A DNA stretch of 64,000 nt from the NCBI GenBank assembly GCA_963727805.1, contig CAVSHF010000004.1, positions 1 through 64,000 of the forward strand, given 5' to 3'. The notes beneath the pieces are model-generated. The model was not told the origin of the DNA. It did not search any database and saw only the letters and a list, made by a program, of their open reading frames with translations. Below, in pieces: positions 1 to 64,000 of the stretch. The translations under genes were made by a program, and so were the position numbers. This stretch comes from an uncultured Nitrospiraceae bacterium (GTDB lineage Bacteria; Nitrospirota; Thermodesulfovibrionia; Thermodesulfovibrionales; Dissulfurispiraceae). Numbering within the stretch: position 1 is the stretch's first letter; every line of letters begins with the position of its first letter.

Positions 1-113
1 GCTTGCTATATTTAAGAAGGGTAGTGATGGCCATTTAAAAAGGCTATACTCTTTCTTGATTTGGAGCCAATTGGCGAGTTGGTTAAATCCGAACCAAAGA
101 AAGGAGTATAGCC

Positions 114-1370
114 ATGAATAAGATTAAAACAAAAAAGATTAAAGTAGTCAACGGACAAACCCTGATCGTGAGTGTTGATATGAGCAAAGACAAACATTTT
201 GGGTACTGGCGCTGTCCGGACGGAACCGATGTGAAGCCTTTTGCTTTCTGGAACAACGGCGGTGGTTTTCAAGAGTTCTGGAACCAAGTGTTGCATGCCA
301 AGAATCTCTATAATCTTGATAACATTGTGTTTGGATACGAATCTACTGGTTCGTTCGCAGAGCCTTTGGTGCATTTCATGCGCGCAAGAGGAGTTCATAT
401 GGTACAGGTTAACCCTATGCACACTAAGAGGGTGAAGGATTTGCAGGGCAATTCGCCGAATAAGACCGATCAGAAAGACCCGAAGGTCATTGCCGATATC
501 ATGGCTCTCGGCCACGCCCTGACAGTTGTGATACCGGAAGGTCCGGCTGCAGAGCTTCGGAGGCTCACACAGGCCAGGGAGAGGAGCAATGAGCGTTTTG
601 TGGCTTCAGTGAATCAACTCCACAGTCTGGTTGCGATCGTCTTCCCGGAATTCTTGCATGTCATGAAGGATATGAAAATATTAAGCTCCCGATATCTACT
701 TAAGCAGTGTCCGGCACCAAAGGATATTGTCGAGTATGGTCTTGATAATTTGACCAACACACTCAGAAAGATAAGCCGTGGAAAACTCAAGGAAGACCGT
801 GCTAAGGCCCTCTTTGAGGCTGCCCAAACATCTGTGGGCGTGACTGAAGGCATGGCAAGCATTATCCGTGAGATGCGAGAGCTTCTTGTTATCATGGATG
901 CAGCTGAGTCCTTTACCGAGAGTCTGGAAAAAGAGATGGCCTATTACCTGAAACAGATCCCATACAGTGATTCGATCCTGTCGATCAAGGGTATCAAGGA
1001 GGTCACAGCTGCCGGTCTTATTGGTGAGGTTGGTGATTTTCGTAAGTTTAGAACCCTCTCAGAGATTCTGAAGCTCGCTGGCCTGGACCTGTATGAGATC
1101 AGTTCGGGTAAACATCAGGGAAAACGGCGCATATCCAAGCGAGGCCGCCCACTTCTGCGTAAACTCTTGTTCTTTGCCGCACTCAATGCAGTTCGCCGAG
1201 GAGGAATAATGCATCATCCATATCAACAGTACCTCCAGCGTGGAATGCCCAAGATCAAAGCTTTGATCGCCGTTGCAAGGAAACTTCTTGGAATCATATT
1301 CGCCATCGTGCGTGATCAAAGCGTGTACAGAAAAGACTTCTCAATAACATTGTTACAGGAGGCCGCATAA
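114..1370 (+). CDS. IS110 family transposase/recombinase
   Basis: N-terminal DEDD RuvC-like motifs (VSVDMSK, YESTG, KTDQKD) and C-terminal motifs (SIKGI, AGLD, SSGK, ISKRGRPLLR, AVARKL). SD AAGGAG upstream. Confidence 0.95.
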   Translation: MNKIKTKKIKVVNGQTLIVSVDMSKDKHFGYWRCPDGTDVKPFAFWNNGGGFQEFWNQVLHAKNLYNLDNIVFGYESTGSFAEPLVHFMRARGVHMVQVNPMHTKRVKDLQGNSPNKTDQKDPKVIADIMALGHALTVVIPEGPAAELRRLTQARERSNERFVASVNQLHSLVAIVFPEFLHVMKDMKILSSRYLLKQCPAPKDIVEYGLDNLTNTLRKISRGKLKEDRAKALFEAAQTSVGVTEGMASIIREMRELLVIMDAAESFTESLEKEMAYYLKQIPYSDSILSIKGIKEVTAAGLIGEVGDFRKFRTLSEILKLAGLDLYEISSGKHQGKRRISKRGRPLLRKLLFFAALNAVRRGGIMHHPYQQYLQRGMPKIKALIAVARKLLGIIFAIVRDQSVYRKDFSITLLQEAA

Positions 1371-1390
1371 GTCATACTTTGGCGCATAGG

Positions 1391-1540
1391 GCGGGGAGAT
1401 TATCATCACAGACCCAAAGGCGGCTGAGCCGACCCTCATTCGTAGCATGCATAACTCCCCGCTTGCATCTTAGTCTCAATGAAGCAAGGTTAGGGCTCTG
1501 TAGAGACCCTCAAATCACCAGTGTTGGGCAAGGTGCTACA
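1391..1540 (+). ncRNA. Putative bridge/seek RNA of IS110 #1
   Basis: Two parallel stem-internal-loop-stem modules. The loops carry sequences matching the right flank (TCACAGAC) and the donor junction (AGCAAG, ACCAG). Confidence 0.7.
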
Positions 1541-1626
1541 TCAATTAAGCATAAGGAACATATAATGCGATATCCAATAAGTTCCCATAGAAGGGGAAGG
1601 TAAAGTACTTGACAATAATAAACCAG

Positions 1627-2890
1627 TCTGTGAGTGGACAGTCAGCATCTTTTGAGCCGCTGTAGTAATCAAAATGCGATACCCACGGTACACGTCAGTT
1701 TGAAGATATGCTCCCATGCTTTATCATCACACTCTACTGAACAACAGCCGATACATATTCTTGCTGGTTCTTTAAGACGTACCGAATCCTGTTTAACAGT
1801 TTCCTGGCAATTCGGACGATTGCATTGGTCTTCGGCATCTTCTTGCACAGTGTATGAAAAGTCATCAGCAGAGCTGGGTCTTTGCGTACCGCCACCCAGG
1901 AGCTCTCAATCAATATGCCACGAAGCTGAGCATTCCGTCTGTTGGTTATGCCGGTTTTCCGTTCCGTTTCCCCACTAGAATCCGTATCAGGAATAAGTCC
2001 GACGTAACTGCAAAGTTTGTCGAAATTCTTGAAACGACTGAGTTCATACAGTTCCGTAAGTAGTATCATGGCGGTCAGAGTACTAATCCCCGGCACGGTC
2101 TTCAGCAGGCGGACATTCTGCCGGTACTCATCCGAGTTGGCAAGGTTACGGATGCCACGGGTAATATCAGCAATTAGCTTCCGCATGTTATTGAGTTCCT
2201 CCAAATGAACTTTCAATGCAAAATTGCCGCTGGCCCGTTCCATCCTTATATCTTCAATCCACGTAATGAAGCGCTTGGACCAGTTACCGTTTGCCAGTTC
2301 TTCCGGTATTTGGATTCCGTAGAAATGCAATATAGACTTGATCTGGTTCTTACAGCGCGTCTGTTTCTTGACCATACTTTGTCGAGTTCTGATAAGGCTA
2401 CGGTCTTCCACCTTGGGACGGGAAGGAACATATATGCCCTCGATCTCTCCGCTTCGGAGACTTCTTGCCAGCTTGCGGCAGTCCACTCGGTCGGTTTTCT
2501 TTGTTCGCTCCTTGTCCTTTGTAGGCACATCGGCCGGATTGACTACAAGACACTGTACCCCATGTTCTTGCAGTCGATCGTGAATCCAGAAACCACAGTA
2601 GCCGGCTTCATAGACCGATTTGTATGACGCACCAGGAAAATTGCGTTTGAGATAATTCACCAATGTGTCCACCTCAGGGGGCTGCGTAAAGGTCTTATGT
2701 TCAAACGCATCCGTAAAAATACTAACGCTCCAACTCTTCTTGTGAACATCCATGCCGACATAAATCTGTTGACCCTTAAAATTAAGTTTGCTAATCTTAT
2801 TCATGACAAGTCCTCCTTCTTTCGGTTTGTTGATTCTCTCCAGATACAACATATCCGATCGGGGGACTTGTCTTCTACTTTTTAATCATA
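1627..2890 (-). mobile_element. IS110-family element #2, 3' non-coding region truncated by element #1
   Basis: TATGAT -10 box at its left end (2890-2885). Only about 107 nt of 3' non-coding sequence remain before element #1, with no terminal -35. Confidence 0.65.
1734..2804 (-). CDS. IS110 family transposase
   Basis: YVGMDVHK, YEAG, KTDRVD, TVPGIS, YVGLIP..SSGE, IARKL motifs. ATG at 2804 follows an AGGAGG SD. Confidence 0.95.
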   Translation of the reverse strand: MNKISKLNFKGQQIYVGMDVHKKSWSVSIFTDAFEHKTFTQPPEVDTLVNYLKRNFPGASYKSVYEAGYCGFWIHDRLQEHGVQCLVVNPADVPTKDKERTKKTDRVDCRKLARSLRSGEIEGIYVPSRPKVEDRSLIRTRQSMVKKQTRCKNQIKSILHFYGIQIPEELANGNWSKRFITWIEDIRMERASGNFALKVHLEELNNMRKLIADITRGIRNLANSDEYRQNVRLLKTVPGISTLTAMILLTELYELSRFKNFDKLCSYVGLIPDTDSSGETERKTGITNRRNAQLRGILIESSWVAVRKDPALLMTFHTLCKKMPKTNAIVRIARKLLNRIRYVLKNQQEYVSAVVQ

Positions 2891-3234
2891 GGGTCTGTGA
2901 GAACATGCTGGCCGTATATAGAGAAAATTCTATTAAGCAAAATGTTTGTTACGTGCAGCTAAGCTCTAGTTTGCTTGATCAACTTTTCTCTATAAACTGC
3001 CCGCATGTTCTCTTAGTAATTATTTCGAAAAGGTATCCTGAATACACTGAAGTATATAAGTGGTAATCATCGGGGTTCGCTCAAAATTCGACAAGAAGAC
3101 CGCAATTACAAGCCGTCAGCCAAATGAGGATTACTCGGTAAATTATCCATACGTGCATGTCTGATGATCTGCATTATGGCAAACTGCCTCCATTCATGAT
3201 ATTATTGAGTTAAACAATTCATTATGAGGTAGCT

Positions 3235-3831
3235 GTGCCGGACAATGTTGCGTTTACAAATGAGGATCTAAGAGAAGCGTTGAAAGAGATCGGGGCTTAT
3301 ATCGACGTGACGGAAGATGATCTGAAGCAGATCTATGCCCTTGCTGTTAAACATGCTGGGCAGCGACTAGCAGATGCTGTTTCAGTCGCAGAGGCCATGA
3401 CTCGAAACGTTGTTGCCGTTCGGACAGATGATAAGACCGCATCAGTCGTACGACTTCTCTCTGAGAACAGGATCAGCGGGTTGCCTGTGATCGATAATGA
3501 TGGGTTGGTTATCGGTGTCGTTTCGGAGGCAGACATACTAGGCGCGGCAGTCATGGAGAACAAAGTTACCCTCAAATATATCATCCGACGTCTTATGGGT
3601 GAGCCCAATGCCAGACAAAGAAAAGGGGATACGGTCGGGGATATTATGTCTTCGCCGGCCATTACCATCCGTGAGGAGTCAGATATTAAAGAGGCCGCCA
3701 AAATATTGTCTAAACGGAGGATCAAGCGACTCCCTGTTGTCGACAATGACGGCAGACTGATCGGCATAATCTCACGGGCAAACATCTTAACTGCCGCTCA
3801 GCAGAGATGGAAGCATTTTTCGTGCAGATGA
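3235..3831 (+). CDS. CBS-domain (Bateman pair) protein, HPP-associated type
   Basis: Two CBS repeats (ISGLPVID..VIGVVSEADI; IKRLPVVD..LIGIISRA) and an N-terminal YIDVTEDDL segment. Confidence 0.9.
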   Translation: MPDNVAFTNEDLREALKEIGAYIDVTEDDLKQIYALAVKHAGQRLADAVSVAEAMTRNVVAVRTDDKTASVVRLLSENRISGLPVIDNDGLVIGVVSEADILGAAVMENKVTLKYIIRRLMGEPNARQRKGDTVGDIMSSPAITIREESDIKEAAKILSKRRIKRLPVVDNDGRLIGIISRANILTAAQQRWKHFSCR

Positions 3832-3890
3832 AAAATGGTTCTCAAATCCCTCCATTCATATCGATGCCGGGAATCTGCTTTCCGTTCTAA
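3807..3890 (+). pseudogene. Possible N-terminal remnant of an HPP-family membrane protein gene
   Basis: MEAFFVQMKNGSQIPPFIS.. resembles the K-M-K-G..S-P-P N-terminus of HPP proteins that normally follow this CBS type. Stops after 27 codons. Confidence 0.35.
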
Positions 3891-3968
3891 GAGGTTCTTA
3901 TTCAGAGAATCGCTTCGTTTTATTTCTTTTAGGTTCGAGACGTTGCGTTACTATATTTGAACTGCCAT

Positions 3969-5195
3969 TCATTTGGGACATATGAGTCCGGGATCCAGGT
4001 ATATTATATCGGAAGTATTGTTCTTCTTATTAGCCTCTTCGATAAGATGCAAAGGGTCAACGACCGCCCTGAAAGGATGCGGAACCGCTTTAGTCATATG
4101 GGCCGGATCTTCACTGAAATAATACACGGGAATCAAGACCGTCTGCGTTCCACCCGGCGGTAACGAGTTTAATGTGGCCCCGTTCCCCCACCCGTTGCCG
4201 TGCATGTCCATAACCTGTACAAGTGTCTTGTTTGGCAAAGATGGCGATGGAGCGGTGCCGATATTTCTTACCGTCACCTCAAATATATAAATGGGCTGAT
4301 TGGGCTCGCATTTTTCACCCACCTTGAAACTGATGCGGTCAATGATGAGGTCTGGTTTGTCCACCGCTGTAGTGATTTTAATCGGCCTGCATGCGCAATC
4401 GTTAGTTTTGTTAATCTCTTTTATCTGGTCACCCGTGTTCACCATAGCGCACATATAATAATCCCCTATCGGAGTGTCTGCAGCAATAGTGTTGGTCCTG
4501 TTTAGTTTGATATCCAGTTGTTGCCCCGCCTTTAGAAACACCCGATCATGTCCCCCTTCGAGCAGTATCCCGTCCGAAGAATGAGTCGAGTCAACAGCGT
4601 TGGGGGTGGAAACCGAACAGGAATTGTCTTTCTTGAGAAGGATATCTATCGTAATATTCTTTAAGTCAAACTGACTCTGATTAGCAACATTAACTTTGAT
4701 AGAGGAGCCGAGTTCGTGACCAGGCCGAGCAGTACTTGGGCTACGCTGAATTTTTACTTTCAAACCAGGTGTTGTTTGATCGCAAGTCAGATGAAACTTA
4801 GCCGCATTTGATTCGACTTTCTCAGGATATACAATTCTTATCGCCTGCCATCCCTCGAACAAAGGGGTACTTGCATCGGCTGCCATCCAAGATCCACTGA
4901 CTTCCTTGGCCCCAGGCGTACTGAATTCAAGGGTCTCAACAGGCAACAACGTACCATCATTTCTGATGAACTTATATTGTACTTTCCCTCGCTTTTCTGA
5001 GATAATTGTCCCTCTGAAGATGATCTCGGCGGGACATATTCCCGAATATGCACTTGGCTGTGCACTCAAAGTAGCGGAAATCTGGGCATGAGCAACACGT
5101 GCTAATATTAGACAATACAAACATATCATCGCGAACATCCACAACATCTTCCTCATAGGAAAGAAACACCTCCCAAGACTATTAATGATTCTCAC
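3969..5195 (-). CDS. Secreted protein with CARDB/Ig-like domains
   Basis: Signal peptide (..VAHA-Q) and CARDB-like motifs PDLII, VTVRNIG, VVDP..IEEANKKNN. Confidence 0.75.
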   Translation of the reverse strand: MRIINSLGRCFFPMRKMLWMFAMICLYCLILARVAHAQISATLSAQPSAYSGICPAEIIFRGTIISEKRGKVQYKFIRNDGTLLPVETLEFSTPGAKEVSGSWMAADASTPLFEGWQAIRIVYPEKVESNAAKFHLTCDQTTPGLKVKIQRSPSTARPGHELGSSIKVNVANQSQFDLKNITIDILLKKDNSCSVSTPNAVDSTHSSDGILLEGGHDRVFLKAGQQLDIKLNRTNTIAADTPIGDYYMCAMVNTGDQIKEINKTNDCACRPIKITTAVDKPDLIIDRISFKVGEKCEPNQPIYIFEVTVRNIGTAPSPSLPNKTLVQVMDMHGNGWGNGATLNSLPPGGTQTVLIPVYYFSEDPAHMTKAVPHPFRAVVDPLHLIEEANKKNNTSDIIYLDPGLICPK

Positions 5196-5314
5196 ACTTT
5201 TATATAAGTCATTGTCACATATCTGCTACTCATCTATTGCCCATTACTACTGCTTTCCCTATAACCTTCTGCATTGCATCCTAGTTTTCAATCAGCGTAT
5301 TGAAGCATTCCGGT

Positions 5315-6396
5315 CTATAGAGGACTGAGCTTGATCAGGGATTTAAAAGTTAGCCCCTGCACCAGGACAGAAAAAACTACTACCCCATAAGTCATAGCTA
5401 TAATGACATCCTTTTCATGCCCACTCGGCAATGATAGGGCAAGCGCTACTGCGATCCCTCCTCGCAAACCACCCCAGGTCATTATTAGCAGAGTGCTCGG
5501 ACTGAATTTATTCCTGAATGCCAATAAACGCATTGGAGTACCAATTGATACAAACCGGGACAACAGAACGATAACAATTGCCGCCACAGCCGCCAAGACA
5601 TCAGTTAGAGATAATTGAAGCACAAGGAGTTCAAGTCCTATAAGAACAAAGAGTATCGAATTCAATATCTCATCGATAAGTTCCCAGAACATATCAAGAT
5701 GATGACGGGTTTTTTCGGACATCGCGAATTCTCGGCCGTGGTTACCTATTAATAATCCAGCAACGACCATGGCAATAGGTCCCGATGTGTTGATCACCGA
5801 TGCTAATGCATACCCGCCGGGTGATCACCGGTTGCCATTTCCAATATAACAGCAAATAAGACAACACCTAATCCGTCATTGAACAGTGATTCCCCGGCTA
5901 TCTGCACCTCGAGACTTTTGGCGGCGGCAGCTTTTCTGAGCATCCCGATAACAGCGATAGGGTCAGTGGGCGATATAAGAGCACCGAACAGCAGACAGTG
6001 GATCAGTCTTATCTTGATTCCTAACCAGAGAAGAATGCAATAAGTTAGAGAACCTACAAGCGCTGTTGATATAAAAACTCCCACAATAGCATAAATGATA
6101 ACTTCCCATTTTTGCCTTAACAACTCCCCGATGTCTACCTGTAAGGCCCCAGCAAATAATAAAAAACTCAGCATCCCAACCATTAATGTCTTATTGAAGT
6201 CAATGCTGTGGACTATAGGCATCCAGTACTTTTCAACATCCAGGCCGAGTTGCCCCAGGATAACAAGGAATAGCGACATCAGTATCGAGATAAACATTAG
6301 CCCTATTATTGTAGGAAGCTTAATGAACCGATAATTCACGTATCCGAACAAAGCCGAAAGAGTTATTAAAAGAGCTATGATATTAAATAGTTCCAT
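5315..6396 (-). pseudogene. nhaP: CPA1 Na+/H+ antiporter (NhaP-like), internally deleted and frameshifted
   Basis: N-half has PTDPIAV and GESLFNDG. C-half has SGPIAMVVAGL and WGGLRGG in another frame. The helices between EMATG and GGYALA are missing at about 5800-5830. Confidence 0.85.
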
Positions 6397-6481
6397 CGTT
6401 TCGTCCTTTATCCCTCATATATATTTATTAAAGCGGGCCCATTTTATTAATTGTTATAAGGAATACCCTGTCTGGCGCTCA

Positions 6482-7837
6482 TTACTTCAGTCCGTCCAGT
6501 TTCGATTTGATTCTTTGGACAAAACGCGCAATTATACCTGTAACGCTCTTTTTTCTCGGCTTGAATGTCGCTTCTATCATATCCATTTCCTGACCGACTT
6601 CCGCTTGAATGGACGTAGATTTAACAACGGCGAGAACCTGAGATGGATAGACGCTCCTGTGTCCGGTCATAAGAAAGCTTATAATCCCCGCCACGGCAGC
6701 GTAAGGAGCAATAGCTGGCCCGAACATCTCGACCGACATGATGCTTGCAGCTATGGGTGTGTTTGCAGCACCGGCAAGAAGACTTGTCAGTCCGATGGCT
6801 GCAAAAGTGGAGACATCCAATCCTATAATGTTGGCGAATGATGCCCCCGAAGATGCCCCCACAAAAAATATTGGTGTGACAATTCCCCCACTTCCGCCAA
6901 AATTAAGAGTAAGGCTGGTAAAGACCATCTTCATAAAAAATGAGTACCAAGGAATTGTCCCCCCCTCAAGGCTATTCTCAATCGTATCAAGACCAAGTCC
7001 CAGATAGCGGGTAGAAAATATCAAGGTTAATGCCGATAGCGCGGCCCCACCAACTAGGCCCTTCAGTGGTGACCAAATCTTCAGCTTGCCTGAATATGTT
7101 TTCCCAAGTCTGAGCACCTCTATAAGCAAAAAGGAGCACAATCCAAAGAAAATCCCCGATATGAGGACCTTGAGAAAGAAAGCTTCACTAAAAACCGGGG
7201 TGAAATTTAATTGATGGTGGAAATACTTCACTCCCAATGCCGATGAAACCTCATAGGCAGTTATCCCTGCTATGAACGATGGCAATAGCACCTCATAGAG
7301 GATGCTCCCGACAAAAAGGACTTCAATTCCGAAGATTGCACCCGCAATTGGAGTGCCGAAAACTGAAGCGAACCCTGCACTGATACCGCAGATTACCAGT
7401 TTTTTGCGATCACGGTTGCCAAGCCTCAATATATCGGAAAAAACTGAAGCAAGTCCCGCTCCAATTTGGGCGCAGGGTCCTTCCTTTCCCGCAGAGCCGC
7501 CGACTGCCAGGGTTATTACCGTAGCAACAAGCTTTACAGGCACTGTAACAGCATTTATTTTTCCAAATCTCTTATGAACAGCCTCGATGACCTTTTCCGT
7601 TCCATGCCCTTCAGCATCCGGAGCAAGATATTTAATAAGAAGGGCACTTAGAAAGAAGGCAAGCGGCAACAATACAAAATAATATTGATATTGTCTGACA
7701 AGAACGGTACTACTGTTTAAAACCGACAGGAAAAAGGCAGTTGATGCACCTACGATTGCTCCCACAGCGGTAGCCAAAATGAACCATTTCAGGACACTGA
7801 TGAACATGATCGATTCTTCTTTGAGCTTCTCTTTCAT
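6482..7837 (-). CDS. CLC-family chloride channel/anion-H+ antiporter
   Basis: GKEGP gating-Glu motif, FGTPIAGAIF and GGIVTP motifs, multiple TM helices. Confidence 0.9.
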   Translation of the reverse strand: MKEKLKEESIMFISVLKWFILATAVGAIVGASTAFFLSVLNSSTVLVRQYQYYFVLLPLAFFLSALLIKYLAPDAEGHGTEKVIEAVHKRFGKINAVTVPVKLVATVITLAVGGSAGKEGPCAQIGAGLASVFSDILRLGNRDRKKLVICGISAGFASVFGTPIAGAIFGIEVLFVGSILYEVLLPSFIAGITAYEVSSALGVKYFHHQLNFTPVFSEAFFLKVLISGIFFGLCSFLLIEVLRLGKTYSGKLKIWSPLKGLVGGAALSALTLIFSTRYLGLGLDTIENSLEGGTIPWYSFFMKMVFTSLTLNFGGSGGIVTPIFFVGASSGASFANIIGLDVSTFAAIGLTSLLAGAANTPIAASIMSVEMFGPAIAPYAAVAGIISFLMTGHRSVYPSQVLAVVKSTSIQAEVGQEMDMIEATFKPRKKSVTGIIARFVQRIKSKLDGLK

Positions 7838-8094
7838 GATTCTCTCTCTGTCGTTTAATCAATTAATCTAAGACGTATAAAGCCAAAAAACTGTAATTAT
7901 TAACTTCTTCCGACCTTCCAAAGCTTTGTAAAATTGACAATATAAAGCATATGCCAAGACGGTTGGCAATCCGGGTAGATAATCCCTGGAAAAATTATTA
8001 ATTATCCCGTAACCCTTATTGCTAACAGAACTGAATGGAACTTACAGGCACGTTTGTATTGCCTTATCTAAATTTGCTTGCATCTTAGTGGTAT

Positions 8095-8535
8095 TTAAAT
8101 GCATGCATCTGTCTTAAAGGTTAATACTCTTAGTCCTTCGGCGGTAGCGGCTCTGCATAATTCAATACTAGCAGATGAAAAATAGAGAGCGATGTCGTCG
8201 CGATTATTTTTTATCAGTTTAGCCGCAGATAAATTAATAGCATCTAACCGTTTCAAACCATATTTCCGAATCAAATGACCCGTCTCAAACTCATCAAAAT
8301 CTACTGTCGTGAAGTTAACCCAATCCTCGGAGAATTTTTTTGTTACAAGTTCGTAATCTTTTCTTGGTATATCATTATTTCTGAATCTAGTTTCAATAGC
8401 GGATATTACTTCAGTGAAAGCCACTCTGCATGTCGCAACAATTTCAGCCTGGTCCACCCATTCCCTCACGACATCCGAATAAATTTCTTCTAAATATAAT
8501 TTTATAAGACTGCTCGCACCAAGATATAAAATCAC
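8095..8535 (-). CDS. vapC: VapC/PIN-domain toxin (two catalytic acidic residues appear substituted)
   Basis: MILYLxxSSLIKLY..E, TEVISA and LDAINL PIN pattern. Overlaps the antitoxin stop by 4 nt. Confidence 0.85.
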   Translation of the reverse strand: MILYLGASSLIKLYLEEIYSDVVREWVDQAEIVATCRVAFTEVISAIETRFRNNDIPRKDYELVTKKFSEDWVNFTTVDFDEFETGHLIRKYGLKRLDAINLSAAKLIKNNRDDIALYFSSASIELCRAATAEGLRVLTFKTDACI

Positions 8536-8792
8536 TCGCGTGCCTCTAGGATTGTTTCAGAAAGCGCTTTTCCCTTCACCTTAATGCCTTTAATACCTTT
8601 TGGTTTATTCCCGGACCATTGTGCTTTGCCTGCTTTGATCAATGAAATAATCAGTTTTCTCTCTTCTGAAATTGGAATAATAATCCCCGCCTCTTGTCCG
8701 TGATCGGTAATGACTATATGTTCTCCATTACGGACCCTGGCAACATAACTACTCAAATTGGTTTTTAATTCTTTAATCCCGACATGATCCAT
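8532..8792 (-). CDS. Phd/YefM-family antitoxin
   Basis: VGIKELKTNLSSYVARVRNGEHIVITDHG is the Phd signature. Confidence 0.9.
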   Translation of the reverse strand: MDHVGIKELKTNLSSYVARVRNGEHIVITDHGQEAGIIIPISEERKLIISLIKAGKAQWSGNKPKGIKGIKVKGKALSETILEARE

Positions 8793-8901
8793 AAGAATCC
8801 CCTTTACAAATAATTCTGGTTACATTATAATTTTATTGTGGTTTCTAGTCAAGATATTTTATGACACAATTATTAGCATTTTTAGAAAATTAAGGAGCTT
8901 T

Positions 8902-9339
8902 ATGATATCCTTTTTTAATAAGAAGCAGATCTTCGGCCTTGCCCTAGTTCTATATTTTTCCATTTATGCGGCATCACCGCTTTTTTATACTGCTGCAAAT
9001 CAAAAGTCACCCGAAGGGCTTCGTACAACAAAAACTGACTCCGCATACGGAACCGACCTGCATATTTTTCTCTATGAGCTCATCTGCTCAACTTTCGTAT
9101 CGAAGAGCAGTAAGGAGCCTTCCAAGCCAATTGCTGCAATTCTTGTCCTAAAGAAAAGAGCAGTTTTATCCGAAGACAAGGCCTCTATCCTAATCCATAT
9201 GGCAGATATGGCAATGCTGGAAGCGCGTTTGATGTTTTCAACTGATCACTCGTTTCCAATATCCATCCGTTTCGTATCTAACGCCTACGAGAATCTCCCG
9301 AGATTATTTTCAGGTCTGTCCCCGCCACGACTCGCTTGA
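8902..9339 (+). CDS. Hypothetical protein with N-terminal membrane/signal segment and C-terminal SGLSPP motif
   Basis: ATG 8902 after AAGGAG. Hydrophobic N-terminus. Ends FSGLSPPRLA, upstream of pal. Confidence 0.6.
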   Translation: MISFFNKKQIFGLALVLYFSIYAASPLFYTAANQKSPEGLRTTKTDSAYGTDLHIFLYELICSTFVSKSSKEPSKPIAAILVLKKRAVLSEDKASILIHMADMAMLEARLMFSTDHSFPISIRFVSNAYENLPRLFSGLSPPRLA

Positions 9340-9471
9340 GCAGCAAAATTCACAAACTGTAACGCATCTCTTTTTAAGAGATCCATATGTCATTTAGGAA
9401 CAATCCGGCAATTGTCATGGATATTATTCACGTCGATTGCCGGAAGTCCATGTGTCTTTTTAGGAGGTACA

Positions 9472-10014
9472 ATGAAAAAGTTTATTTTGGTTTCGATGGT
9501 AGTTGGGATAATAGCTTTCGGATGCTCTCATAAAGTTGTGCAGAGTGAAGCTCCTATGCAAAAACCGGCGCCGACAGTGGTTGAAAGCAAACCAGTTGTA
9601 GTACAAAAACCTGCACAGGTGTCGCCGCAGGAAAAAATAAATGAAAAAGAACTAGAGATGCAGCGATTGAAGAAGGAACTGCAAGCAAAGCTGAGGGATA
9701 TTCATTTTAATTTTGATAAGGCTGACCTGGACGCCAACGCGAAAACTGCGCTCAACGATCTGGCTAATATCCTTACTAAGCACCAGAAACTGAAAGTCAT
9801 GATTGAGGGCAACTGCGATGAGAGGGGCACAAGGGAGTACAACCTCGCCCTCGGCGACAAGAGGGCAAACGCTGCAAAACAATACCTGAGCGCCGCTGGC
9901 ATTCCAGCAGCACGTATTGACACTATTAGTTACGGAAAAGAAAAGCCGCTCTGCACTGAGAGCACAGAAGAGTGCTGGACAAAAAATAGAAGAGATCATT
10001 TTATCTTGAATTAA
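9472..10014 (+). CDS. pal: Peptidoglycan-associated lipoprotein (OmpA-like domain)
   Basis: Lipobox AFGC, IEGNCDERGTREYNLALGDKRA, ISYGKEKP and NRR motifs. AGGAGG SD. Confidence 0.92.
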   Translation: MKKFILVSMVVGIIAFGCSHKVVQSEAPMQKPAPTVVESKPVVVQKPAQVSPQEKINEKELEMQRLKKELQAKLRDIHFNFDKADLDANAKTALNDLANILTKHQKLKVMIEGNCDERGTREYNLALGDKRANAAKQYLSAAGIPAARIDTISYGKEKPLCTESTEECWTKNRRDHFILN

Positions 10015-10060
10015 GACCAAAGAACTGTTTTTTTGCTAATAGAAGCAGATTATTGATCAA

Positions 10061-10102
10061 GTAATTTCAGGCCTCCGTAATAATGCGGAGGTCTGAAATT
10101 AC
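10061..10102 (+). terminator. Long stem-loop after pal (terminator or mRNA-stabilising hairpin)
   Basis: GTAATTTCAGGCCTCCGTA / TGCGGAGGTCTGAAATTAC inverted repeat with G-U pairs on the + strand. No clear U-tract. Confidence 0.6.
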
Positions 10103-10299
10103 GACAAATTTGTCTCTGAGTATCTTGACGGGGTCATCAACGGCGATATTTATGCGAAGGAGATTGTTTCTTGATAAACTGACACAATGACAATTATCAA
10201 GTCTTTCTTTTGGTTCATTCTGTTCGTTTTCATCTTGAACCGCAGCAATGTATGTGCGACCTTGACGAAAAGGTCACCCCGGCATTTGACGAGAGAGTC

Positions 10300-10630
10300 A
10301 TGAAAGTAAGTCCTTGCGCAGGCAAGCCGGCCGAAGCCTTGATGCTGGTCAACGTACCTAAACTAATCACAGCCTATTACACCGAAGTGCCTGACCCTTC
10401 GATGCCGGAACTGCGGGTTTCCTTCGGCACCTCAGGACATCGTGGTTCCGCATTCGAAAAGGCTTTCAATGAATGGCATATCCTCGCCATAAGTCAGGCC
10501 ATTTGCCTTGACCGGGATCAGAAAAAGATCAATGGCCTGCTGTTTCTCGGTATGGACACGCATGCCCTTTCCGTGCTGGCAGCAGACGGGGTGGAAATCA
10601 TGATCGCGCAGGGGGATGGATATACCCCAT
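10300..10630 (+). pseudogene. pgm: Phosphoglucomutase N-terminal fragment
   Basis: SPxAGK, LITAYY, FGTSGHRGS, FNEWHILAISQAI, GMDTHALS and GYTP motifs. Small internal deletion, and truncated before the catalytic SHNP motif. Confidence 0.85.
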
Positions 10631-10709
10631 ACTGCGATGGCGTTGCGGTTCCTCTGGAAAACGCACGAATCCTGTGGCAGAGATGAACAGATCGACGGAA
10701 GAAAAGACG

Positions 10710-11357
10710 ATGAAGAAAGCGACTGCAATCAGCTGCGTGTTTCTGGATATCGGCGGTGTCCTGCTCACCGACGGGTGGGATCGTCATGCCCGCAAAAGGG
10801 CGGCGGTTAACTTCAAGCTGGAGTTGGCTGAGATGAATGATCGGCATCACCTGACTTTTGAGACATACGAGGAGGGAAAGCTTACGCTGGAAGAATATTT
10901 AGATCTGGTGGTCTTCTATCAAAAGCGTCCGTTTACCCGGGCTCAGTTTCGAAAATTCATGTTCGCACAGTCGAAGCCATATCCCGAGATGATCGATCTG
11001 GTCACTCAGCTCAAGATCCGGCACGGGCTGAAGATCGTTGTGGTCAGCAACGAAGCACGGGAATTGAATGTTCATCGTATTCAAAAGTTCAAGCTGGATA
11101 GGTTTGTGGATTCTTTTATTTCCTCCAGCTTCGTCCACGTCCGCAAGCCCGACGCTGAGATCTTTCGGCTTGCGCTGGACATAGCCCAAGTTCCGGTCCG
11201 GCAGGTAATCTACATCGAAAACACCCCAATGTTCGTCCAGATCGCGGAAGGTTTGGGGATTCGAAGCATTCTTCACACGGATTACAGCTCCACGCGTGTA
11301 AAACTGGCTTCGTTCGGATTGCAGGATGACGAGAGAGTTATTCATGAAGTCGGCTAA
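10710..11357 (+). CDS. HAD-superfamily phosphatase
   Basis: FLDIGGVL motif I, VSN motif II, RKPD motif III. Confidence 0.9.
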   Translation: MKKATAISCVFLDIGGVLLTDGWDRHARKRAAVNFKLELAEMNDRHHLTFETYEEGKLTLEEYLDLVVFYQKRPFTRAQFRKFMFAQSKPYPEMIDLVTQLKIRHGLKIVVVSNEARELNVHRIQKFKLDRFVDSFISSSFVHVRKPDAEIFRLALDIAQVPVRQVIYIENTPMFVQIAEGLGIRSILHTDYSSTRVKLASFGLQDDERVIHEVG

Positions 11358-11704
11358 CACACGCATCCTGACGATGAATGGCGGATCGTCGAGCATCCAG
11401 TACGCGCTGTTTTGCTACCAGATCAAGCAATGGATGGGTTCCTTCGCCGCTGCTCGGTGGATTGGACACGCTGGTCTTCGCCGGAGGCATCGGCGAGAAT
11501 GCGTCCACGGTCCGCGCTCGGATTTGTGACGGACTGGGATTCCTTGGAATCGAACTCGAAGAAAAGCCAAATGCGGCGAATGAGGGCATGATTTCTGCGG
11601 ATGCGAGCTGGGCGACGGTTCGCGTTATTCGCACAGATGAAGAATTTGTGATAGCCAAGACGGTTTGCCGCGTTCTCGGCCTTGACTTAAAAAAGGAGAA
11701 TTAA
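11344..11704 (+). pseudogene. ackA: Acetate kinase remnant (large internal deletion plus frameshift)
   Basis: N-terminal ILTMNGGSSS joined directly to C-terminal FCYQIK..GSFAAA, then LGGLDTLVFAGGIGEN..IRTDEE in a shifted frame. Confidence 0.9.
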
Positions 11705-11707
11705 ACC

Positions 11708-14080
11708 ATGGAAACAAAAATCCTTTCCCCGGAACTGCTCCACAGGATTGACGCCTACTGGCGCGCCGCCAACTATCTGTCGGTCGGCCAGATATATCTT
11801 TACGACAATCCGCTGCTGAGGCGACCGATGACGCTCGCGGATGTGAAGCACATGCTGCTGGGACACTGGGGCACGACACCAGGCCAGAACTTCATCTACG
11901 TGCACCTGAACCGGGTCATCAAGAAATACGACCTTGACATGATTTACGTCTCCGGCCCGGGTCACGGCGGCCCCGCCGTCGTAGGCAACACGTATCTCGA
12001 AGGCACTTACAGCGAGATATATCCTGACATCAGCCAGGATGAAGCCGGGCTTCGAAAGCTCTTTGTTCAGTTTTCATTTCCCGGGGGAATTCCCAGTCAT
12101 GCATCTCCGGAGTGCCCTGGCTCGATCCACGAGGGCGGCGAACTGGGCTATTCCCTCAGTCATTCGTTCGGGGCTGTCTTCGACAATCCCAATCTCGTCG
12201 TCGCCTGCGTCGTCGGAGATGGCGAGGCGGAAACCGGACCGCTAGCCACAGCGTGGCATTCCAACAAGTTTCTCAATCCGTCCACCGACGGCGCGGTGCT
12301 GCCGATCCTGCATCTCAACGGGTACAAGATTTCCAACCCGACCCTCCTTGCGCGTATCACTCGTGAAGAATTGGAACAGTTGCTCCGCGGCTACGGTTGG
12401 ACTCCCTACTTCGTCGAGGGTCACGATCCCGAGCTGATGCATGAGGCCATGGCCGCGACGCTCGACACAGCGGTGGAGGAGATCAAACGAATCCAAAATG
12501 ATGCCCGTATCCACAGCAACTTCTCGCGTCCGCGCTGGCCGATGATCGTTCTTGTGTCACCCAAGGGGTGGACGGGGCCAAAGATCATCGATGGCCTGCA
12601 GATTGAAGGCACCTTCCGTGCTCACCAGGTGCCACTTTCCGATCCGGCCATCCATCCCGAACACCTCAAGCTGCTGGAAGACTGGCTAAGAAGCTACCGG
12701 CCGGAGGAACTCTTTGATGAGCAGGGGCGCCTGAACCCGGAACTGGCCGAACTGGCGCCCAAGGGTGAACGCCGCATGGGCGCCAACCCTCACGCCAACG
12801 GCGGCATTCTGCTACGGGACCTGAGGATGCCGGATTTCCGCGACTATGCGGAGGACGTGCCGGCGCCAGGGGTGCACGGTATCGGCGACGTGCATGTCCT
12901 CGGTCCTTTCCTCAGGGATGTGGTGAAACTGAACAGCGAGCAGCGGAATTTCCGGGTCTTTGGTCCCGACGAGACGCTCTCCAACGGCCTGGAAGCCCTC
13001 TTTGAAGTGACCCAACGCCAGTGGAATGCCGCGACCATACCGAACGACGAATTTCTCGCGCCCGCTGGGCGCGTACTGGACTCAATGCTCAGTGAGCACC
13101 AGTGCGAGGGCTGGCTCGAGGGCTACCTGCTCACCGGGCGGCATGGACTCTTCAACTGCTACGAGGCGTTCATCCACATCATCGATTCGATGTTCAACCA
13201 GCACGCCAAGTGGTTGAAGGTCACGTCGCACCTCCCTTGGCGGCGGGAGATCTCCTCGTTAAACTACCTGCTGGCATCGCATGTCTGGCGCCAGGACCAC
13301 AACGGCTTTACCCACCAGGATCCGGGGTTCATCGACCACGTCGTGAACAAGAAGGCCGAAGTCGTGCGCGTTTACTTTCCCCCGGATGCAAACTGCCTGC
13401 TGTCGGTGATGGACCACTGCCTGCGCAGCCGCCATTACGTCAATGTCGTGATCGCGGGAAAACACCCGGCGCCGCAATGGCTGACGATGGAAGCCGCCAT
13501 CAAGCACTGCACCGAGGGCATCGGCATCTGGTCATGGGCCAGCAACGACCAGTACGGTTCACCCGACGTGGTCATGGCCTGCTGTGGCGACGTGCCCACG
13601 CTTGAGACGCTTGCTGCCGTTTCCATTATACGCGAGCACCTTCCCGACCTGAAAATCCGTGTGGTCAACGTAATGGACCTCATGAAGCTGCAGCCGCAAA
13701 CCGAGCATCCGCACGGGTTGAGCGATATGGATTTCGACGAGATCTTCACCAAGGACAAGCCGGTCATCTTCGCCTTTCATGCCTACCCGTGGTTGATTCA
13801 CCGGCTCACTTACCGCCGTACTAACCACAAAAACATTCACGTCCGTGGCTACAAGGAAGAGGGCACAATAACCACGCCCTTCGATATGACGGTGCTGAAT
13901 GATCTGGACCGCTTCCACCTGGTGATGGACACCATTGACCGCCTGCCGCAGACCGCTGACAAAGGCATCTACCTGAAGCAGCAGCTCAAGGACAAGCTGA
14001 TCGAGCATAAGCAATACATAGAGAAATACGGACAAGATATGCCGGAAATCCAGAACTGGAAATGGAGCAACCCAAAATGA
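11708..14080 (+). CDS. xfp: Xylulose-5-P/fructose-6-P phosphoketolase
   Basis: [24 protein letters not shown] (TPP binding) and [12 protein letters not shown] motifs. Full length. Confidence 0.97.
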
Positions 14081-15099
14081 ATGCGCAAGAGCTAATAGAC
14101 ATCGCGAGAACGTTGGTCGCCGGCGATAAGGGCCTGCTGGCGATGGATGAAAGTAATGCAACCTGCGACAAGCGATTTGCCCGGCTGGGGATTCCGCAGA
14201 CTGAAGAGGCCCGGCGCGCCTATCGGGAGTTGATTGTGACCACACCCAGTCTCGGTGAGTGTATAAGTGGCGCGATCCTTTACGACGAGACTATTCGCCA
14301 GCAGAAGAAGGATGGCTCTCCCTTTGTGAAAGCCATCACCGATGCGGGAATCATTCCCGGCATCAAGGTCGACACCGGTGCAAAGGACATGGCTGCTCAT
14401 CCCGGAGAGAAAATAACCGAAGGCCTAGACGGATTGCGCGATCGCCTCAAGGAATATTTTGAAATTGGGGCTCGTTTTGCAAAGTGGCGAGCGGTAATCG
14501 CAGTGGGCGATGCCATTCCCAGCCGGGGTTGCATCGAGGCCAACGCGCAGACATTGGCTCGCTATGCAGCATTGTGCCAGGAAGCCGGACTGGTCCCTGT
14601 CGTCGAGCCGGAAGTGCTTATGGACGGCGCTCATACTCTGAAGCGGTGTTTCGAGGTAACGGAGAAAGTCTTGCGAACGGTATTCGAGCAACTTTTCACA
14701 CACCGGGTGACACTGGAGGGTATGATCTTGAAGCCCAACATGGTTCTTCCGGGATTGACCTGCCCCAAACAAGAGACCGTGGAGGAGGTGGCCGACGCCA
14801 CGGTGAAGTGCCTCCTGCGGGCCGTTCCGGCCGCAGTTCCGGGGATTGCATTCTTGTCGGGCGGTCAATCCGGTGAACTGGCCTCAGCCCGTTTAAGTGC
14901 CATGAATATAAGATTTAAGTCGCGACTGCCTTGGGCGTTAGCATTTTCGTTTGCCCGTGCCATCCAGCAACCGGCTTTGGAGATTTGGCATGGCGAGAAG
15001 GCGCAAGTGCCAGCAGCACAGCTAGCTCTGTATCATCGAGCCAGCTGCAATCGCGCTGCGCGTCGTGGTGAATACATTGACACCATGGAAAGGGCATGA
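14077..15099 (+). CDS. Fructose-bisphosphate aldolase class I
   Basis: [26 protein letters not shown] (Schiff-base Lys) and FLSGGQ motifs. Confidence 0.95.
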
Positions 15100-17582
15100 A
15101 CATGACAACTGCAAAGGACGATCTAAAATCCCTTCCGATGCCGGAACTGCAGGTAAAACTGGGGTTCTCGCCGGATGGTCTCAGTCAATCCGAGGCGCAG
15201 AAACGGCTGACCCAATATGGGACTAACGAGATTGAAGAAAAGAAAACCAATCCGTTCCTGAAATTCCTCAGTTATTTTTGGGGGCCGATCCCGTGGATGA
15301 TCGAAGCGGCTGTGGTCCTTTCAGCTGTAGCCCGGCATTGGCCCGACTTTGCTATCATCTCCCTTCTGCTTCTGGCCAACGCCGTGGTCGGATTCTGGGA
15401 AGAACATCAGGCGGGCAACGCCATCGCCGCGCTGAAGGCCAAGCTGGCAATCAAGGCTCAAGTGAAACGCGATGGAAAGTGGACCAACCCGGAGGCGCGT
15501 GAGCTCGTGCCCGGTGATGTAATCCATGTGCGTCTGGGCGACATCGTGCCGGCGGATGCGAGATTGCTGGAGGGTGATCCTATAGAGGTGGACCAGTCCG
15601 CGCTGACGGGAGAATCGTTGCCCGTCACGCATAAATCCGGCGAGGCGGTGTTCTCAGGTTCGATCATCCGCACGGGTGAGATCGACGCGTTCGTGTACAC
15701 CACAGGCCAGAACACCTACTTCGGCAGGACGGCCCAACTGGTGCAAGGGGCGCAGACAGCCAGCCATTTCCAACGAGCAGTGTTGAAGATTGGTAATTAC
15801 CTGATCATCCTGGCAGTGGTTCTGGTGACGGTGATTATTGCCGTCGCAATCTTCCGCGGCGACCCGATCCTCACCACACTTCAATTCGCATTGGTGCTGA
15901 CGGTGGCCGCGATTCCCGTGGCGATGCCCACAGTGCTGTCCGTGACGATGGCGGTAGGCGCGCGCTTGCTCGCTAAGAAAGAGGCCATTGTGACTAGGTT
16001 GGCGGCCATCGAAGAATTGGCGGGCGTGGACGTGCTGTGTTCAGACAAGACCGGAACCCTGACCCAGAACAAGCTAACGCTGGGTGATCCTTTCAGCGTG
16101 AACGGCATTACGGCCGATCAAGTTATTCTCAACGCCTCGCTGGCCTCACGCGCGGACAATAAGGACACCATCGACCTGGCCGTGCTGGGTGGCCTGAAAA
16201 ATGATCAGGCTTTGAAAGGCTACCAGGTGGTCCATTTCCAGCCATTCGACCCTGTGCATAAGCGCACCGAAGCCACCATCAAGGGCACTGACGGAAAAGA
16301 GTTCAAGGTGACCAAGGGCGCACCGCAGGTGATATTGGAGTTGTCGGCCAATGCAGGACAGGTGAAGCCCGCCATCGAGAAAGCCGTCAACGAATTCGCA
16401 ACTCGCGGCTTCCGTTCGCTGGGTGTGGCGCGGGCCGAAGGAGAAGGTCAATGGCAGTTTCTTGGTGTGTTGCCCCTGTTCGATCCACCCCGGGAAGATG
16501 CTAAGGCAACCATCACGACCGCCCGACAGATGGGGGTCAATGTCAAGATGATTACGGGCGACGCACTGGCCATCGCCCAGGAAACCGCCAGAAAATTAGG
16601 GATGGGCACAAATATTCTCGATGCCAGCAGCTTCGGCGACACGAAGCACCACGAGACGGCGCAGTTGGCGGAGTCCATCGAAAAAGCCGACGGTTTCGCC
16701 CAGGTCTTCCCCGAACACAAGTTCCACATTATAGACGTCCTGCAGCAACGCGGCCACATCGTCGGCATGACAGGCGATGGGGTGAACGACGCCCCACCGC
16801 TGAAAAAGGCCGATTGCGGCATCGCCGTTTTAGGCGCCACGGATGCGGCGCGCGCGGCGGCATCCATCGTGCTGATGACGCCCGGCCTGTCGGTTATCAT
16901 AGACGCGATCAAGGAGAGCCGGAAAATCTTCCAGCGGATGAACAGCTACGCCATATACCGCATCGCCGAAACGCTACGCGTTCTGTTGTTCATGACGCTG
17001 TCGATCCTGGTGTTTAATTTTTATCCCTTGACGGCGGTGATGATCGTGATGCTGGCGTTGCTCAACGATGGAGCGATCCTGTCCATTGCTTATGACAACG
17101 TTAAGTACAAGGATAAGCCCGAGGCATGGAACATGCCCATGGTGCTGGGGGTCGCCACAGTGCTGGGCGTTATCGGAGTCGTCTCCGCCTTCGGTTTGTT
17201 CTATCTCGGCGAGCACATCTTTCATCTCGACCGTGCACACATCCAAACGCTGATGTATTTGAAGCTGTCCGTGGCGGGACATCTGACGATCTTCCTCACA
17301 CGCACGCGCGGCCCGTTCTGGTCTCATCGTCCCGCACGGATCTTATGTATAGCGGTGTTCGGCACGCAAGTCTTAGCGACTTTGATAGCCGTTTATGGGC
17401 TTTTTATGACACCCCTCGGGTGGGGTTGGGCACTGTCTGTTTGGGGCTATGCTCTTGTGTGGTTCCTCGTGAATGACCGCTTGAAACTGCTCGCGTATCG
17501 GGTGTTCGATCCAACCGCTGCGCCCTTGTTGGCCAAGATACCTGCCGACGTGACACCGCAGATCACCGGGCGAGCCTATTAA
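15096..17582 (+). CDS. P3A-type plasma-membrane H+-efflux P-type ATPase (C-terminal domain cut off by a nonsense codon)
   Basis: WGPIPWMIE, LTGES, IPVAMP, DKTGTLT and TGDGVNDAP motifs. Confidence 0.93.
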   Translation: MNMTTAKDDLKSLPMPELQVKLGFSPDGLSQSEAQKRLTQYGTNEIEEKKTNPFLKFLSYFWGPIPWMIEAAVVLSAVARHWPDFAIISLLLLANAVVGFWEEHQAGNAIAALKAKLAIKAQVKRDGKWTNPEARELVPGDVIHVRLGDIVPADARLLEGDPIEVDQSALTGESLPVTHKSGEAVFSGSIIRTGEIDAFVYTTGQNTYFGRTAQLVQGAQTASHFQRAVLKIGNYLIILAVVLVTVIIAVAIFRGDPILTTLQFALVLTVAAIPVAMPTVLSVTMAVGARLLAKKEAIVTRLAAIEELAGVDVLCSDKTGTLTQNKLTLGDPFSVNGITADQVILNASLASRADNKDTIDLAVLGGLKNDQALKGYQVVHFQPFDPVHKRTEATIKGTDGKEFKVTKGAPQVILELSANAGQVKPAIEKAVNEFATRGFRSLGVARAEGEGQWQFLGVLPLFDPPREDAKATITTARQMGVNVKMITGDALAIAQETARKLGMGTNILDASSFGDTKHHETAQLAESIEKADGFAQVFPEHKFHIIDVLQQRGHIVGMTGDGVNDAPPLKKADCGIAVLGATDAARAAASIVLMTPGLSVIIDAIKESRKIFQRMNSYAIYRIAETLRVLLFMTLSILVFNFYPLTAVMIVMLALLNDGAILSIAYDNVKYKDKPEAWNMPMVLGVATVLGVIGVVSAFGLFYLGEHIFHLDRAHIQTLMYLKLSVAGHLTIFLTRTRGPFWSHRPARILCIAVFGTQVLATLIAVYGLFMTPLGWGWALSVWGYALVWFLVNDRLKLLAYRVFDPTAAPLLAKIPADVTPQITGRAY

Positions 17583-17928
17583 TTATATGAGCGGCAAGGA
17601 CGCCGCGAAGGCCACGCGATTCCTGACTGGCTCCAGGCGGAGCGGTGGGTGCGTAAAGAACCCCATAAATAAAAAGACGCGAACAGCGCGGCGGATATTG
17701 CTGAAGCAATAAAGATGAAATAAAAGCCACCAATTTCCGCAAACCGCCAAGGGAAAACAGACTTTAATTGACAGAGAAGATCCGAAAGCTCTTTAATGGA
17801 TTCACTGGAAGCAGGGTTCATTCCTTTAAATAGGTAAACTTGATTATGGATGACGATGATGAAACGATTAATGATTGTCTTATCGGTTTTATGATTAAAC
17901 GAAGATAATAAATTTTAAAGGAGGACGT

Positions 17929-18378
17929 ATGATTTCAAAAATACTTGTTCCGACAGACGGGTCCAAGGCGGCTCTGAAGGCAGCCATATATGCGATTGAC
18001 CTTGCAAAACAGTTAAGAGCCGAAGTAATTGCCCTGAGCATTATTGATAAGCGCGCATTTATGGTCCAGACAGTTCCCGCTGGGGAGACTGCAAAGAATG
18101 TAATAGAGCCTATCGGGGATTACCTGCGAGATGCTGCTGAAGTGTATGTCGGAGAAATAAAAAAGCGCTGCGATAAAGATGGAGTCATGTCAAAGACTGT
18201 AATAACGGCAGGGCATCCGGTTGAGGGTATTCTGAAAGAGGCTGCAAGGGCGAAGGCCGATCTGATTATTATGGGTTCTCACGGGAAGAGCGCTTTAGCC
18301 GCCGCGGTTATCGGCAGCGTTACCTATGGCGTAATCCACAAAGATACAAAGATTCCCGTTCTTATCGTGAGGCGGTAG
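17929..18378 (+). CDS. Universal stress protein (UspA family)
   Basis: KILVPTDGS, ADLIIMGSHG..GSV and PVLIVR motifs. Confidence 0.95.
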   Translation: MISKILVPTDGSKAALKAAIYAIDLAKQLRAEVIALSIIDKRAFMVQTVPAGETAKNVIEPIGDYLRDAAEVYVGEIKKRCDKDGVMSKTVITAGHPVEGILKEAARAKADLIIMGSHGKSALAAAVIGSVTYGVIHKDTKIPVLIVRR

Positions 18379-18457
18379 TGAAGGGGAACCTCCAGCCTTA
18401 GGATGCACATTCAGCGGTCGTACAATCAAAGACTCCAATTGACCGAGGGAAGGGCAG

Positions 18458-18806
18458 CTAAGTCTCACAGAACTGCCGGTCCTTGGCAGTTGCATCGATG
18501 TTATGCCAGAAAACGTCCAGGAGCTTCCCATAGTTTACTTTTGTTGGATCATATACGACTTGGATGGACTCAGCGTGCCCAGTTCCACCTGCAGAGACCT
18601 CTTTGTAAGTAGGATCCTTTTTCTGTCCGCCAGTGTAACCTAATGTGACCGAAACAACGCCCGGAATCTGCTCAAAAGGATGCTTCATGCACTAAAAGCA
18701 GCCACCTGCGAAGGTCGCTTTCTCAAGATTACTTGCCGCCATGACTGTCGACGCTACAAAAAAAGCTGTAGACAGTCCCATCACTGCGATAATGAAATAT
18801 TTTCAT
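18458..18806 (-). pseudogene. msrA: Peptide-methionine (S)-S-oxide reductase, inactivated
   Basis: KATFAGGCF*C (TGG changed to TAG in the GCFW motif), GYTGG, PTYKEV, TGHAE and QFC motifs. Frameshifted N-terminus, truncated C-terminus. Confidence 0.9.
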
Positions 18807-19161
18807 AATTGTTTTCCTCCCTAGATTCAGGCGACGACTGCGAAATGGCTGGCAGGAAAATTGGGGATAAGCATAAAAATAAACTGCAGAAAGTTTTGCG
18901 TATTTTCGACTCAAACAAAGCGTCATCACCGCGTTGGGTGCACTCTGGATTTTAAGCAGAACACGATAACGCGGGTCGCTGATTGTTTTCGACAAATCAC
19001 CAAATTCATGGCATTCGTATAATTGATGGGGTTCAGGTGCACATAAGTTTTTGAGGACAAGATCGTTGGTCTGGATTACTGGAAGAAATCTTGCATATTG
19101 AACAGTGTCCCAACGATGATGACTTTAAGTTATCATCGGTCCGTTCTAGATGGTCTGTCTT

Positions 19162-19593
19162 TCAATTAGCCGGGCGCGGAGTTTCGCAATAGGAAGCACT
19201 TCCCTTCACGCATCCGCCTGCACAAGCTGCTTGTCCAAGACCGTCAAAGGCAGCTCCTCCGTCTGGCTCTGAAGAGCAATTGACTTCACCGAAAGCATTC
19301 ATTATGCACTGACCAGGACCACAAAGAATTTCTCCCATTCTGTTTTTTATTATGCCGCCACCGGGTGTGGAACACATGACTTGCCCGTAAGTGCCCTGAA
19401 TGCAAGCACCGCCAGGTGAGGCACAAATAACTTCTCCTGATATGTTTTTAATGCAGTCTTCTTTTGCGCTTGAGACCGAAACGAGAGTTAATGAAAGTAG
19501 TAATATGAATAATACAAGACGAATGCTCACACGTGACCTCCGGAAAATAATTTCCAGAATACTCATTCTGGTATAATCGACATTAGAACTCAT
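19162..19593 (-). CDS. Secreted Cys/Gly-rich repeat protein
   Basis: Signal peptide followed by five G-[EQ]-x-x-C repeat units. Confidence 0.7.
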   Translation of the reverse strand: MSSNVDYTRMSILEIIFRRSRVSIRLVLFILLLSLTLVSVSSAKEDCIKNISGEVICASPGGACIQGTYGQVMCSTPGGGIIKNRMGEILCGPGQCIMNAFGEVNCSSEPDGGAAFDGLGQAACAGGCVKGSASYCETPRPAN

Positions 19594-20020
19594 GGCATTG
19601 TCCTATCATACTAAACATATTTATGCAGGCCTGCAATAATTCGCAGTTTCCTTTATCTTCAGTTCATGCCGTTATCATTACTTTGTCTATAAGACGCCTG
19701 TGCAAGCAAAAGGTTACAATGCCGGATATACACTCGCGAGCAATCCGGGACACCTCCCATATGCAAAGTTTCTTCATTGGCCATGTCTGCTGCCCTCATC
19801 AACAGCACAAACAATATCTACGTACAACCTTAACTCGTTCGCAAATGGTGCTGTGATAGACATATGAGACGAACCCTGCCGCTGTGTTTTGACGACTACT
19901 GTATATTGCCAGAAATAATCATTGCGACTGCGGGATCTTTTAAAAAAATGATTATACGTAGTAGACGAGAATCTGGTTCTGATAACTACCGAAAGCCTTT
20001 GCAGAGTGCCCCGCGGCTTG

Positions 20021-21703
20021 CAGGCTGTCCGACAATTATCGAAATTAGAGACAAATGACGGATGCCTCGCCATCCTGAAAACATAACGGGGCTATCTGCT
20101 TTATACATAGTATCTCCAGCAAAAGCTTCCTTGGCGTATGGCAGTAGTTGCCCTCTTTCGGAGGCTTTCCTCTTCCCTTCAGGCATTCCCATATCTTTTT
20201 CAGATTTACTGCCGTACAGGCAAGGTTAAATTCCGACCTTACCGAATTAATTCCTCTCGTCAGAAATGTTCGCAATCCTTTGTTCTCCTTGATATCGCCG
20301 ATCACAGGTTCAACAATCTGTTGTCTAAGCTTATATATATATCTTGCTGCAGGCGTTTTCATTTTTTCAGTCATCGCATTGCAGTGAACTTCGTGAGGGA
20401 ACACCTTCAGAGAGCGTATGCCGTCCTTCTGTTTGGTACACAGTCGCTGATGCTCACATCCCAAGCATCTCTGACCACGATAGACTCTCACCATCTTGTC
20501 CCTCTGTCTGTCAAAATGTTCGCCCAAGAATGTTAGCGGGTGATCAGCAGGACAAATATACTCATCCCTTTGTTTATTGTATGTAAAGTTCTTCTTGTCG
20601 TATGGGTTGTTTGCCCGCGTCCCACTATTGTCAGGCATGTATGCATCTATCTTCCTGTCCGATAGAAATGCAATGTTCTCACCGCTAAAATATCCAGAAT
20701 CAAAACTCCAAATAATACTATCAGCAATTCCGCCAAGATTCTCTGTGGTTTGTATAACCTGAGGTTGCAACTGGCTGACATCTGCAGCATTCTGCCCCAC
20801 GTCACTAGCCAAAATGAACCCACCCTTATCCACTGTCACCTGAGGATTATAAGAAAGCTCTATCCTGCCTTTCTTATTTTTCATAAAACGACTATCAGGA
20901 TCTGTCGTGCTTACCTGCTTTAGCCCTTCCTCATTAACTTTGTCTTGAGCTCCTTGAAGACCTTCTCTGAGTCGACCTATAAAAACATGCCCTTCTTCTT
21001 TAGCCCTCTTAACATAGTACTGTGCAGCTTTCTGAACAAGTTTTTTGCCCTGCCGGGACAGTTGGTCGCTACCCCGTAGTTCACCGAACTGCCGATCCTC
21101 ACTCTCATCAATCTCTGCCCACTCCTGAAGCTCACCATCGACAAAGCTTCTCAGAACCGCCAACTCCTCTTTTGTTAATACTCGCCTGTTTGATGCATTT
21201 GCCTTCACTTTGGTTCCATCTGTCGACAGATGCGACAAATCCAACAATCCTTCCTCTTTGGCAAAACTAACTGTGTGCTTGAAGACTTCCTTTAGTAGAT
21301 CAGGGTTGTTCTTTCTGAAATCGCTGATAGTCCTGAAGTCAGGAGTCAGCTTCTCCGCCAAATATATATACACCACGTTCTCTCTGGCATTGCGTGCCAG
21401 TCGACGAGATGAGCGCACCCTGTCCAGAACTCCCATGATCAGCAACTTCACCAGCATTTTTGGATGATATGCCGGATGTCCGGCACCTGAATAGCGGATA
21501 TCGAAGCAACCATAATCCAGGGAGTCAACCAATCCTTCAATGAGAAAACAAATATGATCTTCGGGTATCATATCTTCTAAACTCGGCGGCAGTAGCCAGG
21601 ATTGCCCTCCATACGACTCAATGTATGCCATCGGGTGTACTCCTTGATATCGTTCTTAAATATATTCTACCACCGGATAACTTGATAATTGTCGGACAGC
21701 CTG
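20021..21703 (-). mobile_element. IS1182-family element copy A (1683 bp)
   Basis: 20-bp perfect TIR CAGGCTGTCCGACAATTATC. CTTG duplication at 20017-20020 and 21704-21707. Confidence 0.95.
20045..21631 (-). CDS. IS1182 family DDE transposase
   Basis: GHPAYHP, SSRRL, PDFRTISDFRK, DGTKVKANAS, TDPDSRFM, DSGY and VEPVIGDIK motifs. Confidence 0.95.
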   Translation of the reverse strand: MAYIESYGGQSWLLPPSLEDMIPEDHICFLIEGLVDSLDYGCFDIRYSGAGHPAYHPKMLVKLLIMGVLDRVRSSRRLARNARENVVYIYLAEKLTPDFRTISDFRKNNPDLLKEVFKHTVSFAKEEGLLDLSHLSTDGTKVKANASNRRVLTKEELAVLRSFVDGELQEWAEIDESEDRQFGELRGSDQLSRQGKKLVQKAAQYYVKRAKEEGHVFIGRLREGLQGAQDKVNEEGLKQVSTTDPDSRFMKNKKGRIELSYNPQVTVDKGGFILASDVGQNAADVSQLQPQVIQTTENLGGIADSIIWSFDSGYFSGENIAFLSDRKIDAYMPDNSGTRANNPYDKKNFTYNKQRDEYICPADHPLTFLGEHFDRQRDKMVRVYRGQRCLGCEHQRLCTKQKDGIRSLKVFPHEVHCNAMTEKMKTPAARYIYKLRQQIVEPVIGDIKENKGLRTFLTRGINSVRSEFNLACTAVNLKKIWECLKGRGKPPKEGNYCHTPRKLLLEILCIKQIAPLCFQDGEASVICL

Positions 21704-21808
21704 CTTGCCGCGTGGGATGAATGCATGCCTTGCCTAGAGGGTTATAAGGGAGACAGGGAGTCTCCCTTATCCGCTAAGGCCCTTGCGTAGTGTGGTATAA
21801 CATATGGT

Positions 21809-22237
21809 ATGGCACTCAAAAGGGCGAGTCATGTGGTCTACGACACGACATACCACCTGGTATGGTGTCCGAAACGACGCAAGACAATATTTCAGGATGC
21901 TGAACTTAGGCAACGAGCGGAACAGCTCTTTCGTGAAATCAGCGACGAGTATGAATTTGAGATACAGGAGATGGAAGTCGGAGTAGACCACGTTCATATA
22001 CTGATGTCGTTTCATCCGAAGTATTCAATTGGGCAAGTTGTTAGGGCACTGAAAAGTATAAGCGCAAGGGAGCTGTTTCGTGAGTTCCCTCGAATCAAGC
22101 AACGATTGTGGAGCGGGCAGTTGTGGGAGGATAGATATTTCGCCCGAACTGTCGGAGACCGTATGACTCGGCAAATTGTCGAAAAGTATATAAGGCATCA
22201 TCGTCAAGATGAGCAAGGGCCTGCGCAGCTCTTTTGA
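21809..22237 (+). CDS. tnpA: IS200/IS605 Y1 HUH transposase
   Basis: YHLVWCPK, DHVH (HUH), KSISAR, LW..YF.RTVG and catalytic Tyr in EKYI. Confidence 0.95.
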   Translation: MALKRASHVVYDTTYHLVWCPKRRKTIFQDAELRQRAEQLFREISDEYEFEIQEMEVGVDHVHILMSFHPKYSIGQVVRALKSISARELFREFPRIKQRLWSGQLWEDRYFARTVGDRMTRQIVEKYIRHHRQDEQGPAQLF

Positions 22238-22264
22238 GCTGCGCTCAAGATGCCCCGCGGCTTG

Positions 22265-23947
22265 CAGGCTGTCCGACAATTATCAAGTTATCCGGTGGTA
22301 GAATATATTTAAGAACGATATCAAGGAGTACACCCGATGGCATACATTGAGTCGTATGGAGGGCAATCCTGGCTACTGCCGCCGAGTTTAGAAGATATGA
22401 TACCCGAAGATCATATTTGTTTTCTCATTGAAGGATTGGTTGACTCCCTGGATTATGGTTGCTTCGATATCCGCTATTCAGGTGCCGGACATCCGGCATA
22501 TCATCCAAAAATGCTGGTGAAGTTGCTGATCATGGGAGTTCTGGACAGGGTGCGCTCATCTCGTCGACTGGCACGCAATGCCAGAGAGAACGTGGTGTAT
22601 ATATATTTGGCGGAGAAGCTGACTCCTGACTTCAGGACTATCAGCGATTTCAGAAAGAACAACCCTGATCTACTAAAGGAAGTCTTCAAGCACACAGTTA
22701 GTTTTGCCAAAGAGGAAGGATTGTTGGATTTGTCGCATCTGTCGACAGATGGAACCAAAGTGAAGGCAAATGCATCAAACAGGCGAGTATTAACAAAAGA
22801 GGAGTTGGCGGTTCTGAGAAGCTTTGTCGATGGTGAGCTTCAGGAGTGGGCAGAGATTGATGAGAGTGAGGATCGGCAGTTCGGTGAACTACGGGGTAGC
22901 GACCAACTGTCCCGGCAGGGCAAAAAACTTGTTCAGAAAGCTGCACAGTACTATGTTAAGAGGGCTAAAGAAGAAGGGCATGTTTTTATAGGTCGACTCA
23001 GAGAAGGTCTTCAAGGAGCTCAAGACAAAGTTAATGAGGAAGGGCTAAAGCAGGTAAGCACGACAGATCCTGATAGTCGTTTTATGAAAAATAAGAAAGG
23101 CAGGATAGAGCTTTCTTATAATCCTCAGGTGACAGTGGATAAGGGTGGGTTCATTTTGGCTAGTGACGTGGGGCAGAATGCTGCAGATGTCAGCCAGTTG
23201 CAACCTCAGGTTATACAAACCACAGAGAATCTTGGCGGAATTGCTGATAGTATTATTTGGAGTTTTGATTCTGGATATTTTAGCGGTGAGAACATTGCAT
23301 TTCTATCGGACAGGAAGATAGATGCATACATGCCTGACAATAGTGGGACGCGGGCAAACAACCCATACGACAAGAAGAACTTTACATACAATAAACAAAG
23401 GGATGAGTATATTTGTCCTGCTGATCACCCGCTAACATTCTTGGGCGAACATTTTGACAGACAGAGGGACAAGATGGTGAGAGTCTATCGTGGTCAGAGA
23501 TGCTTGGGATGTGAGCATCAGCGACTGTGTACCAAACAGAAGGACGGCATACGCTCTCTGAAGGTGTTCCCTCACGAAGTTCACTGCAATGCGATGACTG
23601 AAAAAATGAAAACGCCTGCAGCAAGATATATATATAAGCTTAGACAACAGATTGTTGAACCTGTGATCGGCGATATCAAGGAGAACAAAGGATTGCGAAC
23701 ATTTCTGACGAGAGGAATTAATTCGGTAAGGTCGGAATTTAACCTTGCCTGTACGGCAGTAAATCTGAAAAAGATATGGGAATGCCTGAAGGGAAGAGGA
23801 AAGCCTCCGAAAGAGGGCAACTACTGCCATACGCCAAGGAAGCTTTTGCTGGAGATACTATGTATAAAGCAGATAGCCCCGTTATGTTTTCAGGATGGCG
23901 AGGCATCCGTCATTTGTCTCTAATTTCGATAATTGTCGGACAGCCTG
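22265..23947 (+). mobile_element. IS1182-family element copy B (1683 bp, inverted relative to A)
   Basis: Same TIR. CTTG duplication at 22261-22264 and 23948-23951. Encoded protein identical to copy A. Confidence 0.95.
22337..23923 (+). CDS. IS1182 family DDE transposase
   Basis: Identical translation to 20045..21631. Confidence 0.95.
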   Translation: MAYIESYGGQSWLLPPSLEDMIPEDHICFLIEGLVDSLDYGCFDIRYSGAGHPAYHPKMLVKLLIMGVLDRVRSSRRLARNARENVVYIYLAEKLTPDFRTISDFRKNNPDLLKEVFKHTVSFAKEEGLLDLSHLSTDGTKVKANASNRRVLTKEELAVLRSFVDGELQEWAEIDESEDRQFGELRGSDQLSRQGKKLVQKAAQYYVKRAKEEGHVFIGRLREGLQGAQDKVNEEGLKQVSTTDPDSRFMKNKKGRIELSYNPQVTVDKGGFILASDVGQNAADVSQLQPQVIQTTENLGGIADSIIWSFDSGYFSGENIAFLSDRKIDAYMPDNSGTRANNPYDKKNFTYNKQRDEYICPADHPLTFLGEHFDRQRDKMVRVYRGQRCLGCEHQRLCTKQKDGIRSLKVFPHEVHCNAMTEKMKTPAARYIYKLRQQIVEPVIGDIKENKGLRTFLTRGINSVRSEFNLACTAVNLKKIWECLKGRGKPPKEGNYCHTPRKLLLEILCIKQIAPLCFQDGEASVICL

Positions 23948-24257
23948 CTTGCCGCGTGGGAGTGTCACTTTCTGGATTCAATCTTTTGGTAAGATGCCCG
24001 AAGTATTTAGTATCCGGTGACTCGAGAACCGACCACTGAGCGTTTATCTTTTTAGGCACACTCTTAATTCCGACTAACAACTGCACCGACGGACAAACAC
24101 CGATGGCCATGTCCGCCAGTTCCTACACTGCTATCAGATAGTAACCTCTATGTTTGCAGCAGATTTAGGAGTATACTTGATGCAGCTATAAATAGTGCAA
24201 TGGGAAGGAAGAGATTAACGTCGTATAATTCAGATTGTCCTTTTAAAGGAGGTTTGT

Positions 24258-25655
24258 ATGGTTTACATCACACGATGGCGCCTGCACTTTAGCTGCTTGA
24301 TGTGCGCACTGTTTTTCGTGCCGGTTATCCTCACCTCGATTGTCGGCCATGCACAGGCGGCAAAGGTGGAGATTCTTCCGCTCCAGTCTGTAACACTCAC
24401 AGATAAACAATTTCTAATGGGAGAAAAGGATGGCAAGCCCGTTACGCTGGCTGGCGTGCTTCGTTTGCCTGGCTCAGGCAATGATCGATTGCCGGTCGTC
24501 ATTTTGCTACATGGCTCAGGAGGAATTGTTGACTTCGTCACCGACTGGGAACAGTATCTCAATGCCATGGGTGTCGCCACTTTCACCCCCGACAGTTTTA
24601 CGGGGCGAGGCATCGATAATGTCAGGAACGATCAGTCACAGCTCGGCCGGCTGCAGATGACCTACGATGCCTATCGAGCGCTAGAATTGCTTGCTAAACA
24701 TCCTCGAGTCGACTCGAAGAGGATCGCAGTCATGGGCTTTTCAAGGGGTGGCCAGGCAGCTCTTTACGCGAGTGTGAAGCGCTTTCAGCGCATGCATGGC
24801 CCCACCAACTTAGAGTTCGCCGCGTACATCCCGTTCTATGCTGTCTGCAACACAACCTATCGCGATGACGAGGACGTGTCTGACAGGCCGATTCGGCTCT
24901 TTCATGGCACTGCGGACGACTGGGTCCCTGTTGCACCGTGTCGTGCCTACGTTGAGCGGCTGAAAGCAAAAGGCAAGGATGTGCAGCTGACAGAATACGC
25001 AGGCGCTTATCACGTGTTCGATTGGAAAGATCTGAAGCTGGCGAAGCTTGAGAAGGCGCAAACGGCGAGGCAATGTCAGCTTGCGGAGGCAGAGGATGGG
25101 GTTATTATAAATGTTAAGACCAAGGAACTCTTCACTTACGCTGATCCATGCATACAATATGGGGTAACGATCGCTTATGATGAGAAGGCGTACACCGATG
25201 CCAGAAAAGCAGTCAAGGACTTAGTCACCAATACACTCAAGCAGCAATCTCCGCCAACGTCCGAGCAGGCGAAGCGGATCGAGGCGATGGTCAATAAGGC
25301 TGCGGCGCTGGTCGATACCAAGGGAAAGGGGGCCTTCTCCGAATTTAGAACGCAAGATAGCGAATGGTGGTTCGGTAACACTTATCTATTCGCCTACGAT
25401 CAAGACATGAATGTGTTACTCAACCCTGCTTTCCCGGAGCGAGAAGGAACCAATGTTCACGGCGGCAAGGATGTCAATGGCAAGCTATTTCATGATGAGT
25501 TTATGAAAGTGGTTCGAACCAAGGGGTCAGGCTGGGTCGATTATATGTTCCCTAAACCTGGGCAAACCCAGCTGTCTCAGAAGTGGAGCTATGTGAAGGC
25601 GGTGAACATAGATGGAACTCTGGGGTTGATCGGTGCTGGTTTCTATCCCGAGTAG
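24258..25655 (+). CDS. Secreted dienelactone-hydrolase-like alpha/beta hydrolase fused to a single Cache (sCache_2-like) domain
   Basis: Signal peptide, LHGSGG, GFSRGG nucleophile elbow, HGTADDW and AYHVFD motifs. C-terminal YLFAYD..KDVNGK..GSGWVDYMFPKPG..KWSYVK..IGAGFY Cache signature. Confidence 0.85.
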   Translation: MVYITRWRLHFSCLMCALFFVPVILTSIVGHAQAAKVEILPLQSVTLTDKQFLMGEKDGKPVTLAGVLRLPGSGNDRLPVVILLHGSGGIVDFVTDWEQYLNAMGVATFTPDSFTGRGIDNVRNDQSQLGRLQMTYDAYRALELLAKHPRVDSKRIAVMGFSRGGQAALYASVKRFQRMHGPTNLEFAAYIPFYAVCNTTYRDDEDVSDRPIRLFHGTADDWVPVAPCRAYVERLKAKGKDVQLTEYAGAYHVFDWKDLKLAKLEKAQTARQCQLAEAEDGVIINVKTKELFTYADPCIQYGVTIAYDEKAYTDARKAVKDLVTNTLKQQSPPTSEQAKRIEAMVNKAAALVDTKGKGAFSEFRTQDSEWWFGNTYLFAYDQDMNVLLNPAFPEREGTNVHGGKDVNGKLFHDEFMKVVRTKGSGWVDYMFPKPGQTQLSQKWSYVKAVNIDGTLGLIGAGFYPE

Positions 25656-26366
25656 CATTTGCCGGGAATCTTGTCGGGCGGAAAGGAGGCGATCCCAGCA
25701 AAAAGTTTGCTCAGACGCCGAATTGACCCGCTTAGGAATATTCGCTGAAAAATGTTAGTTGATTTCGACATTCAAGACTTTCGACGAGATGTCTTGGGTG
25801 TCGACTTGTCGGCGGCGCGATCATTCGAAACCAACGAGTGCTGGTCTCGACTTTCGAAAGAAACCTTGCATAATGAGCCATGTTTCTGCGGTGATGACTT
25901 TAGAAAGTCCCAGAGGTAGGTGCTCGATGTCACCAAGAAATAATCGATATGGGAGATTATTTACTATCAGTTATTTCAATTACTAATCATGCATGCGGAA
26001 ATATCGCGGTGCCAACTCAGCTACTCACAGCAAGTTTTTTTTAAAAGAATCTAAAACGGTAATGTTTATTACGCAAATTATCATCTCAAGATTTGTTAGC
26101 TTGGAAAGCTGTATCCCCCAGTTTTGCCCATTCCTTACCTTATTGCCCTGTCATGTTAATAAAACACCTGTTTTATTAACAGAGCAGATTATCATATAAA
26201 GAAAGCCGACTTTATCACACTTTCCGGACCTGAAAAGTGACAGGATTTTGTTAACATTAACAGTCCCATGAGCTAGTCAGATAGCATGAATCATAATAAA
26301 CTGAAGAAAAGAGCTTATCGGGATCACTTTTTTCAGATTATATTTCCTCCTTAAAGGAGAACCTGC

Positions 26367-26717
26367 ATGAAGATACTCGTCGTTGATGATGAAAAGAACA
26401 TCCTGAAACTTTACAAGGAGGAACTCGAAGATGAAGGGTATAATGTCGTCACCGCAAATTCCGGCAAGGAAGCGTTGGAAGTATTCCGAGTCGAGGAGCC
26501 AGATATTGTAACACTCGATATAATGATACCCGACATCAATGGGCTACAGCTATTAAAACAGCTGAAACAGGAAAAACCTCAGACGCCTGTGATCATGCTC
26601 ACTGCATACGATTACCGAGACGATTTTTTGGTCTGGGCCTCAGATGCTTATATAGTGAAGTCTTCCGATACGGCAACCCTCAAAGCGATGATAAAGCAGA
26701 TTATTGAAAAAAAATAA
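26367..26717 (+). CDS. Single-domain response regulator (receiver)
   Basis: KILVVDDE, PDIVTLDIMIP, MLTA and YIVK motifs. Confidence 0.95.
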   Translation: MKILVVDDEKNILKLYKEELEDEGYNVVTANSGKEALEVFRVEEPDIVTLDIMIPDINGLQLLKQLKQEKPQTPVIMLTAYDYRDDFLVWASDAYIVKSSDTATLKAMIKQIIEKK

Positions 26718-27450
26718 CGCTATCATCATCGTAAAGGCAGACTTACCCGCGCAAAGGGAAACGGCAGTAGCCCACAACTTGGCCCGAAAACAGGCTACAT
26801 TATCAATCCTGTCTATCCTAGTAGTGCAGCAATTATTGACTGGTGGTAGCCTGAATATACTGGTGTGTATAAACTGGAATCATCAGCGGCCTATTATCAT
26901 ATCCACCAAGTAACTATCTTTGGCGGAAAGATACTTCCGGATGTTTTATACACGTACTCTTACGTACTTTCGACAAACCTCAACCACCTGAGGAATGCGC
27001 CCGGATTAAAACGCAGATGGAAAATCCGAGATTCTTTGTTTCGGCCACAAGGCGAGATTTTTCGACGGGCGAAATGATTCTCAGTTTTGGGTAGGATTTA
27101 ACACCACCTCTGATAACAACCGATAGATAAGTATATTACTTTTGCACTCATCCGAAGTGTCCGAAATGACCGGAATCGATGTTTCTAAGGAACCGGAATG
27201 GGGGAATGCCCAAAAAGAAGTGAATTCACTGCATGAAAACTATTTTCGCTGTTATCAATTTTCTATGAAGAAGGTTTTCATGATCACGGTTACATCCATT
27301 ATAGCAAAGACTTAGCTCCTTAATTACTGTAACCCATTGGCGGTAGGCAAGACCTGGTATGGTAATTGCTCTTTGTAGTTAGCATCACCGTATGAACCCA
27401 TGACAACATCGCAACTCGAGGACTCAAGTTGCAGAATAGGGAGGACAATA

Positions 27451-27930
27451 ATGCACCGCACTCTCAAATTAATGGTCGTTCTGGTGAGCCTTGCCATAGG
27501 CGCGATGCCCTCTTTTTCGCAGTCCCTTCCGGACCTTCCGATCACTGCGGTCGAGGGTGCAAGCGAACAAAATAGGAACACTCACGCTGACATGGCTGCA
27601 AGCAAGAAAGGTCCCGGAATTGTGTATCTTCCGATACCGAATACGTCGCATGTCAGGCAGCTAACCGAAGGTCAAGTTAACAATACGACCGATTCGATCG
27701 ATATATCAAGCATCGTCAATTCCAACGAGCCCGCCACTAAATTGACTGGGGCAGTCTCCCCGGCGGGAACACTTGTAAGCACGGGCGGTAACCCGAGCGT
27801 CGTTATCAGCAGTCGGTTGCCGGTGCCCTCAAACGAATGGGAGCGTTACCGTATGGAGTCATCTCCGCAAGGCCAGATGGGCGGCATCCTGTCGGGCGGT
27901 GTGATTGTGGCTTTTAGAATCGCAATCTAA
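27451..27930 (+). CDS. Hypothetical exported protein
   Basis: ATG after GGAGG and an N-terminal signal peptide. No recognised domain. Confidence 0.55.
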   Translation: MHRTLKLMVVLVSLAIGAMPSFSQSLPDLPITAVEGASEQNRNTHADMAASKKGPGIVYLPIPNTSHVRQLTEGQVNNTTDSIDISSIVNSNEPATKLTGAVSPAGTLVSTGGNPSVVISSRLPVPSNEWERYRMESSPQGQMGGILSGGVIVAFRIAI

Positions 27931-28177
27931 TAGGCCGAGTTCTCTGCAAATAGCGGCTGTTTCAACACGACAATTTAGATAATAGGAGAAATATGCATTA
28001 TGGACATCTTGGGGCAATTCTTTCAGTAAAGTATACTTAATTCGATTCGGCTCTCAAAGCATTGCAGCCTTCTGGTTGAAGCGAGCTAAGCAATGTGCAA
28101 TGCGGACGTGAGTGTTACCAAAATAAATGTGAGCCCCGTCGAACAACAAGTGCGACGCTACCTTTGTACCGGAAGTC

Positions 28178-29638
28178 AATGTATTCGGTTAGACTGTGGA
28201 GGTGTTTGATAATTATTGAGAGCGACCTCCGTTGGATGTGATAATTGTATTGCATTCAAAAACTGGAAGGAGGCCGCTATGACATTTTACTGTGGAATCG
28301 ATTTGCATACCAAGAAATCCCAACTCTGTATTATTGACAAGGACGGGAAAAAGGTAAAGGAGGGTAATCTCAACAATGATCTTTCGGTCATTTTTGAATT
28401 TCTAGAACCCTTCGGTAGGGATGTACATATTGCGATTGAATGCACCATAAATTGGTATTGGATTGTGGATGGACTTAAGGACAAGGGCTATGACGTAAGG
28501 CTTGCACATACATTGGGTCTGTACATGATAACAGGGGCGAAGGTAAAGACTGACAGAAGAGACGCATTTAAGTTGGCAAAACTTCTCAGGATGGGTGAAC
28601 TCCCGGAGGCGTATATTTATCCCAAGGAGAAAAGACCATTGAGAGACCTCTTAAGGAGAAGGGCAGGCCTTGTTCATGAGCGTGCCGAATGCTATTCGAG
28701 CTTGAGGGTACAGTTCATAAAGTATAACCTGAACACCATGAGCGGTAGCGAGTTGAAGAAGCTCTTACCTGCAGATCTTCATATTATGCCGATCCCTCAG
28801 CAAGTGAAGGATTACTGCGTCATGATACTGGAGAGAATCGACCTGCTATCCAACCAGATTGACAAGCTCGATACTGGGTTAAAAGACATCACGTTAGAAG
28901 ATCCCAGATTCAAGCTTCTGTTAACGTTGCCCGGCGTAATGTACGTGCTTGGATTGACGATCTATTACGAGATAGGAGACATCAGCAGATTCAGAGATGT
29001 CAGGCAGTTTGCATCCTATTGTCGTTTGGTGCCGGGTGTATCTCAGTCCTCCGACACAGTAAAGAGAGGGAAGGGAAAGAAGCAGGGGAATCATTATTTG
29101 AAGTTTGCATTTACCCAAGCCGCCAATATTGCGGTCAGGTATTATCCGAAGCTCAGAAAGTTCAGGGACAAACATGCCAACAGAAGGAAGGGCAGTGCGG
29201 CTACGATGGTGGCCAACTGCATTCTGGCTCACAAAATAGCCAACGCTACGTTTCATATGTTGAAGGAAGGGGTCCCTTTTGACGAGGCAAAGCTTTTCGG
29301 CTGATGGGTGGCGGTAATACCCGCCTGATAAGTGGGCTCATAAGCCCGAGTGTTTGATTGGTAGCCGCCATCTGTCTTTAAAAAAATGGAGGTGTTTTGA
29401 CATTGTCTGCCCTGGCCGGTAGCTCCACGATAACTGATGCTGCCCTGTGCAGACATCGACTGCATTTGCTGAATGAGGCTGGTCAGGAACCGATAACTTT
29501 CTGGTGCCGCAGAGCAAGCTTCATTGCCCTGCAAGGGAGTAATCCCACAGAGCCCGTATGGATGTTTGATGCAGATAATGGTTCTGCATCGTTTTCAGAA
29601 AGACGAGACAGATTATTCATGTCAAAGGACTTCTAATG
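28178..29638 (+). mobile_element. IS110-family element #3 (ends approximate)
   Basis: Transposase plus about 330 nt of structured 3' non-coding region. AATG present at both presumed ends. Confidence 0.6.
28279..29304 (+). CDS. IS110 family transposase
   Basis: YCGIDLH, IECT, KTDRRDA, TLPGV, SYCRLVP..QSS and KQGNHYLK motifs. AGGAGG SD. Confidence 0.95.
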   Translation: MTFYCGIDLHTKKSQLCIIDKDGKKVKEGNLNNDLSVIFEFLEPFGRDVHIAIECTINWYWIVDGLKDKGYDVRLAHTLGLYMITGAKVKTDRRDAFKLAKLLRMGELPEAYIYPKEKRPLRDLLRRRAGLVHERAECYSSLRVQFIKYNLNTMSGSELKKLLPADLHIMPIPQQVKDYCVMILERIDLLSNQIDKLDTGLKDITLEDPRFKLLLTLPGVMYVLGLTIYYEIGDISRFRDVRQFASYCRLVPGVSQSSDTVKRGKGKKQGNHYLKFAFTQAANIAVRYYPKLRKFRDKHANRRKGSAATMVANCILAHKIANATFHMLKEGVPFDEAKLFG

Positions 29639-29882
29639 ATATACGGTCTTAGGAATAAAAGACTGTCGGCATACTTTTTTCTCTTGACACGGTCGCTCTC
29701 AATGGAGGTTTTCAGGTGTTATTGGGACCTCCAATATATGCCCTTGTGCTAAACGCAGAGGACACATATTATGGGGAGAGATCCAACTTTTTGACAATGC
29801 GGTTTGTGTGCTACTCCTCATGGCTCATTTCAGCTTTGCTTTTTCATTTGAATAGACCCGTCGTCTTTATTCCCCTGTTATA

Positions 29883-30374
29883 CTATTCGTTGTTCTCTTC
29901 CTCAATAATCACGAGCGTCAGACCGCAATCGGGGCAATCGTTGGCGCCTACAACCACGGGGGAACCACAGGCCGGGCATTTCCCTTGGCTGACCAGTTCG
30001 TTGGAAGCCCTGATCTCCGGATGCATTTCCATAAAGTATTCCTCAATGCGTTCCTTTGCCCTTTCAACATCCTTTTTCGATACAATCAATCGCCATTTAT
30101 CGCCGCAACAGCCTTTGTTACAGCCACTGTCGGAAGTGACGGCGCAAGGGATACCAGCCTCGATAAGAACATTGTACAGTTCATCCAACCACTTCAAGTC
30201 TCCCTCTCTGACCACGATTGCATTTCTAATGGCCTTCTCCGTCAGCCGTTTATTTTCCTCCTGAACACTTCTATACTCCTCGTACAATAGGAGGACTGTA
30301 CCGCAATCAGCGCATTTCTCGATATGCGGGAGATACTCGGTTTCGCAATCAGGACATATCTTATTTCGGTTCAT
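29883..30374 (-). CDS. Hypothetical zinc-ribbon protein
   Basis: Four CxxC pairs flanking an L..AGIP..V (DUF2007-like) core. Confidence 0.75.
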   Translation of the reverse strand: MNRNKICPDCETEYLPHIEKCADCGTVLLLYEEYRSVQEENKRLTEKAIRNAIVVREGDLKWLDELYNVLIEAGIPCAVTSDSGCNKGCCGDKWRLIVSKKDVERAKERIEEYFMEMHPEIRASNELVSQGKCPACGSPVVVGANDCPDCGLTLVIIEEENNE

Positions 30375-30497
30375 AGTTTGGAAGAGGAAAGTGAAATTTA
30401 TTTCCCGGCATCATTGTAATATATTAGCAAACTCCGGGATAAATGAAAAAGCCGTGCTGCTACCGAGAATGCGATTGCGATGATTTCATAACCCCAC

Positions 30498-30536
30498 AAA
30501 AAACAAAAAGGTAGATGGCACTTAAGCCGTCTACCT
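30498..30536 (-). terminator. Intrinsic terminator
   Basis: AGGTAGACGGC/GCCATCTACCT stem followed by a U-rich tract on the - strand. Confidence 0.75.
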
Positions 30537-30732
30537 CACTTTTTATAGGTTGCCGGAATCGTCCGGTAACCTCTTCGGTTGGCTGGCGGTTACATCATGC
30601 TTCTCTATTGCTTCTTTTCCGTCAGTCAACCCTGGGACTGTCTAATGCAGCCCCATTTGCCCCTTGCGAGGCACCTTTCTCCTGTTTTACTGCTCTTACA
30701 TGGAGAAAGATTTGAGAGAATCCCTCCTCTCT
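30498..30732 (-). ncRNA. Candidate ~235-nt multi-hairpin small RNA, unassigned
   Basis: Bounded by a sigma70 promoter and a terminator. Six consecutive hairpins and no credible ORF. Confidence 0.55.
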
Positions 30733-30738
30733 GATTCA

Positions 30739-30766
30739 ATCATAGCACATTTTAGAAATATGTCAA
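30739..30766 (-). promoter_or_regulatory. Sigma70-type promoter
   Basis: TTGACA-16 nt-TATGAT with an extended TG. Confidence 0.7.
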
Positions 30767-30775
30767 GCGTTTTTT

Positions 30776-32140
30776 TTGAGCGAGCAGATAAACTGTCCAC
30801 ATCTGTAGCACATAAACTGTCCGGGTGATATATGGATAGCAGGGGGGCTATCCATGAAACGTTCGGTGGTGTTGCAGGAGGTACGGAAGATGAGATTTGA
30901 AGAAAGCTACGAGGGCTGGAAAGAAGGACGGCTAACACAAGAGGAAGCCGCGATGCTTCTTGGGGTCTGTGACAGGACGTTTCGGCGGTATCTGATGAGG
31001 TATGAGGATCAGGGAATGCAAGGACTCATAGATAAGCGTTTAGGGCAAATATCACACCGACGTGCGCCAGTTGATGAAGTAATGGCGCTATCGGATCTTT
31101 ATAGCAATCGTTTTTGTGGTTTCAATGTCAAACACTTTTACAGCTGGTATCGACGTGCTTATCAGGGAAGCAGAAGCTACACATGGGTCAAAAACACTCT
31201 TCAGCAAAAGGGATTGGTTCCCAAGGCAGCACTGAAAGGGACCCACAGGAAAAAACGGACCAGAGCGCCCTATGCTGGCATGATGCTCCACCAGGATGGC
31301 TCCCGGCACCAGTGGATTGCCGGCAAATACTGGGATTTAATCGTTACGATGGATGACGCCAGCAGTGAACACTACTCGATGTTCTTTGTTGAGGAAGAAG
31401 GCACGCAAAGCAGCTTTCGGGGGGTAAAAGAGGTTATTGAGCAACACGGATTGTTTGCTTCGTTGTATACAGACCGCGGAAGTCACTACTGGCATACCCC
31501 GGAGGCCGGAGGGAAAGTGGACAAATCAAATCTAACGCAGTTTGGTCGTGCCATGAGCCAACTGGGCATTAGGATGATTGCTGCGTATTCTCCTGAGGCC
31601 AGGGGGCGTTCTGAGCGAGCATTCAGCACCCATCAAGACCGGCTGGTCAAGGAGCTTGCTATGCAGGGCATTACTGAGATAAAGCAGGCCAATGATTATC
31701 TTGCAAATACATATATGCCGGCCCATAATGCTGAGTTTGCCACTGTCCCTCAAGAACCAGATAGCGTGTTCGTGCCTTGGGCAGGCACTGCCTTGCAAGA
31801 CATCCTGTGCGAACAGTATGACCGCACCGTAGGCAACGACAATTGTGTGAAGTTCGAGGGGCTAAAACTTCAGATCCCGGCGGATCACTATCGCTGTCAT
31901 TACGTCAGGGTTGCGGTGAGCGTTCATCGCTATCCCGATGGTGGTCTTGCTATCTACCATGGCCCTAGAAAATTGGCTGCCTATGACCCTAACGGAAAGC
32001 AGATTGCTGGTTGCTCACATGCAGCGGCATGAGCCTTTATAAACTGATCCCGGTGGCCTGCCATGTTCCATGTGCAGCCACCCTACAGAATCGGACAGGT
32101 TATTTGCTCTAAAACAGGACAACTCTATTTGTTGACAACA
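30776..32140 (+). mobile_element. IS1202-like (ISNCY) element
   Basis: Subterminal repeats ATAAACTGTCC twice at the left and GGACAGGTTAT/GGACAACTCTAT at the right. Right end finishes in ACA; left terminal TGT not intact. Confidence 0.75.
30854..32032 (+). CDS. ISNCY/IS1202-family DDE transposase (HTH + integrase core)
   Basis: LTQEEAA..LGVCDRTFRR HTH, HQDGSRHQW, MDDAS, YTDRGS and SPEARGRSER motifs. Confidence 0.92.
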   Translation: MKRSVVLQEVRKMRFEESYEGWKEGRLTQEEAAMLLGVCDRTFRRYLMRYEDQGMQGLIDKRLGQISHRRAPVDEVMALSDLYSNRFCGFNVKHFYSWYRRAYQGSRSYTWVKNTLQQKGLVPKAALKGTHRKKRTRAPYAGMMLHQDGSRHQWIAGKYWDLIVTMDDASSEHYSMFFVEEEGTQSSFRGVKEVIEQHGLFASLYTDRGSHYWHTPEAGGKVDKSNLTQFGRAMSQLGIRMIAAYSPEARGRSERAFSTHQDRLVKELAMQGITEIKQANDYLANTYMPAHNAEFATVPQEPDSVFVPWAGTALQDILCEQYDRTVGNDNCVKFEGLKLQIPADHYRCHYVRVAVSVHRYPDGGLAIYHGPRKLAAYDPNGKQIAGCSHAAA

Positions 32141-32425
32141 GTGTAGCGATTTTTTTGAGCGTTTTTTTTGAGTTTTGTCAAGGCAAAGCAGAAATGGGTG
32201 TCCGGTTCTATGCCACCGCCGTCTGCGGGGTTTTTAGTTTATTGTTAGTGAGGACGAATTTCCCCCTCCAGGGATGATCGCGAGGAGGAATGTACCGCTT
32301 CCTCTTCGTCCCTGTCAGCGGTTGTTTTATTTCCTCGGGATGTTTGGTGATCTGAGGATATGCAAGGGACTTGCCCTTACAAAACTAAACTTCGGTAGAA
32401 AGCCTGTGTAAGAAGCCATGTCTAC

Positions 32426-32911
32426 TTATTGCTTTACCCAGTCTGTTATGCAAATCGACTCATTATTTTGCGGCACCCATCCCTTCGCAGTCTTGATGAA
32501 TTCCATTCTCATATTCTCCAGTCGACAAACCGAGCCAGCCGGAAGGGTGGCATCTACTATGTCGTGACCATTGTCACTCAGTCGCATAACAAATGCTTTG
32601 GAGAGAGGTGCTACCCCGCGTTCATCCATGGGGATGCCACTTACCAACCGAGCATTGTGGACGTGTGCGTCTTGGGAACTTCTGACTGTGGCATTGTAGA
32701 TAACTGTATAAATATCGTGTGGCAAGGCCCTCCCTTGGAGGCGTTCAAACGAGGTTATCTCAACCTTGACCGGGCATGAGGACTTTGCATCAGCAAATTC
32801 ATCGACAATATACTTTTTGATCGAATAGTCTGTTGTGACCCTGTAACTAGCACACCCAAAAAGCATCGCTGTCGCGACGGCAATGATTACTATAGCCGAT
32901 GATTTATTCAT
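32426..32911 (-). CDS. Hypothetical lipoprotein
   Basis: MNKSS.. signal with LFGC lipobox. Confidence 0.65.
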   Translation of the reverse strand: MNKSSAIVIIAVATAMLFGCASYRVTTDYSIKKYIVDEFADAKSSCPVKVEITSFERLQGRALPHDIYTVIYNATVRSSQDAHVHNARLVSGIPMDERGVAPLSKAFVMRLSDNGHDIVDATLPAGSVCRLENMRMEFIKTAKGWVPQNNESICITDWVKQ

Positions 32912-33531
32912 TCTTATAATCCTCCATCTATCTGTGGCCATTTAAGAATATGCTCTCATATAATAGTTTAATTGATTTTATTTTGACTATACTTGATCAC
33001 TAAGTGCAAATAGGTAAGCGGGTTGATAATAATGAAAGGAGACCTTCCTCTCAAAATAAATGACAAGTATACCAGCCTTTGCACTTGAGATGCGGCACCT
33101 GCCTTAATAAGTGTAAAATTAGGTATCTATCCCGGCTAGTGTCTCTACTCTACTGAATACCCTATTTCTTAGCGATGTAGATCGCTGCACGTTACAAAAA
33201 TTCACTCAACGAAGCGGTTATGATAGATGTTATTCGAAATACTCACTTCTTAGTCGGATCTTAGACTGAAGGTTATCAGGCGGAACCAATAAAGTCCGGC
33301 AAAGAACACCGGTCTCGATTTCAGAAAAAACATTATTTTTCAGCATCAACTACTTAATTTGCGCAGCGTGTAATCTAAAATAGTGCAGTAGGCAATGCTT
33401 CATTCGCGTCAGGATGAAAGTTATCTTGCAGAAAGGGCTGCGAAACTTTTGACATAGCCAAGCGGGCGGACATCTTCAACACATAGAAATGAATAGTATA
33501 CACTGCCTTTTTGATAAGCTATAATAAATAA

Positions 33532-36510
33532 ATGCTTTTGAGACATCGGAATATCTTTTTTTTGCTTTTTGCTTTATCGGGATTCTCCGGTCTAATCTAC
33601 GAATCGATCTGGACCCATTATCTGAAACTTTTCCTTGGACACGCAGCATATGCTCAAACGCTTGTATTGGCTATCTTTATGGGTGGACTGGCTTTGGGTT
33701 CATGGATATGCAGCAAGTACTCAGTGTGGTGGAAGAACCTGCTTTTGGGTTACGCTGTCGCAGAAGGGGCAATTGGTCTGTTTGCTCTGATTTTTCACAC
33801 TGCATTTGTTCAAGCGGTGGACATTTCTTATACCAGTGTGATCCCGAATCTCGGCTCGCCTTTAAGCATTACCGCCTACAAGTGGACCCTCTCGGCGCTG
33901 ATGATTTTGCCCCAGTCGACGCTGCTGGGGATGACCTTTCCCCTGATGAGTGCGGGCGTGCTCCGCCTCTTCCCCGACAAACCGGGCAGGAACGTTGCCA
34001 TGCTGTACTTTACCAACAGTATCGGCGCATCCATCGGCGTTTTAGTGAGCGGGTTCATTCTCATCCGTATGGTAGGGCTGCCCGGGACCATTGGAATAGC
34101 AGGAGTAATAAATATCATTCTGGCTCTCGCAGTCTGGTGGCTGGTGCGGTTTGGGCCGTCAGAGGTTAAGCCTGCAGTAGTCGTGGTAGCTCCACCGAAA
34201 GAGAACATTCGCTGGTACCGGCTATTCCTGCTGGCATCACTGGTCACCGGGCTTGCCTCTTTCATCTATGAGATTGGATGGATCAGGATGCTGAGTCTTG
34301 TTCTCGGCACTTCAACCCATGCCTTCGAGTTAATGCTCAGCGCGTTCATCCTGGGCCTTGCCTTTGGCGGTCTGTGGATACAGCGACATATCGACCAAGT
34401 CGAAAGTCCGGTTCGTTATCTTGCAAAGGTGCAGGTCATCATGGGGCTTCTGGCCCTTTCGACCTTGCTGCTTTACGGACACACCTTTGAGGGCATGCAA
34501 TGGCTTGTGAAGAGTCTGCCGAAGACCGACACCGGATATACACTCTTTAATCTTTCCAGCAGCGGCATAGCGATGGCGATCATGCTGCCGACCACTATCT
34601 GTGCGGGAATGACACTTCCGCTAATCACCTTTATTCTGATCAGGAGGGGGCAGGGAGAGAGTAGCATCGGCGCAGTTTATGCCGCCAACACTGTCGGAGC
34701 GATTATCGGGGTTTTCTTTTCCATTCATATAGGGATGCCGCATTTAGGGCTGAAGGGGCTAATCACCCTTGGGGCCGGCATGGATATCACCCTTGGAGTA
34801 GCGCTTCTATGGAGCACTGCAGCCCGGTTCATTAATCAAATGTTACTACCGGCCGCTATGACTGCGGTCGGCGCTACTGCGGTAGCTGCCACTTTCCTGT
34901 TCGTGCAACTTGATCCCTTTAAAATGGGGTCAGGGGTTTATCGTAATGGGATTCTTGAATCTCCCGACACAGACCGTCTTTTGTATTACAAGGACGGCAG
35001 GACCGCCACAGTAAGCTGCTTCTTGGACAACCAGGGTGTGATATCAATACGTACCAATGGGAAAGTTGACGCAGGAATCATGACCGTTCCTGAGAATGAA
35101 AATACTGTTGATGAAACCACAATGATCCTTCTTGCGGTTGTGCCCATGACCCTAGCTCCGCAAATGAAAACAGTAGCTGCCATCGGCATGGGATCTGGGC
35201 TGACATCCCATACTCTACTTTCGAACCCGTCAATTCAGCAGGTTGATACCGTGGAGATTGAGAAAGAGATGGTTGCGGCTGCAAATTACTTCAGGCCCCG
35301 CGTGGAGTTGGTTTACACCGACCCGCGCAGCAGGATTTACATTGACGATGCCAAGACCTTCTTTTCCACATACAACAAGAAATATGATCTCATCGTGTCG
35401 GAACCTTCGAATCCATGGGTAAGTGGCGTGGCAGGGCTTTTTTCAAGGGAGTTCTATCGGCTGATCAAAACGCATTTGCGTGACGGTGGCCTATTTGTGC
35501 AGTGGGTGCAACTTTACGAAATCAATGTGGACCTGGTAGCATCGGTGCTCAAGGCGATCTCAGAGAACTTTTCGGACTACGAGGTCTATGCAAGCAACGA
35601 TAATGACATGCTGATTGTAGCCAAAAAAGGTGGTCTCCTTCCCGATCCGGATTATTCAGTTCTGACGGTCCCTGCAATCAATTCCGCTTTGAAGCGGATA
35701 AAGGTTAATAGTAGTCAGGATATATCTATTAGAAAGGCAGGATCGAAGAAATTTCTTGCGCCCCTGCTCGAATCATTCTCTACACGTGCCAATTCTGATT
35801 ATCATCCGGTTCTCGACCAGAATGCTGCGCGCGCCCGCTTCCTGAAGGACTCAGCACAGGATTTTCTGAATTTTCAGCACATACCGATTCCTGCCATGGA
35901 GATCCTTGACGGTGCACTATTGCGACAGGATGCGACGAATGTTACTTTCACTAATTACTTATTTAAAGCACAGGCGACGGTCACGGCTATGGCTCTTCGT
36001 GATTATTTTATGTCGGGCAACGTCGCCGCGGGTCAAACTAACGAAGATCTCATGAAGAAAGCTACTTTTATAAAGGCGGCTTGCGGAGGCATGTTCAACA
36101 CTAGCCAACATGAACGCTTGGAAACGATGTTCACCCTGTCGGTTGCGATGGTCCCATACCTTAACCCTTCCGAATTGGGCTCATTTTGGAGCGTACTGAA
36201 ATCAGGAAAGTGCGTCTCGTTGTTGTCAGCCGGCGAGAGGCAGTGGTTGAACCTTTTTAAAGCAGTGGGAAACAGGGATGCAGTCCGTATGATGGAGGAA
36301 GCGCAGACAATACTGGCCAGCGGGAACGAGCTTTCGCCGATAGCAAGGAAATACCTTCTTGCATCCGGGATGGTGGGTGCACTGGCTCAGGGTAAGAGAG
36401 CCGAAGCGAACTGGCTCTGGACTAAATACGGTTTATCGCTCATCGCCACGGACGATCCAGATTTACTTTTCAGAATGCTTGCAGCTGAAAGTGTGGGTGT
36501 GGCCCGCTGA
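33532..36510 (+). CDS. Polytopic membrane protein fused to a spermidine-synthase-like SAM-binding domain
   Basis: Repeated SG..LIYE..W / G..Y..N..GA TM modules, IGMGSG, VEIE, DDAK and IVSEPSNPW motifs. Confidence 0.88.
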   Translation: MLLRHRNIFFLLFALSGFSGLIYESIWTHYLKLFLGHAAYAQTLVLAIFMGGLALGSWICSKYSVWWKNLLLGYAVAEGAIGLFALIFHTAFVQAVDISYTSVIPNLGSPLSITAYKWTLSALMILPQSTLLGMTFPLMSAGVLRLFPDKPGRNVAMLYFTNSIGASIGVLVSGFILIRMVGLPGTIGIAGVINIILALAVWWLVRFGPSEVKPAVVVVAPPKENIRWYRLFLLASLVTGLASFIYEIGWIRMLSLVLGTSTHAFELMLSAFILGLAFGGLWIQRHIDQVESPVRYLAKVQVIMGLLALSTLLLYGHTFEGMQWLVKSLPKTDTGYTLFNLSSSGIAMAIMLPTTICAGMTLPLITFILIRRGQGESSIGAVYAANTVGAIIGVFFSIHIGMPHLGLKGLITLGAGMDITLGVALLWSTAARFINQMLLPAAMTAVGATAVAATFLFVQLDPFKMGSGVYRNGILESPDTDRLLYYKDGRTATVSCFLDNQGVISIRTNGKVDAGIMTVPENENTVDETTMILLAVVPMTLAPQMKTVAAIGMGSGLTSHTLLSNPSIQQVDTVEIEKEMVAAANYFRPRVELVYTDPRSRIYIDDAKTFFSTYNKKYDLIVSEPSNPWVSGVAGLFSREFYRLIKTHLRDGGLFVQWVQLYEINVDLVASVLKAISENFSDYEVYASNDNDMLIVAKKGGLLPDPDYSVLTVPAINSALKRIKVNSSQDISIRKAGSKKFLAPLLESFSTRANSDYHPVLDQNAARARFLKDSAQDFLNFQHIPIPAMEILDGALLRQDATNVTFTNYLFKAQATVTAMALRDYFMSGNVAAGQTNEDLMKKATFIKAACGGMFNTSQHERLETMFTLSVAMVPYLNPSELGSFWSVLKSGKCVSLLSAGERQWLNLFKAVGNRDAVRMMEEAQTILASGNELSPIARKYLLASGMVGALAQGKRAEANWLWTKYGLSLIATDDPDLLFRMLAAESVGVAR

Positions 36511-36824
36511 AAAATTTCGTTCAAACGCTATAGTATAAAGACCCACTTCTTGATGAAGTTATGCCAAAGACAGGGCACGTTATTCCTCATATACTACGCT
36601 TCGAATGTATCCAGATCAGCCTTGACGATTTCCTCGGCGAGTCCATCCGAGCGGAACGGCATGCGCTTGCAGTAGTGATGATCTCCTCTCGTGTCCCGCA
36701 AGATAATCAGTATGGCGAGAGTAAGAGTAAAAGGGACATGATTGCCCCACATCACTTTTTTGATTCAGAGGAGTATAATTTACTATATATCGAAACATAA
36801 CCGCATAAATTCAAGAGGAATAGA

Positions 36825-37271
36825 ATGCAGAAAACAAGTTTGTTATTAGCCCTTATTTCAATCTCTATAGTAATTACTCATATGGCGGAGGGATCAGACT
36901 GGATCTATTTGATGGAAACCCAAGCGGGTGGCTATTCTTATGATAGGCAAAGCGTTAAACGCATATCAAAGGATATCTGGCAGGTATGGACTAAACAAGT
37001 AGTCATAACAAAAGAACAGAGAGACTGGAATATAGAAATTTTGCAAAAACTTAATCTTTCTACTCAAGGTTATGAGGATTTTAGCTATGGAATGGACTTG
37101 TGGGAAATCAATTGCTCAACAGATCAAATGCGTTTGGTACGCTTTGCTGCTTACACCCCAGCACATATGATTATTGATTCAAGTAACGTTGAACAGAAAT
37201 GGAGCCACGTTATTCCCGAATCAACAGGAGGACATCTTTATGCCATATTGTGCAATTCAACGGAAATATAA
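36825..37271 (+). CDS. Hypothetical exported protein (surface-adhesin-E-like)
   Basis: Signal peptide and YDxxSV..VW.K..EINC..W..VIPES pattern. Confidence 0.6.
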   Translation: MQKTSLLLALISISIVITHMAEGSDWIYLMETQAGGYSYDRQSVKRISKDIWQVWTKQVVITKEQRDWNIEILQKLNLSTQGYEDFSYGMDLWEINCSTDQMRLVRFAAYTPAHMIIDSSNVEQKWSHVIPESTGGHLYAILCNSTEI

Positions 37272-37388
37272 CTTTTATTTCCGCAAGATTACAGAAATGT
37301 TCAGGGGATAACGTAGTTTCTGAAAAGCTACACTCCACAGCCTTCCACTGATAATTGGAGCACCTACGAGGGAGAGAGAAGTTATAAG

Positions 37389-37461
<73 letters not shown>

Positions 37462-37475
37462 TTTTGCAGACTTAA

Positions 37476-37505
37476 AGAATATCATCTATAATCAAGGATT
37501 GTCAA
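37476..37505 (-). promoter_or_regulatory. Putative tRNA promoter
   Basis: TTGACA-18 nt-TATTCT with extended TG just upstream of the tRNA. Confidence 0.55.
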
Positions 37506-37555
37506 GGGTTTCCGATTCTGCTATGCTTTAATAATAAGGGGCATGAAAGGCTGCT

Positions 37556-37966
37556 ATGGGCAAACGAGTTGTATGTGCAGGCACATTTGATTACCTCCAC
37601 CAGGGGCATATCGATTTCCTGAATCAGGCAAGAGCGCTCGGGGATGAACTTGTTGTTATTGTGGCCAGGGACGATACGGTGAAGAGGATAAAGGGATTTC
37701 TGCCGAGCCAAAATGAAGAGTTGAGAATGAATCGTATCAAGGAAACCGGTATCCCTGACGCGGTAGTGCTTGGCAACCAGAAAGAAGACCTTTTCCATAT
37801 ACTCGAAGAACTGAAGCCGGATATTATCGCCCTCGGTTATGACCAGCGGGTGTCGGAAGAGATCGTGCAGAAACGTTGTCCCGTATGCACTGTTGTACGG
37901 CTTGCCTCTTACCATCCTGAAAAATTTAAATCCTCTTTATATCGCAGTCGGGATGCAGGAGAGTAA
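37556..37966 (+). CDS. Cytidyltransferase-family nucleotidyltransferase (RibL-like FAD synthase)
   Basis: GTFDYLHQGH (HxGH), VARD and PDIIALGYDQ motifs. Confidence 0.85.
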   Translation: MGKRVVCAGTFDYLHQGHIDFLNQARALGDELVVIVARDDTVKRIKGFLPSQNEELRMNRIKETGIPDAVVLGNQKEDLFHILEELKPDIIALGYDQRVSEEIVQKRCPVCTVVRLASYHPEKFKSSLYRSRDAGE

Positions 37967-37984
37967 GACTTTGGGAAAAATAAA

Positions 37985-38006
37985 AAGGGCCTCCGAAGAG
38001 GCCCTT
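37985..38006 (-). terminator. Intrinsic terminator of atpBE
   Basis: AAGGGCCTC-TTCG-GAGGCCCTT followed by a U-tract on the - strand. Confidence 0.85.
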
Positions 38007-38035
38007 ACAGAGTAAAAAAATTAGTGGATGAAAGT

Positions 38036-38398
38036 TTACTTCATCAACTTGTCAAGAAAAGGATTTGCATAGAACGTGATAAGAACGACAACGAGGGCAT
38101 AGATAGCAAGGGACTCGATCATGGCCAGACCGATAATAAGGGTCGTCATGATCTTACCGGATACTCCGGGATTCCTTGCAGTACCCTCTGTTGCACCTCT
38201 TAAGCCGTGGCCCATACCGATACCGCAACCTAGTGCTGCCAGGCCGATACCGATGGCACAACCAATCGTGGCAAGACCGAAATACGAAGACTTGGCGGGA
38301 TCGACTCCCTTGGCCATTTCTTCAGCACCGGCAAGTGGTGCAAAGAGCGCCACGACAAAGAGGGTGAGCATTGAGATTACAAACAGTTTCTTCATCAT
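38036..38398 (-). CDS. atpE: ATP synthase F0 subunit c with N-terminal extension
   Basis: GxGxG helix, ARNP loop and IESLAIY carboxylate motif. Confidence 0.95.
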   Translation of the reverse strand: MMKKLFVISMLTLFVVALFAPLAGAEEMAKGVDPAKSSYFGLATIGCAIGIGLAALGCGIGMGHGLRGATEGTARNPGVSGKIMTTLIIGLAMIESLAIYALVVVLITFYANPFLDKLMK

Positions 38399-38419
38399 TA
38401 TCCTCCTTTCTGGATTATT

Positions 38420-39103
38420 TTAATGCGCTTCCTCTACCGCACCGGCGAGGTAAAGCGTCGTCAAAAGCATAAAAACATAAGCCTGAATGAAACTTATCAG
38501 GGTCCCGAGGAAGAGTATGGCTGCAGGGATAATGGCGGGAGCTAAGATTGCCAGAACGATGAGAAGTATATGTTTTGCGAACATGTTTCCGAAAAGTCGG
38601 ACGGACAGAGTGATCGGCCTCACGAGATGTCCAATCAGTTCGAGGAAGAACATGAATATCATGAAAGGTATGGCGGCAACGGAGCGGATGGGGCCAAGAA
38701 AATGCTTAAGGTAGCTTAAACCGTGTACCTTGAAACCCCAGAACTGATAGATGAGAAATACGGGAATGGCCATGGATGCTGTCATATTGATGTTGCTTGT
38801 CGGAGACTCGAAGCCGGGTATCAGGCCAAAGAGGTTACAAGTCAGAATATACAGAAAGATCGTGCCGAGAAGTGGATAAAACTTTTCTCCGTAGTGGTGG
38901 CCGATGTTATTTTCCGAAGTGGTAAGGAAGAAGTCGGCAAATATCTCCATAAAATTTTGCACTCCGGAAGGTACCAGGCTCAGCTTGCTTCTCACCGCGA
39001 GAGCGGTGCCGATAAGCAGGATCATGGCAAGCCAGGAATAGGTGACATACGGTTCGAATGTATTGAGTCCGGGGATTGCGCCTAAGATTGTCGGTGATTC
39101 CAC
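38420..39103 (-). CDS. atpB: ATP synthase F0 subunit a
   Basis: PSGVQN, NLFGLIPG, RPITLSVRLFGN and QAYVF..L motifs. Confidence 0.95.
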   Translation of the reverse strand: MESPTILGAIPGLNTFEPYVTYSWLAMILLIGTALAVRSKLSLVPSGVQNFMEIFADFFLTTSENNIGHHYGEKFYPLLGTIFLYILTCNLFGLIPGFESPTSNINMTASMAIPVFLIYQFWGFKVHGLSYLKHFLGPIRSVAAIPFMIFMFFLELIGHLVRPITLSVRLFGNMFAKHILLIVLAILAPAIIPAAILFLGTLISFIQAYVFMLLTTLYLAGAVEEAH

Positions 39104-39190
39104 TTTTAAAGTCCTCCTTATGTATCTATAAGCTATATTTATTAATTAGTTAGCGGTTTCAAATACGCAGTTATATTAAAGAAACCGGAA

Positions 39191-40486
39191 TTAAATGTCA
39201 AGCGGATTATCCCTCAGAGATTTCAGTGCCCTGTACGCTATGTCTTTCCGGTAATGCATGCCGTTGAAATGTATATTTTTTATCGCTTCATATGCTTTAT
39301 CTCTGGCAGCCCTGATATCCTCTCCGAGGGCTGTGACTCCAAGTACTCTTCCACCGTTAGTAACGACGTTATTATTTTTGAAGGTAGTGCCCGCATGAAA
39401 AACCGTTACGTCTGCCATCTTCTTCGTCTCGTCAAGTCCTTCGATGACATCGCCTTTTGGGTAGGTGCCCGGATATCCCTTTGCGGCAAGCACGACGCAC
39501 ACAGCCGCTTCCGGCTTCCACTTGACGTCTAGTTCCGAGAGCTTTCCATCGGTCAGGGCAAGGCAGATATCGAGAAGGTCCGTTGAGAGACGTGAAAGGA
39601 CCGGCTGTGTTTCGGGATCGCCGAGCCTGCAATTGAACTCAAGGACGGAAGGTTTATTATTGTTGATCATAAGGCCGGCGTAAAGGATGCCTTTGTATTT
39701 GATTCCTTCGGATTTCATGCCCTCTATAACAGGTCTCATAATAGTATCAACGATTTCTTTTTCAAACGCCGGAGTGATAATCGGGGCTGGACTGTAAGCG
39801 CCCATGCCCCCCGTGTTCAGACCGATATCTCCGTCAAAAACCCTCTTGTGATCCTGTGAACTGACCATCGGGACGATAGTCTCTCCATCAGTAAAAACCA
39901 TGAAAGAGGCCTCCTCACCCTGAAGGCACTGTTCGACAACGACCCTGTCGCCCGCTTCGCCGAAGGCCCTGTCTTTCATAATGAGTCTGAGTGCATCAAT
40001 GGCCTCATCTATAGTGGACGCAACGAAAACGCCCTTGCCGGCAGCAAGGCCGTCAGCCTTGATCACAATAGGCGCGCCCATCATCCTCACATAATCTTCT
40101 GCGTGCATATAGGTCGAGAAGACTTTGTATTCAGCTGTAGGAATGCGGTAGCGCCTCATGAAATCTTTTGCGTAGATTTTGCTCGATTCGAGCATTGCTG
40201 CAGCCTTTGTCGGGCCTATGATCCTCCTGCCCTCTTTTTCGAAAATGTCGACGATGCCTTTAGACAGGGGGTCTTCGGGCCCGACAATGGTCAGGTCGAT
40301 CCATTCGTACCTTACAAAATCGAGCAGTGCCCCGAAGTCATCGGGTGCTACCTCAATACATTCGGCAAGTTCGGCGATCCCGGCATTCCCGGGAGTGCAA
40401 TAAATCTTGTCCACCTTCAGTGATTGCGAGAGCTTCCAGGCAATGGCATGTTCCCGTCCGCCCCCTCCCACGATAAGAACTTTCAT
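39191..40486 (-). CDS. purD: Phosphoribosylamine-glycine ligase
   Basis: GGGGREHA, KADGLAAGKGV, NTGGMGAY and EFNCRLGDPE motifs. Confidence 0.97.
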   Translation of the reverse strand: MKVLIVGGGGREHAIAWKLSQSLKVDKIYCTPGNAGIAELAECIEVAPDDFGALLDFVRYEWIDLTIVGPEDPLSKGIVDIFEKEGRRIIGPTKAAAMLESSKIYAKDFMRRYRIPTAEYKVFSTYMHAEDYVRMMGAPIVIKADGLAAGKGVFVASTIDEAIDALRLIMKDRAFGEAGDRVVVEQCLQGEEASFMVFTDGETIVPMVSSQDHKRVFDGDIGLNTGGMGAYSPAPIITPAFEKEIVDTIMRPVIEGMKSEGIKYKGILYAGLMINNNKPSVLEFNCRLGDPETQPVLSRLSTDLLDICLALTDGKLSELDVKWKPEAAVCVVLAAKGYPGTYPKGDVIEGLDETKKMADVTVFHAGTTFKNNNVVTNGGRVLGVTALGEDIRAARDKAYEAIKNIHFNGMHYRKDIAYRALKSLRDNPLDI

Positions 40487-40487
40487 A

Positions 40488-41387
40488 TTAGTTATTCCTT
40501 TCTTCGGCTTTAGTCACGAGCCAGAAAACAATGCCCAGTGTTAGTATGAGCGCGATCAGATAGTAAAGTTTTTCGGTTGCTTCGTGCTTGAGGGCCATGA
40601 TCATCGTGTCTCGGATAAAAGCGACAAGGGCGACGCCTACGAAGACGCTGATCCTGAATTTCCCTCCCTTCAGGTGCTTTATCTCCGTATTCATAAGCTC
40701 AATCATAATCCAGAGCACGAGAAGTGACCCGAGCGATGTAATGATACCATGTTCGATGCCTACTGCTACAAGATCTTTTAAATCCATGGCAAAAAGTGCG
40801 ATAACTCCGAGAGTCAGACCGATCAGTGCGAGGACGAGCACAAGGTTCATGGTTTGAGCGAACCGCTCGGCAAACGATATCAGGGCGTTCCTGACGCGGT
40901 AGGCGGGAGAATAGGCCCTCAGCTCTTCCTCGATATAAGATGCTGTAATGACATCGAGGTTCATATCGAGGATTTTTTCAACCGAGATGAGAAGACGTGT
41001 TCTTTCTTCGGCGTCCTCGATATTGCGGTTCAATATATCGATGCAGCAATTTCTGACGATATTGATTGCTCTGTTCATATAGTGAGCATCCACCGAAACG
41101 CGAACATGTGTCTGGCCTATACGCAGCAGCTTTTCATAATATTTTGTGTCGTAGGTACCCGTAAAGAGCAGATGAAACCATGTTTTGTGGGATTCAAAGA
41201 CATACTGTCGCTTGCTGTCGTCGCTAAAAAAACGAGCCGTTTCGTCGATCTTGAGCACCCACGAATGCAAAGCGTTCATGACCACATCGACATGATCATA
41301 CATGAGCTCCTTTAAAGATCCAAGGAGCCGCTCGTCTTCGCTGCTGAAGTCGTAATGAGACTTTATTTCTTTGAAAGATCTCATCAA
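40488..41387 (-). CDS. Globin-sensor (protoglobin-like) domain fused to a PsiE-like 4-TM domain
   Basis: RIGQTHVRV proximal-His motif, KILDMNL, and C-terminal TM helices with IELM.T and AFIR. Confidence 0.8.
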   Translation of the reverse strand: MMRSFKEIKSHYDFSSEDERLLGSLKELMYDHVDVVMNALHSWVLKIDETARFFSDDSKRQYVFESHKTWFHLLFTGTYDTKYYEKLLRIGQTHVRVSVDAHYMNRAINIVRNCCIDILNRNIEDAEERTRLLISVEKILDMNLDVITASYIEEELRAYSPAYRVRNALISFAERFAQTMNLVLVLALIGLTLGVIALFAMDLKDLVAVGIEHGIITSLGSLLVLWIMIELMNTEIKHLKGGKFRISVFVGVALVAFIRDTMIMALKHEATEKLYYLIALILTLGIVFWLVTKAEERNN

Positions 41388-41409
41388 TGTTTCAACGGTC
41401 TCTGGCCGC

Positions 41410-42012
41410 TCAGGACCTCTCTTTTTTGATCACTGCTGTCAGATAATCGGCTATCAGGGTGTCATAGCGGGCGGTATGGGTAAAGACTTTATTGGCAAAT
41501 TTGAGCTTTGTATCCCTGCTAATCTCACCGCCGGATTTCTTCATCTCCTGGAGGACTACGGAATAGTCGGCGGGGTCGACCACCACGGTAACGTCCGCGA
41601 AATTCTTCGAAGAAGCCCTGAGCATGGCAGGGCCGCCAATGTCGATATTCTCGATGGCCTCATCGAAGGTCACGTCAGGCTTCGCGATGGTTTTTTCAAA
41701 TGGATAGAGGTTGACGACAACGAGATCAATTGTGCTGATTCCGTGCTTTTTAATATCTTCCATGTCCTTGGGATTGCTGCGGCGCGAAAGTAGGCCGCCA
41801 TGTATCTTCGGGTGGAGCGTCTTAAGCCTTCCGTCGAGCATTTCTGGAAAGCCGGTATAATCGGATACCTCAATGACGGGAACTCCCGCATCGCGTAAGG
41901 TCTTTGCCGTGCCGCCGGTCGAAAGGATCTCAAGTCCCATGGCGGACAATTCTCTCGCGAAATCAACAATGCCTGTCTTGTCTGAAACGCTGATCAACGC
42001 CCTCTTGATCAT
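41410..42012 (-). CDS. purH: Stand-alone IMP cyclohydrolase (N-terminal domain of PurH only)
   Basis: [32 protein letters not shown] and HTARYD motifs. Ends at the domain boundary. Confidence 0.9.
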
Positions 42013-42121
42013 AATTAAAACCTCCTCAAAAAAGTTAACGATCTGATCTTAAAAAGATAAGATGCAGAAAAAAGCCGACTCGTACGTCTATTGTATCACA
42101 ATATACCTTTTTCTTTGAGGC

Positions 42122-42682
42122 TCACATGTGAACGTCGCAGATAATGATATGACCGAGGGCGGCTATACCGATAACATCGCCGGCCTGCTTCCGCTTTGCG
42201 GTGAGAAAGATGTCATCGGGACTCGGCGTCGGATTTCCGCTCGGATGATTATGGATGAAGATGAGCGATACGGAGGATGCTCTTATCGCCTCCTTGATGC
42301 CTGATGGCGATACAAAAACGAATTGGTGGGTGTGCCTTCGGATATAAGAATGGATCGCGGAGCTTGAGAAAAAAATGGGAGTACTGTCGTTGCATTGGGC
42401 CTCAAATACCGCTTTGCCTTGAGCTATCTTTGCTGTCTCAATACCCGTGATAGCGGCGCGATTGGCGCCCAATGCGCTGTCCAGATTGAGGAGATGCTCA
42501 TAAGTATAGTGGAATGCGATAGCAAGTCCCACCACCCCTTTATCGCTGCTGTCAGTCTTGCGCATCGCAAGCAGTTGGACATCCGAAAGGGCCTGAGCTC
42601 CGTGTCCGAGAATACATTCCCGCGGCCTTTCATTGTCGGGCCACTCATTACCTGTCGCGCAAGAGTTTATCTTGCGACTCAC
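42122..42682 (-). pseudogene. radC: Degenerate RadC (JAB domain)
   Basis: ERPRE..ALSD and HNHPSG..SPDD motifs retained, but the central region is deleted or scrambled and LDHII is altered to LGHII. Confidence 0.75.
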
Positions 42683-42702
42683 TTTTCAACCCTCGTATCA
42701 GC

Positions 42703-44667
42703 TTATTTTATCTTTGCACCTGTCTTTACGTCCCTTTCCGGTGTGAGAACCGTAAGGGTCCCCTCGTTGTCGGTGGCAGCCAGCAGCATACCCTGGGATT
42801 CGACCCCCATAAGTTTGACCGGCTTCAGATTGGCGAGCACGACGATCTTTTTGCCAATTAGGTCCTCAGGCGAATATGCCTTTCCAATGCCCGCCACGAT
42901 CTGGCGCTCCTCTCCGATATCGACCTTCAACTTTATAAGCTTATCGGACTTCTCTACTTTCTCAGCTGCTATTACCACACCTATCTTGAGTTCAATCTTC
43001 GCAAAATCCTCGATGCCGATCGTCTCTATTAACGTAACAGGTGGCGCTTCGGTCATTTTGGGGTTGTCCTTTTGTGTTTCCACCCTTTGCGTCTTCTGAG
43101 TTTTATTCCCTTTTTCGATCCTCGGGAAGATCTGATCGCCCTTTGTAACTTTTATCTCGTGTAACGGGTTCCATTCCCATGTGAAAATGCAGGAACGGTT
43201 CTGTTCCACATCTTCTGTTAGAGAACGGAGGCCGAGCTGTTTCCACATGCTTTCTGCTGTTGAAGGCATGAAGGGATAAATCGACACGGCTGTTACCCTT
43301 AGAGCATTCCAGATTTCGAAGATAACCGTCTTGAGTGCAGCGGGATCGCTTTTAGCCAGTTTCCAGGGCTCTGTGCGCGCGATATGGTTGTTTGTCGCTC
43401 TGACGATGTTCCATATATGTTCGAGGATGGCATGCAACTTGAGATGGGACCAGTACGTATCCGCCCCATCGTCAAGGGCCAGGTTGAGTTCACCGGCACA
43501 TTCATCTGCGAAATCTCTTGCGATATAGAGTTCGGGCCGTTCTATGCGTCCGTCAAAATACTTTTCTGCCATGGTAAGGAAACGGCTGAGCAGATTGCCG
43601 AGGTCGTTGGCGAGGTCGGTATTGATCCGCCTGATCAGTGCATTTTCCGAGAAATCCCCGTCCAGGCCGAAGGTGACTTCTCTGAAGAGGAAAAACCTGA
43701 ACGCATCGGCACCGTACTTATCAGCCATTGCATTGGGGTCTACGACATTGCCAAGGGATTTCGACATCTTGGCGCCGCTGATCGTCCACCACCCGTGAGC
43801 GAATATATTTTTTGGAAGTGGCAGTCCGAGGGCCATAAGCATCGTTGACCAGTAGACCGAATGAGTTGTCAGTATGTCTTTACCGATGAGATGATGATCT
43901 GCAGGCCACCAGTCGTTACGAACCTCAGGAGCAAGATATGTTGTCGCTGAATAATAATTAACCAGCGCATCAAACCATACATAGGTTGTATAATTTTCAT
44001 CGAAGGGCAGGGGGATACCCCAGGCGAGCCTGCTCTTGGGTCTCGAAATGCAGAGGTCTCCGAGCGGCTTTGATTTTAAAAAACCGAGCACCTCATTTTT
44101 TCGCGTTTCAGGCAGAATAAATGTCTCGTTCTGCTCGATATAATCGATGAGTCTTTGCTGATACTTTGACATGAGAAAGAAGTAATTTTCTTCTTCGATA
44201 GGCTCTACCGGCCGGGCACAGTCGGGACAGATGCTCTCGGTGATATCCTTATCCGTCCAGAACCGCTCGCAGGGAGTACAGTACATGCCGCAATAAGAGC
44301 GCTTCTCGATCTCACCTTTGTCGTAGAGTTCCTGCAAGAGGTCACTGACGCATTTTTGATGTTGCTTGTCAGTCGTTCTGATGAAGGCGTCATTGCTGAT
44401 GGACAGCTTTGCCCAGCTCTTCTTGAAGTTATCGACCATGAGATCGGCGTGCTCCATTGGCGTCCGGCCCTTTTCCCTGGCTGCCTTTTCAACCTTCTGA
44501 CCGTGCTCGTCTGTTCCAGTGAGGAAAAAAACATCTCGTCCCTTGAGTCGATGGTATCGGGCAAGGACGTCGGCTGCTATTGTCGTGTAGGCATGCCCGA
44601 TATGGGGGATGTCGTTAACATAATATATCGGCGTAGTGATATAAAAGTTTGTTTTCTGTGAACTCAT
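42703..44667 (-). CDS. metG: Methionine--tRNA ligase with C-terminal tRNA-binding domain
   Basis: HIGH, KMSKS, YVWFDAL motifs and a C-terminal OB fold. Confidence 0.98.
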   Translation of the reverse strand: MSSQKTNFYITTPIYYVNDIPHIGHAYTTIAADVLARYHRLKGRDVFFLTGTDEHGQKVEKAAREKGRTPMEHADLMVDNFKKSWAKLSISNDAFIRTTDKQHQKCVSDLLQELYDKGEIEKRSYCGMYCTPCERFWTDKDITESICPDCARPVEPIEEENYFFLMSKYQQRLIDYIEQNETFILPETRKNEVLGFLKSKPLGDLCISRPKSRLAWGIPLPFDENYTTYVWFDALVNYYSATTYLAPEVRNDWWPADHHLIGKDILTTHSVYWSTMLMALGLPLPKNIFAHGWWTISGAKMSKSLGNVVDPNAMADKYGADAFRFFLFREVTFGLDGDFSENALIRRINTDLANDLGNLLSRFLTMAEKYFDGRIERPELYIARDFADECAGELNLALDDGADTYWSHLKLHAILEHIWNIVRATNNHIARTEPWKLAKSDPAALKTVIFEIWNALRVTAVSIYPFMPSTAESMWKQLGLRSLTEDVEQNRSCIFTWEWNPLHEIKVTKGDQIFPRIEKGNKTQKTQRVETQKDNPKMTEAPPVTLIETIGIEDFAKIELKIGVVIAAEKVEKSDKLIKLKVDIGEERQIVAGIGKAYSPEDLIGKKIVVLANLKPVKLMGVESQGMLLAATDNEGTLTVLTPERDVKTGAKIK

Positions 44668-45632
44668 TTTTTGAAACGCCTCCTTCTGTGCCGTCTACGG
44701 TCTTTTTGCCCCTGTTCATCGCTTTTCTTATCCTCTTCTTTAGGGATAGTTGGTGGAGTTGAGAGCGGGACCGCCGGCGATTCAGTATTTTGTGCTTCCG
44801 TGCTGGCAGTGGCAGGTTGAGCATGCTGAGCATGCTGCTCTCCCTGTTCAGCCGGATGAGCTGGCTGAGCCGGATGAGTCGATCTGGCCGGATGGGGCTT
44901 CTTTTCTCTTTGGTGCGATTTAGAAATCTTTTTCTCAACTATCTCGATTGGGGCGTCCTCCGCGCCGAGAGGTATCACGTCATCAGTGGCAATAGTCCCA
45001 AGGTCCCCGTCATATTCGTATCTGAGGCAGCACATGAGCCTGCTGCAGAGGCCCGAGAGCTTGCCGATATTTAATACCATTTCCTGTTTCTTAGCCATTT
45101 TTATCGATACCGGCTCGAAGGTAGTCAGGAAGGTATTGCAGCACAAAGGTCTGCCGCAGACGCCGAAGCCACCGACGAGTTTGGCCTCGTCACGTACCCC
45201 AATCTGTCTCATTTCGATCCTGGTTTTGAAGCGGGCGGCAAGGTCTTTTACTAGTTCCCTGAAATCGATTCTCCCCTCCGCAGTAAAATAAAAAACGATC
45301 CTCTTTCTGTCGAGGGTCGCCTCGGTCGAAACAAGCTTCATAGGGAGCCCCCTCGCCATGATCCTCTCCAGGCAGAAGTCGCGAGTCTCTTTTTCGAGTT
45401 TCTTGTTCTCCTCCTGGGTTTTAAAATCATCATCGGCAGCGAGCCGGACAACGCGTTTCAATTCCCTTTCGCTCTTCTCGATCGTAATTCGCTCTCTGAC
45501 AACCCTTCCGAGGCTAAGGCCAAAATCGGACTCTACTACGACATAATCACCCTCTTTTACCTCAATAGCGTCGACTTCAAAGTCGTATATTTTGCCGCAT
45601 GATTTGAATCTGATACCGATTATATCGGGCAT
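44664..45632 (-). CDS. ricT: PSP1-domain protein (RicT/YaaT) with low-complexity tail
   Basis: RIDFRELVKDLA, CGRPLCC, KMAK and CSRLMCCL motifs. tmk-holB-ricT-metG synteny. Confidence 0.9.
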   Translation of the reverse strand: MPDIIGIRFKSCGKIYDFEVDAIEVKEGDYVVVESDFGLSLGRVVRERITIEKSERELKRVVRLAADDDFKTQEENKKLEKETRDFCLERIMARGLPMKLVSTEATLDRKRIVFYFTAEGRIDFRELVKDLAARFKTRIEMRQIGVRDEAKLVGGFGVCGRPLCCNTFLTTFEPVSIKMAKKQEMVLNIGKLSGLCSRLMCCLRYEYDGDLGTIATDDVIPLGAEDAPIEIVEKKISKSHQREKKPHPARSTHPAQPAHPAEQGEQHAQHAQPATASTEAQNTESPAVPLSTPPTIPKEEDKKSDEQGQKDRRRHRRRRFKK

Positions 45633-45693
45633 TTATTGTTATTCCTCCGTAAAACGCTATTTGGCAGCCGAATACTGGTTCCAGATCGTATTA

Positions 45694-46644
45694 TTAATGA
45701 TCTCGATGTCGCGGCTGGACGACTGTATTTTGTATTATACCCGATACGTAGTTCCATGTGATTGATTTGTTAAGATTAAGGTCGATCAAGCCCCGCACTT
45801 TCTGGAGGCGCTGATAAGCATCGAGTACCAGCCCGATTTTCCCGGCTGTGTACTTTTCTCCGTATAAAAGGTCTGATTCCCTCCCCGTAATACCTAAAAC
45901 AGCAACGTCTCTTAGAAGAACGAAGGACAGATCAAGCCACTGTTTTATTTCATTCTTGTCAGACCATGCACAGCGGGTTTCTCCCCGCGTCATGCCGGTT
46001 AAAATGTCCAGGAACCATTTCTTTTCCTTGGCAAAGTCCTTTGAGATGCCGATTCCCGGTCTTCCCGTAATAAGTCCTGAAAAGGGCCCGAGGTTTTTGC
46101 CAGGGGCTTTTAAGGAAAGTACACGTTTAAATGCTTCGTCTGAAAGCGGGCGAAAACGGATATGCATGCAACGAGACCGTATAGTTTCAGGCAACCGGTC
46201 AGGGCTAGCCGATACCAGGATGATAATGCTATCTGACGGGGGCTCTTCGAGGGTCTTGAGAAAAGCATTGGCGGCATTGATGTTCATAAAGTCAGCGTCA
46301 TCGAAGATGAGGACCTTTTTCATGCCCTCGTATGGTCTGAGAGAAAGCATCTCTCCTGCCCGCCGAATCGCCTCTATCCTGATTTCATCATTTTCGGGTA
46401 GCAGGGTAGTGACGTCAGGATGCGACTCGACATCAATCTTTCTGCACGAATTACAGTGGTCGCAGGCGTCGAAATCGACAGGCTCCAGGCAGTTGAGGGC
46501 TTTTGCATAGTTGAGGGCAGCAAGCCTTTTGCCGATGCCGGAGTCTCCGGAGAGTAAAATGGAAGAGGGCACGTGTCCTGTCTTTAAAGTGCCAGAAAGG
46601 ATCCGGACTGCCTTGTCCTGCCCTATGATAGTGTGCAAGGACAT
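45694..46644 (-). CDS. holB: DNA polymerase III delta' subunit
   Basis: Zn cysteines, HPDV, ANAFLKTLEEP and TIRSRC motifs. Confidence 0.93.
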   Translation of the reverse strand: MSLHTIIGQDKAVRILSGTLKTGHVPSSILLSGDSGIGKRLAALNYAKALNCLEPVDFDACDHCNSCRKIDVESHPDVTTLLPENDEIRIEAIRRAGEMLSLRPYEGMKKVLIFDDADFMNINAANAFLKTLEEPPSDSIIILVSASPDRLPETIRSRCMHIRFRPLSDEAFKRVLSLKAPGKNLGPFSGLITGRPGIGISKDFAKEKKWFLDILTGMTRGETRCAWSDKNEIKQWLDLSFVLLRDVAVLGITGRESDLLYGEKYTAGKIGLVLDAYQRLQKVRGLIDLNLNKSITWNYVSGIIQNTVVQPRHRDH

Positions 46645-46695
46645 ATCAGATTATTAGGGTTATGAGTTGATATTTATAGAGTGATACGCTCGTCA

Positions 46696-47358
46696 TCATA
46701 ACAGTCCTTTTTCCTTCATTGCTGCGCCGACAATCTCCCATAGGATGTTCTGGACTTTTTCAAGCGGAAGGGAAGCATCTATTATTTTGACCCGTATAGG
46801 GTCTTTCTTAGCAATCTCGTTAAACCCTTTCAGGACCCTTTGATGGAATTCAATATCTTCAAGTTCAAGCCTGTCGACCTTGTTGATCTTTCTGTTCCTC
46901 TTGAGTCCCGTCTCGATGTCGAGGTCAAACAGAAGGGTCAGGTCGGGTTTGATCCCGCTGGTGGCTATAGCATCGAGTGAGGCGATGAGTGCTAGATCGA
47001 TGCCGCGGCCATATCCCTGATAGGCTACCGTCGAGTCGGAAAATCTGTCGGTAATGACGATCTTCCCTTCTTTCAGTGCTGGCCCGATTTTCTCCGATAG
47101 GAGCTGAGCACGTGCTGCATTGTATAGAAGTAGTTCAGTCACAAAGGACATCTCACTGTGATCGGGAAGGAGTAATATCTCCCGTATCCTGCTGCCGATA
47201 ACCGTGCCTCCCGGCTCCTGGGTTAGAAATACATCGAATCCGGTCTTTGACAAACGTTCGGCAAGTAATGCGGCCTGGGTTGTTTTGCCGGTGCCTTCGA
47301 TTCCTTCAAGAGAAATGAAGAAGCCCGCTCTTTTTGTGGTTTTAGATTTGGCTGCCAT
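46696..47358 (-). CDS. tmk: Thymidylate kinase
   Basis: EGIEGTGKTT, EPGG and DRF..S..AYQG motifs. Confidence 0.96.
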   Translation of the reverse strand: MAAKSKTTKRAGFFISLEGIEGTGKTTQAALLAERLSKTGFDVFLTQEPGGTVIGSRIREILLLPDHSEMSFVTELLLYNAARAQLLSEKIGPALKEGKIVITDRFSDSTVAYQGYGRGIDLALIASLDAIATSGIKPDLTLLFDLDIETGLKRNRKINKVDRLELEDIEFHQRVLKGFNEIAKKDPIRVKIIDASLPLEKVQNILWEIVGAAMKEKGLL

Positions 47359-47370
47359 AGTCGGACAATA

Positions 47371-48387
47371 TCATCCGACCATCGCTTCTTTTGCGCGCAT
47401 GGTCAACTGAAATATCTTTGTCGCTTCTTCAACAGTTCTCGAGCCGGTCCCGCAGGAAGGAGTGATCAGGGACTGGGAATAAACACTATCTGATCCGATG
47501 CGGGTATGCAATGCTGACACCCTCTTTTTCAAGAGGGTGGAGATATCTGTGTCAGAGACTGACAGAATCGCGTCCGAGGTCGGCACTATTCCCCAGGCCA
47601 GATATCCTCCCTTTTCGAAAAAACCTTTAAGATCTTCGTAATAAAGGGCAAGCGTATCGAAATATTCAAAGGCATCGAAATTGAGCATCCTGACGCCGCT
47701 TTGTATGATCATCTTCCAATCGGCCTTTCCGCAGCAATGTGTGCCGGATATGCCTCCTGCACCTTCGATGGCTGATACAGTGTCGCCGAGCAACCTCATT
47801 ATCTCGCTCTCCTTGACACCCATATAAGAAGAACTCCCGACGGCGGAGAAAATAGGTTCATCGATAAAAATAATCACCTCATCTGCAAATTGCTTTAGAA
47901 TATCAACCTGCCAGCGGGCTTTTGCCTGCAGGAGCATGGAGCCGACCTCACGTAATTCCTCGTCGAAATAAATAGCCGCTCCCCTGCTGTCTTTAAGTCC
48001 GAGGGTAAAGGTGAGGGGACCCGTGATGTGCCCTTTCAATAGCCTGAATTTTCTATGTTTGACGGATTTCAGAAAGGCGTGCAACCCGGCAGCATAATCT
48101 TCTGATATCGCGATCCTCGTACTGTCCGTATGTGATTCATAGAACCGCTCAAGCTCATCGCTTCCGTCCCTTTCGACGTGAACCTTTTGATGTTCCTCAT
48201 CGATTTTTAAAAAGGGCATTCCCTCGGCATACTGGAGGACCATCGACTCCCTGAAAGAGTATTTCGGCAACTGGGGCCAAAAGGGGATGTCGAAGACCGC
48301 CTCGATAAGGGCGCAGGCCTCCTGTGGGCGCGTGTGAGGGGTACTGCCTATGCCGGTGGTGGAAAAAGGGCTTATGATACTGGACAT
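47371..48387 (-). CDS. Core (single-barrel) cobalamin-independent-family methionine synthase
   Basis: GIGS.PH, PFWPQLP, KGHITGP, DEP, HCC and PSCG Zn-ligand motifs. No N-terminal folate-binding barrel. Confidence 0.75.
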   Translation of the reverse strand: MSSIISPFSTTGIGSTPHTRPQEACALIEAVFDIPFWPQLPKYSFRESMVLQYAEGMPFLKIDEEHQKVHVERDGSDELERFYESHTDSTRIAISEDYAAGLHAFLKSVKHRKFRLLKGHITGPLTFTLGLKDSRGAAIYFDEELREVGSMLLQAKARWQVDILKQFADEVIIFIDEPIFSAVGSSSYMGVKESEIMRLLGDTVSAIEGAGGISGTHCCGKADWKMIIQSGVRMLNFDAFEYFDTLALYYEDLKGFFEKGGYLAWGIVPTSDAILSVSDTDISTLLKKRVSALHTRIGSDSVYSQSLITPSCGTGSRTVEEATKIFQLTMRAKEAMVG

Positions 48388-48517
48388 GTTGTATTATAAC
48401 ACTCCGGCCGGGAGACTGCGGTTGGATGCCTCCAAATTCTGCCGGTCAAATATTTTTCATGATAACGGTAACTGAGATTTGATTCCGGAGAGAGACCCTG
48501 CCGAGAAATATCCCGTG

Positions 48518-48610
48518 TTATTTTCTCCTTTGGGCCCTTGTGCTCCTGCGGAGCTTACTGTGTTTGTGTTTACGCATCTTCTTTTTGCGCCATTTGACTA
48601 CGCTTCCCAC
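48518..48610 (-). CDS. 30S ribosomal protein bS22 / AURKAIP1-COX24 family small basic protein (absent from ORF track)
   Basis: GTG start after GGAGGTGAGG. Translates to MGSVVKWRKKKMRKHKHSKLRRSTRAQRRK. Confidence 0.85.
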   Translation of the reverse strand: MGSVVKWRKKKMRKHKHSKLRRSTRAQRRK

Positions 48611-48628
48611 GACCTCACCTCCTTTTAA

Positions 48629-51600
48629 TTACTTCTCACTTCTCACTGCTTCCATAAAGGCTTCGAGCTGCAGTCCCATAGTCGGCGATTCACTGCCGTC
48701 GTAAGGGATACTAATGCATGGAATCCCGAAATCTTTCCCCATTTTTTTGAGTAATGCCGTCACAATTGTGCCAGGCATGCACCCAAAAGGCATTGCGTTG
48801 ATAATGCCTGCCGCCCCGCGCTCGATCAGGTCTATAGCCTTGCCGATGCTCAAGACTGTCTCTCCTTCAAAGGAGTCATGGACATATGGCGCTGCCTTCT
48901 TCATTATGTCCTTTATTTCCGGCTCGCTGACCGACTTCAAAAAACCCTCGAAGGGTTTCGAATACCTATGCTCGATCCGCTTTTGGAAAAAGCGTTTAGT
49001 AAAGAGATTCATGATATCAGACGTGTCTTTTTTTATCAAGGCCTTCCGCATAGACATGGCATTGATATAGTTGATCCACTCATCCATGGAAGAGAGCCAG
49101 ACCTCTCCCCCAAAGGCCTCAATTTTTCTGATCAAGTCTTCGTTAGAGAATTTGTGAGACCGGACGAATATCTCGCCGACTACTCCGATAAGGGGCTTCT
49201 TTTCGGGCCATTTTGGCATCGAGAGGAACTCTTTTTTCATTTGCTTGAGAATCCCCTCCATGTTCCCATTGCCACCTACGAGAGCCCTGTAAATTTTTTC
49301 ATGGTAAAGGGCATAGAGGGAATCGGCATCTCCCACCATTTTTTCATAAGGGCGTGCTTCATGGAGACATTTTGTGAGCAGATCATATGCGACAATACCC
49401 CTCCACGCTGTCATCGCGAAGCCGTTTCCTACAATGCCAATCGCACGGTAAAATTTGACATCCTGATTGGGGGAAAAGATGGGCACGTCATCGAGTCCGA
49501 GTTTATCGAGGATAAGTTTATGCGAAACGGTATACTGTCCAAAACGGCATGGGCCGCTACCCGAAGGCATAAAAAAGGCCGATTCATCGGGTCGAAAGTC
49601 AGAGGACAAGACCTTTTTCAGCATATCGCCTGCGGTGATCAGATACGGGTAACATTCCTTGCCAGAGACATGCCTTCTTCCGATGTCGACCGATTCCCTG
49701 TCCGAGTCGGGCAGCACCTCGGCTGAGACGCCACAGAATTCAAAGGCAGCCCTGACGGCATGGGAGTGGGCCGTCATGTGCGGCATATAGATGGTCCGTT
49801 TGTTAAGAGCGGCAGGTCTGACGCGCGAACGGGAAATTGAGGAAGTCATTTCGATCGGGTTGATCTTTCTATAGTCATTATCCCCATTACTTCTTCTTTG
49901 CTGTTCGATGCTGTCCAGGAATGCCTCGCATCGAGTAATGGCCCCGGCATCGGCACTGTGTTCGTCGATCTCGATATGCAGGAAGGGCTTCTCACCCATT
50001 TCTTCCTTAAAATATTTCAGTATAAAAGAATCAGGACCACACGAAAAATTCCCGATATATATCGCATAAAGGTTTGGATTGTTCCTTATGATCCGAGCGG
50101 CCTTCAATATTCGCTGGCCTGAGCGCCAGTACATGTTCGGCCACGAATCCCCCAGACTCTCGTCCTCAAGGGCCAGGAAATCCATGGGAATTGAGAGCAC
50201 ATCGATGTGGGAAAGCTTCTTTGGTATTTCGAGGTTGACCCCGGGATCGTAGGAATTATACGCCCTGCCGACAATAACGATAAGAGGCCGTTCGGGAGTC
50301 ACGGAATCCCTAAGTATTTCTTTACCTTTGTTCTTGATCGACCTTCTGAATTCAGACTGTGCGAGCTTTGCCGCGGTAAAGGCATGGTTAATGTCTCTCG
50401 CCTTAACGCCAAATTCAGCGAAAGTTTTTTTAATCTCTTTTTTGATATGAACTTCCCCGCGCTCGAAATCAATAACAGGTGTCAGCATCTTAAACCCGCC
50501 GATTGCCGCCATGGTGATATAGGGAATCGTCTGGGTATGAGGGCAGGCGAGGCCTGTGCTGTATTCGTTTGCTTCGTTGTTTATGTTAATAAAACTCGGG
50601 ATAAAGAGTGCGTCGACCCCCTCGTCCTTTAGATATTTAACATGGCCGTGGGATACCTTTACCGGAAAGCATGCCTCGGAAAGCACGTTTTCGACTCCTA
50701 AATTGATGATCTGCTTGTTTGTCCTTGGTGATACGACAACATCGAAGCCGAGCTCCCAGAGAAACGTTGACCAGAAGGGCAACAGGTCCTGAAAGAAGAA
50801 GATATATGGGATGCCGATTCTCGCCTTGCCTTCGCCTTGCCGCGCTTCTGCTCTTTTATTGTGCTCCTTCCAGAGCATCTCTTCCCTGTATGAGAAGAGG
50901 TCGGGGAGGACCGACTTTTGCGCGTGACGGATGTCATACTTTTCACATCTTCCGCCATAGAAGAGGGGGGTCGTTTCTCCCTGCACTTTTACCCTGTTGA
51001 TTTCGCATACATTAGGGCATCCTTTGCATTCGAAAGAATCGATCTCATAAGATCTTTGAGATAATTCGAGACCCTTAAAAGCTGTGGCTTTCAAAGGCGC
51101 GGCACTCATGCTCTTCATGGAGAGCAGGGCCATGCCGATAGCCCCGGTGACATCGTGGTTGTCAGGAACGGTAACCTTTGCGCCGGTATATTTTTCAAAG
51201 GCGGCGACGACGGCCTTGTTAAAGGCAACGCCTCCCTGAAAGAAGATGTTCTTACCCACGAATTTCCCTGCAACTACTCGGTTTATATAGTTCTGGACGA
51301 TCGAGTAGGCCAGGCCGGCGAGGAGGTCATCTTTTTCGTGGCCTTTCTGGAGGTTTGCCATCAGAGAGTTTTCCATGAAAACCGTACAGCGCTCTCCCAG
51401 TCTGCATGGATTTTTGGACCGGAACGAAGCATCGGCAAACTCATCTTTAACCGAGATATTAAGTTTCTCAGCCTGTTCCTCCAGAAAAGATCCGGTGCCC
51501 GCGGCACACGCCTTGTTCATCTCGAAATCGACGATAATACTGTCTCTGATAGAAATGTATTTCGAATCCTGACCGCCTATCTCGAAGATTGTATCGACGG

Positions 51601-52828
51601 TGGGATCGATATGGATAGCGGCGGTAGCCTGAGCGGTAATCTCATTTTTCACAATGTCGGCTCCAACATAATCGGCAATCATGTATCTTCCCGAACCGGT
51701 AGTGCCGACACCCCTGACGTCAATCAGATGACCGACTTCTTCATATATCTCCTTTAGGCCGGTCCTGACCGCCTCTATGGGCCTTCCAGCGGTCATAAGA
51801 TACCGTTTGGCCATCAACCTGCCTTTTTCATCGATAATGGCAAGATTGGTGCTTATGGAGCCGATATCGATACCGAGGTAAGCATTGATTTTATCTTTCG
51901 TTTCTCCTGATTTCTTATTGCTGACTGCCGAGCCCCCATTTTTCGGCCGGTGTCTCTCAAGGAAATCATCACCTTCCGATATCAGAGGATCATACCCGCG
52001 CTCGGAATTCTGGGATTCCGAGAGAAATGACTCGAGTTTCTCCAGATCAAATGTATTTCTAGTGTTCTCATCCATGTCTTTTCGCGCAGCTCCGATTGCG
52101 CCCATCAGGGCGAAATCAGGGGGAATGAAGAGCTCGTCAAGCTCAAAGACCTCTTTGAAGGCTCGCGCCATTCCTTTATTGGCCGCCACACCCCCCTGGA
52201 AGGAGACCGGGGGATTCAGTTCGATTCCCTGGGCGATACTCCCCTTGAAATTCCTCGCTACGGCAAAACAGAGACCGGCGACAATATCTTCGATTGGGGT
52301 GGCGATCTGCTGCAGATGGATCATATCGGATTTGGCAAAGACGCTGCATCGGCCGGCGACCTTCGAGGGGCGTTGGGATTTCGCAGCTGTTTCACTGAAT
52401 TCTTCAATGGAAAAGCGGAGACGCTCCGCCTGCTGTTCAAGAAATGACCCGGTACCAGCCGCGCACACCGAGTTCATCGAAAAGCACTTGATCCTCCCGT
52501 TTTCCAGAAGGATCAGTTTCGAATCCTCGCCGCCGAGCTCGATGATCGTACCTGTTTCCGGATAGAGCTTTTTTATCGAATAGGATTGCGATACGATTTC
52601 ATTAATGGGCTTGATATTGAGGATCGAGGCAATAATCTTTCCTGCTGATCCCGTGATGGACAGAGAACTCTCCGGATAGCGACCGGTTATCTCACGCAGC
52701 AGGTCGAGCGCCACCCTCAAAGGATGTCCGTAATGCCTGACGTAATGCCCTTCGAGCTTGTTGCCGCCTTCCTGCAGCACGACTGCCTTAACCGTGACCG
52801 ACCCGGCATCAAGGCCAATAAAATGCAT
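48629..52828 (-). CDS. 2-hydroxyacyl-CoA dehydratase activator fusion (two BadF/BcrAD ASKHA ATPase domains + DUF2229-like and dehydratase-like domains)
   Basis: Two copies of G.D.GS / E.GG.DSK / CAAGTGSFLE.QA, plus CFPVK, CGPD, CRFGQY and PFGCMPG motifs. Confidence 0.9.
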   Translation of the reverse strand: MHFIGLDAGSVTVKAVVLQEGGNKLEGHYVRHYGHPLRVALDLLREITGRYPESSLSITGSAGKIIASILNIKPINEIVSQSYSIKKLYPETGTIIELGGEDSKLILLENGRIKCFSMNSVCAAGTGSFLEQQAERLRFSIEEFSETAAKSQRPSKVAGRCSVFAKSDMIHLQQIATPIEDIVAGLCFAVARNFKGSIAQGIELNPPVSFQGGVAANKGMARAFKEVFELDELFIPPDFALMGAIGAARKDMDENTRNTFDLEKLESFLSESQNSERGYDPLISEGDDFLERHRPKNGGSAVSNKKSGETKDKINAYLGIDIGSISTNLAIIDEKGRLMAKRYLMTAGRPIEAVRTGLKEIYEEVGHLIDVRGVGTTGSGRYMIADYVGADIVKNEITAQATAAIHIDPTVDTIFEIGGQDSKYISIRDSIIVDFEMNKACAAGTGSFLEEQAEKLNISVKDEFADASFRSKNPCRLGERCTVFMENSLMANLQKGHEKDDLLAGLAYSIVQNYINRVVAGKFVGKNIFFQGGVAFNKAVVAAFEKYTGAKVTVPDNHDVTGAIGMALLSMKSMSAAPLKATAFKGLELSQRSYEIDSFECKGCPNVCEINRVKVQGETTPLFYGGRCEKYDIRHAQKSVLPDLFSYREEMLWKEHNKRAEARQGEGKARIGIPYIFFFQDLLPFWSTFLWELGFDVVVSPRTNKQIINLGVENVLSEACFPVKVSHGHVKYLKDEGVDALFIPSFININNEANEYSTGLACPHTQTIPYITMAAIGGFKMLTPVIDFERGEVHIKKEIKKTFAEFGVKARDINHAFTAAKLAQSEFRRSIKNKGKEILRDSVTPERPLIVIVGRAYNSYDPGVNLEIPKKLSHIDVLSIPMDFLALEDESLGDSWPNMYWRSGQRILKAARIIRNNPNLYAIYIGNFSCGPDSFILKYFKEEMGEKPFLHIEIDEHSADAGAITRCEAFLDSIEQQRRSNGDNDYRKINPIEMTSSISRSRVRPAALNKRTIYMPHMTAHSHAVRAAFEFCGVSAEVLPDSDRESVDIGRRHVSGKECYPYLITAGDMLKKVLSSDFRPDESAFFMPSGSGPCRFGQYTVSHKLILDKLGLDDVPIFSPNQDVKFYRAIGIVGNGFAMTAWRGIVAYDLLTKCLHEARPYEKMVGDADSLYALYHEKIYRALVGGNGNMEGILKQMKKEFLSMPKWPEKKPLIGVVGEIFVRSHKFSNEDLIRKIEAFGGEVWLSSMDEWINYINAMSMRKALIKKDTSDIMNLFTKRFFQKRIEHRYSKPFEGFLKSVSEPEIKDIMKKAAPYVHDSFEGETVLSIGKAIDLIERGAAGIINAMPFGCMPGTIVTALLKKMGKDFGIPCISIPYDGSESPTMGLQLEAFMEAVRSEK

Positions 52829-52964
52829 GCACAGCCTCCATCTATAAAATTAACGTCTAACAATAGCTTAGTCAACTGTCAAAAACAGAAACTTCTTATA
52901 AGGAGGGTCACTCTATATCAGAGATATTATATCAGATATGGGACGGCAAGGAGAATATGACGCA

Positions 52965-53651
52965 TTATACATCTACAATGATAGAGAGGCTTTTGTCTCC
53001 GCAATTGAAGAGCATATCGATTACTGAAAGATAGGGCACAAAGTCTCCGTATAACTGAGTGTAAATGGGGTGTTTGTAATCCTGGAACTCCACCTTAATT
53101 CCGTGTCTTAGAAAAATGTCCGGGTCAATATAATTCTTACCGGCCGCGCCTTCATAAAAAATATCAGCCTGAAAATGTTGGCAGATTTTGATGAGCTTTT
53201 CTATTCTATCTCCTGTAATGTCCAGTGATGATGAGCGAACTATTTTATTTGACTCTATGCCAAGGCATACAGCTAGCAGTTTTATAAGTTGAAAATCAAT
53301 ATCTATCAGGCATTCCCAGTTTGTTGAGTAAACATCCTCGAAATAGTTGATATATTTTTTGTAAAAAAAAGCTTTTGAGTAGTTTTGTCTGATCGATGAC
53401 AAATGTTTCTTGCGCCAATTGACAGTGTTGTCGATCGTCACATTCTTTATTAAAGGATGTTGTTCGAATTTCATAAGAACGGGGACCGTGAGCCATTGGA
53501 TTCCATTTGCTGTCTTAATCCTGTTCCTGTTTCTCCAGCCATTTTTATCATACTGGACATCATCATAAATGACAAAAACATCGCTTCTGTGCATTTGTTC
53601 GAAAAACCCAAGCCATGGGAGATAACCAGGTTGAAGGATTCCGATTCTCAT
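52965..53651 (-). CDS. WbqC-like protein
   Basis: QPGYLPWLGFF, DDVQY, RNRIK, WLTVP and LSVIDMLFN motifs. Confidence 0.92.
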   Translation of the reverse strand: MRIGILQPGYLPWLGFFEQMHRSDVFVIYDDVQYDKNGWRNRNRIKTANGIQWLTVPVLMKFEQHPLIKNVTIDNTVNWRKKHLSSIRQNYSKAFFYKKYINYFEDVYSTNWECLIDIDFQLIKLLAVCLGIESNKIVRSSSLDITGDRIEKLIKICQHFQADIFYEGAAGKNYIDPDIFLRHGIKVEFQDYKHPIYTQLYGDFVPYLSVIDMLFNCGDKSLSIIVDV

Positions 53652-54343
53652 TTCTTACCGATGAAATATAAGGTGGCGGCTGTTTTATGTGCTTCCGGAT
53701 GTTTACGGAGATAAAAATCTATAAGCTTGAACGGCGTCAGCAGTATCATGAAGAAAATATATAGTAACTGATAGAGGACTCTGCTGCGAAAAGATAAAAG
53801 CATGGCTAACCACTCTTGCAGTATAATCAGCATTGATGAGGTGGGGCCGCTGTAAACTCCAACTTCAATTTCGTCAAAGGAGCAGAATAAGTTTCTGATG
53901 CCTTCCTTAGTCCATCTATAGTAGTCACTGGGGGCCGAATGATACCCGAATATGAATGGAACTATGGAGTATATATGCCCTCCGGGTTTCAATATCCGAT
54001 GCATTTCATCGACAACTGACTTAGGGTTCTCGACATGTTCCAGCATGGCCACAGAAATTACCCCTCCAACCGAATTCGATTTGAACGGGAGGTAATGAAC
54101 GTCAGCGATAATATCAACGTTTTTATACAGATAAAAATCGACATTCAAAATGCGGCCAGACAGTCTGGTAGGCCCGGATCCGAGATTCAGAACCATTTCC
54201 TCCGTTGGAACCCGGTCTAATATCGCTTTGTACGACTTGCCAGTCGCAAGGACCGGAGATAGGAAGTTCAAAATAAAGATATACAGAGACGGATGTTTTT
54301 TAACGAATGCTTTTAGATAATTCAGAATGTGACAGTTGTGCAT
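53648..54343 (-). CDS. Class I SAM-dependent methyltransferase
   Basis: LNLGSG, LEHV, LKPGG and DYYRWT motifs. Confidence 0.88.
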   Translation of the reverse strand: MHNCHILNYLKAFVKKHPSLYIFILNFLSPVLATGKSYKAILDRVPTEEMVLNLGSGPTRLSGRILNVDFYLYKNVDIIADVHYLPFKSNSVGGVISVAMLEHVENPKSVVDEMHRILKPGGHIYSIVPFIFGYHSAPSDYYRWTKEGIRNLFCSFDEIEVGVYSGPTSSMLIILQEWLAMLLSFRSRVLYQLLYIFFMILLTPFKLIDFYLRKHPEAHKTAATLYFIGKK

Positions 54344-54349
54344 ACAATT

Positions 54350-55375
54350 CTAATACCAGACAGTAGTTCCATCAGGCATCTTAACCGGTACTTTTTTCAT
54401 CGCGATCTGCTTTCTCCAGACCTGTTCATGATCTTTATACCAGGCTATCGTTTGTATTAGTCCGTCTTCAAATGTTATGGAGGCTTGAAACCCAAGAATT
54501 GTTTTCGCTTTGTTTGCAGTTCCTATATGTTTCTGGACTTGACCGAAGCGATCAAGCATAAACTCAAGCTTCGACTGATTTCCAAACTCCGCAGCAATCA
54601 TACGCGCTATATCAGCAACACTGATTGATCTGCCTGTCGCGAGATTGAACACTTCACCTTTTACCTTATCCAAAGGTGCCCGAATTGCAAGATCAATACC
54701 TTTTGCGGTATCTTCAGCAAAAAGCCAATCTCGCTCAGCCGATCCGTCGCCATGTATCGTTAAAGGCTCTTTCAAAATGCAGCTTGTAATGAATCGGGGA
54801 ACAACCTTTTCAAGGTGCTGCCTGGGGCCGTAATTATTGAAGGGCCGGATAATTACTGCAGGTATGTCATGAGCTACGACGTACGAATATACAAGGCGAT
54901 CTGCTCCGGTCTTTGCCGATGCATAAGGGCTTGTCGGGTTGAGGGGGTGGTTTTCATCCATAGGTTCATAGGCAGCAGTTCCGTATACTTCGGATGTTGA
55001 AATATGGATGAACCGCTCAATACGAGCCGAGTACTTCAGCACAGCATTAGCAACCGCTTGAGTGCCTAAGACATCCGTGACAAAGAACTCCCTGTGAGAA
55101 TAGAGCGACCGGGCGACATGAGTCTCAGCAGCAAAATGCACAACATAATTTGACCTGCTGACGAGATCACTTACGAGATCGAGATTATTGATATTGCCAT
55201 ACCAGAATTCAAATCTATCGGAGTTTCTGACTTCGGGTTGGATATTATAAATATCGCCGGCATAGGTTAAAGCATCGAGGACAAGTATTTTGTGGTCAGC
55301 ATGAGTATGAAAGATATAGTTGACGAAAGTACTTCCTATAAGGCCCGCTCCACCTGTTACCAAAATTGTTTTCAT
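54350..55375 (-). CDS. rfbB: NDP-glucose 4,6-dehydratase (RfbB/RmlB-like)
   Basis: TGGAGLIG, HFAAETHV, STSEVYG, PYASAK and NNYGP motifs. Confidence 0.85.
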   Translation of the reverse strand: MKTILVTGGAGLIGSTFVNYIFHTHADHKILVLDALTYAGDIYNIQPEVRNSDRFEFWYGNINNLDLVSDLVSRSNYVVHFAAETHVARSLYSHREFFVTDVLGTQAVANAVLKYSARIERFIHISTSEVYGTAAYEPMDENHPLNPTSPYASAKTGADRLVYSYVVAHDIPAVIIRPFNNYGPRQHLEKVVPRFITSCILKEPLTIHGDGSAERDWLFAEDTAKGIDLAIRAPLDKVKGEVFNLATGRSISVADIARMIAAEFGNQSKLEFMLDRFGQVQKHIGTANKAKTILGFQASITFEDGLIQTIAWYKDHEQVWRKQIAMKKVPVKMPDGTTVWY

Positions 55376-55432
55376 GCGATACCCTCGCAAGGAATTAGTA
55401 GGTGTTCTATCTCCGATAGATTAACATAAGTT

Positions 55433-56155
55433 TCAGGATTTTTTGGCTACAGCCACTATCGAAGTACCAATCGGCAATTTGATAAACCGTGACATGAATC
55501 TTTCACATTCGAAATATAACATCATCAGAATATTAAGAGCTTTGCTTATTTTAAAGTGATTGGCCACTTCCGTTTTCTTTCCCCTGCGTAGTTTCATTGG
55601 TAGATAAAGCATCATGAACATATATTCAATTGACATCGGCAGAAAAGACGCAGCGGTAAGACTTAAATTGAGATCGCTTGTCGAATAACGCCTTTTGTGA
55701 AATGCAATCTCGTCTATCCTGCTCCACAGCTCGTTTCGCGCGGGAACAGTGATAACCAGTATACCGTTTTTGTTGAGAACCCGACGGGCTTCAATCAGGA
55801 TTTGTGTTTCGTCACTGAAATGCTCGAGAACGTCAAACATGCCCACTATATCAAAGGAGTCATTAGCAAAGGGGAGAGTTGCTGCATCGCCTTGCACCTT
55901 GTCATACCCTGGCCATGCTTCATCAATAGCTTCCCTATAGAACTCACAACCCGTAACATGATAACCCTTTTGAGCAAGGAAGTTGCTGACATTGCCGGTG
56001 CCGCAGCCTATTTCGAGGACATTGGGTGCAGAATGCTCAAATCTGCGAATTCTGTCGGCTATCCACTTTCTGCGAATCTTAAACCAAAAGTAGTTTTTTT
56101 CCGCTTTCTTGAGCTGTTGAAAAAATGAAGGATGAAATGTGCCATTGTGTTCCAT
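55433..56155 (-). CDS. Class I SAM-dependent methyltransferase
   Basis: YFWF..RR, LEIGCGTG, DVLEH and H.RRY motifs. Confidence 0.88.
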   Translation of the reverse strand: MEHNGTFHPSFFQQLKKAEKNYFWFKIRRKWIADRIRRFEHSAPNVLEIGCGTGNVSNFLAQKGYHVTGCEFYREAIDEAWPGYDKVQGDAATLPFANDSFDIVGMFDVLEHFSDETQILIEARRVLNKNGILVITVPARNELWSRIDEIAFHKRRYSTSDLNLSLTAASFLPMSIEYMFMMLYLPMKLRRGKKTEVANHFKISKALNILMMLYFECERFMSRFIKLPIGTSIVAVAKKS

Positions 56156-56191
56156 ATATTTCTGTCACAAGATATATTTATACATGTCGTA

Positions 56192-57028
56192 TTATAGTTT
56201 GGGCACTTTCCCCAATCCCCAAAAGGTTTCTAGTTCATTTGATATTTCATTTGAGAAAAGATTAACTAATAAATCCCACAATTCAGACGATAATCTGCTC
56301 CATTCTTCACTGTGTGTTGGCATTGGATCACCCAGTATCCCTTCGACTGATCGATATTGCATAGGCATGCCATAGATCTGGGAAGCATTCAATTGAAATG
56401 AATTGTTCGACTGAAATGTCTTCATTGCCGCTATTTTGGAAGCTGTAAAATATTTGTCACCGAGAATGTAATAGAGTAAAAGAAATTCTCTCCAATCTGC
56501 ATGTCTACCGGGTTTTTGATTGAATCTATTCTCTATGATAGAAGAAGCTTTGTAAATACTTGTAACAAGGACGGGGCGAACCGTATCTTGTCCCTTACTA
56601 TACTGTTCATTTACCATCCAATACCCAATTTCTCTTAAGGAACACTCCGCACTGCCATGACCACAAATAATTACGAGAGCGTCAAAAGGGGAATTCATGA
56701 TTGAAGAGCAGACTGCTTGAGCATAAAGTCTGAATTCAGCGTCTTTAATTGATACTGTTCCATAATAATCGGCGTTAGATTGTGATGGGGTATAACTAAT
56801 CGTAGGGAAGACATAACCAAAATACTTGTCCGAAAGCTGAACTGCTATCTGACGAGTTATTTTTTCTGAGATTAATGAATCTGTCTCAAGGGGAAGAAAG
56901 GGGCCATGCTGTTCCATGCATCCGACTGGAAGGTACGCAATGGTGTGTATCCTTTGTTTATTGGCACTGTCAATTGATTCGCGGAGTTCTTTTGTTGAAA
57001 AATTAATCATTACCGAAGATACTCCCAT
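56192..57028 (-). CDS. Creatininase-family amidohydrolase
   Basis: LPVGCMEQHGP.LP.ETD, GHG and HAD..E metal ligands. Confidence 0.85.
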   Translation of the reverse strand: MGVSSVMINFSTKELRESIDSANKQRIHTIAYLPVGCMEQHGPFLPLETDSLISEKITRQIAVQLSDKYFGYVFPTISYTPSQSNADYYGTVSIKDAEFRLYAQAVCSSIMNSPFDALVIICGHGSAECSLREIGYWMVNEQYSKGQDTVRPVLVTSIYKASSIIENRFNQKPGRHADWREFLLLYYILGDKYFTASKIAAMKTFQSNNSFQLNASQIYGMPMQYRSVEGILGDPMPTHSEEWSRLSSELWDLLVNLFSNEISNELETFWGLGKVPKL

Positions 57029-57569
57029 ATTCTTCTTTTAGTATCGCCATGTGCACGGTGTCATGAAATGTCCCATCAATTGAAACGTCCTGCCGATAAA
57101 TACCTTCCTGCTTGAAGCCGAGATGTTCATAAAAAAGTCTTGCCTTCAGGTTAAAATCAAGAACATACAGGTAAAGCCTATTCAAATTTTGTTTATTGAA
57201 AGCATATTCAATAAGATGTTTAACTGCATCACTTCCATAGCCATGGCCTCTTGTCCTATGGTCACCTATAAATATCCAGAGTTCTGCTTTTTGGTTAATA
57301 GGATCAATATTTCTCAGCCCACATTGACCGATAAGCTTGCCTGTTCTGCTATTTTCTATCGAAAAAACTATCCGACTTTCATCGCATTGCAATTTATTAT
57401 ACCATTCAAGATGTGATGACCAGGTCGTTTTTTGTGAGCGATTGATGGATTTCAGAAGGTTCTTATTCTGCATCCATGAATAGAGAATGCTTAGATCTTT
57501 CTTTTGGACTTGCCGCAATATGACTTTACCAGATAGTGAAATCGGCTGTCGGCAATCACTTTTCTGCAT
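57003..57569 (-). CDS. GNAT N-acetyltransferase (RimJ/RimL/PseH-like)
   Basis: RGHGYG acetyl-CoA loop and N..A..FYE.LGF..EG motif. Confidence 0.9.
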   Translation of the reverse strand: MQKSDCRQPISLSGKVILRQVQKKDLSILYSWMQNKNLLKSINRSQKTTWSSHLEWYNKLQCDESRIVFSIENSRTGKLIGQCGLRNIDPINQKAELWIFIGDHRTRGHGYGSDAVKHLIEYAFNKQNLNRLYLYVLDFNLKARLFYEHLGFKQEGIYRQDVSIDGTFHDTVHMAILKEEYGSIFGND

Positions 57570-58389
57570 AGATTATCAAATACTTGAACAGGTGCCTTGA
57601 AAGGGGCAGGATTTCTTGAAGGTATTTATGCAAGGAAATCAATGTCTCTTCGTTTCCTTCATGTATTGCTTTTGCTTCGCCCAAGAACCATTCATATTTA
57701 ATATCAACTTTGGTAAAGCCAGCATCATGTAACCTCTCTCTTAGATACTCTTCTTTAAAACCATTTTCATCATGTTTGAGGTGTTCAGCAAGTCTAATAA
57801 TATTCCTGTCAATACCAAACTGTGCTTCTAATTCTTTATCTTTATTTAATACCGCATCTATTTCTCTTTTAACAATTTCGGAGTATTCGCTGTTGGGGAC
57901 GAGACTGGAAATCGCTTCCCAAAAATAAAAGTTAGGATCAAGATCTGAATAAAATACCCCACCTTTTTTAAGAATCCGGTGAATCTCCTTAAAAGTAGGT
58001 TCAAGGCTGTCGAGATGATGCAAAACTGCGTAAGCAGTGCAAACATCAAAATAATTGTCTGTAAAAGGTAAATGATCGGATTCAGCCAGTTGGACCTGAA
58101 TATCGTGCGTCTCATGAGTAGTGTCAATTCGATCCAGCATTACCTGGGTAACATCAACTCCCCTAACGACTGGGAAATAATGCTTTGCTATGTCTATGAT
58201 AAACCCCATACCGCAACCCACGTCGAGAAGACTGTTGCCGTTGGTTCTTTTATGAAGATTCGAAAGGATATTTCGCACTCGAAGAATATTTTCCGCCTTA
58301 TAGTGAGGCTCCGTCTCTTTATACTTATCGGCTATGGCAGAATGCAGTTGGATATTTGCTTGAATTACTTCTTTCTTGTCATGTTTCAT
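57556..58389 (-). CDS. Class I SAM-dependent methyltransferase
   Basis: LLDVGCGMG, VLHHL and LKKGG motifs. Confidence 0.88.
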   Translation of the reverse strand: MKHDKKEVIQANIQLHSAIADKYKETEPHYKAENILRVRNILSNLHKRTNGNSLLDVGCGMGFIIDIAKHYFPVVRGVDVTQVMLDRIDTTHETHDIQVQLAESDHLPFTDNYFDVCTAYAVLHHLDSLEPTFKEIHRILKKGGVFYSDLDPNFYFWEAISSLVPNSEYSEIVKREIDAVLNKDKELEAQFGIDRNIIRLAEHLKHDENGFKEEYLRERLHDAGFTKVDIKYEWFLGEAKAIHEGNEETLISLHKYLQEILPLSRHLFKYLIIYAEK

Positions 58390-59315
58390 TTGGTTTTCTC
58401 TTTTTCCGGGTAAAAGAATTCCGAACGTCCGGCCTGCCAGTCCTTACATTTACTGCATAAGTCATGCGTAAAATCACCACGCCAGTGCCGTTCTCTGCGG
58501 AAGGACAGTTCACCTTCCCAAATCTCCTTTATAGACTGTGTTGTCACGGTTCCGGGACTATAATTACCTTCAAAGTCGGCATCGCATTGTGCAAGCTTGC
58601 CAGACCAATGTATGGAGACAGTCCTGTTTAACCACGGACATGGGAAATCTCTTTCGCTATCAGGAAGATTTAAGTTCTCAGCCTGAACGCCGGTACCCCA
58701 ACCAAGTTTAGGCCGTATTTTTACTGTAGCTCCCTGAGCAAGCCAACAATTCTTGAATTGTTCCACCTCGTGTTCATTTTCATCCATGACTATGAACTGC
58801 AATATCACCGATGGCCGTAAGAGGTTCTTCTGTTTCTTTGACGCAAGAAGATGTTCAATATTTTTAACCGTTTCGTGAAAATCTCCGCCAATACGTATTT
58901 TATTATATGTTGCCTCGGTGAATGCATCTAAACCCACGATTATTTCATCAAGCTCCGAGGAAATCAATTTATCTGACATTTGCGCATCGAGATATCGTGC
59001 ATTCGTGTTTAGTATAACCTTTTGAATCCCTTGCCTTTTTGCGTATGTTATCATTGCAACAATCTTATCACCGAGCATTAGTGATTCGCCCATGAGAGCA
59101 AGCCAGAGCCTGCTTGATGGGCTTTCCTGCGCAATTTCATCTACGATTTTTTTGAAAACGTCAAAATCCATCTCACCACGCTGTCTTTTAAGCGTCGGTT
59201 GGGGACACATAATACATCTCAAGTTACAATACGCTATTGTTTCAACAACTATATCGACGGGGAATGGATGTTTTACAAGGGTTCTTTTGACTTCATCTAT
59301 TCTTAGTTTCCTCAT
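58386..59315 (-). CDS. Radical SAM protein with SPASM/twitch domain
   Basis: CNLRCIMC (CX3CX2C), GES, and C-terminal C..W..G....C.D..CxxC. ATG 59315 after GAGGAG. Confidence 0.9.
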   Translation of the reverse strand: MRKLRIDEVKRTLVKHPFPVDIVVETIAYCNLRCIMCPQPTLKRQRGEMDFDVFKKIVDEIAQESPSSRLWLALMGESLMLGDKIVAMITYAKRQGIQKVILNTNARYLDAQMSDKLISSELDEIIVGLDAFTEATYNKIRIGGDFHETVKNIEHLLASKKQKNLLRPSVILQFIVMDENEHEVEQFKNCWLAQGATVKIRPKLGWGTGVQAENLNLPDSERDFPCPWLNRTVSIHWSGKLAQCDADFEGNYSPGTVTTQSIKEIWEGELSFRRERHWRGDFTHDLCSKCKDWQAGRSEFFYPEKEKTK

Positions 59316-60258
59316 ATATCTCCTCTTGTGGATGAATGTTGATCTTTTCATCAATTAAAAAAAGCGGTCTGTTCAAAACTTCCTGGTATATCCTGTACAT
59401 ATTGTCCCCTAATATCCCCAGTGATAGTAAAATTGCGCCGCCAATAAAAAAAATTGATACCATAATGCTTGTATATCCCGACACGTCTATTCCATAAAGC
59501 AGTTTTTTGATTATCAGTATAACTGCAATGAAAAAACTTAGTATTGCTATTAAGAATCCGGAGTAAACCATCAAAGCTATTGGAATTTTGGTATAGGTTG
59601 AAAGAGAATCCACTGCCATCCGACATAGCTTAATAAAAGAGTAATGTGTTTTACCTTTCAATCTGCTGTGCTTATTAACTGAGAGGAAGGAGCATTTAAA
59701 GCCGATAGATGTCATGAGCGGCCCGTATAAGATTTTCCTTTCATGATATCTGTTTAAACTCTTGAGTACTTTTCTGTTAAATAATCTCAGTGTGCCTATG
59801 TTGCTGGGGACTTTAGCCCCCGAGATTTTTGAAAATACAAAATGGTACACCAACGAGTATATTTTTCTCAGGAGAGATCTTTCTTTGTTCAATATCTGTG
59901 TGAACACTATATCGTAGCCTTGTCCAATTCTTTCGTATAAAGCGGTGATATCAGCAGGATCATCCTGAAGATCAGCATCCATTAAAATTATATAGTTCCC
60001 CTTGGCGTAGTTAAAGGCAGCACTTATAGCCGGATGCTGACCAAAGTTTCTTGAAAACCTGATAACTTTCACTGCTTTATTCTTTGCTGCGATGTCTTTA
60101 AGGAGACTGAAAGAATCGTCTGAGCTGCCGTCATCAACAAAAATGATCTCATATCCCGCAATCTTTTCTAAGGATACGATGAGACGGTCATAAAGTTCCG
60201 GGATATTTTCTTCTTCGTTGTATATCGGAATAACAACTGAGAGTTCGGGATTAACCAT
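59293..60258 (-). CDS. GT2 polyprenol-phosphate glycosyltransferase (ArnC/GtrB-like)
   Basis: VDDGS, SRNFG, MDADLQD motifs and two C-terminal TM helices. Confidence 0.9.
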   Translation of the reverse strand: MVNPELSVVIPIYNEEENIPELYDRLIVSLEKIAGYEIIFVDDGSSDDSFSLLKDIAAKNKAVKVIRFSRNFGQHPAISAAFNYAKGNYIILMDADLQDDPADITALYERIGQGYDIVFTQILNKERSLLRKIYSLVYHFVFSKISGAKVPSNIGTLRLFNRKVLKSLNRYHERKILYGPLMTSIGFKCSFLSVNKHSRLKGKTHYSFIKLCRMAVDSLSTYTKIPIALMVYSGFLIAILSFFIAVILIIKKLLYGIDVSGYTSIMVSIFFIGGAILLSLGILGDNMYRIYQEVLNRPLFLIDEKINIHPQEEIYEETKNR

Positions 60259-61381
60259 TTATAACCTCTCTGACTACCTCCATAACACGCACTATTTCTT
60301 TATCCTCCAACTTTGGATAAAGAGGTAATGAGATGGTTCTTTTCCCGATATTTTCCGCAATTGGGAAGAGGCCATCCTTATGGCCAAAGGTTTTCCTGTA
60401 GTATTGTAACAAATGTATGGGTCTATAGTTAACTGCTACTCCGATGCCTCTTTCTTGCAAAGCCCAGAGGATAGTATCCCTTTTATCAGAATCAACAAGG
60501 ATGGTGAACAGGTGTCTGGCATGTTTTGAGTTTGGGACAGTATCCAGTATTTTTATTCCTTTCATAGTTTTCAGTTGCTCTTCGTACAGGTTCCAAAGGT
60601 AGTCACGTCTTGCCCAAAGATTTTCAATTCGTTCTAATTGGCCGATAAGAAGGGATGCCTGGATATTATCCATGTTGTATTTCCACCCGAGGATTGGCAT
60701 GTCCCAGTGCTGATAACGCTTTGTATATCGATCAGCCGCTGATTTATCGATCCCATGGCTTCGCAGCATCCTTAGTAAATCTGCCTTTTCTGAATCGTTC
60801 GTGACGATTGCGCCACCCTCTCCGGAGGTGATATTCTTTGTTGCATAGAAACTGAAACAGGCAGCATGCCCCAGCTGCCCCGGTTTAATACCGTCCCTAC
60901 ATCCTTCAATACAATGGGCAGCGTCCTCGATAACGATCAGTTTGTGCTTCTGGGCGATAGTGTGAATCTTGCGCATATCACACATTTGACCATAAAGATG
61001 CACTGGTAAAATGGCTTTTGTTTTTTTGTTTATTGCAGGCTCGATCAGGTCGGCATTAATGTTCCCGGTCTCTTCCTCCACATCGACAAAAACAGGTACT
61101 GCACCAGCATGAAGAATAGCATTAGACGTAGCACAAAAGCTCATCGGTGTTGTAATGACTTCATCTCCGAAGCCAATGCCCCAGGCAAGCAAGGAAAGAT
61201 GAAGGGCGGCGGTGCAACTTGTAATGCCCACTCCGTGTTCGCTCGAGAGATACTCGGATAATGCATTTTCAAATCTGCTCACACTATCGCCTGTCGTCAA
61301 AAAAATAGACTGCAGGACATCGGTCGCATTATCGATGTCTATTTTTTCAATGTTGTGTTTAAAAAACTGTATATGATCCAT
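60251..61381 (-). CDS. DegT/DnrJ/EryC1/StrS PLP aminotransferase (ArnB-like)
   Basis: SCTAALH, PVHLYG, EDAAH and SFYATKNIT.GEGG motifs. Confidence 0.93.
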   Translation of the reverse strand: MDHIQFFKHNIEKIDIDNATDVLQSIFLTTGDSVSRFENALSEYLSSEHGVGITSCTAALHLSLLAWGIGFGDEVITTPMSFCATSNAILHAGAVPVFVDVEEETGNINADLIEPAINKKTKAILPVHLYGQMCDMRKIHTIAQKHKLIVIEDAAHCIEGCRDGIKPGQLGHAACFSFYATKNITSGEGGAIVTNDSEKADLLRMLRSHGIDKSAADRYTKRYQHWDMPILGWKYNMDNIQASLLIGQLERIENLWARRDYLWNLYEEQLKTMKGIKILDTVPNSKHARHLFTILVDSDKRDTILWALQERGIGVAVNYRPIHLLQYYRKTFGHKDGLFPIAENIGKRTISLPLYPKLEDKEIVRVMEVVREVING

Positions 61382-61385
61382 TATT

Positions 61386-63209
61386 TCATTTCTCTATTTT
61401 CTTTTTTGGTGATATTGGATTCTTGACTTTGAACTCGCCCTCCAATATTTTGATGTTGAACCGCATCATTTGCAAGTCACTTTCTTTAAATGCATAAGAA
61501 TCTCTAACGTTATCATGGTAAAAGGAAGCTATTTCGTTGAGTTCATGCGGACCGGCAGTAAAGGCATACATTGTAAATAAATGCATGAGTACCGAGGGAT
61601 CGTCAATATCATGAAAACGCGAAGGGCTTAAATCGATCGAGTTAAACTGCGAGTTGTGTTCCTCATAAAAGGATTTAAGTACTATGACGGCCGCTATTTT
61701 GTCAAAATAGGCAAGCTTCCATTGAGGGGAGTGTAAAAACAATGATATGATCTTTTGTTCTTTGAGATTAATAAGAGCAGCTTTAAAACCGTACTTCGCA
61801 GTCAAGTTATCTAATGCTTCAGGCGTCAACCCTGACTTTAGCTCAAACCAATCTCTCACAACTCCGTTGACATATGGACCATAACGGGGATCAATAAAAA
61901 CTTTATATTCCGGGTAGAGGCTCCAGATCATATACCCGCCTGTCAAATAATCATTAAATAAAGGACCAGGCACCTTATGTTCTTTGATAAAAGCGATTTC
62001 TTTTTCAGGGACCGAATCCATTATATTTGTACCGAGCCATGAGAGCCTTGGGAAATAGGTTGTAAAATACATATCTGAAGCTACAAAGTAGACTAGCAGG
62101 ATAAGTGCAATCCATTTGAGCAATCGCTGTGGAACAATCAATGTTCTGATACTCCGATATAGGTAAGGCATTGAGAAAAGCCAGATGAGAGGGAAATAAT
62201 ACCTGGAACGACCTGCCATCATGCTCAAAGTAAAAAAAAGGAAATTTATGATTATTATCGTGGGATCGACCTTTTTAGTCTTTACGTAAACATAAGCATT
62301 TACGAGGACGAATATCGTAATCATAATAATCATAAACCATGCTATCTGGATAGGTCTTATTGAGAATCCGGGTGGGAAAAGCTGGATCCAGAGGCTATCA
62401 AAAGCTTGAATGTAGCCGACCGTATAATGCATATAGTCCGAAAAAAATAAGTCTTTCAACAGACCGAGATGGTAATAGATACCATAAGGATTTACGAGCA
62501 GAGCGATGTAAGATAAAATAATACTGAACCCGAAGGACTTTAAAAGATTAACGGGTAGGGGGCTCTTTCGTAAAATGGCATAATCGAGTAGTTCAAGCAT
62601 GAAAACGGAAGTAATAAATAGTATGCCAAAGATGAAGACGCCGTGAATGTTTACCCAAAGCAGAAATAGAGGAGGATAAAGATAAAACAGATGCCTTGAG
62701 GAAGTCTTGGAGTAAATAAAGATAAAAACAACCAGCGCAAAAAAGAATACTGAAAAAAGTTCAGTTTTGACAGATGCTTGATATATGGCATAAGAAACCA
62801 GGAATAAAGATAAAATATGCAGACTGTTAAAGTCATCACCGATGGTTTTCAGATAATAGAGATATAAAGAATAAATCGCCAATAGGCTTATGATTTGCAT
62901 TGAGTATAAACCTGCAAATGAAAATACAGTGAAGATAAGATACATCAGGACGTCGCCAAGCCATGATACATACTGCCAGTCGGAGACGGTTTGTGACCAA
63001 GAGAATATTGAATGATCTATAATCCACGTATGATGCTGGACAAAGTATTCACCGTACTTCAGATGCCACCATATATCATAATCATCATAAACATCGGGAT
63101 AACATATCATGACAATCATAACGAGCATCACCATGAGTAGGATACATTTTAAAATATATTTCTTATTCAGCAAGCTGGCTGTTTCCATGGGATAAAGATC
63201 TTCCTTCAT
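61386..63209 (-). CDS. Polytopic membrane protein, GT-C-fold glycosyltransferase-like
   Basis: Acidic DDYDIWWHL..G motif after TM1, LWVNIHG, many TM helices, then a periplasmic FNDY..GGY..W..FIDPR domain. Confidence 0.65.
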   Translation of the reverse strand: MKEDLYPMETASLLNKKYILKCILLMVMLVMIVMICYPDVYDDYDIWWHLKYGEYFVQHHTWIIDHSIFSWSQTVSDWQYVSWLGDVLMYLIFTVFSFAGLYSMQIISLLAIYSLYLYYLKTIGDDFNSLHILSLFLVSYAIYQASVKTELFSVFFFALVVFIFIYSKTSSRHLFYLYPPLFLLWVNIHGVFIFGILFITSVFMLELLDYAILRKSPLPVNLLKSFGFSIILSYIALLVNPYGIYYHLGLLKDLFFSDYMHYTVGYIQAFDSLWIQLFPPGFSIRPIQIAWFMIIMITIFVLVNAYVYVKTKKVDPTIIIINFLFFTLSMMAGRSRYYFPLIWLFSMPYLYRSIRTLIVPQRLLKWIALILLVYFVASDMYFTTYFPRLSWLGTNIMDSVPEKEIAFIKEHKVPGPLFNDYLTGGYMIWSLYPEYKVFIDPRYGPYVNGVVRDWFELKSGLTPEALDNLTAKYGFKAALINLKEQKIISLFLHSPQWKLAYFDKIAAVIVLKSFYEEHNSQFNSIDLSPSRFHDIDDPSVLMHLFTMYAFTAGPHELNEIASFYHDNVRDSYAFKESDLQMMRFNIKILEGEFKVKNPISPKKKIEK

Positions 63210-63305
63210 TCGGGATCCTCATGCAGGATATTTACCAAAGACTGCGACAAAGGGTCTCCGCTCCGCGAGCTCCGAGCCGTGGATTCCATCACCGCAGGGA
63301 TCCCG

Positions 63306-63727
63306 TGTATTGCCTCAGACGGAAATGGATTTTCATGCGCATGAGTTAAGGGAGAGCAATGCTCTCCTGAGCTGTGATATCCTGACGTATTTTTACCGCT
63401 CTGAGCTGTCTGACCGCATCCAGTTTTTGATCCCGTGCTTTGAATATCTTTTTCTCCCTGTCTGTGAGTTTTTCAGCGGTAATGATTAGCCAAATGACGC
63501 TATGAAGCCGGACCGCATTGTGATGATCGTTGTAATCTGCCATAATCTTTCCGCCATCGTCAAGACACAGAAGCGTTTTCGAGCGGATGCAATCTGCCCC
63601 AATCGTTTTATGGCACCGTTCGAGCTGTTCGTGTAATTATGGATAATATTGCGAAGTCTTTGCATTCCCTGTTTGAGATAGTTCATCTCATCTAAACGAA
63701 AAGTCCATTTCAAGCTGGACTGAAACA
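63306..63727 (-). mobile_element. Internally deleted IS3/IS481-like element (422 bp, MITE-like)
   Basis: Imperfect TGT..CAG...GAAATGGA TIRs, CCCG duplication at 63302-63305 and 63728-63731, and a decayed integrase C-terminus (SNG.I.R; RLHS..EKL..RE..IF..RD.KL). Confidence 0.75.
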
Positions 63728-63800
63728 CCCGCAGGACGCTGCGGGGAATGCACTTGAGTCTATAGGTTTAGATTTTGAGAAGTTCGTTCGTCATTTAGAA

Positions 63801-63833
63801 ACAAGAAAGGAGGGTAAAACCCTCCTTTCTTGT
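63801..63833 (-). terminator. Strong stem-loop terminator after the pilin-like gene
   Basis: Perfect inverted repeat ACAAGAAAGGAGGG / CCCTCCTTTCTTGT. Confidence 0.85.
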
Positions 63834-63857
63834 CCGAAGCTAAAAGTACGGTCAGAA

Positions 63858-64000
63858 TTAATTACAGGTGAATGACGAGTTAGTGTAAGAGCAAGTTGCC
63901 GTTCCGTTGTTAACTTTCACAGCTACTGCATTGCCAAATACAACATTGCCATTGTTATCGAGAGCCAGTGTTTGGTCAGTACCATTACAAGGAAGCTGAT
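63858..64000 (-). CDS. C-terminus of a probable pilin-like/surface protein (5' part outside window)
   Basis: Reads QLPCNGTDQTLALDNNGNVVFGNAVAVKVNNGTATCSYTNSSFTCN*, with a terminal Cys pair and a strong terminator. Confidence 0.55.
   Translation of the reverse strand, partial: QLPCNGTDQTLALDNNGNVVFGNAVAVKVNNGTATCSYTNSSFTCN

Follow-up and report, generated by a model that had tools for sequence, protein, structure and literature searches.

The closest described relatives of the locus reported here are the IS110-family element IS621 (PMC11208160, PMC13626964) and the seekRNA elements ISEc11, ISKpn4, ISPa11 and ISPst6 of the IS1111 family (PMC11187229). As described in these sources, IS621 combines a DEDD and serine recombinase with an RNA whose two internal loops read the target and donor strands around a shared core dinucleotide, and the IS1111 elements carry a non-coding region 3' of the transposase. 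The guides of the IS1111-family seekRNAs were reported in 2024 to be ordered with the complement of the top strand 5' of the match to the bottom strand (PMC11187229), and the same source lists IS110 members outside IS1111 that also have a 3' non-coding region. The window, i.e., the whole stretch of 64,000 nucleotides analysed, is the start of contig C4 of a 3.9-Mb genome assembly (G000) and opens with an IS110-family element (element 1, window 1-1626) with a 418-aa recombinase and core AG, in which the features named above for IS621 and for the IS1111 elements are present at the level of sequence. Its guide order is that of the IS1111-family seekRNAs (1406-1413 before 1439-1445); a sequence-only reading of this DNA had pointed to a reverse-complement guide placed 5' of the same-sense guide, which is correct as to the order, although the order is the published one and not new.

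In the recombinase of element 1 both PF01548 and PF02371 score above their cut-offs and NF033542 reaches 196.9 bits against a cut-off of 140. Residues D22, E76, D119, D122 and S331 align with the catalytic motifs of IS621 (alignment to 8wt6), and the two parts by which the IS110 family is recognised, a DEDD RuvC-like domain and a C-terminal Tnp domain with the catalytic serine, are both present. The best plasmid relatives of the transposase, all of them IS110 transposases, show 31-35% identity. Non-coding sequence amounts to 113 bases at the left end and 256 bases at the right end, the latter containing the RNA. AG is found at both junctions of element 1 and a single AG in the empty allele, as for a shared core. 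Joining the ends over one AG yields TTGACA-17 bases-TATATT, a sequence match only, which supports the assignment of the ends. Among assembled contigs of DNA runs no circle joint was listed, an observation that carries no weight as evidence. A search for sub-terminal inverted repeats in element 1 gave 8 of 12 bases as the best ungapped match, and at most 6 of 12 near the canonical offsets.

Table 1 Features of element 1, its predicted RNA, the invaded host element (element 2) and a third IS110 element; positions refer to the window unless a contig is named
Feature	Position	Strand	Basis or remark
Left end of element 1	1-113	+	Same left end in relatives
G of AG core; right-donor arm CTTGCT	1; 2-7	+	Element 1 left end
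TATATT	7-12	+	-10 box of predicted circle-junction promoter, element 1 left end
IS110-family recombinase, 418 aa	114-1370	+	PF01548 and PF02371
Predicted target-binding module (module 1)	1391-1462	+	Consensus fold, pair counts
Module 1 outer stem, GCGGGGAG / CTCCCCGC	1391-1398 / 1455-1462	+	Motif check
TCACAGAC	1406-1413	+	Module 1 loop, guide stretch
Right-target guide TCACAGA; C opposite core G; CC	1406-1412; 1413; 1414-1415	+	
CGGCTGAGCCG	1421-1431	+	Hairpin of module 1
Left-target guide TTCGTAG	1439-1445	+	Same sense as left flank plus core
Predicted donor-binding module (module 2)	1465-1536	+	Conserved together with element ends
Module 2 outer stem, GCATCTT / AAGGTGC	1465-1471 / 1530-1536	+	Motif check
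Right-donor guide AGCAAG	1483-1488	+	Matches left end CTTGCT (2-7)
CTCTGTAGAG	1496-1505	+	Hairpin of module 2
Left-donor guide ACCAG	1517-1521	+	Equals right end ACCAG (1622-1626)
Right end of element 1	1609-1626	+	-35 box TTGACA (1609-1614); left-donor arm ACC; core AG (1625-1626)
5' part of host predicted bridge-RNA gene	1627-1690	-	Cut off from remaining RNA gene
Host left-target guide CTCACAGA	1627-1634	-	Guides follow host family's flanks
Host right-target guide TTTGATTAC	1665-1673	-	Guides follow host family's flanks
Host RNA stem GTGGGTATC	1678-1686	-	Consensus fold of 11 host RNAs
Host IS110-family recombinase, 372 aa	1734-2852	-	PF01548/PF02371, NF033542 searches
Host left end and left junction CTCACA-GACCCT	2853-2901	-	Sequence
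Third IS110, two copies	G000:C3:1103444-1105069; C5:439794-441420		L006, L017 neighbourhood

Within the right end of element 1, 21 bases past the recombinase stop, lies a predicted two-module bridge/seek RNA gene (1391-1536), the guide segments of which (left and right, target and donor) are named here following PMC11208160. The motifs on which a bridge-type RNA had been proposed at this place were all found in the window where they had been located. Folded as a single sequence, 1388-1540 gives a modest result (z -2.0; 5 of 200 shuffles equally good) with the loops partly closed. The consensus fold of ten sequences, this RNA and nine relatives, has two modules with open loops, and 93.8% of its cells are paired, compared with 36-53% in slid controls. 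Six of 41 pairs carry changes on both sides, a score reached by none of 500 shuffles in a control that ignores kinship. Rfam returned no relevant match; one weak, irrelevant match fell outside the RNA. Three RNA runs contained 0.05-0.09 of the sequence words. The right-target guide TCACAGA (1406-1412) is complementary to TCTGTGA at 1627-1633, and TTCGTAG (1439-1445) matches the left flank over 7/7 bases in both other copies of the element and in the empty allele. A same-sense target guide had been predicted and is present, at a length of seven bases and not five.

Relatives of element 1 were collected from genome contigs (5 loci), from 8 of 300 other genomes of the phylum and from 12 of 389 of the class. 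Covariation was scored on a single site for each distinct guide, and 23 of the 24 loci given were parsed. Left guides matched left flanks at 55 of 70 bases (14 guides; permutation mean 19.8). For the 17 right guides the matches were 63/119 in a fixed register (permutation mean 38.4) and 83/119 with two registers allowed (mean 49.1). None of 20,000 permutations reached the observed matches, tests that overstate the covariation because the relatives are kin. The right-guide register slides by 1-2 bases between lineages, and several guides match poorly at both scored registers; a single fixed register for all relatives, fitted earlier on eight sites with L013 left out, was rejected, since it suits only part of the family. 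Loop-flank covariation across homologues, the check that the sequence-only reading had named, is thus found for both target guides, and the donor guides match the conserved ends. These guides are nearly constant across the relatives, as are the ends, and in L099/L101 the left-donor guide and the right end have changed alike from ACCAG to ACAAG.

The window begins at the first base of its contig, and its own left flank is therefore missing. Two further copies of element 1 exist in G000, on contigs C3 (99.9%) and C5 (97.5%), both with the left flank ..GGGTTCGTA|G (also written ..GTGGGTTCGTA|G). An empty allele, GTGGG-TTCGT-AG-TCTGTGA-G, was found at G000:C5:1262-1281 on the minus strand; it continues into 1,269 bases without a single difference from window 1627-2895. 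The left flank predicted earlier (..TA then G) is seen in both other copies and in the empty allele, and the AG core and the target ..TAG|TCTGTGA foreseen with it agree with the TTCGT-AG-TCTGTGA of that allele and with the covariation in relatives. Empty allele and guide-flank covariation together support the bridge-type reading of the predicted RNA. With the AG core required, the 14-base target occurs once exactly in the 3.9-Mb assembly, twice at up to one mismatch and 12 times at up to two. The other site within one mismatch is unoccupied, and all three copies of element 1 in the genome sit at the same base of the host element, two of them (C3, C5) without the predicted right flank immediately after the core. 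The contigs with the empty (C5:1-1269) and the filled (window 1627-2895) sequence both begin exactly at element ends, and they may represent a single locus in two allelic states or separate host copies. Excision does not regenerate the target in CazIS110-1, as described in 10.1101/2025.10.25.684509, and by this analogy the empty allele is more probably a site that was never invaded than the scar of an excision. The C5 copy of element 1 (G000:C5:438094-439721, L017) is a mosaic with no differences in bases 1-394 and about 39 after; run X1 carries the same variant letters at bases 395-518 of element 1.

To the right of element 1, the window continues with the right end of another IS110 element (element 2, the host), whose family is present in 10 of 300 other genomes; the intact allele of its RNA gene is G000:C5:1160-1447. 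In the predicted host RNA, a variable stretch complementary to the right flank is followed by a hairpin, a variable stretch equal to the left flank and a donor module. Element 1 interrupts this gene at the CT that follows immediately on the host left-target guide. Of the two target guides of element 1, the right one matches the host guide (TCACAGA) and the left one the adjoining scaffold (ACGAA). The target of element 1, as predicted from these matches, is the left-target guide plus scaffold of another IS110's predicted bridge RNA. A reading of CTCACAGACCC as a host terminal repeat was rejected, since in host relatives this sequence is made up of the left flank and the left end and is what the host guide matches.

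The same nesting was found outside this genome. When metagenome contigs were scanned for the left junction, eight matches were obtained, two of them true (L049 and L055); the other six, without likeness to element 1 or host, were chance matches. At L049 an invader (77% aa) sits as a simple insertion at the identical base of a host (80% aa). Here the host guide, the host left flank and the invader right guide all read ACATAGA, two changes away from TCACAGA, so that the invader guide matches the host guide 7/7; the left guide TTCGTAG is unchanged. One of the two changed positions belongs to a column 91% conserved among 11 host RNAs. L055 holds an 89% aa invader fragment whose left junction is identical. 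Public runs X2 and X5 contain the right end of element 1 joined, at that very base, to a host copy with a likeness of about 89%; the loose ends at the junction are 28 and 141 bases long, and only X5 has at least 31 bases on both sides. Contigs from X3 and X4 stop at the insertion base. Among 401 genomes the junction pattern is exact only in G000, with one-mismatch matches in L056 and L057, and viral contigs yielded neither a relative of element 1 nor the junction. At L029:1259-1266 (runs X2, X3, X5) a 299-base stretch replaces the host left-target guide region and is a further insertion at the same host guide.

Most relatives of element 1 target other sites. None of the others with readable flanks lies inside a host RNA gene (16 loci by blastn, the rest by eye), and the nested state requires two changes on a quick tree, a single origin being possible. 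The nearest relative with known context (G489, 82% aa) has the guides TGCGGAG and CCTGATA, and no host RNA was found beside any of its four copies. These loci (L090, L102, L104, L105) have a longer right end and sites like TGCGG-AG-TAGAAGG/TATCAGG, and three of their four right flanks match the right guide less well than the fourth. In L002, L007, L011 and L013 the targeted sites are short palindromic repeats (CGCAGAG/CGCAAAG type); on inspection by eye, the gene that follows L002 resembles the start of what we take to be a GxxExxY-type protein. A motif-rich segment, GGTATCAGGATATGG.. ATCGATCCTGGGGCATTTGTGAG, recurs within the right ends of both element families (L001, L004, L021, L024, L025, L034, L039, L090) and is possibly a small passenger element. 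In L032 (G197:C60), a host-family right end is followed at once by a left end that lacks TAGA-G..TATG; this head-to-tail arrangement is unlike a clean circle junction.

The guides of element 1 match a 14-base site in the predicted bridge-RNA gene of a second IS110, and since all copies in G000 lie in that gene at the guide-matched site, we consider it probable that element 1 is a site-specific parasite that disables the host element. The joint change of both guides in the distant pair suggests, as judged from these sequences, one mobile element tracking and disabling another; this tracking is based on two distinct guide pairs, those of this genome and L049. That there are only two such pairs, and that a closer relative (82%) targets elsewhere, speaks against dedicated parasitism.

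By analogy with IS621 (PMC11208160, PMC13626964), ISEc11 (PMC11187229) and CazIS110-1 (10.1101/2025.10.25.684509), as far as these sources describe them, element 1 would form a circle whose joined ends make the promoter TTGACA-17-TATATT, and the RNA would be transcribed from the right end. Module 2 would read the circle junction ACC-AG-CTTGCT and module 1 the target TTCGT-AG-TCTGTGA, with the recombinase exchanging strands at AG. One half of the target is the constant scaffold of the host (read by TTCGTAG) and the other the host's own left-target guide (read by TCACAGA). Insertion would part the host target loop from the donor loop, leave no full host bridge RNA and thus disable the host in cis. 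A change of the host guide would amount to escape unless the invader guide changed too, as it has in L049. A guide-against-guide arms race, in which the invader tracks the rival guide, the rival transposase is deleted through a second register and the donor guide has become, by convergence, the target of an unrelated IS110, is conceivable and we put it forward only tentatively; half of the invader's reading would then face a constant scaffold and half a programmable guide, and the rival could escape only by retargeting, with the invader following.

The C3 and C5 copies have a different right junction, ACC-AG-GG-TCTGTGAG (also written ACC-AG-GGTCTGTGAG), followed by unrelated DNA, and their outer flanks differ. 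In both, the right end of element 1 is joined to the host left junction with the crossover within AG, and the host transposase is absent. The host left junction reads AG-GG-TCTGTGA on the + strand (2890-2900) and is a second site with which the element 1 guide can pair: as the host guide copies the host left flank, the invader right guide also matches here, and 1406-1415 pair 10/10 with GGGTCTGTGA. The deletion may have been RNA-guided, half-match recombination having been reported for IS621 (10.64898/2026.08.31.748434, in the part available). Other possible routes are homologous recombination involving a pair of inserted copies, the one on C5 being mosaic, and slippage where a host left-end variant and the right end of element 1 are alike in 10 of 11 bases. 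A truncated host-family copy at G000:C5:277244-277516 has a left end like the right end of element 1 over 10/11 bases, a feature that could be natural variation or the scar of a recombination event.

A third IS110, of about 1,620 bases and unrelated architecture, sits on C3 and C5 in the host left-donor guide, 73 bases from the element 1 insertion. Its two copies are 100% alike inside, and their junctions differ by an extra AG. CTCATAG, found in its long left end, is identical to the element's left flank; CTCATAG, TTGAGAG and GGCGT match its flank and ends. A similar left end follows the same motif in run X5. Beside the host left junction, window 2899-3012 is a palindromic repeat with look-alikes elsewhere in the genome and a weak match to RF02625 (Rfam), below cut-off.

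The composite junctions raise the question of whether the RNA prefers the 2-base-longer site TTCGT-AG-GG-TCTGTGA, element 1 actively replacing or deleting the host transposase via the host left junction and the junction in the window being an intermediate. We regard this as rather unlikely, in spite of the 10 contiguous pairs with UCACAGACCC at AG-GG-TCTGTGA and the fact that two of the three copies (C3, C5) carry the composite junction with its crossover within the AG core. The register of -3 that it implies lies outside the -4 to -6 range of relatives, G000 has neither an empty site nor a pre-existing transposase-less host of the longer form, and L049 is a simple insertion. CC at 1414-1415, where most relatives differ, the variation of register among relatives and the half-match recombination described for IS621 (10.64898/2026.08.31.748434, part of the text) speak for the longer site; still, the deletion is explicable by homologous recombination (C5 mosaic) or by the 10/11-base look-alike (C5:277244), and the two composites may derive from one event.

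That the nesting is a mere by-product is, in our judgement, improbable. Element 1 would then be an ordinary bridge element with drifting guides that finds its best match in a same-sense copy of a shared chromosomal target, with no selection for disabling the host. Relatives of both families do share chromosomal targets, e.g., ACTTCAG-flanked sites, nested cases are rare in the sets searched and the 82% relative (G489) targets elsewhere. Against this, the left guide matches host scaffold bases outside the host's chromosomal target and is identical in the 77% relative (L049), in which the right guide has moved with the host guide at two positions; in addition, G000 has one further site within one mismatch, and it is unoccupied. 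Parasitism of the host RNA gene remains our preferred reading. The view that the loops are no guide RNA, their matches arising by chance or from a DNA-level structure of the ends, is very improbable: the guides are only 5-8 bases long, the single-sequence fold has a z of -2.0 and Rfam holds no relevant match, but loops covary with flanks across 14-17 distinct guides, stems show compensatory changes, the left flank was correctly predicted blind and the layout is the same as in published seekRNAs. We are highly confident that 1391-1536 is a real bridge RNA gene.

The RNA of element 1 offers an unusually well-supported target, an AG core and a compact two-module layout in the right end without the IS1111 repeats, and may, judging by its sequence, serve as an additional programmable scaffold. 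Selection on IS110 elements to strike one another's guide genes, if it exists, would be a direct selective force for guide change. In that case the locus, surprising above all in its target, would also provide bridge systems with a natural off-switch and offer a testable example of a single guide that reads a site at two spacings.

By the family tests that sequence allows, element 1 is predicted to work like a bridge/seekRNA IS110 element. A promoter at the joined ends and natural retargeting among relatives are common to it and to the IS1111 seekRNA elements, as these are described in PMC11187229. Unlike them, it has two look-alike internal-loop modules, targets another IS110's RNA gene and lacks their near-perfect sub-terminal inverted repeats, which are 11-13 bp long and lie some 7 and 3 bp inside the ends. 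Assignment to IS1111 was rejected on account of these missing repeats, even though the long 3' non-coding region and the guide order are those of that family. The narrow, IS621-like IS110 group does not fit either, as the RNA is not in the left end and the same-sense guide does not come 5'. Compared with IS621, element 1 has its RNA in the right end, a reversed guide order, AG instead of CT as core, right guides that do not pair fully across the core, and a recombinase of weak sequence likeness (E 6e-7, 8wt6).

Site-specific insertion into mobile elements has precedents in IS4321/IS5075 (Tn21 inverted repeats), IS1383 (IS1384 inverted repeats) and ISEc21 (IS3-family transposase codons; PMC11187229), as far as the accessible parts of the sources describe them. 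The insertion point of element 1 would, like theirs, harm the target mobile element; their targets are fixed ends or codons, whereas half of the target of element 1 is the programmable guide of its IS110 host. ISPpu9/MITEPpu9 (PMC12288879) resemble element 1 in the AG core and in composite, transposase-less modules from alternative end pairings, and the available portion of that paper makes no mention of targeting another element's guide RNA. Full-text searches covering the main texts of mostly open-access papers brought up no case of an IS110 directed at the guide-RNA gene of another, and neither did a term search of the accessible text of 10.64898/2026.08.14.744561. The RNA of element 1 thus belongs to a described class, and the new part is its target, the predicted bridge-RNA gene of another IS110.

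Follow-up and report, generated by a model that had tools for sequence, protein, structure and literature searches.

The window analysed here, a stretch of 64,000 nucleotides, is the start of contig C4 in a source genome (G000) of 3.89 Mb and 5 contigs, and it begins with two IS110 elements, one inside the other. The locus raises the question of how one RNA-guided element came to lie within another, and of what the nine letters GTCTGTGAG, present at the insertion (1626-1634) and again at the left end of the outer element (2893-2901), have to do with it. The original prediction held that the inner (E1) and outer (E2) elements aim at the same chromosomal motif, and that E2, by encoding this motif as its own guide, made its RNA gene a decoy for E1. 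Both positions of the 9-mer were re-found, as was TCACAGACCC in the RNA of E1 (1406-1415), the exact reverse complement of 2891-2900. By themselves these matches are within chance, as window positions 1-3100 hold 28 nine-mers in two copies and 27 ten-mers whose reverse complement is also present. They are meaningful because they lie in guide slots that covary with flanking DNA across relatives. The best explanation, which we consider probable, is that E1 inserted into the predicted bridge-RNA gene of E2 with its predicted target loop programmed to that site. E1 is likely a mobile element aimed at the targeting RNA of another, rather than one of two elements sharing a chromosomal target.

Both recombinases contain the PF01548 (DEDD_Tnp_IS110) and PF02371 (Transposase_20) domains, score 196.9 and 221.3 bits against NF033542 (cut-off 140) and are 23% identical to each other, confirming two divergent IS110 elements. 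By analogy with IS621, both appear to have the D-E-D-D residues and, in the Tnp domain, a serine motif. Each element has a 2-nt core at both junctions without a larger target duplication, and the predicted RNAs have two internal loops with guides that covary with target and donor. Long non-coding regions lie 3' of the transposases (~255 nt in E1, ~280 nt in E2), as in the available description of the IS1111 group with a downstream seekRNA (ISEc11, ISKpn4, ISPst6, ISPa11; PMC11187229). E2 also resembles that group in its imperfect subterminal inverted repeats of ~13 bp. Unlike the group, E1 has only a short, imperfect subterminal repeat, below the 11-13 bp that characterize it. Similarity to the solved IS621-type proteins is weak (E about 1e-7 to 1e-8). 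Nevertheless, as far as the accessible text on IS621 and ISCro4 goes (PMC11208160, PMC11208158), E1 and E2 are like these elements in the DEDD and Tnp recombinase, the CT core, the two-loop RNA with four guides and, as predicted here, the 7+2+5 target, the handshake bases and the circle-junction promoter. In contrast to IS621/ISCro4, the RNA of E1 and E2 lies at the 3' end, the left-guide register varies by 1-2 nt across relatives, and the target of E1 is the RNA gene of another IS110, not a REP.

The inner element and its insertion point comprise the following features, by window position:

1..1624, plus strand: E1, complete IS110 element (two further full copies; ends kept in relatives)
114..1370, plus strand: E1 recombinase, 418 aa (D22, E76, D119, D122; SSG at 330-332)
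1391..1462, plus strand: predicted target-binding loop (fold; guide-flank covariation in relatives)
1391-1403 with 1451-1462, plus strand: paired arms of the target-loop stem (fold)
1405-1416, plus strand: left guide loop, TCACAGA-C, extending to TCACAGACCC (fold, covariation)
1439-1445, plus strand: right guide, TTCGT-AG (fold, covariation)
1483..1523, plus strand: predicted donor-binding loop (fits E1's own ends; conserved in relatives)
1483-1488 and 1516-1521, plus strand: left donor guide AGCAAG and right donor guide CACC-AG
1522-1523, plus strand: donor-loop handshake TG
1609..1614, plus strand: TTGACA, predicted to pair with TATATT (7-12) at 17-nt spacing across the E1 circle junction
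1625..1626, no strand: AG/CT core of the E1 insertion (C5 reads through without E1; run junctions)

In the predicted fold, the 3' end of E1 forms one loop for the target and one for the donor, and its two guide arms together read TCACAGA-CT-ACGAA. Among E1 relatives, with E1's own copies excluded, the right guide matches the element's own flank at 4.67 of 5 positions (1.68 shuffled; 12 distinct guides) and the left guide at 5.71 of 7 (3.33 shuffled; 14 distinct guides, best of three registers); none of 10,000 shuffles reached either score. These shuffle tests, and those for E2 below, treat related sequences as if independent. The core of the left guide falls at loop position 9, 10 or 11 depending on the relative, and at position 10 in the closest ones (81-82%). 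The first handshake base of the donor loop pairs with target position -1 in 22 of 27 E1-relative loci (13/18 plus 9/9), four of the 27 being copies of one element. TTGACA and TATATT are predicted to form the junction promoter of the E1 circle. A protein search of 317 genomes, the set also used for the motif searches, matched E1 in 14, with nothing above 82% outside G000; E1 was not found in the plasmids and viral contigs searched.

The outer element and the adjoining host DNA are arranged as follows:

1626..1634, minus strand: E2 right target guide CTCAC (1634-1630), core-pairing AG (1629-1628) and handshake AC (1627-1626) (covariation; handshake as defined in PMC11208158)
1635..1688, minus strand: rest of the 5' part of the E2 target-binding loop, including an inner hairpin
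1688-1677 and 1672-1664, minus strand: 5' arm of the closing stem and left target guide TTGATTA-CT
1734..2804, minus strand: E2 recombinase, open frame of 356 aa (D19, E66, D105, D108; SSG at 276-278)
2805..2894, minus strand: E2 left non-coding end with subterminal inverted repeat
2895..2901, minus strand: AG core (2896-2895) and chromosomal flank CTCAC (2901-2897) (left junctions of relatives)
2899..3085, no strand: host palindrome of 114 bp (2899-3012), with a copy of a dispersed ~75-nt repeat (17 nhmmer matches, 6 of them the seeds)

E1 is nested in the 3' non-coding end of E2, which it cuts ~110 nt past the transposase, at the 3' edge of the right target guide. Contig C5 begins with a copy of E2 that is 100% identical to window 2895-1625, lacks E1 and extends ~170 nt further, ending in the inverted repeat of E2's left end. 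The remainder of the non-coding end, which the prediction had suggested seeking, thereby lies at C5:1270-1443. The same 3' continuation is found uninterrupted in six close relatives (88-91% protein identity), and the right inverted repeat lies 262-288 nt past the transposase in 31 of 47 E2-relative loci, the others being variant, cut or interrupted. E2 does not, then, end near 1635. A reading in which the 9-mer is a target duplication flanking a short E2, with a separate element behind it, was rejected, as the relatives show the "separate" part to be the 3' half of the E2 RNA and the right end. Contigs C4 and C5 each start on the core of an element; the first letter of C4 is the G of E1's left AG core, so that no sequence upstream of this E1 can be read. 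One contig of sequencing run X5 apparently links a window-type left flank to a C5-type right flank. The C5 copy may be an E1-free allele of the window locus or an assembly path, and for this reason it is not taken as independent.

A target-loop motif was detected in 44 and a donor-loop motif in 46 of the 47 E2-relative loci, and 22 aligned relatives yield a consensus fold with two loops, with compensatory change in 9 of 25 pairs. The five bases ahead of an invariant AGAC match the left flank of each relative at 4.16 of 5 positions (1.55 shuffled; 19 distinct guides, score reached in 0 of 10,000 shuffles). With the right end placed at ...AACATAGA-AG, the left guide matches the right flank at 5.67 of 7 (3.21 shuffled; 15 distinct guides, 34 loci). 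Under this placement the circle-junction promoter would have a 17-nt spacing in 32 of 35 E2-family loci and an 18-nt spacing in the other 3, measured on predicted circles with the left part assumed where it was not found. A right core 3 nt further in was rejected, the left-guide test in fixed register having failed (1.92/7 vs 1.53; 716 of 10,000 shuffles), although it passed with a flexible register. Because both guides match the flanks at the corrected right end, we assign TTGATTA-CT-GTGAG as the target of E2; it sits in the dispersed host repeat, which carries E2-type target sites. Several empty copies of this ~75-nt repeat have 3 extra bases behind the AG core, and one E2 subclade has CC at one junction in place of the usual core. 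The RNA regions have no significant Rfam family at gathering score, and the one sub-threshold match lies on the host palindrome.

According to the available account of IS621 (PMC11208158), donor positions 6-7 pair with the two bases that follow the right target guide. In E2 these two bases are AC and match the first two bases of the element. GTCTGTGAG consists of E2's guide, core and handshake, and E2's RNA gene therefore carries an inherent copy of the element's left junction. The placement of E1 in the predicted guide-RNA region of E2 stands as first proposed, with the insertion separating the handshake bases of the gene from the 3' arm of the stem that closes the loop. The second copy of the 9-mer, which had been read as left flank throughout, is flank only at 2897-2901 (5 nt); 2895-2896 are the AG core and 2893-2894 the first 2 nt of E2.

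Other rearrangements were observed among E2 relatives. At L039, a second, transposase-free bridge-RNA module follows directly behind an E2 relative (after position 3568), reminiscent of MITEPpu9, and at L059 an E2 relative is arranged in tandem, a short stretch being deleted where the units meet. L046 has a 447-aa ORF, presumably IS256-like, inserted just behind the donor guide. A 299-letter insert splits the right target guide of another relative (L004:1259-1266; X2, X5, X6); two of the runs contain it and the third has a loose end that fits, and it is possibly a non-autonomous IS110 module.

A scan of G000 with the CT core fixed returned a single perfect match to TCACAGA-CT-ACGAA in 3.89 Mb, and this is the E2 RNA gene (C5:1263); one further site has one mismatch and 10 have two. 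About 0.03 perfect 14-mers are expected by chance (arithmetic with equal base frequencies). Window positions 1633-1627 are the left target arm of E1 as well as part of E2's guide, core and handshake. The E2 target loop is closed by a stem whose 3' arm, ACGAA, varies among E2 relatives, and the right arm of E1 reads this lineage's version of it. The handshake U of E1 predicts A at target position -1, and A is present at the RNA-gene site. In the +2 register, the single best genomic site is the E2 left junction (2890-2900), with 2 mismatches; in the +1 register, that of E1's closest relatives, no site in the genome is better than 2 mismatches. We note that allowing three registers raises the chance of a match, and that two of the three E1 copies have C rather than A at -1, in the +2 register, which speaks against a programmed site.

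The genome-wide flanks of E1 point away from a shared motif. All three copies in G000 lie within E2-derived sequence and are joined to the ACGAA stem arm, and none is in the host repeat alone; for the window copy the arm lies past the contig start and was inferred from C5 and run X1. The other two, C3:1103371-1101736 (99.9% identical) and C5:439721-438085 (97.5%), lie between the E2 left junction and the 3' half of the E2 RNA. These E2 shells are without E2 transposase and target loop, and both sit in E2-type target sites. Both also contain a third IS110 (457-aa open frame, RNA-like left end), located at AG in the right donor guide of E2:

G000 C3:1103445-1105052: third IS110, with the matching C5 stretch near 439795-441420

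The guide of this third element was rejected as an explanation of its site, as it matches at 5/5 in the right arm and 4/7 in the left, a poorer fit than that of 33 unoccupied sites elsewhere in the genome. In the one close relative of this element (L146, 86%), the guides are different and the location is not an E2-like RNA. The two shells show 51 alignment differences. Their third elements are identical save 2 nt at one of the junctions, and the changes in E1 and in the E2 tail are patchy. One origin of the shells and two are both compatible with these data.

Public sequencing runs X1 (perhaps the source sample), X2, X4, X5 and X6 were examined for E1 and E2 junctions. A 236-nt contig of X5, from another study, consists of 95 nt of an E2 relative (11 differences, ~88% identical) and, from the same CT onward, 141 letters opening with E1's end, 30 of them being shown. 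The same join is found in X2, where the host differs at 54 of 470 letters and E1 is over 99% identical. Only 28-30 letters lie on the E1 side of the X2 join and 27 on the E2 side of the X4 join, and with the tool's minimum of 31 only the X5 join passes. These E1 joins are among the loose ends listed, and E1 insertions at unrelated sites in the runs are possible. Uninterrupted E2 alleles are common there. In another genome of the genus (L033/L149), the same stem arm adjoins, within an E2 relative, an E1 left end of 96% identity, apparently flipped between the stem arms by an inversion. An E1-like junction occurs in only 1 of the 47 E2-family loci from other genomes. None of 38 loci of E1 relatives contains E2-like sequence (distant RNA genes might escape detection) and the guides there differ from E1's, so the programming of E1 appears to be lineage-specific.

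The 9-mer common to both places is what suggested that E1 and E2 share a chromosomal target, with the E2 RNA gene as an accidental decoy. Look-alike flanks on one side in E1 relatives (L015-L017) and E2 relatives (L034, L035) illustrate that the families can converge on similar host motifs, and true target sharing between them may occur in other lineages. The predicted target of E1, however, mismatches E2's TTGATTA-CT-GTGAG at 8/12, 10/13 and 10/14 positions in the three registers, 8 of 12 non-core positions being the best case; its right arm, ACGAA, corresponds to the E2 RNA stem and not to the chromosome; and no E1 copy in G000 occupies the host repeat in the absence of E2 sequence. A conserved chromosomal repeat containing the motif of E1 was not found in the 317 genomes: the motif pattern has 18 matches in 17 of them (control, 9 matches), of which 2 are E2-family RNA genes, the only ones at which an IS110 was found, and the others unrelated, mostly coding sites. 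This survey and the guide mismatch leave the shared-target and decoy mechanism largely refuted and, in our judgment, extremely improbable. Guide mimicry survives in part, as E2's guide and handshake copy its left junction and E1's left guide fits both; the chromosomal motif as the model does not. That the model is the end of E2 is the starting point of another reading, in which the real target of E1 is the E2 left junction, or a short E2 derivative with the junction fused to the RNA scaffold, and the intact RNA gene is struck because guide and handshake copy the junction.

The left guide of E1 indeed matches the E2 left junction at 10/10 bases, and the empty site, when reconstructed for the two shells, fits E1 perfectly in the +2 register. 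In a relic E2 left end at C5:277254 (within C5:277244-277300), 9 bases that share 8/9 positions with E1's end precede the resumption of E2 sequence and may be a scar left by E1 at the left junction, and the RNA-only module behind the right end at L039 indicates that minis exist in the E2 family. Against the junction as the target, the right arm is mismatched at 2/5 on the intact E2 left end, E1 followed by an intact E2 left end was not seen, the empty fused site was not found in G000 or in the 317 genomes, and the handshake base favours the RNA-gene register; we regard this explanation as unlikely. Even less probable is drift or chance, whereby the best leftover site of a mutated E1 guide happened to fall in E2, or one old insertion was copied as a composite. 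The identical third element in both shells, and the mostly patchy differences between them, would fit a single origin followed by recombination, and C4 and C5 are perhaps two alleles of one locus. Yet both guide arms and the handshake fit the RNA-gene site, and the same junction recurs in a host ~11% diverged though its E1 is more than 99% identical, and is present in another genome as well.

If E1 is programmed to the E2 RNA gene, as we favour, its insertion by analogy with IS621 would begin with E1 circling out and the 17-nt-spaced promoter forming at the junction. The left guide would then pair with E2's right target guide and the right guide with the 3' arm of the stem closing the E2 target loop. 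Recombination at the CT core would place 1.6 kb between this loop and the remaining RNA. The closing stem is lost when the interrupted sequence is folded. The interrupted copy is predicted no longer to make its own intact bridge RNA, with its ends and transposase left whole, and excision of E1 would restore the gene. Because a handshake-matched bridge RNA copies its own left junction, the left guide of E1 also fits the E2 left end, two bases off register. The shells may have arisen by a second E1 insertion at the E2 left junction and recombination between the E1 copies, or by a half-match reaction of the kind reported in the accessible part of a study on IS621 (10.64898/2026.08.31.748434). Either route would account for two E2 shells without transposase and target loop. 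Structured RNA genes might also attract insertions, much as a target hairpin aids ISPpu10 in the available report (10.64898/2026.03.19.712850).

A more far-reaching proposal, which we put forward only tentatively and consider doubtful, is that E1 is a specialised parasite of bridge-RNA elements, using the signature of guide, core and handshake to strip E2 and ride in the shell. The signature would let E1 strike both the RNA gene and the left end, E2 would lose its transposase and target loop, and the leftover shell would keep both E2 ends and be movable in trans. With a third IS110 occupying the donor guide, and relatives having a 299-nt insert in the target guide, bridge-RNA genes would seem to be a contested niche. 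If true, such attacks would select for guide change and help to explain the diversification of IS110 targets.

IS110-family elements that target other mobile DNA are known. In the sources as available, ISEc21 inserts into the DDE codons of the IS3 family, IS4321/IS5075 target the inverted repeats of Tn21, IS1383 targets those of IS1384, and the IS1111-attC group likewise targets other mobile DNA. E1 is like all of these in its site-specific insertion into another mobile element. It differs from them in that the host is itself an IS110 and the site spans a variable target guide and RNA scaffold. Since the site covers E2's target guide, specificity depends on the host's own programming. ISPpu9/MITEPpu9 (ssr9) and ISPpu10 (PMC12288879) offer a parallel, with two IS110s per genome and non-autonomous modules moved by an IS110 transposase. 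These two share a REP target, in contrast to E1 and E2, and the available text describes no bridge-RNA-gene insertion. We found no report of an IS110 inserted in the bridge-RNA gene of another in a literature search that excluded most subscription journals, ISfinder notes and bioRxiv supplements. If E1 is so programmed, the locus provides a readable example from nature of a programmable recombinase that takes the programming device of a second one as its target, and every base of the interaction is predicted, making it testable with two plasmids. It indicates a general weak spot, in that a bridge-RNA gene copies its own junction, and offers a selective reason for guide turnover. The natural register flexibility of 1-2 nt and the guide-linked deletions are relevant to the specificity of bridge editing.

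About 18 further IS110-like matches, from several families, are present in G000. They are accompanied by at least six broken relics of the E2 family (C3:705727, 1005045-1005227, 1083469, 1096703 and 2136378; C5:277244), of which the one at C3:1083469 is interrupted by another IS110 family. Finally, a gene region of 1.15 kb is duplicated at 78% identity on both sides of the E2 locus (window 8878-10021 and C5 ~2995-4137).

Follow-up and report, generated by a model that had tools for sequence, protein, structure and literature searches.

The window, the whole 64,000-nucleotide stretch that was analyzed, contains an insertion sequence of the IS200 type (19990 to 23968) that is 605 bp long with both insertions taken out. 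The CTTG loops of its two end hairpins are split by identical, inverted copies of an IS1182-family element. The features of the locus, in window coordinates, are as follows.

19986 to 19989, plus strand: CTAC, the IS200 target and left cleavage site, retained in the flank (upstream of 4/4 copies of this left end; TTAC in three variant ends with another guide)
19990 to 23968, plus strand: IS200 element, 605 bp when empty, no target duplication (ends common to other copies; in a run X1 contig, the right flank at 23968 is preceded directly by a variant left flank)
20005 to 20008, plus strand: AGTG, predicted left guide of the IS200 (changes together with the cleavage site; pairing principle as in PMC5934647)
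20009 to 20020, plus strand: 5' arm of the left-end hairpin and loop CTTG, first duplicate (intact copies of the hairpin elsewhere in the genome)
20021 to 21703, minus strand: IS1182-family copy 1, 1683 bp, 20-bp terminal inverted repeats, transposase ORF at 20045 to 21631
21704 to 21716, plus strand: loop CTTG, second duplicate, and 3' arm of the left-end hairpin
21809 to 22237, plus strand: tnpA, 142-amino-acid Y1 HUH transposase, frame intact, DHVH at 60, catalytic-type Tyr near 127 (identical in two further copies)
22249 to 22252, plus strand: GATG, predicted right guide of the IS200 (would fit TCAC by IS608-type pairing)
22253 to 22264, plus strand: 5' arm of the right-end hairpin and loop CTTG, first duplicate
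22265 to 23947, plus strand: IS1182-family copy 2, 1683 bp, transposase ORF at 22337 to 23923 with D138, D311, E441 and Y433-R436-E441-K448
23948 to 23960, plus strand: loop CTTG, second duplicate, and 3' arm of the right-end hairpin
23965 to 23968, plus strand: TCAC, right cleavage site and final IS200 bases (common to 6/6 right ends in the genome)

Host and invader

The middle ORF (21809 to 22237) encodes the IS200 TnpA (Pfam Y1_Tnp, PF01797; 136.5 bits), which scores 146 bits with NF033573 versus 45.8 bits with the REP-associated model. Folds of natural empty ends give subterminal imperfect hairpins on both sides without terminal inverted repeats, and the empty-site contig shows that the element leaves no target duplication. 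The tetranucleotide 5' of the hairpin fits the cleavage site (AGTG/CTAC in four ends, AATG/TTAC in three, and GATG/TCAC) by a position rule that we infer from the IS608 pairs in PMC5934647. With a Y1 HUH transposase, end hairpins, and matching guides and cleavage sites, the host is a member of the IS200/IS605 family.

The invader belongs to the IS1182 family: it has a single ORF, 20-bp terminal inverted repeats, a length of 1683 bp, and a 4-bp duplication. Its two copies are exact reverse complements of each other and encode the same 528-amino-acid transposase (NCBIfam IS1182, NF033551; 408 bits, cutoff 270), with DUF772 and DDE_Tnp_1_6 domains. Residues D138, D311, E441, Y433, R436, and K448 are invariant in 39/39 aligned sequences and presumably catalytic, judging from the IS4-type DDE/YREK motifs; we found no solved structure of a relative. 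The preliminary description had both hairpins split at the identical position by a 1683-bp element flanked by CTTG, the two copies opposite in orientation with identical proteins, and tnpA intact, and all of this holds. It had left the duplication as either CTTG or GCTTGC; the 4-bp version stands, and the 6-bp one fails at differently closed loops (L043 and L033).

Intact versions of the hairpin that is split in the window occur elsewhere in this genome, at C5:421250 and C5:32237. A repeat-induced misassembly could in principle mimic a double hit, and with 31 letters required on both sides, no contig of run X1 (possibly a source of the assembly and hence not independent of it) spans any junction; runs X2 to X4 cover parts of the stretch only. 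However, the orientation of the right-end junction is unique among the copies of this IS200 and is matched exactly by a 39-nucleotide X1 contig, an empty-site contig connects the two outer flanks, each of which is unique, and three further double hits were found elsewhere, which makes an assembly artifact highly improbable.

Occupied sites in this genome and across the lineage

All seven copies of the element in this genome, which are near-identical and recent, lie in IS200-type hairpin loops, in both orientations. The genome offers 128 sites of the form CC-N6-CWWG-N6-GG and 4590 perfect stems of at least 5 bp around a 4-base spacer, and against these numbers a placement of 7/7 in such loops excludes chance. 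The flanks of the other copies and of homologues bear out the earlier proposal that a DDE transposon strictly targets IS200/IS605 recognition hairpins: no copy in the genome lies at an unrelated site, and relatives occupy the same type of hairpin. These relatives, in Nitrospirota, Woesearchaeota, Thermoplasmatota, and Methanosarcinaceae, sit at the ends of tnpA, tnpB, and HEARO elements, and the targeting is thus broader than first claimed, extending over bacteria and archaea.

In genome G027, all four copies with a readable end adjoin this hairpin type, and a degenerate hairpin pattern has two sites there. Of the six copies in G204, four occupy left-end loops of tnpB elements, two in each orientation, and these elements diverge by 17 to 106 nucleotides per 600. 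An interpretation of many Methanosarcinaceae targets as solo hairpins does not hold for family F2 or for the G204 family, both of which consist of left ends belonging to tnpB elements. In G251, 13/46 sites are within 200 bp of tnpA, tnpB, or HEARO sequences (random mean, 2.1; maximum, 7), and 42/78 flanks resemble empty ends beside such genes (nulls, 4/150 and 4/101), with 30/78 flanks left without a class assignment. HEARO matches in 20 loci start at the insertion point in five of six cases, and Rfam matches in 20 mostly bacterial loci were limited to tRNAs and one riboswitch. Most flanks have no IS200/IS605 gene beside them: 5/107 flanking ORFs matched these families. When Pfam models were run on the two longest ORFs of each flank, they missed the tnpA at L026, which tblastn found, and short TnpA-like tails at L045 and L048, which are seen in translation. 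A copy in G020, 69% identical, has no matching duplication and one C-rich flank only.

A CC dinucleotide is located 11 to 12 bases from the cut in 210/261 distinct half-sites (227 have C at -11 and 222 have it at -12). A few related genomes supply most of the sites, which are not independent of one another. An outgroup with a different terminal repeat has C in 0/23 half-sites at either position and a T/A preference of its own there. Insertions in selfish DNA cost the host little, and a loosely inserting element might persist only in harmless places such as IS ends. Selection, however, cannot yield base-exact placement in 4-base loops in seven of seven recent copies, nor the fixed CC spacing, and survivorship is effectively refuted. 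Alternatively, the IS1182 transpososome might be drawn to TnpA-bound hairpins or to single strands exposed at the replication fork. The targets are indeed structures that TnpA binds (PMC5934647), and tnpA genes are intact in this genome, G251, and G204, but the two orientations are about equally frequent, solo and degenerate hairpins without a nearby IS200/IS605 gene are also occupied, and duplication of the loop requires attack on both strands. We regard such recruitment as improbable.

Loop duplication and the targeting cue

The duplication corresponds to the loop: it is 4 bp long in 75/93 paired sites and 5 bp long in 3/93, each of the latter at a 5-base loop. A reading with a 2-bp duplication fails at L408 and L010. 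Pairing between the bases on either side of the duplication is seen in 47/78 sites (shuffled, 8.3 ± 2.5; maximum, 15), and the length of the duplication coincides with the best stem register in 59/75 four-base and 3/3 five-base cases, although any IS200 end should show stem complementarity no matter what the enzyme recognizes. Fewer than five enclosing pairs are present at 10/78 sites, and insertions with little or no hairpin occur at L048 (1/8), L049 (4/8), and L251.

The transposase might instead read a palindromic consensus (CC, six variable bases, pyrimidine-W-W-purine, six bases, GG) on duplex DNA, with IS200/IS605 hairpins being merely its best and commonest matches. A weight matrix built from 92 half-sites of other genomes places all seven occupied sites among the 24 highest-ranking positions in the emptied genome of 3.9 Mb; only these 24 reach the lowest true score, 12 of them with weak stems. 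Since sequence alone nearly predicts the sites, structure as a cue is not isolated in this genome. The same alternative is favored by the motif of the close relatives, which occurs 12 times, mostly in these hairpins, by L049, where the sequence fits the consensus without a hairpin, by the T/A preference of the outgroup at the same positions, and by the short IS200-type elements in which both right ends are occupied but the two left ends, which have a GCGC arm, are not. Yet all three 5-base loops gave 5-bp duplications, though a 4-bp cut would also fit the consensus, one transposase accepts differing inner stems (identical proteins at L029 and L031 and at L030 and L037), and none of the approximately 10 high-scoring nonhairpin sites in this genome is occupied (7/7 in 14/24; P of about 0.01). 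Duplex reading is possible but doubtful, and we lean toward a cue made up of the stem-foot sequence and the hairpin geometry, the latter probably as a cruciform.

For this lineage, the choice of site, the use of both orientations, the independence of hits, and the identity of duplication and loop are observed. Its transposase likely reads the CC/GG pair at the stem foot and cuts at the loop edges, the target probably being extruded cruciform DNA; we assign this explanation of a hairpin-loop lineage, taken as a whole, a probability of about 0.58. A transposase dimer would join each element end to a loop edge on each strand, and gap repair would copy the loop, yielding 5 bp at 5-base loops and 4 bp at 4-base loops. 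Given the rule on loop length, a short defined target would suffice for a direct test of cruciform targeting, an idea long mooted for IS1182 elements. A small transposase that uses at most about two dozen sites in a genome could also be put to work as a site-specific integrase.

The literature already contains IS1182 members whose targets are terminator hairpins. Hairpin-forming inverted repeats are the sites of IS1272/TnSha1, a staphylococcal element of this family, which enters them in either orientation and has repeatedly and independently invaded one site (PMC4923244, PMC5678879). IS1272 deletes part of the hairpin, makes no duplication, follows no sequence consensus, and targets terminators, whereas in the lineage described here the stem is retained and the loop duplicated, the CC/GG consensus is fixed, and the targets are IS200/IS605 ends. 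Stem-loop replacement of the IS1272 type was ruled out, as the arms are kept and the loop is duplicated in 7/7 insertions here and in 78/93 paired sites elsewhere. Siguier et al. reportedly distinguished palindrome-targeting IS1182 subgroups, including members in which the duplication comprises the loop of the target hairpin and nothing else. These subgroups are cited in PMC4923244 and PMC5678879; the latter draws loop-only duplication via a cruciform as a hypothetical pathway (its Fig. 13c) and remarks that detailed data on them had not been given. Nearly all copies of ISCbo5/ISbma2-like IS1182 elements also lie in hairpins, but these are at gene ends and were read as terminators, not transposon ends (PMC3098183). 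The closest named proteins found are those of the plasmid IS1182 members ISPse1, ISPa7, and ISPpu20 (31 to 33.5% identical, compared by protein); ISPse1 is 1653 bp long with a 4-bp duplication (PMC3281130).

The available texts of PMC6006769, PMC13343696, and PMC3281130 contain nothing on an IS200/IS605-end target. Such ends as an IS1182 target were not found in the literature searched, which comprised papers and not ISfinder entries. IS4321/IS5075 target the terminal repeats of Tn21, and IS1397 and IS621 target REP palindromes; they likewise use the recognition site of another element or a REP palindrome, but with other enzymes (IS110/IS1111, IS3) and in other hosts. To our knowledge, no IS of these types is aimed at the ends of HUH/OMEGA elements. 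The present lineage is a clean natural case of one transposon living off the recognition signals of another, the latter being of the family that carries TnpB and IscB.

Fate of the host element

Because they carry two such hairpins a few hundred bases apart, IS200/IS605 elements are open to double hits, as seen in the window and also at L108, L096, and L314. The L314 hit is direct and not collapsed, which rules out the notion that surviving double hits are always inverted. Direct double hits, or attack on a neighboring site, would delete the host interior and leave one invader between the left and right outer arms. In family F3, the end's own inner arm is missing in 10/10 readable occupied ends versus 0/5 empty ends (identical copies from one genome), suggesting that the host interior is deleted by the invader. 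Collapse is also favored by the chimeric copy at C5:245273, whose two neighboring genes adjoin each other in no fewer than five relatives in the genus. It does not occur throughout, however: the inner arm is retained in 6/6 occupied sites of family F2, and an empty left/right chimera at L090 likewise speaks against a general rule.

The inverted pair in the window would not collapse by simple recombination and could only be inverted. Its center (21704 to 22264) is in the ancestral orientation, and the inverted repeats would permit inversion. Immobilization of the IS200, put forward in the preliminary description along with inversion and a composite unit, is a hypothetical outcome. A single-hit copy elsewhere matches the region from 19985 to 22265 with 100% identity, as would be expected either from independent hits or if the occupied IS200 had moved. 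Each IS1182 copy has its own duplication, and the whole IS1182-tnpA-IS1182 unit has no second copy in the genome, which gives no sign that it moves as a composite transposon.

The lineage likely wears its host element down. If hits disable or delete hosts, they would act as an unrecognized brake on OMEGA nucleases and would also give rise to solo palindromes. More tentatively, this cross-domain IS1182 lineage might be a dedicated hyperparasite of IS200/IS605 and OMEGA elements that measures the cruciform from foot to loop, enters both end hairpins, cuts HEARO RNAs at the first stem, strips the tnpA/tnpB cargo, and leaves solo hairpins that seed REP-like palindromes. In folds of the occupied ends, the hairpin stem is kept and is lengthened by the inverted repeats of the invader.

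An inverted IS1182 pair in one IS200 element

The preliminary description reported an inverted pair of IS1182 copies that splits both end hairpins of an IS200 element and leaves tnpA intact between them, and this anatomy was borne out by our analysis:

19990-23968: IS200 host, 605 bp without both insertions
20021-21703: IS1182 copy, 1683 bp
between the two copies: intact IS200 TnpA, 142 aa
22265-23947: IS1182 copy, 1683 bp, exact reverse complement of the first

Both IS1182 copies have terminal inverted repeats of 20 bp, are flanked by CTTG on each side, and encode one 528-aa transposase; D138, D311, E441, and the YREK-type residues were invariant in 39/39 aligned homologues. An uninterrupted version of the hairpin that they split occurs at two further loci of the same genome (G000). 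Immobilization of the IS200, as the preliminary description proposed, is hypothetical: when folded, the occupied ends are predicted to keep the hairpin stem, lengthened by the IS1182 inverted repeats, and a single-hit copy on contig C5 is identical to the unit over its left 2281 bp.

The assembly was checked on contigs of the short-read run X1, which may itself be the source of the assembly. Each junction type was present in X1, and the depth was 22.7 for the IS1182 element versus 4.4 for the unique flank. No X1 piece was found that spans a junction with 31 letters to either side; however, the right-end junction, which has an orientation shared by no other assembled copy, was matched exactly by a 39-nt X1 contig, and a misassembly is unlikely.

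In the host, the cleavage site and the tetranucleotide 5' of the hairpin vary together (AGTG/CTAC in four ends and AATG/TTAC in three), and GATG before the hairpin goes with a TCAC cleavage site. The same covariation is described for IS608 in PMC5934647. In addition, an X1 contig without any element connects the right flank directly with a variant of the left flank. Based on the covariation and this element-free contig, the ends of the window host behave like IS200/IS605 ends.

Elsewhere in the window, an IS110-family element (28201-29710) has three more near-identical copies in the genome, and region 1-2900 contains two multi-copy segments side by side (1-1634 and 1625-2895); the latter exactly matches the start of C5.

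Site choice and loop duplication

G000 contains seven full IS1182 copies, six of them identical and the seventh differing by a single change. All seven lie within IS200-type hairpin loops, in agreement with the strict targeting proposed earlier: at both ends of the window IS200, at the left end of a second IS200 copy and the right end of a third, at the right ends of two short IS200-type elements without genes (CTAG loop; opposite orientations), and, as a chimeric copy, with a left outer arm on one side and a right outer arm on the other. Another five such hairpins are empty. The background comprises 4590 perfect stems of at least 5 bp around a 4-base spacer and 128 CC-N6-CWWG-N6-GG sites. A weight matrix based on 92 half-sites (flanks at one IS1182 end) from other genomes, with close look-alikes taken out, gave 24 positions in G000 that score at least as high as the weakest true site, including all seven occupied sites; stems with 7 or 8 of 8 pairs were present at 12 of these 24. 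The matrix also revealed two further empty IS605-end-type hairpins, at C3:403420 and C3:1070439 (loops TTTG and TGAG). At C3:689671, an isolated stretch of 20 bases nearly matches the terminal repeat, with neither a hairpin nor an element body. At C5:401460-401492, a left outer arm of the window's IS200 stops within the loop, without IS1182 or the inner arm, and this is possibly a deletion or excision scar.

Outside G000, C occupies position -11 in 227 and position -12 in 222 of 261 distinct half-sites which, like the paired sites, are not independent, many coming from genomes G251 and G270; in the outgroup, IS1182 members with a different terminal repeat, the count was 0/23 at each position. 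Among 93 paired sites, the duplication is 4 bp in 75, 5 bp in 3, 3 bp in 2, and absent in 13. At least five pairs surround the duplication in 68 of the 78 sites with 4 or 5 bp (shuffled, 51.4 +- 2.8), and the two bases flanking it pair in 47 (shuffled, 8.3 +- 2.5). The three 5-bp duplications (L031, L099, and L262) all lie in 5-base loops. A hairpin was absent at a few insertion sites (L048, L049, and L251). The outgroup insertions L062, L064, L067, and L074 are also in palindromes, of other kinds, and some lack a duplication and show the same outward flank at each end.

These data establish that sites are chosen to the exact base, that the loop is duplicated, that the CC spacing is fixed, and that both orientations are used. 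We favor, with a probability of about 0.58, a DDE dimer that would recognize CC/GG at the stem foot and cut at the edges of the loop, probably on a cruciform. The main rival, in which sequence alone is read on duplex DNA, is a tentative alternative, and recruitment by TnpA or the replication fork appears very improbable.

IS1182 members located in hairpins, terminators among them, are reported in PMC4923244, PMC5678879, and PMC3098183, and a loop-only duplication via a cruciform is proposed in PMC5678879 (Fig. 13c there). IS200/IS605 ends were not found named as an IS1182 target in the literature sections searched, and IS catalogues or reviews may already note such targets. The closest named plasmid-borne proteins are 31 to 33.5% identical to the transposase, and a search for a matching solved structure found none. 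Hairpin targeting by IS1182 is itself known; the aim at IS200/IS605 ends, in two domains, is real here, and the present analysis adds the double hit, the rule on loop length, and indications that the host collapses.

Distribution and identity of the targets

IS1182 copies of G027, from the same genus, are 86 to 88% identical, and 4/4 copies for which an end could be read border these same hairpins. In L010/L408 (G027:C2:1396126-1398888), an IS1182 that sits in the left end of an IS200 carries in turn an insertion of what we take to be an IS21-like element, giving three nested elements. Scanning genome contigs yielded 66 loci; metagenomes, scanned for the terminal repeat, yielded 25. The terminal-repeat pattern occurs in 76/177 genomes of the family of G075, in 6/64 of another class, and in 23/401 of the own phylum (G000 included), where single matches may be due to chance because the scan gave 2 control hits. 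A miniature version of ~118 bp is common; at L331 (G251:C1:2241679), a 118-bp miniature is apparently inserted beside or inside another in the same loop. A quick tree built from 62 proteins placed all 39 lineage rows within one group of 42 (SH-aLRT, 99), the remaining three having another end type and forming an open fork; bacterial members were nested among archaeal ones under the midpoint root only.

The targets of the lineage are often directly IS200/IS605 ends. Insertions L026, L046, L071, and L108 adjoin tnpA, and L035 and L093 adjoin tnpB. In G204, four of six copies occupy the loop at the left end of tnpB elements that have diverged from one another, with two copies per orientation, and therefore represent independent hits. 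Among HEARO matches in 20 loci, 5/6 begin at the insertion point. In G251, 13/46 sites have tnpA, tnpB, or HEARO no more than 200 bp away (random, 2.1; maximum, 7 in 300), and 42/78 flanks resemble empty ends next to these features (nulls, 4/150 and 4/101), with 30/78 left unclassified. However, only 5/107 flanking ORFs matched IS200/IS605 families, the hairpins hit in bacteria are in many cases solo or REP-like, with the same shape, and the few sites without a hairpin are noted above; all of these count against reading the targets as IS200/IS605 ends. The 4.1-Mb genome G251 has 146 HEARO matches and 55 TnpB zinc-finger matches; G204 has no HEARO matches.

Consequences for the host element

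Further double hits surround tnpA (L108) or a 208-bp interior (L096 and L314). Hairpin family F3 comprises 16 sites. Its five empty ends all run on into their own inner arm, whereas none of the 10 readable ends among the 11 occupied ones does so (Fisher p 3e-4, overstated because the empty ends are identical copies); eight enter the outer arm of the other end and two enter unrelated hairpins. In at least five genus relatives, the genes on either side of the chimeric G000 copy are direct neighbors, and the host interior was therefore lost in place. Judged from these sequence comparisons, the F3 pattern and the chimeric copy point to an invader-driven deletion of the host interior, which could proceed by recombination between direct IS1182 copies or by attack on a neighboring hairpin. 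Such collapse is not general: the inner arm is kept in 6/6 occupied sites of family F2, and the L314 double hit, in direct orientation, still has an intact interior. A chimera can also be empty, which likewise speaks against a general rule: a solo hairpin of ~60 bp without an insertion (L090; G027:C1:481291-481314) joins a left outer arm to a right outer arm, with both cleavage tetranucleotides present.
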